Below are positions 1-30,981 of a DNA stretch of 30,981 nucleotides, in pieces (the first letter of the stretch is position 1; every line of letters starts with the position of its first letter). The stretch spans positions 1 through 30,981 of the IMG/VR virus record IMGVR_UViG_3300026187_000059; one strand, given 5' to 3'. Position numbers and translations under genes: made by a program. Source of the stretch: a virus. Its lineage: Duplodnaviria > Caudoviricetes. The notes beneath the pieces were generated by a model. It made no database searches, was not told where the DNA came from, and saw only the letters and a list, made by a program, of their open reading frames with translations.

Positions 1-50
1 GTGTTGCACAAAATAGCACATTTATCGCCATTTTTCCTCAAAATCAACAC

Positions 51-77
51 TAACACCTCCTTGGTAACAAGGTGTTA
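51..77. other. Bulged hairpin with GTAA tetraloop
   Basis: taaca(51-55)/tgtta(73-77) and ccttg(59-63)/caagg(68-72) close a gtaa loop. Also contains GTAAC-N5-GTTAC (64-78). Confidence 0.45.
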
Positions 78-175
78 CACCCCATAAACAACAATTCCGA
101 CAACCTTTGTGTAAAATTGTGCATTCTTTTCTTGTAACATATAGAGAAATCAGTACCTTAAAATCAACAACACAC

Positions 176-334
176 AACAACACACAAAAGGAGACCCTAT
201 GATTAATGATGCACTGACTTTATTAGTCCATTTCGGTATAGTTGCAGTTCTACTTTATTTTGTCAGGGAGTTTTTCGGAGAATAGTTTATAGCCGGGGTT
301 TTCCAATTAAGTAACAACACACAAAAGGAGACCC
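176..334 (+). repeat. Exact 22-bp direct repeat containing a Shine-Dalgarno sequence (176-197 and 313-334)
   Basis: aacaacacacaaaaggagaccc occurs at 176-197 and 313-334. The first copy overlaps a tandem caacaacaca x2 (165-184). Confidence 0.95.
199..285 (+). CDS. 28-aa single-TM hydrophobic peptide (type I toxin-like or superinfection-exclusion-like)
   Basis: AGGAG 5 nt before ATG199. Manual translation MINDALTLLVHFGIVAVLLYFVREFFGE* gives a hydrophobic core and charged C-terminus. Not in the ORF track. Confidence 0.7.
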   Translation: MINDALTLLVHFGIVAVLLYFVREFFGE

Positions 335-337
335 CGG
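293..337. terminator. GC-rich stem between convergent genes (possible terminator or regulatory switch)
   Basis: ccggggt(293-299) pairs with accccgg(331-337), extendable by G-U pairs. The loop is large and there is no clear U-tract. Confidence 0.45.
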
Positions 338-356
338 TACAAAGATCTTATAATAT

Positions 357-2783
357 TTAAGCTACAGATAAAAGTCCTGAGTTTAATTTAGCCATGGTAA
401 TTCCCTTCTTGCCAATTTCTTCTTTCATTTCAGGTGTAATCTCAAAGTAAGGTAAACTATCAATAGTTACTGGTTCAATTCCAGTACCTTCGTACTCCAT
501 ATCATATTCAGATCTTAAAAACTGTTCAACCAATACATCGTCATTGATGTTATTTACAATATCGGTATCTATACCTCGATATCTTTCATATTTGTAAAAC
601 TCTTCTCTTAACTTTTCATCATTTCTTACATCATAAAAAGCATCTTCAATCGTTTGAGCATCTCTAAGAGGCGTATCATCAATAGGTTGGCCAAAACTAA
701 TGGTTGTATCAATATTATCGCTGTATGCACCACTCTCTGTTTTGTAGTTAGGTACATAACTTAGTTTGTTGTTATATTTTTTTAAATATTTATTCAAGAA
801 AGATGGAAGTATCTTATCATAAAAACCAGTCATTCCTTCTCCACCAACCTTTAAATCTAAACCAGAATAAGATAGACCATCAATATTTATAAATTCACCT
901 TTTTGTTCTAATATTTTTGCTTCTTTGTAATTTTCTAAAATATTTTTTTCTTTTAAATCTTTAGTAATTTTTGCAGATAATTCTTTTCCAACATATTCTT
1001 CTAATTGATCGGGATATATATGATTTCCATATATCTGATCTTGATTATATTCAGAATATGCTTGTAAATAAATTTTGCCATCTGCTTTATCTGATGGGCT
1101 AATTTGTATATTATCAATGTAATTTGCTAAATTATATCTTTCAGTTTGAACTTCACCTGGAGTATAAGCAACTGCTTCAAAACCATTATCGACAGCATAT
1201 TTAATTAATCTCTTCATGGTGAGTTCATGCCAGTTCTTTTTAAATGGAGTATCCTGGACTTTCTTTTTATTGTCTTGAACTAATCTTTCTCTTTTTTCTA
1301 TTACGTCTTGATATTTTTGTTCGAGATTTTTAATTTCATTTATTTGATTGTTATAATCATCTTTTGTTAAGCTTGGTAGTTGTTCTTCTAGGTCAATTAT
1401 ATTTTTTTTAATTGATCTCATTTCATTGTTGAGATTATTGACATTCATATTGTAATCAGACTCTTGATAACCTTTTTTTCTACCTCGTTGATGAAGATCA
1501 GATTGTATTTCTTCAATAAATAAAGTCTTTTTGCCCTCAATTTCTCTTTCATTAAATCTTGCATGAGAAATCAAAAGATTTTCACTAGGAAAATCAGAAC
1601 CAGAAAAGTGGCTTGAATTAAAGTTAATTACATTTTGAGTGGGAAGAGTAATTAATAATTCTTTATAATTATCTCCACCAGGTAAAGTATATGACTCGTA
1701 CTTAGGCCTAATTGTTGCATCTTTTTCTGTTATTCCATGAACATAATACAAATAATCGTTGATTGCATTTTGTTCTTCTTGGCCCTCTAATTCTTCGAAA
1801 TTAGTAGTAGCTTCACTTCTTAAAGTAGTTGATCCTGTAGCTGGATCATTAACTACTAAATCTTCTCCTGAGGCATTATAAAAACTTTTAAAGTCTTCAT
1901 ATAAGTCGTAATCGTTATTAACAACAAGTTTTGCATCTTCAATGCTGTTAACATCTTTTAAAGAGTCAGGTAAAAATAGTCTTGATTTCACAAATGATAT
2001 TTGTTTGCCACTACCTAAATCACCTAAAACTACATCATTAATTTTAGTAGAGATATTATTCTCTAGGATATAGTTATCTAATTCTTCTTTTGTAACTTTA
2101 TCTTTGCCTGAAAGAAAATTATCTAATCCTGTATCGACAATCTCAGATTGTTTGATGCCTGGCATATTATTTATTTGGTTTAAGATCTGTTGGCCTGAAC
2201 CAGAATTAAAATTCATATCCAGGACAGCTTCAGCTAAAACAGAATAATAAGGATTGGATGACTCTGATAATAAACCTTCTTCAGTCTCAGGAGCTTCTTC
2301 GGCAGTTAAAATATAATCAGATAAGAGAGATTGATCTGGCATTGGAGTTGTATTACTAAAATCCAAAGGATCTATTTCGGGAGTTGTTAAGAGACCTGAG
2401 GGTTGTTCTACTTCAGGTGTAATGAGAATATTGGATTGATCGTCTTGAGTTGCTGTTGTTATTTTCTTGTTAAGTTCTTCATTAAATTTGTTTTCAGCAT
2501 CAATAGCTCCCAGGTCAGGAGTCAGGATAGAGCCTGATGGGGTATTACGGATGTCATTAAGGAAGTTGATTGCCGGGCTAGAAAAGAAGTTCATACCTTC
2601 CTGGATCATGTTAGAGTTACCCAGGATACCGGAGTTGATTGTTTCTTCAGTAGCTTTACCACCCAGGATACCACCAGTAACAAGTCCAGTGCTTTTTACA
2701 GGATCTGATAATAGAGACCGAACACCAGCCATAGCTCTCGGTGCATACTGAAAAGCTTTAATTCCTAAATTTAATAAACTCAT
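357..2783 (-). CDS. Large polyvalent-type / probable injected virion protein with LFIEEIQSD domain
   Basis: 808-aa ORF with a low-complexity N-terminus. Motifs HARF..LFIEEIQSDLHQ, PFKKNWHEL.MKRLIKYA..NGF and GM.GFYDK recur in large phage proteins. Confidence 0.6.
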   Translation of the reverse strand: MSLLNLGIKAFQYAPRAMAGVRSLLSDPVKSTGLVTGGILGGKATEETINSGILGNSNMIQEGMNFFSSPAINFLNDIRNTPSGSILTPDLGAIDAENKFNEELNKKITTATQDDQSNILITPEVEQPSGLLTTPEIDPLDFSNTTPMPDQSLLSDYILTAEEAPETEEGLLSESSNPYYSVLAEAVLDMNFNSGSGQQILNQINNMPGIKQSEIVDTGLDNFLSGKDKVTKEELDNYILENNISTKINDVVLGDLGSGKQISFVKSRLFLPDSLKDVNSIEDAKLVVNNDYDLYEDFKSFYNASGEDLVVNDPATGSTTLRSEATTNFEELEGQEEQNAINDYLYYVHGITEKDATIRPKYESYTLPGGDNYKELLITLPTQNVINFNSSHFSGSDFPSENLLISHARFNEREIEGKKTLFIEEIQSDLHQRGRKKGYQESDYNMNVNNLNNEMRSIKKNIIDLEEQLPSLTKDDYNNQINEIKNLEQKYQDVIEKRERLVQDNKKKVQDTPFKKNWHELTMKRLIKYAVDNGFEAVAYTPGEVQTERYNLANYIDNIQISPSDKADGKIYLQAYSEYNQDQIYGNHIYPDQLEEYVGKELSAKITKDLKEKNILENYKEAKILEQKGEFINIDGLSYSGLDLKVGGEGMTGFYDKILPSFLNKYLKKYNNKLSYVPNYKTESGAYSDNIDTTISFGQPIDDTPLRDAQTIEDAFYDVRNDEKLREEFYKYERYRGIDTDIVNNINDDVLVEQFLRSEYDMEYEGTGIEPVTIDSLPYFEITPEMKEEIGKKGITMAKLNSGLLSVA

Positions 2784-3001
2784 GATCCTTGTGTTTTAAT
2801 CGGTGCTTCTAAACAAGCTAATTTATGTTGTGTTAAAGTGGTTTGGCGTAGCTCCAGGGCCACTGCATCAATGAACTCAATATCTCTATTGCATTCTTCT
2901 TTCGTCATATACTTACGAGCAAATGACGTACAGTGAGGGTCGACATAGTTTTGGGTTAGATAAGTACATAGATATCCGACCAAGAAATAAACCTTAACCA
3001 T
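2780..3001 (-). CDS. Hypothetical small protein with hydrophobic N-terminus and 4 Cys
   Basis: 73-aa ORF with an ATGA overlap to the downstream gene. Confidence 0.7.
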   Translation of the reverse strand: MVKVYFLVGYLCTYLTQNYVDPHCTSFARKYMTKEECNRDIEFIDAVALELRQTTLTQHKLACLEAPIKTQGS

Positions 3002-3329
3002 CGCAACTCTTTAACCACTCCTTTAATTCTGATTTATAAAATAACTCAGTAATGCCATTAGACATTCCGTTGACTATCGACTCTTCGTCTTTGTCTTTGA
3101 GTAAATAGATATAGTAGATCGCATGACAGAGTTCATGGATAACCAGGTTCTTACTGTCGACATCATTTCGATCAATAATGTCTTTATCTAAATAAATTTG
3201 GTAGGGTGGTTTACTCAGAAAACACCCTTGCATTTCGCAAACATTGTAGGCTACATCATGATCGATGGGAGTTAGGTAAATTTTAAAATGTCCTATACTG
3301 ACGTATTCAGGAAGAGATATTTTTTTCAT
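2994..3329 (-). CDS. HEXXH zinc metallopeptidase-like protein
   Basis: LVIHELCHAI followed by EE..V. The probable start is ATG3329 (MKKISLP), not the track's 3356. Confidence 0.7.
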   Translation of the reverse strand: MKKISLPEYVSIGHFKIYLTPIDHDVAYNVCEMQGCFLSKPPYQIYLDKDIIDRNDVDSKNLVIHELCHAIYYIYLLKDKDEESIVNGMSNGITELFYKSELKEWLKSCDG

Positions 3330-3417
3330 TACATTCCTGGCATCGACAAATTGCACATTCGCACATACAAGTCATTCCTTGATGACAGATACAGCCACAG
3401 CTTTCGCATTTGCTCAT
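3307..3417 (-). CDS. Metallothionein-like Cys-rich peptide (36 aa)
   Basis: TAATG-coupled to the upstream gene. Manual translation MSKCESCGCICHQGMTCMCECAICRCQECNEKNISS* has 10 Cys and 1 His. Confidence 0.75.
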   Translation of the reverse strand: MSKCESCGCICHQGMTCMCECAICRCQECNEKNISS

Positions 3418-4034
3418 TACTTCTTTTTAGTTTTTTTCTTCTTATCTTTTTTCTTATTCTTTTTTCCGTTGATCTTGTTAGCAGTTTTCTTCATGCCTCT
3501 CATATCGTTTATTCTCCTTTGTAGTTCTTGCCTGTGTAAGACAGTTGCTTTGTAGTAATCCTTCTCCCAATGATTGTAGTAACCTACTCTCTTGAGTTTT
3601 TCGGATGCCTCTTCAAGATCTTGATAGCGTTGTATCAACACCATTGAAAATTCGTTTGCTGTTTTAAACTCGTGATCGTAAAGAAAATCTATGTCATCAT
3701 CTCCGGTCTCTGGATGCGAGGCCATGAGATAAACATCTTTGGGCATATAAGCAAAATTCAAAGCTTCTATCGCTGATGATAATTCTGTTGCTGATAAAGA
3801 TAAATCAGAACACCCAATGACTACGATACGATATCGAGTTCGTTTTAATTTATTGGCCCAATCAACCACCAGGGGAATAAGTTGTTGAGCTTCATGAAGT
3901 TCTTCAATCTTAAAAGTATTTTGTATTCGACATTGTTGAGCATAAGGACAAGTTGGAAAGTTACCCAGGTGTTCATTAGGTTTTTCTATTACCTCTTTTG
4001 ACCACCGGATAATATCGTCTTTAATACTAGCCAA
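3417..4034 (-). CDS. DUF1415-like protein with Lys-rich C-terminal tail
   Basis: W...VIE......F..CPYA and SHP motifs resemble DUF1415. The last 28 aa contain 15 Lys. Confidence 0.55.
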   Translation of the reverse strand: MASIKDDIIRWSKEVIEKPNEHLGNFPTCPYAQQCRIQNTFKIEELHEAQQLIPLVVDWANKLKRTRYRIVVIGCSDLSLSATELSSAIEALNFAYMPKDVYLMASHPETGDDDIDFLYDHEFKTANEFSMVLIQRYQDLEEASEKLKRVGYYNHWEKDYYKATVLHRQELQRRINDMRGMKKTANKINGKKNKKKDKKKKTKKK

Positions 4035-4284
4035 ATGTTTTTACATTGGTTGGTTTACCACCAACACCTTGTCTTTTGTTTCTCTTTCTTCTTACAGCTG
4101 ACTTAATTTGTGCTGAAGTCATACTGTTTGCTTTTGATCTTGGAACACACTTTGGATATTTTCTTTTGGAGCCTTTAGTGGATGAGCGACCACAACTTGC
4201 AAAGCTTCCATCTTTTTTCTTCGATCCAATATCAACCCAGTCTTCCTTGAACCACTTGGTTAATCCTCCACTTGCTCTACTCAT
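4027..4284 (-). CDS. Small basic protein, DUF5872-like C-terminal half
   Basis: GLTKWFKEDWVDI..CGR..YPKCVP..RRKR motif. Confidence 0.65.
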   Translation of the reverse strand: MSRASGGLTKWFKEDWVDIGSKKKDGSFASCGRSSTKGSKRKYPKCVPRSKANSMTSAQIKSAVRRKRNKRQGVGGKPTNVKTFG

Positions 4285-4439
4285 GCTTTTTTGGTTCGGT
4301 ACTTACCACCTCTTTTTTTATAAGTTTTTACCAACCAGGCATTCGCATAAGCACTTGGATAAACATCAAATTTTTTCTTTGCTTCACTTTTTACTCGTGC
4401 ATACAAAGCTCTATCTACGGGTACATTCTGAGAGGCCAT
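4281..4439 (-). CDS. Small basic protein, DUF5872-like N-terminal half
   Basis: LYARVK.EAKKKF.VYPSAYANAWLVK.YKKRGGKY. The probable start is ATG4439 (TAATG coupling), with an ATGA overlap to the next gene. Confidence 0.65.
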   Translation of the reverse strand: MASQNVPVDRALYARVKSEAKKKFDVYPSAYANAWLVKTYKKRGGKYRTKKA

Positions 4440-4690
4440 TAACAGTTCCACATCTTTCTTGACCAATAATTAGCTGATAGTCGATTATTCGTGCCTTTAA
4501 TACCACCTGACCTAGCACAATAAGATTTTTTACGATCAGGATTATTCTTCTTAATAGACATACCTTTTGCACCAAAGTTAACTTTCTTTACTCTTCCGGT
4601 GCTAGGGTCTTTGACGAATACTTTAAATTTTTTAACATCACCAGCCATGGGTTTGTTGAGGGTGACTTTTCTTCCTTTGTATTCTGCCAT
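4439..4690 (-). CDS. Small basic protein, DUF6321-like
   Basis: KKFKVFV..KVNFG..M...NPDRKKSYCAR..SANYWSRK.W motif. Confidence 0.65.
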   Translation of the reverse strand: MAEYKGRKVTLNKPMAGDVKKFKVFVKDPSTGRVKKVNFGAKGMSIKKNNPDRKKSYCARSGGIKGTNNRLSANYWSRKMWNC

Positions 4691-5073
4691 TACTTTTTAC
4701 CCATGAATTTTGTTAGTGAACGTAATCCAAAGCTACTTGCAATAGCTCCATACATGGCAAATTGGAACCAGGATGGAGTTGCAGATAAGGCATTAAACCC
4801 TCTTTCGACATAAGGTTGAAATGGTGGAATAAAACATCCAGCAATAATCATGATAAATAAAATTGTCCAGGCTTCGTCTTTCCAGCTATCTCCACTTTGT
4901 TCGATTGCTTTTAAGTCAAAATCAATTTCACCAGCTATTTGTTTTTCCATTAACTTAGTCTTTGCTTTGATCTCGGTAAGTTTGTTTTCAGCTTTTGCTT
5001 TTTTTGTTTCGACTACACCTTTAACAACATCACCGGCTACACCTAATAATGGTTTCACTAACATTCCCCACAT
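4690..5073 (-). CDS. Holin-like membrane protein (3TM-holin type)
   Basis: SWKDE.WT motif and two C-terminal hydrophobic helices ending IASSFGLR. Adjacent to the lysozyme. Confidence 0.7.
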   Translation of the reverse strand: MWGMLVKPLLGVAGDVVKGVVETKKAKAENKLTEIKAKTKLMEKQIAGEIDFDLKAIEQSGDSWKDEAWTILFIMIIAGCFIPPFQPYVERGFNALSATPSWFQFAMYGAIASSFGLRSLTKFMGKK

Positions 5074-5513
5074 TATATATCCCTCATTCTTTCTGCTAGT
5101 TCTTCACATCTATTTTTTGTTTGATTTCTCCACCGGCTGTCGAGCATTTGATAATGAGCTTCAACAAAGTCTGACTCCTGGAGAGCTTTAATCATCATCT
5201 TAAAATTTTGGACACCTTTATATCCAAGTTGATAAATCATCTCACACAAGATAGACATCATCTCTTCATTATCTGGTAAATTATAAGTCTCACATAAAAC
5301 CTCAGTTGAATCCCAGGCTTTATCAAAATCTTTATCAAAGATAGCTAACCAACCTTCTTCGGTAGTTGGGATTTCTTCACCGGGTAATATTTTGTGACCC
5401 CATCCACCAGTCTGCCAGGACTCTGTCACTCCGTTATAAGTTAGGTTGTATGGCTCTAGCCTATAACCTTCATGTTTTTTTATTGATTGTTTTGTTTTTT
5501 CTTTGATGTCCAT
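5073..5513 (-). CDS. Endolysin, T4-type lysozyme (GH24-like)
   Basis: IKKHEG.RL..Y...TGGWGH, M.YQLG..GV..FK.M and MLDSRW..QT.NR match the T4 lysozyme pattern. Confidence 0.88.
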   Translation of the reverse strand: MDIKEKTKQSIKKHEGYRLEPYNLTYNGVTESWQTGGWGHKILPGEEIPTTEEGWLAIFDKDFDKAWDSTEVLCETYNLPDNEEMMSILCEMIYQLGYKGVQNFKMMIKALQESDFVEAHYQMLDSRWRNQTKNRCEELAERMRDI

Positions 5514-5776
5514 TATTCACTTGCTATTTCTCCAGCTATACCCAGGTAGCCACAAGCATCCACATAATCATCAGGATTTACTTTGCCTATCTTGGTTCTA
5601 GCTATCTTTAATAGAGCCATCATGACTGCTACTTCATGAGCAGTAAACTCCACGCCTTTATAGGCTGACCAGAGCTTGGCAATATTAATATGGTTCGTAG
5701 TCATGTCGCCATGTTGATCGTTACGATCATTATTGACGAGCTGTGATGCTATATTGAGGATGTCACTGTTTTTCAT
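5513..5776 (-). CDS. DUF6378-like protein
   Basis: DR..QHGD...N...IA.LWS.Y, VA.MM.LLKIAR and D.YVD.CGY motifs. The probable start is ATG5776 (ATGA overlap). Confidence 0.75.
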   Translation of the reverse strand: MKNSDILNIASQLVNNDRNDQHGDMTTNHINIAKLWSAYKGVEFTAHEVAVMMALLKIARTKIGKVNPDDYVDACGYLGIAGEIASE

Positions 5777-6474
5777 AGTTGGCCTGTCCACCTTCCTTTG
5801 TTATCTAAAGGCATTGAATGGATACAGGGTTGGCAGTATCCGACATAACCAATACTAGCAATCGATATGATGGGCCTCTTAATAAAGTTTTTCGAGTACC
5901 TAAAATTCTCAGCCTTTGGGTTAATACTTGATCCTATACACATCGCAAAATTCAGTGCTGTCGGTGAAGACCAATAAGTTAATTCACTCTTGGTATGCTG
6001 ATGCCCGGTAACCAGGGAACATCCAAGCTCCTTAGAGCTTTGAATTACACTTGATTTAAAATGATGCGTAAAGAAAACATTGTTTCCGTTTTTAAGCTTA
6101 ACAATTAACTTGTCATGCCATTTCCATTTTGCTTTGATCTCAAACATTTTATTGAGATCTTTGAGAAAGCTCCTGGGGATACCAAAACTCTCAGCTTTGC
6201 GTATGACTCGGATATCATGATTTCCATATAAGATATCCATCTTAGGAAATAACTTTTCTAATTTCTTTATTTCTGTTTTTGCTTTTTCTACTTCTGTCGT
6301 AGGGTTGTCAGTTTCAGCAGAGATAGAATGAAAAGATACACTAGAGAAGTCTACCAGGTCTCCGATATGGATAACTTTGTTCCATTTTGTTAGACTCTTG
6401 ATAGCCTTAATCCAAGGCCAGTAATCCGGGTGTTGGGCTGGGAAGTGAGTATCACTTAATAATAATATTTTCAC
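5773..6474 (-). CDS. Calcineurin-like metallophosphoesterase
   Basis: SDTH, GDLVD, GNHD, H and GHQH motifs. Confidence 0.9.
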   Translation of the reverse strand: MKILLLSDTHFPAQHPDYWPWIKAIKSLTKWNKVIHIGDLVDFSSVSFHSISAETDNPTTEVEKAKTEIKKLEKLFPKMDILYGNHDIRVIRKAESFGIPRSFLKDLNKMFEIKAKWKWHDKLIVKLKNGNNVFFTHHFKSSVIQSSKELGCSLVTGHQHTKSELTYWSSPTALNFAMCIGSSINPKAENFRYSKNFIKRPIISIASIGYVGYCQPCIHSMPLDNKGRWTGQL

Positions 6475-6556
6475 CTTAATATGATGTTATTGATTTTTGA
6501 ATTTTGTCGAAAAAGTCTTTAGCACCTTACTATCTCGTAAGGTTACAAGGGGTTAG

Positions 6557-6754
6557 TCAAATAAGTAAGTCTTTGATGATAACAATAAACTGGGTTAGTA
6601 AAAGAAAACCGACAGACCATAACACTCTCTTGATAGCTAAAATATCTGACTCAATATGGCGAAGATGATTTGACTCAATCAACTTAATTCGCTCTGATAT
6701 GACTGCTACTTCCTTATCTAGTTTATTTAGTTTTTCAGCTTGTGTTGTCACCAC
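6557..6754 (-). CDS. Small coiled-coil plus C-terminal TM protein (XhlA/holin-like)
   Basis: NHL.HIE.DI motif followed by the hydrophobic segment VLWSVGFLLLTQFIVII. Confidence 0.55.
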   Translation of the reverse strand: MVTTQAEKLNKLDKEVAVISERIKLIESNHLRHIESDILAIKRVLWSVGFLLLTQFIVIIKDLLI

Positions 6755-7061
6755 CTACTCCTTGTTTTAATTTTTCATTGTTTAAGTTTTGTTGACTTAA
6801 TTTTTCTGCTAACTCTCTTTCTTTGGAGTTATCAGGTTTTTGAAGAGCAAACTTCATGACATCATCAATCGTCATATTGAACCTAGCTTGTCTCTCTTCA
6901 AAGTTACGATCAGCCCAAACAGACAATCTTTCTGTTAAAAACTGAATGTGCAGATCTTTTTCTTTGCTTTCTTTTTTTAGTTCTCGGTTTTCTTTGCGTA
7001 GTTCTCGATTAGCTTCTTTGGCCTTATCAAGTAAATGCTGTAGTTCTTTTGCTGTACTCAT
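6735..7061 (-). CDS. Hypothetical coiled-coil protein
   Basis: 108-aa charged helical ORF. Confidence 0.7.
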   Translation of the reverse strand: MSTAKELQHLLDKAKEANRELRKENRELKKESKEKDLHIQFLTERLSVWADRNFEERQARFNMTIDDVMKFALQKPDNSKERELAEKLSQQNLNNEKLKQGVGGDNTS

Positions 7062-7142
7062 AAGATCATAGGAACATAAAATTTTTTTATAGTCTAGGTA
7101 ACCAGGGATTAAGTAATACCAGGTAACAAATAGTTCTTATTA

Positions 7143-7367
7143 TTACCCTTTTGATTTTGAGATACTTTTTATAAATTCGTATTCTTTGCCGTTAATAATT
7201 TTAACGTCTATTTCTGCTTCCACTTCACCACAAACAATCTGAGCATCTCTCATATTACGCTCCATAACTCTTTTGTTCTTGAGGCATTCACTCACAGAGT
7301 CCTGGATTGTATGTTCAATTAATACACCACCACTAAACAAACATAAGGCTAATACTGTCTTAATCAT
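7143..7367 (-). CDS. Hypothetical protein with N-terminal hydrophobic strand and 3 Cys
   Basis: 74 aa, TAATG-coupled to the upstream gene. Confidence 0.7.
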   Translation of the reverse strand: MIKTVLALCLFSGGVLIEHTIQDSVSECLKNKRVMERNMRDAQIVCGEVEAEIDVKIINGKEYEFIKSISKSKG

Positions 7368-7777
7368 TAATGGTCTCCGTTCCCATTAGCAAATTTAATA
7401 TCTCGTGTTTGATCTTTTAGCTTTTCTACATCTCCAGATAGTTGATCGACCACATCCTGGAGGTGTTCTATCATGACTTTAGAATGTGCGTTTTCTTCTA
7501 AGATTATTTGATGCTTTTCCACTTGCCCAGCCAAGAACTCTAACAACATAAACTGTTCATCATCAGCTGGGAGATTGCCCATCAACCCCCTGGGCCATTT
7601 AATTCTAAACTCAGTGTTTAGCTCTAGGTCTTTTTCCATCAACTCTAGCCTGGTGCTATGTTGATTGAGCGTTTCCATGATGCCAAAATAGGCATAAACT
7701 CCGACAGCTACCCCAACTATAATCGATAGCATATTTCGAATAGGCATCGAAATCGAGGTATCGTCAGACAATTTCAT
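7367..7777 (-). CDS. N-terminally anchored membrane coiled-coil protein
   Basis: TM segment LSIIVGVAVGVYAYFGI, then coiled coil with EFRIKWPRG. Confidence 0.7.
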   Translation of the reverse strand: MKLSDDTSISMPIRNMLSIIVGVAVGVYAYFGIMETLNQHSTRLELMEKDLELNTEFRIKWPRGLMGNLPADDEQFMLLEFLAGQVEKHQIILEENAHSKVMIEHLQDVVDQLSGDVEKLKDQTRDIKFANGNGDH

Positions 7778-7792
7778 GAAAGTTATTTATAA

Positions 7793-8158
7793 TTAGGGTT
7801 TAGGATTATCTGCTTTGACTTCTGCTATCTTATCTTTCCAAGTTGTTGTGCCATTGACACTATCCCAGTATTGCATATCTAACTGGTCTTGTAAGGAAGG
7901 ATAAGCACTGGCTCTATCTCTTTGATACTGATTGTTGTCATACTCAGTCTGGAGTAAGGCTTTCTCAGCACTGACTTCTGACCATGTATAAGGCTTCGTA
8001 TCAGAGAAGATAGCAGTACCATTAGCATCACTGCCTGAAACATAATCAACACTACTGTTGTATTCTGCTTCATTGGTTGGCTCACCTCTAACAACAAACT
8101 CATGGTTTACACCACCCTTTTTGTTGAGAGATTGTATTGCTGTTGCTATGTCTGTCAT
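7793..8158 (-). CDS. Tail fibre assembly/chaperone-like protein
   Basis: YQR.R...YPS..DQLDM.YWD..NGTTTW.D.I..VK...PK motif. Follows fibre-tip genes. AAGGAG SD. Confidence 0.65.
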   Translation of the reverse strand: MTDIATAIQSLNKKGGVNHEFVVRGEPTNEAEYNSSVDYVSGSDANGTAIFSDTKPYTWSEVSAEKALLQTEYDNNQYQRDRASAYPSLQDQLDMQYWDSVNGTTTWKDKIAEVKADNPKP

Positions 8159-8176
8159 TGTTTTCTCCTTTTAAAT

Positions 8177-8665
8177 TTATGCTAGAACCTCTAGTAAAGT
8201 TAAACTAACTTTGTTAGCTGTTCCTGTACCACCATCATGGTTATACCAAGTAGTTCCAGCTTGAGTTCTATGATAAACTGTATATGTAGTAGAAGATGTT
8301 GTAGAAGGACTATCTAAATAATGAATACTATGAGGCATAGATAAAAATGTATTTGCATAATGTTTTTGTAAACCATTAGTACCCCCACCTAAATCTGTTC
8401 CACCTCTGTAAAAAGTTGTCCATCTACCATAGTTTACATCATTATTATTCCATGCTTCTCCTCCATTAAGCATAATTAAAACTTTACTTGAAGATGCAGT
8501 AGGAGTTATAGAAGCACTATGTCCTGTTGAAACAAAACTTGTAGAAGTTGTTGTAAATGTTGTACTAAGAACTGAAGTAATTACTTGACCAATTTTACCA
8601 CCAACACCACTAGGCAAAGCAGTAACAGAACTGATTGATTGATTATTAAGACGTATCAACGGCAT
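8177..8665 (-). CDS. Short tail-fibre / receptor-binding module
   Basis: GKIGQV...ITPT..SSKVL...YLDSPS.TS..TY...LLEVLA beta-sandwich-type domain. Confidence 0.65.
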   Translation of the reverse strand: MPLIRLNNQSISSVTALPSGVGGKIGQVITSVLSTTFTTTSTSFVSTGHSASITPTASSSKVLIMLNGGEAWNNNDVNYGRWTTFYRGGTDLGGGTNGLQKHYANTFLSMPHSIHYLDSPSTTSSTTYTVYHRTQAGTTWYNHDGGTGTANKVSLTLLEVLA

Positions 8666-9444
8666 TATGCTAGTACCTCCGATAGAATGATAGATGATGG
8701 TTGGTCGTTTGTTCTTACTTCAGCACTATTAGAAGCTGATGTTACACGAGCTTGTGTTTTATAAGTAATTGCACTTGTACTTGAAGGACTGTCTAAATAA
8801 CTATAATTAAAAATGTAATATATTTGTTGCGAAGTTGCAGTACTACCAAGATTATATCCATATACTCTTGCTGTGCTTTCCCAAACACTTGTTGCATCTC
8901 TTAATATTCTAAACCATGCTTCTACATTTGCAGAAGTTCTATAAATATAAAAAGGTTGAGATACTGTAACTAAGACTTTGCTTGATGTAGCGGTTGGAGT
9001 AATTGTTCCACTTAAATTTGTATCAGTAAATGTGGTAGTTGTAATTGTTGAAGTTGAACTTGTTGTTGCTTGAACCACTTGACCAATCTTCCCTAAAGCT
9101 ACTGAACTATCAATCTTACTAGCAGTTACTGCGTTGTTGCCTAACTTCGCTTCGGTAATCGCTCCGTCTGCCACAGTGGTAATTAACCCTGTACCATAAT
9201 GTAATATCCAATCACAAGTATCACTTGCTGATACATTGGTATTAAAGGTAATCGTACTCCCACTTACGGAGAAGTTCCCCTGTTGCACCACACCACTAAT
9301 ACTAATCAATAAGTTATTAGCACTAGAAGGTACAAAGTTTACGGAGGATTTCTGTAAGGTGTAACTTGCTGAACCATCAAATGTTAAGTTATCTAAAACT
9401 TCTACGTTGGATATACTGTCTGTTCCTCTGCCTATGTAACTCAT
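8665..9444 (-). CDS. Tail-fibre / receptor-binding module (MSYIG N-domain plus GKIGQV C-domain)
   Basis: N-domain resembles 11011..11844 and C-domain is paralogous to 8177..8665. Confidence 0.65.
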   Translation of the reverse strand: MSYIGRGTDSISNVEVLDNLTFDGSASYTLQKSSVNFVPSSANNLLISISGVVQQGNFSVSGSTITFNTNVSASDTCDWILHYGTGLITTVADGAITEAKLGNNAVTASKIDSSVALGKIGQVVQATTSSTSTITTTTFTDTNLSGTITPTATSSKVLVTVSQPFYIYRTSANVEAWFRILRDATSVWESTARVYGYNLGSTATSQQIYYIFNYSYLDSPSSTSAITYKTQARVTSASNSAEVRTNDQPSSIILSEVLA

Positions 9445-9623
9445 TCTGCACCCCCATTATCTGTAATTGTGTTTCCTTCAGCTACCCATTCTAGTATTTC
9501 TTGGTAGTGTCGGTTTGCTTCGTTGTGAGGAGCAAAATAAACACAGTTTTCATTTGTTGTAATTTTATAATTAGTAAAATTGTTATCTAAATCATAATTT
9601 TTTTCTACTGATATAATATTCAT
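9441..9623 (-). CDS. Small fibre chaperone-like protein
   Basis: P..EANRHYQEILEWVAEGNTI motif, directly after a fibre gene. AAGGAG SD. Confidence 0.6.
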   Translation of the reverse strand: MNIISVEKNYDLDNNFTNYKITTNENCVYFAPHNEANRHYQEILEWVAEGNTITDNGGAE

Positions 9624-9632
9624 TTTATCTCC

Positions 9633-10733
9633 TTATAACTCCGCATCAAAAGCACACAAAGCTGTTGAAGTATTTGACTTACCAAACAAAGAACTGCCTT
9701 GGGTAACTGAAGTTGTCATGGTGCAATAAATCCAAGAACCTCTTTCATGAATGTGGTCAAAACTTAAAGTAGGTGCAAAGTGAGCATTTGATTGACTATA
9801 AAATGCAAAGTCATTTGTATTATTACTTGTAATTCCAGTAGGAGCAGTTCTCATTCCTGTTACATTAAATCTATGAGCACAGTAAACAGATGCACCATTA
9901 TAGCTTGTAAAATTTTCAAAAGATTGGTCAGCACCATTTATTAATAATTGATAATATCTCATACACCTCTGTAAATTCACATCATAAGGTAAGAACTCAA
10001 AATCACTAGCAGATGTACCGACTTCTAGTTGTACTCCTGTGATGTAAACACTATCGTTATTACTTGCAAAAGCGTTAGTAGCACCTACTGCTCTGTTTGA
10101 AGCTGTTTGTGTACCCCAAGTAGTCTGAAGTGTGCCAGAACTAAAATTTGTTCCCGCACCGAGCCACCAGTTTAAATCTAATCCTCTGCCATTATCTATG
10201 CTAATTGCGTTAGAAGTATCACCACTAAAAGTAATGGTTTTCTTTTCCCAAGTAGAAGCTGAAGAAACAGTAAAAGACTGCGATTGTGATACACCACCGT
10301 CAATATTATCTAATTCAACAACATAAGTTCCAGTAACACTAGCTTTAATCCAAAAAGATAAAGTTAAACTTTCAGCATTTGATGTTCCAAACTTAGCTGA
10401 TTGAAACATATATCCTTCTAATCTTTGTTGAAAAATATTGTATTGGTCAGAAGCTAGAGAAGCATCTCCAGTTGTTGCTTCTTGTTTATGAGAATACTTA
10501 AAACCTTGACCACTAGGAACATCTGTGGATTGGCTAAATGTGTTTACAATATCAGAACCCGCACCATATCTGTATCTATCTACTGCTTTATATCCAGAAC
10601 TAGAAACACTAGAAACACTAGTACCCCTCTGTGCAATAGACATATCACCATTGATGATGAGGTTACGGAAGTTTACCCCTTGATTAGATGCGTCTGCACC
10701 TAGTCCACTAAAAGGTATTGTTGATAATGCCAT
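9633..10733 (-). CDS. Tail-fibre protein with carbohydrate-binding-like domain
   Basis: FRNLIINGDM.IAQRGTS, TLSFW.K, ITGVQLEVG..ASDFE, LQRC.RYYQ and C-terminal DAEL. Confidence 0.75.
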   Translation of the reverse strand: MALSTIPFSGLGADASNQGVNFRNLIINGDMSIAQRGTSVSSVSSSGYKAVDRYRYGAGSDIVNTFSQSTDVPSGQGFKYSHKQEATTGDASLASDQYNIFQQRLEGYMFQSAKFGTSNAESLTLSFWIKASVTGTYVVELDNIDGGVSQSQSFTVSSASTWEKKTITFSGDTSNAISIDNGRGLDLNWWLGAGTNFSSGTLQTTWGTQTASNRAVGATNAFASNNDSVYITGVQLEVGTSASDFEFLPYDVNLQRCMRYYQLLINGADQSFENFTSYNGASVYCAHRFNVTGMRTAPTGITSNNTNDFAFYSQSNAHFAPTLSFDHIHERGSWIYCTMTTSVTQGSSLFGKSNTSTALCAFDAEL

Positions 10734-11011
10734 TAGATACCAAATGCCTCCTTAATTTCATCTACTGTTAATCCTAAGTCTTGGAGTTTTTGTTTAGCAG
10801 ATGCTTTGTTGTTTTCTTTATCTATTTCTTCTTGTTTTAATTCTTCAATCTTTGCATTGACTTCTGCTTCAGTAGGCATAGTTGCACCTTCTTTAATGAT
10901 AATTACATTTTCATAAGACATTCTTTTTTCCCCTGTCCAATCTTTTTTCCAACCATACCAATCACCACCATTAAAAGTGTGTAATGCTTCTTGTAAATAA
11001 TTTTCTTCCAT
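10733..11011 (-). CDS. Small fibre chaperone-like protein (XkdW-like)
   Basis: PTEAEVNAKI..L and KASAKQKL..LGLT.DEI motifs. Follows a fibre gene. Confidence 0.6.
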   Translation of the reverse strand: MEENYLQEALHTFNGGDWYGWKKDWTGEKRMSYENVIIIKEGATMPTEAEVNAKIEELKQEEIDKENNKASAKQKLQDLGLTVDEIKEAFGI

Positions 11012-11844
11012 TAGGTATCTCCTAATCTAATAAATGTAAAATATGTTCTGTTCACATCAGTATTTCCTACTAACACACCACTACTAATACCATCCAAAGC
11101 AAATTTTACTTTATGCGTTGATGTGTTTGTTACATCAAATAAGTATGAACCATAATGACTTGGGTCGCTTGCACATCGAGTTGTTGTAGCATTAGTAAAA
11201 GTTGAATTATCTGTGGTAACTTTAATTTCTGTAGTACAACCAGCATTTGCTCTTGAAACCATTTCAATTTTGTAAATTCCTGTGCTTGGAAAAGAAAACA
11301 CACCAGAACTTTCGGTCATTCCAGTTCCTAAATATCCAAAACCAGTAGTATCTACTCTTTCTAAATTAGAAGTAATATCCCCATTAGTTCCTAAATTAGC
11401 AGTCAATCTCCATTGGTCTGCTTCTGTAATACCCGCAGATATTGTTCCACTAGCACCTAAATCAATAGATGTTCCATTGACTGTTACAGAGGAGTTAGCA
11501 AGTTTGGAGTTAGGAATAGAACCTAGTAGTTTACTTTCATTAATACTTCCAGATAACATATCGTTAGTAACAGAACCGACTGCGGGTGTCTTTGTGCCGA
11601 CTGTTCTTCCTAAAAATAATACCCAACACTCATCACTAACAGAGATAGTTCCCCCTAGTGTTAATTGGTCGCCTGATACAGTATAGCTAGATACATTCTG
11701 CCTAACATTATTGACAAAGACAGCGACATCTTCTTCATTAGATACAGAATAATCTAAAGTATAAGTAGCACTCCCTGTACCAGTAATCTGTTGGGAAGCA
11801 ATACTTAGATAAGTATCTGTAGGTTGTACTCCGATATATGCCAT
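11011..11844 (-). CDS. Tail-fibre / receptor-binding module (MAYIG N-domain plus GITEADQWR C-domain)
   Basis: V.VNNVRQ beta domain, C1q/TNF-like tip with G.FSFPSTGIY, ending FIRLGDT. Confidence 0.7.
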   Translation of the reverse strand: MAYIGVQPTDTYLSIASQQITGTGSATYTLDYSVSNEEDVAVFVNNVRQNVSSYTVSGDQLTLGGTISVSDECWVLFLGRTVGTKTPAVGSVTNDMLSGSINESKLLGSIPNSKLANSSVTVNGTSIDLGASGTISAGITEADQWRLTANLGTNGDITSNLERVDTTGFGYLGTGMTESSGVFSFPSTGIYKIEMVSRANAGCTTEIKVTTDNSTFTNATTTRCASDPSHYGSYLFDVTNTSTHKVKFALDGISSGVLVGNTDVNRTYFTFIRLGDT

Positions 11845-11855
11845 TTATAATTCCT

Positions 11856-12191
11856 TTAAGTTGAGATGCTATCAACATAGCTAGTTAATACATCAACAGC
11901 AGAGGCAGTATCTGCGTAAACTTTTAAAACATCGCCTGACTGCATTACAATCTTTGATCCAGAGTCAATTAATTCTAATGAACCACCTAAAGGAATAGGT
12001 GCATCTTTAATTACATAAAAATCTGTACCACCAGAACTAATTAAAACAGTCACATTAACTGCTGTAGTATATTTATTTACACATCGAATAGAGATCAAAG
12101 CATCATCGGAATTTGAAGTAACCAAAGTTGTTGGTGATCCTGATGCGTTTGAGATCGATGAGCTATAACTTCTTTCAAAATCTTGAGCCAT
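11856..12191 (-). CDS. Small beta-rich tail-associated protein
   Basis: YVIKDAPIP.GGSLELI..K.V..SGD.L motif, directly after the main fibre. AAGGAG SD. Confidence 0.6.
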   Translation of the reverse strand: MAQDFERSYSSSISNASGSPTTLVTSNSDDALISIRCVNKYTTAVNVTVLISSGGTDFYVIKDAPIPLGGSLELIDSGSKIVMQSGDVLKVYADTASAVDVLTSYVDSIST

Positions 12192-12200
12192 TGTTTCTCC

Positions 12201-14231
12201 TTATAAAGCTATTGCCATCGCTACAGCGAAACCAGCTCCAGCTTTAGCATCAATTTGAGTTTGTATGTTTGATGTAGCACCATTGAGATAACCAAACTCG
12301 GTGTTATCGACAGTGCCAGAACCTATCTTGGTAGCGTTAATACTATTAACAGCTAAAGATATAGTTCCACTTGATGTCACTGGGGAACCAGTAATTGTAA
12401 ATTCAGAACTACCACTATCTGCAACAGCTACTGAAGTAACTGTTCCTGTATTGGCTGGTTCAATAATTGTAAAAGTAATATCGCTTGATCCTAGAGTTGC
12501 GTCAGTGTCAGTAGTACATAAATAGATTGTATCTCCATTGGTCGTACCTTCTTGAACAACAACAATCTGACCAGCTAATTCTGCTATTGTATCATAGTCA
12601 GTATTTCGAGTAGCAGTACCACTAGCAACTACATCGTAGATACCATTAGCACTAGCAGAGCTTTGATTTTTGACCAAAACCTTATCTCCAGTAACTAGAG
12701 TAATACCATCAATCGTGTCGCCATTTTGTAGGTCAGCAGTAAGATCCACATTCGCAGTTGTTGCGACTCTTGTAATAATTCTTGTTTTTAATCCAGCGAC
12801 TAAGTTATCGACATAAGTCTTAGTGGCCACATCAGATCCAGCACTTGGTGAACCCATGCCTGTAACAGAACCACCAGTAATCGCAACACTACTCGCACTT
12901 TGTGTAGCCATATCTCCTAATCCAAGATTAGTTCTTGCTGTTGAGGCAGTAGCTATATCGGATAAGTTATTAGAAGCTGTTAGCTTAGAGTCGATCTGTG
13001 TTTGAATAGCAGAAGTAACTCCATTTAAATATCCAAACTCTGTATTAGATATAGTTCCGTCATGAATTTTAGTAGCATCAATCGTACCAGCTAATTGTGC
13101 ATTACTAATTGTTCCTGTTAAAGCACTTGCTGGATAACTAGTGGCATCTTGTAAGTCAAAAGCTGGAGTAGCGTCAGTAGCTCCAAGAGCTAGAGAGACA
13201 CCACCATAACTGACAGTAGAGTTAGTAAGGCTAGAATTACCAATGTTCGATAAGGTATTAGAAGAACCACTAATCGTTTTGTTTGTTAGTGTTTGTGTTC
13301 CTGTAAGAGTTGCTACAGTAGAGTCTATAGCTAGGGTAACATTGTTCCCGGAAGCTGTGGAGTCAATTCCTGTACCACCTAAGACACCTAGTGTTTCACT
13401 ATCCAGGTCAATAGCGATTGTTGAAGTTCCATCTGTAAGGTCTAAATCCTGGGCCGTTAATTGTGCATCAACATAAGCTTTAATAGATTGTTGTGAAGCA
13501 ACAGCAGTAGCACTGTCTGATACCATGTCATCTTCGTCTTTAAAGGCAGTACCAGAGATCGCTGTGTTAAGGACAGGGCTAGTTAAAGTCTTGTTAGTAA
13601 GGGTTTCAGTTCCAGCTAATGTGGCAAAGTCGTTATCAGATAATGCTGTATTAAATTCAGCAGTTGTTCCTGTCAGGGTGTTTGTACTAAGATCGATTGA
13701 TTTATTCGATATGGTGACAGTACCAGAAGTGACAAATGCTTTTGTGGATTGTTGAGAGGGAGGAAGAATAGCTGAGTCCGAAGACATATCATCTTCATCA
13801 ATAACAGGAGTAGCTGGATTACTAAAAGTAGATCCCACATAAACATCGACTGTTGTATCCGAACTAGAAATAGAACCTGAGTCAAAAGTAAATGTAATTG
13901 TTGTGTTAGGTGAAGAATAAGAACTAGTTGCTATCTTTCCATAAATAGTACCGGTGTTCGATCCAACAACTTTAACTCTTCTTCCTACATGGTGACTAGA
14001 TGAAATATCTGAAGCAACAGTAATACTACTTGCCGAGGCTCTCGTAAATGTCGTACCTTGGTCGCCATCACCCAAGATGAACCACTCTTTATCATTAAAT
14101 CCATCTCTGATGTCTTTAACAATTTCACGCATGGAGTTATTCACTGCTGAAGGTGACATACCCTCTGCTAGTGAACTGCCGTTAACGGCTGTGTTGCTTG
14201 AAGCTGTTGTGCTGTAATTTTTTATTGCCAT
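12201..14231 (-). CDS. Main tail fibre protein
   Basis: N-terminal attachment motif AEGMSPSAVNNSMR. Ser/Thr-rich repeats TLTNKT, DEDDM.SDSA..SQQS.KA x2 and EFGYLNG.TS.IQTQID x2. Ends AGFAVAMAIAL. Confidence 0.85.
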   Translation of the reverse strand: MAIKNYSTTASSNTAVNGSSLAEGMSPSAVNNSMREIVKDIRDGFNDKEWFILGDGDQGTTFTRASASSITVASDISSSHHVGRRVKVVGSNTGTIYGKIATSSYSSPNTTITFTFDSGSISSSDTTVDVYVGSTFSNPATPVIDEDDMSSDSAILPPSQQSTKAFVTSGTVTISNKSIDLSTNTLTGTTAEFNTALSDNDFATLAGTETLTNKTLTSPVLNTAISGTAFKDEDDMVSDSATAVASQQSIKAYVDAQLTAQDLDLTDGTSTIAIDLDSETLGVLGGTGIDSTASGNNVTLAIDSTVATLTGTQTLTNKTISGSSNTLSNIGNSSLTNSTVSYGGVSLALGATDATPAFDLQDATSYPASALTGTISNAQLAGTIDATKIHDGTISNTEFGYLNGVTSAIQTQIDSKLTASNNLSDIATASTARTNLGLGDMATQSASSVAITGGSVTGMGSPSAGSDVATKTYVDNLVAGLKTRIITRVATTANVDLTADLQNGDTIDGITLVTGDKVLVKNQSSASANGIYDVVASGTATRNTDYDTIAELAGQIVVVQEGTTNGDTIYLCTTDTDATLGSSDITFTIIEPANTGTVTSVAVADSGSSEFTITGSPVTSSGTISLAVNSINATKIGSGTVDNTEFGYLNGATSNIQTQIDAKAGAGFAVAMAIAL

Positions 14232-14234
14232 TTT

Positions 14235-15769
14235 TTAATTCCCTAATAATCCCATGTTGTTCATCATCATTTTTCCTCTATCTTTAATCTCGACTGAACC
14301 TGGATTGGTTGCAGATCGTAAATAATTACTTGCTCCAGGTATTACGAAATTTGTCATTGCTTTATTTGTTATGGGTGTTGCGTAACTTGCAAAAGGAATA
14401 GATGCACTTCCTATAGCCATTAAAGGATCAACTCCTTGGCCCATTGCATAACCAGTTCCCAATCCTCCACCTAGTAACAAGCTTTGAGTTCCTAATCTTG
14501 ATTGTGTTCCTGAGTCGCCTACCTTATCTCCAATAACGTTTTTCGCTGTAGATGCTATATCTTGGTAAGGAGCTGTGCCTGTAGCATATTTAACAGAACC
14601 ACCTTTTCCTAATTTACCAGCACTTAAAACATTAGTTGGAGTCATTGTGTCAGCGGTGGTCTTACCAACAGATTTTTCGATTGTCTTAAAATAAGGGTAG
14701 TATTTTTTTACGTTGTTATAAGCAATTAAAGCACCTGTTTTGCTGTTCATTTTTAGATTAGCATCAAATAAATCTTCATAAAACATTTCGTATAATCTTT
14801 TCGTATCAATAGTTAAATTATTATCGTTCATAAGATCTCTTAAAAGACGATCAGTTGCTTGAACAAATTCACCAGTTATTTTTTTGTCTTTAAGGTTTGT
14901 TATTTCTACAGAAGCTTTTCTAACAAACTCATTTGCCTGGTTCTTGTTCAGGCCCTTAGAAATAGCAAAGTCTGTCATCTCTTTGGTAAATTGATCTTTA
15001 TCTAAAACTAGCTTACCAACTGCATCATCGTATTTTTTTCTGTAAGCTTCATTCACTTTGTTAAAGATTGTAAACTTGTCAGCATCTTTAAGTTGGTTAT
15101 CTAGTTTAATGCCTACTGACTCTGCAAAATCTTTAAATATTTTAAATTGAAAATCTCTTGAACCACGATCAAAAGCAGAACTAATAAAGTCACCAATAAT
15201 AGGTAGGCCTGTAGCTCTCTTCTCAAAGTAATCTATTATATTACCTACTAGGGTTCCTCTGTTTGCTTGACCAGGGGTAACTTCAATACCAGCTTCTTGT
15301 AGTTTTTGTGACTCAGGTGTTCTTCTAGGTAAGATTTTACTTAGGATAGTTCCTAGTGTTCCGGAGATACCAGCAGTCACTCCAGCGTTTTTTGCTCTGT
15401 CTTCTAGGCCTTCTCCCGTACCAGCTCCATAAGCTCCACCCATACCAGCGTTTCTAATAAAAGTAGATAAGAGATTTTTACCGACAGACAAAGGTGCATA
15501 AGGTAAGTTACCAGCCATTTCTGAACCGAAAGCAGTCACCGGGTTATTTTTTCTAAAGTTAGCTAACTGTTCTCTTTCATTTTTTAGAGCATCGGCATAG
15601 CTAAGATCTTTATTAAAAGCAGATTTTAAAAAAGCATCAATTTCATCTTGAAGACCAAAAGTTAATCCCTGGCCAACAAGTCGATTGACATTTGCACCAG
15701 TGCTGTCAGCTTTAAAATTTTCATCTGTAACAATATTACTTGTTACATTTCATCCATTAAACTTCCCAT
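14235..15769 (-). CDS. Ejection/internal virion protein, 5' end frameshifted in this sequence
   Basis: The body frame is open from 15749 and includes GQGLTFGLQDEI upstream of the track's start at 15539. ATG15769 is one base out of frame. Confidence 0.7.
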
Positions 15770-15771
15770 GA

Positions 15772-17160
15772 TTATAACTTATTCACCTTTTCTATATCTT
15801 CTTGTCTTAAAATTTTAAATGTTCCATAACTGTCGTCATTGATGTCATTGTTATAATAAACATCACCAATGTTTATTTTTCCGTTTTTAACAGCATTGAT
15901 ATAAACATCATCATTATCAAAAATATTTTTTGTTCCTAAAATTCTCTCTAATTTTGTTCTGTTATTTAAAAGGTCTTTATCAAAAGCTTCTTCTAAGTTT
16001 TTCAGACTAAAGGTATCTTTATTGTTTCTTAAATAATCATCAGCAAATTGAGCATACGCCTCATTCATTCTTGAATAAGAAGCTCTTGCTTTAACAATTA
16101 ATTTGTTTGAAGACTCAGAATTTCCTATCTGTACGTTAGCTTGTCCATATAAAGCTTGTTCAAAGTCAGATGATGCACCAGATCCTACAGGTCTCATACG
16201 AGGTGTTACATAACTAGTAAAAGATCTTAACAATAACTGTAAGTCTAAAGTTTTAGCTTCTTCTTCATTTAGCAATCCTAAACTTAAAGCTAGTTGTTTA
16301 ATGGGAATTAATGCTTCTTGTAGAACACCAGTACTCATATCTGGGTCATCTAAAATTCTTTCCATGTTAACATAAGCATTAGATAAATCCTTACTTTGAT
16401 TTGCTATTTCTCTAAATTCTTTAATGGTTTCTAAGTCTTTTTCGTATTGTATTATAAATGTCTGATCGTCTTTATTTTGTCCAAACTTTGTTGATTTTGT
16501 ATCAATGTATTTTAATGCTTGAGCTTGATAGTCTGGCGAACCAGCTTTGAGATTTGGAAATAAAAGAGCCATATCTTTTTCTAGTGCAGTTCTATTGTCT
16601 TTACTCAATGCAGATATTCTGTCTGTGTAAGCATTATAGAGATCTAACTCGTATTGTTTGTTTAATTGAGCTTTCTCATTTGCTAATTTAATTTGATCTG
16701 ATTTTGATTTGAGATAGGCCTGGTAGCCAGGTTGTAGTCTTTCAACAAGAGATGTAGGTACTTGTGATGCCCTGGTGTCGATACCAGCAAAGAATGCTTG
16801 GCCTTGAGGAGATCCGACAAAGTTCAATAAGTTATTAGTTTTATTAGGTGGTGTGCCTGGTTGATTAACTACCGGTACATTTTGATCTAACAGTCCAGCC
16901 TCCGTAAAAGCTTGGTTCATGTTTGGTTGATTGTTAGTTGTATCTAAGATACTCGGTCTCATGTTTGGTTTAGAACCAGGTATAGGAGATTGGAAAAAAT
17001 TAGGTTGGTTAGATTGAGCTACACGAGGTTTACTAAAAACCACTCCAGGTTGAACATTGGGAGTCATATTCATATTCACATTAGGGTTAATGAGATTAGG
17101 GTTTTCTTTAGTGCTTCTCGGTAAGTTATTTAAGATTGCATTAAGATCGATTGTTGCCAT
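15772..17160 (-). CDS. Ejection/internal virion protein
   Basis: N/P/Q-rich N-terminus, helical body and GSGASSDFE motif. Located between nozzle and fibre. Confidence 0.65.
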   Translation of the reverse strand: MATIDLNAILNNLPRSTKENPNLINPNVNMNMTPNVQPGVVFSKPRVAQSNQPNFFQSPIPGSKPNMRPSILDTTNNQPNMNQAFTEAGLLDQNVPVVNQPGTPPNKTNNLLNFVGSPQGQAFFAGIDTRASQVPTSLVERLQPGYQAYLKSKSDQIKLANEKAQLNKQYELDLYNAYTDRISALSKDNRTALEKDMALLFPNLKAGSPDYQAQALKYIDTKSTKFGQNKDDQTFIIQYEKDLETIKEFREIANQSKDLSNAYVNMERILDDPDMSTGVLQEALIPIKQLALSLGLLNEEEAKTLDLQLLLRSFTSYVTPRMRPVGSGASSDFEQALYGQANVQIGNSESSNKLIVKARASYSRMNEAYAQFADDYLRNNKDTFSLKNLEEAFDKDLLNNRTKLERILGTKNIFDNDDVYINAVKNGKINIGDVYYNNDINDDSYGTFKILRQEDIEKVNKL

Positions 17161-17975
17161 TAAAAGAACCCTCCAAGAAGTCCTCCAAGGATAGCTCCTG
17201 TGCCTGAACCTAGTCCAATAGTAGATCCTAAGTCAGCACCCATTCCAGCACCTTGTAAAATATTCGCACCAGTATTTCGATAGACGGGTGAAGTTTCTAC
17301 TGTCGTGGTCGGAACAGATGATCCTAATGCTCCGAGATATTGATTTAATTTGATATAAGGTTTTTGTTGTTCGTAATCAAAACGATCAATGGAGTCTTGA
17401 AGTTTTGCAAACTCTAAGTCTTCTCTTGCTTGACCTACATTAGCCAGGGCCTGGATATCAGTATAGTCAGCTTCACCTAAACCAGGTGCTACATTAACGG
17501 CATCCATCATTTTATTTCTTTCGTCTTGATAGTTGTTATAGAAAAATTGATTACCAGCATCAGCTAATGAGTCTGCTAAAACTTCTTGGTTAGCTCCAGA
17601 TCCAAATCGACCATATTTAGTAAATTGAGAATTAACTTTAGAAGTAATATCATCAGCCATTTCATTAAAAACAGCGGAAGCATAAGGATTAGAACTAGGT
17701 GATAAATAATCACCTGATAGAATTTTGTTTATCTCTGTTTGAGCTGAACCTAATAAAGGATTACCAGCTAACGCTCTTTGTTTTGTTAGCTCTAATGCTG
17801 TGTCGGTTTCAGGAGAAAAATTAACATAAGTGGCATTAGGATAAAAATTAGGTGTATCGCTTTGATATAATGCCTGGGCATCATCCATGGCGATATCCAG
17901 GTAGGGTCTGATGTAATCAGAGGGTTCTTGTTCTGATGTTGTTGTGACGTTTGTTGGGTTTGATCCTTTTGACAT
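17160..17975 (-). CDS. Ejection/DNA-transfer (pilot) protein
   Basis: P..YI.PYL, NPY and GRFGSGA motifs with a Gly-rich hydrophobic C-terminus. Confidence 0.7.
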   Translation of the reverse strand: MSKGSNPTNVTTTSEQEPSDYIRPYLDIAMDDAQALYQSDTPNFYPNATYVNFSPETDTALELTKQRALAGNPLLGSAQTEINKILSGDYLSPSSNPYASAVFNEMADDITSKVNSQFTKYGRFGSGANQEVLADSLADAGNQFFYNNYQDERNKMMDAVNVAPGLGEADYTDIQALANVGQAREDLEFAKLQDSIDRFDYEQQKPYIKLNQYLGALGSSVPTTTVETSPVYRNTGANILQGAGMGADLGSTIGLGSGTGAILGGLLGGFF

Positions 17976-17977
17976 AA

Positions 17978-18385
17978 TTATAAATCCTTACTTAGTAAAA
18001 TTGCTTTCTCCTTAAAATCCTTTAATTTTTTTAACCACCCTTTTCTTCCAGCAACCTCTAATTGCGTACAGTGGTTTTTCTTTGCAAATTTTTCGATAAC
18101 TTCTTGTATTTCCTCTAGCCAGTTCTCCAGGTTTGTGCCTCCAGCTAATACATAGCGAAGCACTTTAGCTTTAGGGTATTCGGCTATTTCTGTAATCACT
18201 GCACTTTCAATCCCATTATTCCAACTGATAAATAATTGGAACCGGTTATCTTGTAAACCTTGTTCCACATCTATTATATCATATGTGCCATCCAGGGCTT
18301 TTTGGAGCAGTGGTGCAACCTTAGTCCAAATTAAGAAAACATCTTGTTTGGGAACCTGGGTGCAAACTTTATCCGATGATAACAT
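17978..18385 (-). CDS. GNAT-fold virion-associated protein (position analogous to T7 gp13)
   Basis: LAGG..L..W....E.FAK...C..LE..GRKGW pattern. Confidence 0.6.
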   Translation of the reverse strand: MLSSDKVCTQVPKQDVFLIWTKVAPLLQKALDGTYDIIDVEQGLQDNRFQLFISWNNGIESAVITEIAEYPKAKVLRYVLAGGTNLENWLEEIQEVIEKFAKKNHCTQLEVAGRKGWLKKLKDFKEKAILLSKDL

Positions 18386-18695
18386 AAGATAAATCTTGAT
18401 CCGTATCTGTAGAGCTAGGATGATTTATAGTACAGCTCCCACTCCCTCGGCCTGTTATATACAAACCATTTAATGCTGTTCGAGCATTGGCTGTTTGAGG
18501 CATAAAGAGCAGAACAGAATTTAAACCTATTCTAGCGTCTGATAAGGTGGTGGTGGTTGATGAAGCAGTCAGCGTAATTTCTCCGGTACTGTTCAGTTTA
18601 CCATCCATCACATTGTTAATTGTAATCGCACATTGTCGAGCATGAGCTTTTGTATCAGGATTGGATAAAGGTACAGTTAAAAACTGATTAGACAT
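18369..18695 (-). CDS. Small tail (needle/plug-like) protein
   Basis: Helix followed by GKLNSTG.ITL and a beta-rich domain, downstream of the nozzle. Confidence 0.5.
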   Translation of the reverse strand: MSNQFLTVPLSNPDTKAHARQCAITINNVMDGKLNSTGEITLTASSTTTTLSDARIGLNSVLLFMPQTANARTALNGLYITGRGSGSCTINHPSSTDTDQDLSYVIIG

Positions 18696-20179
18696 TATCT
18701 CTTTCCTTCAGGTCGAGCTTCGACATCTACTCCAGAAAGAGTAGAAAAGTTTCCAGTCACATTGACTCGTAGTCGGTGATACCTAGATGTAGCTCTAAGT
18801 GGACAATCTCCACTATCTCGTACTGTAACAGCTGTGCCTTCGGTTACTGAGTTCATTTGCGATGATCGAGTTATGGGAGTTATCGTAACAGTGGTGTTTT
18901 CTCCATTAGCATCGACTATCGGTCTTGCATTAATTAATGTAGATCTTTTGTTTTCGACTCCTTCAAACTCTGTGGTATCCACAGTAGCTGAAAGAGAGCT
19001 TCCTAAGAATTTACCAAATTTTTTATCAGCACTAAAACCAGCAAGGCCAACCACACCTTCATCATAGAAGAAAGAGTCCAGGGATCGTGGTAAACCATCA
19101 AGGTTGCCTAAAGTATCTAAAGACTCCAGGGTATTAAATGCTTCCTGAGATGCTGTATTAATAAAATATAAATCTAGTCCAGAGCCAGTGGCCCATCGAC
19201 CAACAGAATAATTATAAATTAATAATTTATTATTTACTCCAGCTGATCCTGTGGAGCCTGATCCACGATATGACCAAACAACAATCGAGTTGTTAGGATC
19301 GATCGCACTAAAAATACTTTCTGGTTTTGCAACAAAGTCATTAAAGAAGGTAATGTTAATTTTTGCTGATCCAATCGGTATTAAATCTTGACCACCTTCT
19401 AAAGCATAAAATCCATCTTGAGATAAGAAGTAGATCGTATTACCAAAGGTAGAAATAGAACGAGGAGCAAAGCATCCCACATTTCCAATTTTGTTAAAAG
19501 TAAAAATTAATGGAGTTCCTATATACTCCATTCGAAAAATTGCTTTTTCAAAAAAGATAATTCCAAATGACTCGGAGCCAACTATACCCATGAGTCTTCC
19601 ATGTTCACCAGGTATATCTTGATAACCTGATTGCGTTGCCTGGCTCGGTGTCCAGGTAGAACTATCATTCAGTCCTGACCATTTTACTCGTTGAGGATAT
19701 TCTGTACTAGACTCTTCAGTGTATCCAGCAACAACAAAGTCACGAACGACAGTTAAGTATTTTGCTTTTAAAGAAACAAGATCACTAAAGGCTGTATCTG
19801 TTCCTTCTTCAAACTTTTGTATGTTATCAGCAAAGTTAGTTCCAATAACATTATCTCCAAACTTAGTAAAACTCCAAAAGTCTCTTGATCCTTCTGTCGT
19901 GGAGTTACTGTAACCACCAGACTTAGAGACATCCTGGAAGTCACCATTGTTATCCATCTGATAAAGCTTTGTTTCATCACCAGCATAATTAGTGATGCCC
20001 GTAGCTCCGATTGATGTAAATAAACCGACAGGAACTGAATTAAGAGCAGTGTCGCTTAATTCCACAAATCCTGGGAAACTTTTATATCCCTCTTTTAAGG
20101 GAATAACATTATCAGCTTTTAAGGCTCCCGTATTTTGGTAAGTCGGAAGATCTGATTGTAAATCTCCAAATTTTATCAT
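18695..20179 (-). CDS. Tail nozzle / tail tubular protein B-like (beta-propeller)
   Basis: 494-aa beta-rich protein with RV.WS..ND..W and GC.AP.SI..G..YFLSQDGFY, downstream of the adaptor. Confidence 0.75.
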   Translation of the reverse strand: MIKFGDLQSDLPTYQNTGALKADNVIPLKEGYKSFPGFVELSDTALNSVPVGLFTSIGATGITNYAGDETKLYQMDNNGDFQDVSKSGGYSNSTTEGSRDFWSFTKFGDNVIGTNFADNIQKFEEGTDTAFSDLVSLKAKYLTVVRDFVVAGYTEESSTEYPQRVKWSGLNDSSTWTPSQATQSGYQDIPGEHGRLMGIVGSESFGIIFFEKAIFRMEYIGTPLIFTFNKIGNVGCFAPRSISTFGNTIYFLSQDGFYALEGGQDLIPIGSAKINITFFNDFVAKPESIFSAIDPNNSIVVWSYRGSGSTGSAGVNNKLLIYNYSVGRWATGSGLDLYFINTASQEAFNTLESLDTLGNLDGLPRSLDSFFYDEGVVGLAGFSADKKFGKFLGSSLSATVDTTEFEGVENKRSTLINARPIVDANGENTTVTITPITRSSQMNSVTEGTAVTVRDSGDCPLRATSRYHRLRVNVTGNFSTLSGVDVEARPEGKR

Positions 20180-20808
20180 TAGACCACCACATCAGCTGAC
20201 ATTTGTAAGTTCTGAGATGCACTTCTTCCATTCTCGGAACTAGAGTTAGCAATTCGTAAAGCTTCTTTGTATAACTTGGCCCATACATCGAGTCGCTCAT
20301 CTTGCATTAAGAACGGAGCTGACTCTGCTAATGCTCCATATAAATATAAATCAGGATAATTAGTTAAAATGGTATTGGTTAAGTTACTATCTGATAAAGC
20401 AGTGAGTTTTTTAAAGAAGGCAATCTCTAAAGTTTTTGCTGAGTCTGGAGTAACACCCAGGTTAATTTCTGTACCAATAATGGTAAAGAATGACGGCCTT
20501 CCTGAACTAACACTAGCATTATAGTCTTTGAAGAAATCAAAAGGAGCTTTGTATTGTAAAATAGCATACGGATCAGATTGAAAGATAACATACTTTGCTT
20601 CAATAAATCCGGTAGGAAGACTATACGCTTGTGTACCAGCAACTGTTGTTGTGGATGTGTCAATGGTTTCCATTTCTCTAACTCGTAACTCATTATTCAT
20701 GCGAGACTCTGCTAATGTAATAAAATCTGGAATGTACGATGTGAGATCATCTCTATTCAGATAATTAGCGATTGTTGTTTTTAAGTTAGTGAAATTGGTG
20801 ATAGCCAT
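20179..20808 (-). CDS. Head-tail adaptor (tail tubular protein A-like)
   Basis: L...IA.YLNRDDLT..IPDFI.LAE and PDLYLYG.L.E.APFL..DER motifs. Confidence 0.8.
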   Translation of the reverse strand: MAITNFTNLKTTIANYLNRDDLTSYIPDFITLAESRMNNELRVREMETIDTSTTTVAGTQAYSLPTGFIEAKYVIFQSDPYAILQYKAPFDFFKDYNASVSSGRPSFFTIIGTEINLGVTPDSAKTLEIAFFKKLTALSDSNLTNTILTNYPDLYLYGALAESAPFLMQDERLDVWAKLYKEALRIANSSSENGRSASQNLQMSADVVV

Positions 20809-21146
20809 TACAGTTTACCTTGGTAAATTCTAAAATTTTTATTGTCCGGGTCGTTTAACCACTTCTTCATGCGTTCTTTATCTTTGATCGCACCATTCGG
20901 ATACATAATTCCTTTTTGTGCAAGTTGCTGAACGACAATTAAAGGAATAGATGCCACTTTATACATTTTAGCATCTTGAAATCCTTTCATCTTGTAAGCT
21001 TGATCGATAGCATCTCTTTTATTGTTGCTTAAAATTTCTGAGACATCCTGGGAGTCTTCAATGTGTATTTTTTTCTCTCCCTCGTCTAAGTGAATTTTAG
21101 ACTTAATAACTTCTGACCCTACATCAATGCTTAGTTTTTTTGTCAT
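20808..21146 (-). CDS. Conserved phage protein in the head module
   Basis: QDVS.IL..NK, VASIP and KKWLNDPDN..FR motifs. Confidence 0.7.
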   Translation of the reverse strand: MTKKLSIDVGSEVIKSKIHLDEGEKKIHIEDSQDVSEILSNNKRDAIDQAYKMKGFQDAKMYKVASIPLIVVQQLAQKGIMYPNGAIKDKERMKKWLNDPDNKNFRIYQGKL

Positions 21147-21346
21147 TATGATTTAATTGCGTTTGCGATTTCCTTGTCGATTGTATCCATGACAGCTAGA
21201 CCTTGATTAGCAATTCTCTTTTTGCCCATCTGGAAAAATCTGTCACCACCTTTGGCCATAGAAACTTCTTTTCCATCGCCTTTGGTCATAGTCAAATTGC
21301 TTTTGCCTTTATGACTACCTCTTTTGTAAATAGATTTTTTAAACAT
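21146..21346 (-). CDS. Small basic hypothetical protein
   Basis: 66 aa with AGGAG SD and TAATG coupling. Confidence 0.65.
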   Translation of the reverse strand: MFKKSIYKRGSHKGKSNLTMTKGDGKEVSMAKGGDRFFQMGKKRIANQGLAVMDTIDKEIANAIKS

Positions 21347-21370
21347 TGTTGCTCCTATATGAAAATGAAT

Positions 21371-21391
21371 GAGGGGGTAGAAAACCCCCTC
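21371..21391 (-). terminator. Intrinsic terminator-like hairpin after the MCP gene
   Basis: Perfect 8-bp stem gagggggt/accccctc with a 5-nt loop, followed on the minus strand by attcatttt. Confidence 0.75.
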
Positions 21392-21404
21392 GATAGATAA
21401 ATAA

Positions 21405-22379
21405 TTATGCAGTTAGGTTAAAGATACCATAGTTAGCGTTTGGTGAATGTGCTACGAGAGTCCACTCAGTTAAGAGTAATCTCTTCTCGTTATCACCAGA
21501 AGATGCTAATTCCTTTGTTTGGAAAGGTCTTAGTGATCCCATCGCCCAGGTGTCCATCTGTAAGATATCCACTCTGTTTGCGTTTTGTAGTCTATTTGCG
21601 ACAAAGGATAATTCACCAAAGTCAGAAATATACAAATCTACGGCACCAATTACTGACATTGATGAAGCATCTCTATAAGCTGTGCTTACGCCTGTGAAAG
21701 CAGAAGCTAATTGCTTATGTGATGGAGTCATCATAACTACTTCTGGATTACCACCTAATTGATAGGCTTTGAGTACACCAGCTTTAAGTAGAGCTTCAGT
21801 ATAAGTTCTGTTAGTACCACCAGCGATTGCAGTTGCACCAGTACCAGCTGGTTCAGCTGAAGGCGTACCACCTACTGAATAGTTATCAGCAGAAGTTGCA
21901 GTACCAGGGATGTTACCACCATACCAGGTTCCTAAAGATGCACTCTCACGAGCAGTTCCTGAAGAACCAGATGCTTTTGCATTTTCAACTCCAACCATAG
22001 CTCTTTCAATATCTTTTTTAAGCTCTTTACCGGCTTTAGATAATTGATAAGCAAGTTCAGAACCTTTACCAGCCTGGTCGACTGTTTCAATGGTTCCTGA
22101 TACTGCTACAGCTTTTGCTGAGATTTGTGTTCTGTTGTTAAGTTTTACAGTTGCTGATCTTGAACCAGCTGTGTAGTCGTCACCTTCGACTTGTGCGTTT
22201 GCACCAGCGTCTGCGAGAGCGTCTACTGACCACTCATGTAATGTTTGTGGTACATTGACCTTACCAATTCCTGACATAAAAGGGGTGTCGGCTGGAGCGA
22301 TGTTGTAAATAATATCCTCAAACGACTCTTTTATAGAATTGGAATCAAATGATTCAAATGTGTTGCTTGGAACGGCCAT
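21405..22379 (-). CDS. Major capsid protein (DUF5309/SU10-type, HK97 fold)
   Basis: E...DIIYNI.P.DTPF, HEW..D.L, N.TQI, LAYQ..K...ELK.DIE, Y.SDFG and LRP.....LA..GD motifs. Confidence 0.92.
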   Translation of the reverse strand: MAVPSNTFESFDSNSIKESFEDIIYNIAPADTPFMSGIGKVNVPQTLHEWSVDALADAGANAQVEGDDYTAGSRSATVKLNNRTQISAKAVAVSGTIETVDQAGKGSELAYQLSKAGKELKKDIERAMVGVENAKASGSSGTARESASLGTWYGGNIPGTATSADNYSVGGTPSAEPAGTGATAIAGGTNRTYTEALLKAGVLKAYQLGGNPEVVMMTPSHKQLASAFTGVSTAYRDASSMSVIGAVDLYISDFGELSFVANRLQNANRVDILQMDTWAMGSLRPFQTKELASSGDNEKRLLLTEWTLVAHSPNANYGIFNLTA

Positions 22380-22397
22380 TTGATATTTTCCTTTCTA

Positions 22398-23453
22398 TTA
22401 TATTGCTTTGTGTTTAATCATCTCTTCGAAGACAGATTTTGCATCGTTGATGTTTCCTGACTTCTTGAGCTTGTCCATTTGAGATTTAAACCTACGATTA
22501 CCTTCAGGTTGTGCGTCAACAGTTTTATTTGTGGTGCTAATAATTTTAGGTTTCTTAGAAACTTTCTTGGATTGTAAGTTTGCTTTTTTTAGTTTGTCAT
22601 AGCGATACGCATTGTAGAGCATTAGCACTGCTCGATGATCGACCAGCATTGAAATCTCTTCTGGGCTGTATCCCTGTTCTTTCGCATAATTCACAAGATC
22701 TTTTCTCAGGTTTTGACCTTTTTCTTTATCAGCATACAAAGGAAGTTTTTCAGATAAGATCTGTCTTTCTTTTTCCAAATACTGGTTATATGTCTTTTCT
22801 TGCTCTTGCTGTTTTTCAGCCTGGATACGTTGTTGTTCTTGTTGAGCAACTTGTAGAGCTTCTCTACGTTTATCCTGTTCAGCTTTTAATCGGACATATT
22901 CAGCTGGATTTTCTTGATAGAGTCTATCGAGATCTACCTGGTTATCTGCCTGTTGTAAATGTTGAGTTAATACCTGGAGTTGTTGTTGGTAATAATCTCT
23001 TTGTTGCTTAGCCACATCGTACTCTTTGGACAAATTAGTTTTTAGTGAGTCAATTTCTTTTCTCTCTTCGGCTAATTTTTGTGTCTTCTGAGTATAATCC
23101 TTCTGTCGGAGTCGTTCCTTTTTGATTTCTTCTAAGGTTAGTTTTTCGCCATCTAAGTCGATTAACTCCTCGTTACTTTCACTAGGTTCTTCTTCGTCTA
23201 GTAGGTTGATAAGCTCTGCATCTTCTCCGAGGTCTTCGTTATTCTTTGTAGAGTCGTTTTCCTCTGGGTTGGACACTTCACTCTCGACTTCATGAGTCCT
23301 TGTGGCTTCAGGTTCACTTGATTTCTCTTGTAAACCTAAAAGGGTCTTCATGTCATCGACTGCATCATGTTCGCTTTTGTATATTTTCTGTTCAACTGGT
23401 TTCTGTTCTACAGAATTATCAGTTGCAGAGTCCATCGCTGGTTGTTCTGCCAT
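22398..23453 (-). CDS. Capsid scaffolding protein
   Basis: Acidic N-terminus, RQ.DYTQKTQ.LAEERK, coiled coil and DHR motif. Directly upstream of the MCP gene. Confidence 0.85.
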   Translation of the reverse strand: MAEQPAMDSATDNSVEQKPVEQKIYKSEHDAVDDMKTLLGLQEKSSEPEATRTHEVESEVSNPEENDSTKNNEDLGEDAELINLLDEEEPSESNEELIDLDGEKLTLEEIKKERLRQKDYTQKTQKLAEERKEIDSLKTNLSKEYDVAKQQRDYYQQQLQVLTQHLQQADNQVDLDRLYQENPAEYVRLKAEQDKRREALQVAQQEQQRIQAEKQQEQEKTYNQYLEKERQILSEKLPLYADKEKGQNLRKDLVNYAKEQGYSPEEISMLVDHRAVLMLYNAYRYDKLKKANLQSKKVSKKPKIISTTNKTVDAQPEGNRRFKSQMDKLKKSGNINDAKSVFEEMIKHKAI

Positions 23454-23467
23454 TGTCTCTCCTTAAT

Positions 23468-23719
23468 TTATTGAGATTGTTTTTCTTGGGTTGCTAACTT
23501 GCCAGTCTCTAAGACAGACTGGAGTTGCATCAAAACAACTTCTAACATTCTTCTCATGCGAAAAATGTTTTCCCTTTGTTCTGAACTGGTTTCATCTGAG
23601 TTTAACCATTGGTTCATTAACTCAGTACGAATTTTGTTGATAGACTCGATAAAAATCTCGTCTTCTAAAATTTGTTTAGCTCTATGGCCTCTTTGAATTT
23701 CTTTTTCTTTATCTACCAC
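23468..23719 (-). CDS. Small helical head-module protein
   Basis: G..AKQIL....F and W.....RE pattern, between portal and scaffold. Confidence 0.7.
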   Translation of the reverse strand: MVDKEKEIQRGHRAKQILEDEIFIESINKIRTELMNQWLNSDETSSEQRENIFRMRRMLEVVLMQLQSVLETGKLATQEKQSQ

Positions 23720-24632
23720 CTATAAATCCTGTTCCTTTAAATTTATCTGTATTGTATGTTTTTGTAGGTGTTGCAAATTTTTGTGTTTTTGCAGTAAACA
23801 TTGCATTTGATCTTCCACCAGAGGAGTCACCACTATTGTTACCGGTATAAGAAACTGTATTACCACCACCATATTGTGATTGGTTAGGTGTTTGTTGAAC
23901 TGCTAATCCAGCGTAAACGTCACCCATGTCATCAGATTTATCACCTCTCGTTGTGACATCAGCCATTGCTTGGGCTTCTTCAGCAGTTTTACCTAAAACA
24001 TTTTGAGCAAAATTAAACATATTGTCTTTAGCCATCTGATTTTCAAATGCCTGGTTGTTTTGAACTAAATTTAAATTACCACCTTTAGCAAAAGTGAGCG
24101 TTCCGTCATCGGCACGATCTAAGACACCAGAATTGACTAATCGATTAGTGTCCAGGTATGTCATGAGTTGGCCCATCGGAGTAAATCTTCTAAAAAGTCC
24201 ACCCAGACCATCACCATAAGGATCAATAGGCCCTGAACCAAAGTAGGCACTACCTAATCCCATATTCATAAAAGCATTTTGTTCTGGGCTATAAACACTG
24301 CCTACACCTCGGTAAGGTAAGTCTGGTTGATTATTATCATCATCATTGTTTTCGACTATATCGACACATTGACCTAAGACTGGATCATACGTTTGACCAA
24401 TCGGACACGCATACGGATCTTCGGGGGTGCTTTCTGTGACTGTCGGTTGAAAGACTGGATTAGGATAGGTTGCAGTCGGATCAAGTTCACCAGCGAGTTC
24501 TTGTTGGGTTCTTAAATCAAAATAAGGATTACGATACATACCAGCAGAGTTAGTGTTGTATGTTGGTTCATTGTTTATTCTACTTTGGATAACATCTTGG
24601 TATGTTTTGGTTTTGTTAAAGGGTTGAAACAT
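23709..24632 (-). CDS. Low-complexity hypothetical (possible virion) protein
   Basis: 307 aa, TAATG-coupled to the portal gene. Contains CPIGQTYDPVLGQC. Confidence 0.65.
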   Translation of the reverse strand: MFQPFNKTKTYQDVIQSRINNEPTYNTNSAGMYRNPYFDLRTQQELAGELDPTATYPNPVFQPTVTESTPEDPYACPIGQTYDPVLGQCVDIVENNDDDNNQPDLPYRGVGSVYSPEQNAFMNMGLGSAYFGSGPIDPYGDGLGGLFRRFTPMGQLMTYLDTNRLVNSGVLDRADDGTLTFAKGGNLNLVQNNQAFENQMAKDNMFNFAQNVLGKTAEEAQAMADVTTRGDKSDDMGDVYAGLAVQQTPNQSQYGGGNTVSYTGNNSGDSSGGRSNAMFTAKTQKFATPTKTYNTDKFKGTGFIGGR

Positions 24633-26713
24633 TATTTACCTCTTAATATATCCTTTGCTAATTTTTCGTTTTCTAATTGTTCTCTATTTTGTTCATTCAC
24701 AATTTGTGATGCTAATTTTTCTTTTTGATAATTTTCTAAATTTTGATCTCTAATGATTTCTGTTGCCAGGCGTTGTTGATCTAAATCTAATCTTTCTCTT
24801 TTGAGTTGATCGTCTTGTCTCATTTTTGTCGATTTTAATTGAGCGTCTGTTTGTTGCTTTTGGGCCTTTAACTGTAGCTCAGCTCTTTCTTTAGCTTGTT
24901 TCATCATTAGCTCTTGTTGAGCTAGAGCCATGGCTGGATCAGGTTTTTTCGGCATCGGTTGTTTCGGAGGTTGTGTTGCCGGATTATTAAAGAACTGGTT
25001 CGCATCTTTGTATCCAGCATTCTCCAGGTATCGTTCAATCGTATTGTAAATTTTTTGTGTATCTACGAGACCCATACCACCACGAGAGATTAATTTTTCT
25101 TGGACATTTAAAATTCTGGTTAAAACATCCAGGCGTTGATCTTGTGATCCTGTACCCAGTCCTACAACAACAGTGGCATTGTATCGATCTACCCATTCTC
25201 GAGGATTAATCGGTACAAACTTTCCTCTTAGTTTAATAATTCTTTCGTGATCTTGGTGAGTACAAATCAAAGTTAATAATCCCTGGAATAATTTTTTAAC
25301 CCCATCAGCAAAGTTACGAGCTATCATCTCTATTCGTTGTGTAGAGGCGTTCATCATTAAGTTTGAACTAACAGCTGTCGTATGAGATTTATTGATTTGA
25401 TCGGCATCTAATCCCATTTGAACTTTTGAGACACCTGATCTAGCTTCTCTAATTTCGTCAATCTTACCTATCATGGCGAGGCCTTCATTAATGAAGTTAG
25501 GGGTTGCCAGGGGTTTCACAGCATCCGGTGATTTCACTCGAACAATACCTCCCGGGCGAGACACTAACAGATCATCAATATTCGCCATGGAGTCCTGAAC
25601 TACTAATCGAGAGTTGTTCTGGAGGTAGGCGTTGTTTAAGATTTGTCTCAGTAAGGTAGTTTTGATTTCTTGGATATCACCAATTAAGTCGTACATGGAC
25701 AATCCAAAGAAACGATGAGGCATCGGAGTTGCTACGCACATCGCATAAGGAATTTGTTCAATCTCTTCGTTTTCTAAGAGTTGATAATTATTATAGCCAT
25801 TACCCCCTACTGTTATTTTTCTGAGTTCAGCAATTCCGTCACCATCAAAATCACATTTTAAATAACACTCCGTCACTAACACTGTTGTCATGGAAGGATC
25901 GATATTTTGATAATTAAAATCAGTCGTGTGATCTTCGTAAGATTTACGGGTTACAGCTTCATCATTATAAACTTCTTCATCACTCGGTGGGAGGTCTTCT
26001 ACGATCTTACGATCAAAACCCATATCCACTAATTCAGATCTCGTTTTATAAACTCGTTGAGCAATAAAATTACAATCATCTAAAGAGGTAGCATATCGAG
26101 AGACCATCATGTTTTCGGGTGGTACATTCTCAATGCAAACACGACCAATATCTTTAACTCGTTTGACTTCTACATCATACAAAGTCATTCCCTGGTCATT
26201 TTGTTCTTCTTCTAAAGAGATAATCTCAATATCCTCATCCAGGAGTAATTTTTGATATTCTTCTTCGGTGAGTTGAGAGTAACTTTCTTTTTTCTGTTCC
26301 TGAGAAGTCTTCCAATAGAATTTGACAAAACCATTTTTAGAGATCAGGGCATCTTTAAACATCGTATGCAGTAACTGATAACCATTATTATCTTTTGAAA
26401 AGATATGATTGATATAATCCGTTGCCTGGTCAGCAAATTCGACATCTTCAGGTTGTTGAGCTTCAAATCGAACAATACTTTCACCCTGGGTAAAAATTCT
26501 CATCATGGAAGGCATGATCGTTTCAATCGTCTCTAATAAATCTTGAGAGACTACTTGAGACTGACCTTCAACTTCATTACCTAGAGGTTCCCCCAGGTAA
26601 AATTTTAAACCTTGTCTTCGATGTTCTGATAAATCTCCACCATAAAATCCTAATGAGTTGGTGATCTCTTGGGAAACGAGAGATAATAATTTGTCTTTGT
26701 TTAATTTTGCCAT
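24632..26713 (-). CDS. Portal protein (P22/SU10-like, with C-terminal coiled-coil barrel)
   Basis: G.SQVVS.D, FKDAL..KNG..K, IENVPPE, D.DGDGIAE and PHRFFG.S motifs with a Q-rich tail. Confidence 0.92.
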   Translation of the reverse strand: MAKLNKDKLLSLVSQEITNSLGFYGGDLSEHRRQGLKFYLGEPLGNEVEGQSQVVSQDLLETIETIMPSMMRIFTQGESIVRFEAQQPEDVEFADQATDYINHIFSKDNNGYQLLHTMFKDALISKNGFVKFYWKTSQEQKKESYSQLTEEEYQKLLLDEDIEIISLEEEQNDQGMTLYDVEVKRVKDIGRVCIENVPPENMMVSRYATSLDDCNFIAQRVYKTRSELVDMGFDRKIVEDLPPSDEEVYNDEAVTRKSYEDHTTDFNYQNIDPSMTTVLVTECYLKCDFDGDGIAELRKITVGGNGYNNYQLLENEEIEQIPYAMCVATPMPHRFFGLSMYDLIGDIQEIKTTLLRQILNNAYLQNNSRLVVQDSMANIDDLLVSRPGGIVRVKSPDAVKPLATPNFINEGLAMIGKIDEIREARSGVSKVQMGLDADQINKSHTTAVSSNLMMNASTQRIEMIARNFADGVKKLFQGLLTLICTHQDHERIIKLRGKFVPINPREWVDRYNATVVVGLGTGSQDQRLDVLTRILNVQEKLISRGGMGLVDTQKIYNTIERYLENAGYKDANQFFNNPATQPPKQPMPKKPDPAMALAQQELMMKQAKERAELQLKAQKQQTDAQLKSTKMRQDDQLKRERLDLDQQRLATEIIRDQNLENYQKEKLASQIVNEQNREQLENEKLAKDILRGK

Positions 26714-26714
26714 G

Positions 26715-27971
26715 TTATACGATTGCTAATTGAGGGTAATTAATTTTAGAACTCCAATGTTTACTTTCATTCAACCCTACGCACATATATCGAAATGCGT
26801 CTGCACTGTGCGAAGTCCAGTTGTGTTCTGGTCTATTCTTACTTTCTCCTTTTTCATTGGTTGCCCATCGATATTGACGAAGAGCATCTAAACCTTGTTT
26901 TGTTTTTTCATAATCAAACCAGCATCGACCTAACGTCATTCGTACCTGGTTAATTCCGTCTTGAACGGATAATTTGGGAACAATCGAGACCGGCATTCCT
27001 AAAGATTGAGCAACCTCAAATCTTGATTTACCCGTACCGAGTTCTCTGACTTTGGCATCATGAGGGAAATAATGCGTATCATAGAGATAACCTTTATCTT
27101 GTAAGACTGTAGCGTAATACTCCAGGCTCTCTCCAGAGTCTTCAAAGTAATCAATTAAGTGAACAGCTGTTCCGACTTGTTGAACAAACCAGATCGCTGT
27201 TTTGTCTTGCATTCCCAGATCCCAAAAGGTGGAAACTTTATAAGCTGAGTCATAAGGTATTTTACTAACTCGACCTTCATCATCACATTTACTCAAGGAT
27301 GCTGAGTAGATACTTCCAATGGCCTGTGCTTCGAAGGAGCATTCATATTCAGCCTCATACACCTCTGGAGGCATAATTCTCTTGGCTTCTTTAAGCTCTT
27401 CAGCTTCGATAATGCCCGTTTCGGAGGCCTTAAAGATCTTACCGAACCAGCTTTCTTCCTGTTGAGAGAGCTGATACATCTCGAATAAGGGAGAGGAAAA
27501 TCCATTCGGGGTTCCTTGAAAGATAACTTTTCCACCACGATCACTAGTAGCTGGTCGAATGATCTCAGCAAACATATTCGGAGGAAAGTTTTGATATTCA
27601 TCCAGAACAATCTGGTCAATATAAATACCTCTGACGTTTTCGGGTCTTTCGCAAGATAGTAATTGTATCCTCGCTCCGTTAGGAAAATCGGCTCTTAGTT
27701 CTGTTTCGTGATATTCAATATCAGGAATAACCGATGTATAGTGTTTTAAAAAATCCCAGGCTATTCTTTTGGCTGATGCAAACGTAGGAGCCATATAAAA
27801 ACATCTAGGTCGTGGTAAATCTAATGTTAAAGCAGTCTTTATAAGCTCATTAACGGCAAGTACTGTCTTCCCAAATCTTCTGTGGCAAACCAGAACTGAG
27901 AAACGCTTTAAATTACTATGGATTTCTTTTTGTAATTTTCTGGGTGTATAGGGTATCTGTATTTTTTTCAT
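26715..27971 (-). CDS. terL: Terminase large subunit
   Basis: Walker A HRRFGKT, Walker B VLDE, GTP coupling motif, and RNase H-like WDLG..D and SH.ADAFRY. Confidence 0.95.
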   Translation of the reverse strand: MKKIQIPYTPRKLQKEIHSNLKRFSVLVCHRRFGKTVLAVNELIKTALTLDLPRPRCFYMAPTFASAKRIAWDFLKHYTSVIPDIEYHETELRADFPNGARIQLLSCERPENVRGIYIDQIVLDEYQNFPPNMFAEIIRPATSDRGGKVIFQGTPNGFSSPLFEMYQLSQQEESWFGKIFKASETGIIEAEELKEAKRIMPPEVYEAEYECSFEAQAIGSIYSASLSKCDDEGRVSKIPYDSAYKVSTFWDLGMQDKTAIWFVQQVGTAVHLIDYFEDSGESLEYYATVLQDKGYLYDTHYFPHDAKVRELGTGKSRFEVAQSLGMPVSIVPKLSVQDGINQVRMTLGRCWFDYEKTKQGLDALRQYRWATNEKGESKNRPEHNWTSHSADAFRYMCVGLNESKHWSSKINYPQLAIV

Positions 27972-27993
27972 TGTTATTCATTGTTGACCCTAT

Positions 27994-28017
27994 ATCTCCG
28001 AAGGAGATCGTTTTTTT
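27994..28017 (+). terminator. Hairpin upstream of terL, with a T-run on the plus strand
   Basis: atctcc-gaa-ggagat (27994-28008) followed by cg and T7. Confidence 0.4.
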
Positions 28018-28276
28018 ATTCTTTATCTTGATTTAAATAGTCTTCCATTCGGCCCACAGTGTTACCTTTAACAACTCCTCTGCCATAAGAGTCATCTAAA
28101 ACAGTTCTCTCTGGTAGATCTGAAAGAGCTAGTTTAAAAAAGTCTAGGCTGACCTTCTTGGATGTTTTCTTTTTGGATGTTTTTTTTGTTTTTTTCAAAA
28201 TAATGTTCTCCACAGTAAAATTCATAGTTCCCATATTGAACAGGAACACCAAAAGACCCCCATTTCTGACAAACAA
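28016..28276 (-). CDS. Hypothetical protein (start uncertain, possibly TTG28198)
   Basis: Lys-rich stretch followed by SYGRGVVKG. Overlaps the next ORF. Confidence 0.5.
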   Translation of the reverse strand: MFVRNGGLLVFLFNMGTMNFTVENIILKKTKKTSKKKTSKKVSLDFFKLALSDLPERTVLDDSYGRGVVKGNTVGRMEDYLNQDKE

Positions 28277-28295
28277 TGCACTTTCGATACTTCAT
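28134..28295 (-). CDS. Small zinc-finger-like protein (CxxC...CxxH)
   Basis: GGAGG SD before ATG28295. Sequence CIVCQKWGSFG...YCGEH. Confidence 0.6.
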   Translation of the reverse strand: MKYRKCIVCQKWGSFGVPVQYGNYEFYCGEHYFEKNKKNIQKENIQEGQPRLF

Positions 28296-28504
28296 TTGTT
28301 CCTCCCTACTCCAATTAAAAACCTGATAGGGTGAAAATCTCATTGAAAAATGGTGCTTGTGTATATATGGGTTACCAGGTCTGGTCACAGGGCCAGGTGG
28401 GGGGAAATCAATATATAGTATCTCCTTGGTTGTAATAAATTATTACCTATAAAAATGGCTAAAAATAAGGCTTTTTTTTTGTTGCATAATCTGTATTATA
28501 GGAA

Positions 28505-28687
28505 CTAAAAATACCTACTATATATAGATTTGATGCCAGAATAGAGCTGAGATGTTACCACTCTCAAATAACCTAGGATTTTCAATACTAATCTCCAGAT
28601 TGAACCTAAGACTCTAATGATAAATTCTACTATATTCTCTACTATTTCCCACAATTTAATTATAATTTGTTTTATATTCTCATACAT
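28505..28687 (-). CDS. 60-aa amphipathic helical peptide
   Basis: Starts immediately after the terS stop and has a regular hydrophobic/charged pattern. Confidence 0.55.
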   Translation of the reverse strand: MYENIKQIIIKLWEIVENIVEFIIRVLGSIWRLVLKILGYLRVVTSQLYSGIKSIYSRYF

Positions 28688-29167
28688 TTAACTTCCCCAT
28701 TCAAATACTATCTTCTCTCCTGATGTAGTTTGTATAGCCATTCTCTGCCTGTCTTTGTCTGTTCCATATAATGGAGACACCTTCCCGGCCATGTGATGAA
28801 TATGCTTTGTATATATCTCGAGTAACTTCACTTCTTGTAAGGACACCTTCTCGCCTTTGGCTAGTCGGTCAAAGTAATCATCGAACTTGTCATCTAGCTT
28901 CTGGACACCATGTTCTGCACCACACTCTCTAGCATTGAGATACTGCTGTTTAATGTCTTTGTCTTTCTCTAAGTATGTGGAGAAAGTGGAATAAGCTAGT
29001 CTCCGGGCCTGAAGAGACTTGAGTACCGATTGACCATCTCGGATGTCATCTAAAACTTCTTTAATTAATGTAGTCGAATACTTGCTTGGTCTACCCTTTT
29101 TAATGGAGAGTTCTTTCTTCTCCTGTGTCGATGAGTTCTTCTGTTTCGTAGCCATTTTCGTATGCAA
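28688..29167 (-). CDS. terS: Terminase small subunit (Sf6 gp1-like)
   Basis: GRPSKYS...EV...I.DGQS, Y..AR and K.SP.YG motifs, upstream of terL. Confidence 0.8.
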   Translation of the reverse strand: MHTKMATKQKNSSTQEKKELSIKKGRPSKYSTTLIKEVLDDIRDGQSVLKSLQARRLAYSTFSTYLEKDKDIKQQYLNARECGAEHGVQKLDDKFDDYFDRLAKGEKVSLQEVKLLEIYTKHIHHMAGKVSPLYGTDKDRQRMAIQTTSGEKIVFEWGS

Positions 29168-29297
29168 TTAGATCTATAAATTCTTTCGCTTGTTTTTTAG
29201 TGAGAAAAGGATTAACCCGGATGACAACACTGAATGTGCCGTCTTTCTCTTCAAATATTATGAAACGACTTGTATTCTGAGTTTTGTCTGATTTCAT
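29100..29297 (-). CDS. Hypothetical protein
   Basis: 65-aa ORF within the operon. Confidence 0.6.
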   Translation of the reverse strand: MKSDKTQNTSRFIIFEEKDGTFSVVIRVNPFLTKKQAKEFIDLIAYENGYETEELIDTGEERTLH

Positions 29298-29312
29298 AAC
29301 ACATCATTCTGT

Positions 29313-29573
29313 TTAATTCTTCCGGTCTATTTTGAAATTCCTCACGAAGTTTTTTTTTTCTTTACTGAACTTCTGTAAGGTCTTGATTACGCTTTTAGGC
29401 TCCATGCCCATTAAATGACAGATGTAGATGAAATCTGGATCATTAACATCGAACCATGCCCGGGCTTGAGATTTTACAAATTGGTTATATTGAGGATCAC
29501 CGGATAATCCCAGTGCATCACGCATTGCCTGGCTGATGATTTCGACATAAAGTTGAGTTTCAGGTATATACAT
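29313..29573 (-). CDS. Conserved phage hypothetical protein
   Basis: PE..L...II.QA..DA, A..WF and DF..IC...G.EP motifs. AAGGA SD. Confidence 0.7.
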   Translation of the reverse strand: MYIPETQLYVEIISQAMRDALGLSGDPQYNQFVKSQARAWFDVNDPDFIYICHLMGMEPKSVIKTLQKFSKEKKNFVRNFKIDRKN

Positions 29574-29627
29574 TTTTAATCCTTATACCCATCCTCTAGT
29601 CACAATTCTCGACTATGTAATGATAAT

Positions 29628-29667
29628 ATCATATAGACACCCAAATATTTATGAACGTCATGTGAAC
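29628..29667 (-). promoter_or_regulatory. Alphaproteobacterial LexA-type box overlapping a candidate sigma70 promoter
   Basis: Minus strand GTTC-acatgac-GTTC (29667-29653) and TTCATA-N16-TATGAT (29655-29628) in the intergenic gap. Confidence 0.5.
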
Positions 29668-29685
29668 AGTGAAGTATTTTCGCTA

Positions 29686-30177
29686 TTAATAACCCCAATG
29701 ATCGGCTAATACCTGGAGTCCTTCTCTGAACTTAGTTATATGTTTTCTTGCTGGTTGATTATCTATCAATACCTGGATAATGATTGGAGCGTAGCTCTTG
29801 AGTTCTCTATTAGCTTTTAAAATAGCAGTCTGACAATCACCGGTAGTATTTAATGTTTCTTCAATATCTGCCTGGATATGATCTTTCATTAAAACTGCTG
29901 TTGTTTTTTGAACATAACCAGCACGATGATATAAGTCCTGGTATCGATATCCAACAGCATACAAAGTTTCATTAAGTTCTTTGTCTTTCGGATACAAAGC
30001 TCCTTGTTTAAAATACCAATGTAAAAGATCTTTATATTTTAATTCTAATCTTTTTGGATCTTTAGCTTGTTCAACATATTCAATTTCCTGGTAATCAGGT
30101 AATCGATAAAGTTTACCATTCTCACCTTTGATTATATCCTGGCCACCAAAGTCTGATATCTTAGCTTTTGATTTCAA
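29686..30177 (-). CDS. DUF6456-like late-gene regulator / antiterminator candidate
   Basis: AVG.RY..LY.RAG....T and FREGL..LADHWG resemble DUF6456. Its position upstream of the late genes is Q-like. Confidence 0.55.
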   Translation of the reverse strand: MKSKAKISDFGGQDIIKGENGKLYRLPDYQEIEYVEQAKDPKRLELKYKDLLHWYFKQGALYPKDKELNETLYAVGYRYQDLYHRAGYVQKTTAVLMKDHIQADIEETLNTTGDCQTAILKANRELKSYAPIIIQVLIDNQPARKHITKFREGLQVLADHWGY

Positions 30178-30179
30178 TG

Positions 30180-30446
30180 CTAACGTAATTCTCTTATTTT
30201 TCGATTAAGATATGATGCAATATCAATTCTTGACTCATGATTAGCTTTTGTATTTCCATACCAAGAACTAGGTGGAGTCGAACCTAATATGTCAATATAC
30301 ATATCTAAAGCATTACAAATTGTTTCTACAAAAATTGGCTCATTATTTAAATGTCTGACAAGGCTTTCAACTTTTGGAGCTGTTTTATAATTTGATTTGT
30401 AATTTTTTTTTGCTCCCTCTAATTGTTTTTTAGTTACTCTTTTCAT
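30180..30446 (-). CDS. Hypothetical protein
   Basis: 88 aa with an ATGA overlap and GGAGG SD. Confidence 0.65.
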   Translation of the reverse strand: MKRVTKKQLEGAKKNYKSNYKTAPKVESLVRHLNNEPIFVETICNALDMYIDILGSTPPSSWYGNTKANHESRIDIASYLNRKIRELR

Positions 30447-30679
30447 TTATAAACCTCCAATTCTGAAATCGGTATCCAATAAACTTTGTTACCTTTAATG
30501 TTTTGTGATGGATAATTAAGAGTTGATCCTTCTCTGACAATGTATGTATCAGGATAAACTCTTTGGCCATCTTTATTGCGATAGACAATATCAACCAATA
30601 AATCTTTTTTGAGTCGATGTTCTGCTATACCCACACTTCTTGTTTTCCATATTGGTTCTTTGATTTCATATCTGTTCAT
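30443..30679 (-). CDS. Conserved phage hypothetical protein
   Basis: IKEPIWK.RSVGIA and YRNKDG.R.YP motifs. ATGA overlaps. Confidence 0.7.
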   Translation of the reverse strand: MNRYEIKEPIWKTRSVGIAEHRLKKDLLVDIVYRNKDGQRVYPDTYIVREGSTLNYPSQNIKGNKVYWIPISELEVYK

Positions 30680-30981
30680 TTGTAATTCTCCGTCACAGAT
30701 TTCATGTAGCTAAGTTTAGTTCTCTCATACCAAATTTGATCCCTGGTCTTCTCATTATCGGAAGAACTCATGTCATACATTTGATAGATGATTTCCTGGG
30801 CTGTAGAGCTATCAATACCAAATCGCATACCAAGCTTCACAAAGGAAAGTTGATAATTGATGAGATCAGAAAACATATAGTAGTTACGATCTATGTTTGC
30901 TAAGTCTGGTCTTGTATAACCATCAGGAAATTTTTTGAGGATAGACTCTACTCTTGCTTCAGGTAGAGTCCAATAAAACCT
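30676..30981 (-). CDS. Hypothetical protein, 5'-truncated by the window edge
   Basis: The frame of the track's 66-aa ORF stays open to position 30981 (RFYWTLPEARV...). Confidence 0.65.
   Translation of the reverse strand, partial: RFYWTLPEARVESILKKFPDGYTRPDLANIDRNYYMFSDLINYQLSFVKLGMRFGIDSSTAQEIIYQMYDMSSSDNEKTRDQIWYERTKLSYMKSVTENYK

Follow-up and report, generated by a model that had tools for sequence, protein, structure and literature searches.

We found that a short leader sequence, repeated ahead of early genes of a phage, is accompanied by one gene-less (orphan) copy that is clamped in a stem. The window, which is the whole stretch of DNA analysed, is a single phage contig of 30,981 bases. 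Comparison of relatives indicates that the orphan was replaced along with the leader motif between lineages, and that the element is real and conserved; it is probably a new phage multi-target antisense RNA. In the explanation that we consider best, and in which our confidence is about evenly balanced, an antisense RNA of ~47 nt would be transcribed from the minus strand (338→292) by its own promoter and would silence two to three early leaders together in trans, as a standing threshold in the lysogen.

The portal, terminase and major head genes of the window lie on its minus strand. Window 1-5581 recurs with 0 mismatches in another contig, L183 (36.8 kb), which also holds the arm missing from the window; since this contig is independent, an assembly artefact is ruled out. 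Relatives were drawn from viral and metagenome scans, and genome scans for relatives gave no match. The layout of the relatives is lambda-like. Rightward, an HTH repressor-like gene is followed by a short ORF, a PD-(D/E)XK nuclease, an SSB-like ORF (labelled from its position and low-complexity tail, with no family match) and an HNH protein; then come an xis-like ORF (our own assignment), a tyrosine integrase, a complete tRNA-Thr(GGT), a 55-aa ORF and an attP-like region; and last come a small unit with a membrane peptide and the hairpin, which faces the end of the late operon. The tyrosine integrase points to a temperate lifestyle, and cluster-mates of the integrase and the repressor, named 'Alphaproteobacteria bacterium', are on a 139.7-kb contig (with MDA8668211.1), which fits a prophage. 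Among GenBank phages, there was no DNA relative of window 1-400 and no close integrase or exonuclease, and the search of GTDB gave no prophage via the integrase and no exact match to the phage tRNA arm. The top bit score for the portal, the best among the 25 of 305 matches listed, was to Pelagibacter phage HTVC106P (41%); the annotation of that phage has no integrase, and therefore the portal match does not fix the host. The features of the window are collected in Table 1.

Table 1. Features at the left end of the window, in window coordinates; promoters, RNA ends and att function are predictions.
Feature	Position	Strand	Remarks
attP-like region	5..123	.	Arm-like repeats 5-20 (minus) and 108-123 (plus); core TTGGTAA 61-67
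Promoter candidate P3, TTGTAA-N16-TACCTT	132..159	+	Putative; predicted start 166
Leader 3	166..197	+	A/C-rich; partial tandem copy 166-175, exact 22-mer 176-197, GGAG Shine-Dalgarno 190-193; predicted RNA target
28-aa single-helix membrane peptide	199..285	+	Only constant gene of the att-proximal unit; invariant His
Candidate antisense RNA, ~47 nt	292..338	-	Stem 337-331 with 299-293 (7 bp) clamps the U/G-rich region complementary to the leader and Shine-Dalgarno; putative ends and expression
Orphan copy of leader	313..334	+	No start codon after it; template of the RNA pairing region
RNA promoter candidate	345..372	-	Putative; -10 TAAGAT (350-345), poor -35 TTTATC (372-367), predicted start 338
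Last late-operon gene (808 aa)	357..2783	-	Stop 19 bases before the stem

A sequence-only reading of this DNA had pointed to a 22-mer copied exactly at 176-197 and 313-334, with no start codon after the second copy, and both points were confirmed. No third copy with ≤3 mismatches exists in the 30,981 bases, and none of the shuffles gave two 22-mer matches (0/100). Whichever gene opens the small unit has the upstream copy as its leader and Shine-Dalgarno. In the window this leader (leader 3) is mostly unpaired in the fold (0.88), and the predicted binding of the RNA to it is -21.0 kcal/mol. Three leader positions were found. Leader 1, which heads the exonuclease-SSB-like-HNH-xis-integrase chain, stands before the ORF that comes first behind the repressor-like gene. 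Leader 2, which is present only in the window lineage and L174/L175, precedes the SSB-like gene and lies within the last codons of the nuclease (exonuclease) reading frame. Leader 3 precedes the first ORF after the att region, which opens the att-proximal unit that holds the peptide. All six window-lineage loci that are long enough (L183, L176, L177, L123, L129 and L106) have three leaders and one orphan, and L158, L159 and L160 have two leaders and one orphan; some of the loci bearing leaders and orphan are near-identical strains. The distant exonuclease-xis-integrase operon opens with the same leader in every lineage with enough sequence. When loci were scanned generically for a leader accompanied by a stem-clamped copy, the arrangement turned up in 55 of 61 family loci, a redundant set, and in 0 of 124 other loci (1.13 Mb); the three motif types found all belong to one narrow family.

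Promoter-like sequences appear to have their predicted start where leaders 1 and 3 begin, or close by. The plus-strand promoter proposed earlier, TTGTAA-N16-TACCTT, stands in part: the sequence is present and relatives have a -10-like hexamer at the same distance from the leader as in P3, but the candidate is below the threshold of the consensus scan. Promoter candidates for leaders 1 and 3 and for the RNA in L183, L158, L159 and L160 mostly read TTG...-N16-TA..., with a 16-base spacer, and several of them are without the last T of the -10 box.

The main evidence for the element is that its two parts change together. In relatives at ~70% integrase identity, another word has taken the place of the leader motif, and this new word is found in the orphan too. 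When an orphan is compared with the leader that fits it best in its own genome, the longest exact match is 18-22 bases (19-21 in L158-L160), compared with only 5-8 bases across the lineage divide. We calculated predicted binding, including the cost of unfolding, for 20 leaders and 7 RNAs. For leaders of the same lineage the values were -5.5 to -21.4 kcal/mol, and several duplexes with leaders 1 and 3 were modest (-5.5 to -8.9); across the lineage divide they were -4.0 to +2.1 kcal/mol, and for the plus-strand (sense) copy -1.0 to +2.9 kcal/mol. In a sliding scan the leaders outranked every other segment in nine of ten loci, with leader 3 of L177 in fourth place, a ranking that arises partly by construction.

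The differences that remain between orphan and leader run in one direction. With leaders located by independent anchors, the 12 distinct orphan/leader pairs on the same contig contain six internal differences (four distinct), all of which are C>T or A>G in the leader; such changes would be tolerated because a minus-strand RNA reads them as G·U. A fifth distinct wobble-type difference is found in L175, where the orphan is on another contig. In adjacent non-coding DNA, transitions occupy 10 of 32 variable columns, which gives 0.31^4 = 0.009 for four events, a figure that concerns only 4-5 events and a duplex edge that was set after the data had been seen. At that edge, 3 of the 12 pairs have a T/A mismatch. 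One metatranscriptome contig has C>T at 196, which is consistent with wobble and was not counted.

Recombination or gene conversion (cassette swapping) could also keep the repeats alike, the hairpin then only marking or protecting transcript ends, with no RNA-RNA regulation. The first genes of the unit are indeed swapped freely behind the leader, and the tandem duplication and longer exact match of the window leader look like recent copying. However, with the mutation spectrum seen locally, gene conversion would not leave only such differences as G·U pairing allows, nor does it sit well with a leader 2 inside the exonuclease reading frame; a hairpin with a 30-base loop is also not terminator-shaped. 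We consider this explanation very improbable. The 10-base tandem duplication before the 22-mer (window 166-175) is in none of the other nine units, which suggests that the window leader was recently recopied from the orphan.

The orphan lies in a hairpin whose stem is conserved by compensated changes. The minus strand of 286-345 folds with z = -5.2, and 0 of 200 shuffles were as stable, whereas the fold of 160-345, which the earlier reading had proposed as a check, is not unusual on the plus strand (z = -1.0). The outer GC stem has 7-8 pairs in 7/7 loci, and stem positions 1, 3 and 7 changed on both sides with pairing kept; these changes are all Watson-Crick and strand-neutral. The plus-strand hairpin folds nearly as well (-18.7 to -19.2 kcal/mol, against -19.3 to -21.0 for the minus strand), with the A/C-rich part in an open loop and GGAG partly buried in the stem. 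These properties bear on the view that the small-unit mRNA carries a decoy at its 3′ end, the plus-strand hairpin, which would display the leader in a loop and titrate a phage translational repressor or a host RNA-binding protein that binds the leaders. The comparable plus-strand fold, its open A/C-rich loop and the strand-neutral covariation speak for such a decoy, but a protein site does not predict one-directional wobble-type differences, the burial of GGAG counts against it, and the promoter-like geometry runs along the minus strand; on balance a decoy is improbable.

With regard to the minus-strand promoter, a hexamer starting with TA ends 6-7 bases before the stem in 7/7 loci, and in all seven the predicted RNA start coincides with the stem's first base or is adjacent to it. 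The -35 is TTGTAA or TTGAAA in 3/7 loci and poor in 4/7, including the window; the site in L159 passes the consensus scan, and in the window lineage the poor -35 lies inside the last codons of the late gene. No intrinsic terminator was found at the hairpin in the window, L160 or L159, and none in window 1-1200; nor does a U-tract follow the stem on either strand. Owing to this lack of an intrinsic terminator, the 3′ end of the RNA would need trimming back to the stem.

The minus-strand late gene does stop at 357, as had been noted, so it must be asked whether the RNA could be the processed 3′ end of the late transcript, in which case late transcription would shut off the early recombination and integration genes and the peptide. 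No terminator separates the late stop from the stem, the two are 19-63 bases apart in five of six loci measured (in L158 the scan placed a gene 255 bases away), and the -35 of the window lineage is poor. Against this origin stand the coincidence of the predicted start with the first base of the stem, the good -35 in three loci, and the fact that the last late gene varies between lineages while the -10-like geometry stays. The promoter geometry thus favours an RNA with its own promoter, and we regard a late-transcript origin as unlikely, although it carries some weight. In three metatranscriptomes, parts of the region are present as contigs of other strains, which carry no strand, ends or level. 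Searches against Rfam gave only chance matches in window 1-600 and only the tRNA in four loci of 8.5-12.9 kb.

The late gene itself is variable. Compared with L176, L177 and L134, its interior (window 357-2783) is swapped between strains and its product is 609-816 aa; two relatives have 38-40% identity, with the N-terminus and the last codons kept, and these last codons overlap the -35 region of the candidate RNA. Relatives of the 808-aa protein are mostly in other phages with different neighbourhoods (24 of 80 loci inspected, among the matches listed).

We then consider the peptide encoded between the two copies. The 28-aa transmembrane ORF described earlier was confirmed, with a best 19-residue hydropathy of 2.13 (1.92-2.29 across 9/9 peptides). 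The peptide is present in 10/10 distinct attP-to-hairpin units, one of them identical to the window; the repeat and the hairpin are conserved as well. Members are 28-32 aa long with invariant Met, His and Leu in the alignment, and synonymous changes were seen in 6/6 pairs of peptide genes compared. A profile search of 1.84 billion representatives returned 10 peptide relatives, and one cluster includes a uvMED phage protein; BAR20577.1 is among the more distant peptide relatives. No family in Pfam, NCBIfam, PHROG or PDB was above the cut-off, and a divergent peptide had no match among GenBank phages. The gene is real, and the peptide is a new small family. Two sub-threshold matches, Sarcolamban (E 0.009) and TIGR04561 (E 0.025), were discarded, as were Atlas scores of 0.76-0.77, which are under the informative range.

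The peptide comes first among the unit's genes in only 3/10 distinct units. In the other seven, an ORF of 80-163 aa holds the leader and the peptide is without a GGAG Shine-Dalgarno; in 6/7 of these units the upstream ORF has a stop that overlaps the peptide start, and the peptide may therefore still be RNA-controlled through translational coupling. In hok/mok, a toxin is controlled through a coupled upstream ORF. Behind leader 1 in two relatives (L158 3440-3514, L159 3569-3643), the first ORF of ~57 aa is reduced to a 24-aa uORF whose stop overlaps the nuclease start, which points to a coupling role rather than a protein function.

The sequence-only reading had taken the locus for a type I toxin-antitoxin system of the Fst/par type. 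What it got right is that the repeat has a function and that an RNA read from the minus strand across the second copy probably obstructs the ribosome-binding region, with a par-like geometry. A dedicated pair, made up of a toxic peptide and an RNA whose purpose is to silence it (for prophage addiction or for abortive infection), would agree with this geometry and with the RNA size, as par is described in PMC7472228 in part, and with the peptide being the only constant gene of the unit, hydrophobic and RNA-controlled directly or by coupling. The leader, however, belongs to the first gene of the unit rather than to the peptide and also opens the distant recombination and integration operon, the peptide has neither an Fst/Ldr signature nor a family match, and there is no shared intrinsic terminator. 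We judge a dedicated pair highly improbable and do not retain the Fst/par assignment; a toxin role may be one output of a multi-target RNA.

An internal switch on the plus strand had also been suggested, with segment 293-303 pairing with either copy. When the plus-strand RNA is taken at full length, the left arm is paired almost only with the downstream copy in 8/8 loci (summed pairing 11.9 in the window), and its pairing with the Shine-Dalgarno copy is ≤0.03 (0.0 in the window). Pairing with the Shine-Dalgarno copy occurs only in a transcript cut before the second copy, and in such cut transcripts it is strong (8.1) only in the window itself, one of eight loci, compared with 0.1-3.6 in the others. 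The switch was therefore rejected as a conserved mechanism. The probability that GGAG is unpaired is 0.03-0.89 over the eight loci, and 0.14, 0.20 and 0.57 where the peptide is first.

The attP-like core and the arm-like repeats are conserved in L174, L158 and L160. The core flanks match their own reverse complement at 8-9 of 13 bases and are thus symmetric, and the 7-base core is identical to the anticodon loop of a tRNA-Thr(GGT), which in relatives follows the tyrosine integrase. Crossover within the anticodon loop of a tRNA is a mode of integration, and an att function of this region is what its layout suggests. If the core is at 61-67, leaders 1 and 2 would be at the opposite prophage end from the RNA and the peptide unit, and control would thus act in trans. 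The complete tRNA-Thr(GGT) is ~440 bases upstream of the core, directly after the integrase (L183 6935-7470; L158/L160 6940-7470), and the flanks of the core have no resemblance to a tRNA half, which suggests that integration breaks the host tRNA-Thr and that the phage supplies a whole replacement. GTTAC/GTAAC words cluster by both rightward promoters, the repressor start and the att region (L158 3300-3410, L160 3200-3310, window 64-78 and 133-138); these clusters are possible operators or integrase core sites.

Under the antisense explanation that we prefer, a host-type promoter belonging to the RNA itself would start transcription at the stem's first base, and the stem would protect both RNA ends. 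The U/G-rich region would nucleate on the unstructured A/C-rich leader and then cover the Shine-Dalgarno, by which initiation would be blocked; downstream genes, including the peptide when it is not first, would follow via translational coupling. By analogy, the most likely role of such an RNA would be that of a standing threshold: in the lysogen it would silence transcripts of recombination/excision and of the peptide that arise from leakage, and induction would outrun it. Because the seeds are lineage-specific, its action would be restricted to kin.

Compared with known systems, the element is par/Fst-like in geometry and C4-like in logic and is a member of neither family. The sections of PMC7472228 on par/Fst of the Enterococcus plasmid pAD1 describe a convergent RNA of ~40 nt that reads a direct repeat of the translation-initiation region. 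As in par/Fst, the initiation region and the convergent RNA gene share a direct repeat, with a membrane peptide of ~30 aa between the repeats; unlike par/Fst, there is one repeat rather than DRa and DRb, no shared bidirectional intrinsic terminator, further target copies are several kb away and the leader is not tied to the peptide (PMC7472228, same sections). The Fst/Ldr signature given there comprises a P/D/S/TxxxG motif, a conserved Trp and a C-terminus that is highly charged; in contrast, the motif is in 0/9 of the present peptides, Trp is in 2/9, and no Fst/Ldr model of Pfam or NCBIfam matched.

According to the secondary account in PMC5320573, C4, an antisense RNA found in phages P1 and P7, has as its pairing partners repeated boxes located at ribosome-binding sites, and small matched changes in RNA and target set specificity between related phages. 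The present boxes likewise co-vary with the RNA between related phages, here in sequence and predicted pairing. On the details given in that account, C4 has three stem-loops, is ~77 nt and is cut by RNase P, whereas the candidate has a single clamped stem of ~47 nt, no Rfam match, a gene opposite the direct repeat, and predicted targets in recombination/integration and accessory units rather than an antirepressor operon. The SAS of cluster K mycobacteriophages, in the portions of PMC3203893 and PMC11373665 that concern it, is a repeat containing the Shine-Dalgarno, conserved beyond rRNA pairing and located before non-structural genes, with a role stated to be unknown. Leader repeats plus one gene-less copy, as seen here, are described there for some cluster K phages. 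The differences from these descriptions are that we found 2-3 copies of 17-22 nt (SAS, 11-19 copies of 13 nt), that the lone copy has the same orientation and is in a compensated stem (the lone SAS copy is opposite), that the motif is replaced between lineages along with the lone copy, and that the host phylum is different.

GcvB, in the part of PMC3879156 that deals with it, silences mRNAs with ACA-rich translation enhancers, and the predicted pairing of the candidate is similar, since it involves, in several mRNAs, an ACA-rich stretch immediately upstream of the Shine-Dalgarno; unlike GcvB, it is phage-encoded, ~47 nt long and has near-perfect complementarity of 17-23 bp derived from a duplicated DNA word, and no sequence relation to GcvB was found. 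Phage antisense control of life-cycle or exclusion genes is also exerted by OOP, aQ, sar and sas, which, as summarized in passages of PMC12197685, overlap a single target, while the candidate RNA lies apart from several targets. None of the phage antisense RNAs in the relevant passages of PMC7067206 and PMC12197685 has the present layout, and a literature search that covered few subscription journals gave no description of the candidate RNA.

Few phage RNAs that regulate several of their own operons in trans are known. If the proposed antisense RNA is true, an RNA layer is added to lysis-lysogeny control in uncultured marine alphaproteobacterial phages. The three seed types with matched target changes are natural swap controls, which make reporters with cognate and non-cognate pairs decisive. 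A repeated leader with one gene-less copy clamped in a stem is also a general signature that can be searched for, and it bears on the start-associated repeats of phages. We further put forward, tentatively and with some doubt, that a par-type direct-repeat RNA may have become a genome-wide regulon and an RNA immunity layer, in which the excision/recombination operon and the peptide are silenced in trans and seed swaps give rise to heteroimmune lineages. If that were so, an RNA at one prophage end would silence the operon at the other end, release of the membrane peptide would punish prophage loss, and the start-associated repeats of other phages, for which there is no explanation, would gain a worked model.

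Unrelated phages, too, commonly have the window-type leader as a strong leader. The same A/C-rich leader was observed in L100, L108, L114, L116, L121, L125, L126, L138 and L143, where it precedes a family of genes of 70-94 aa that start M-S-x-x-T/N-P-Y/F-E; there it is possibly another conserved leader element.
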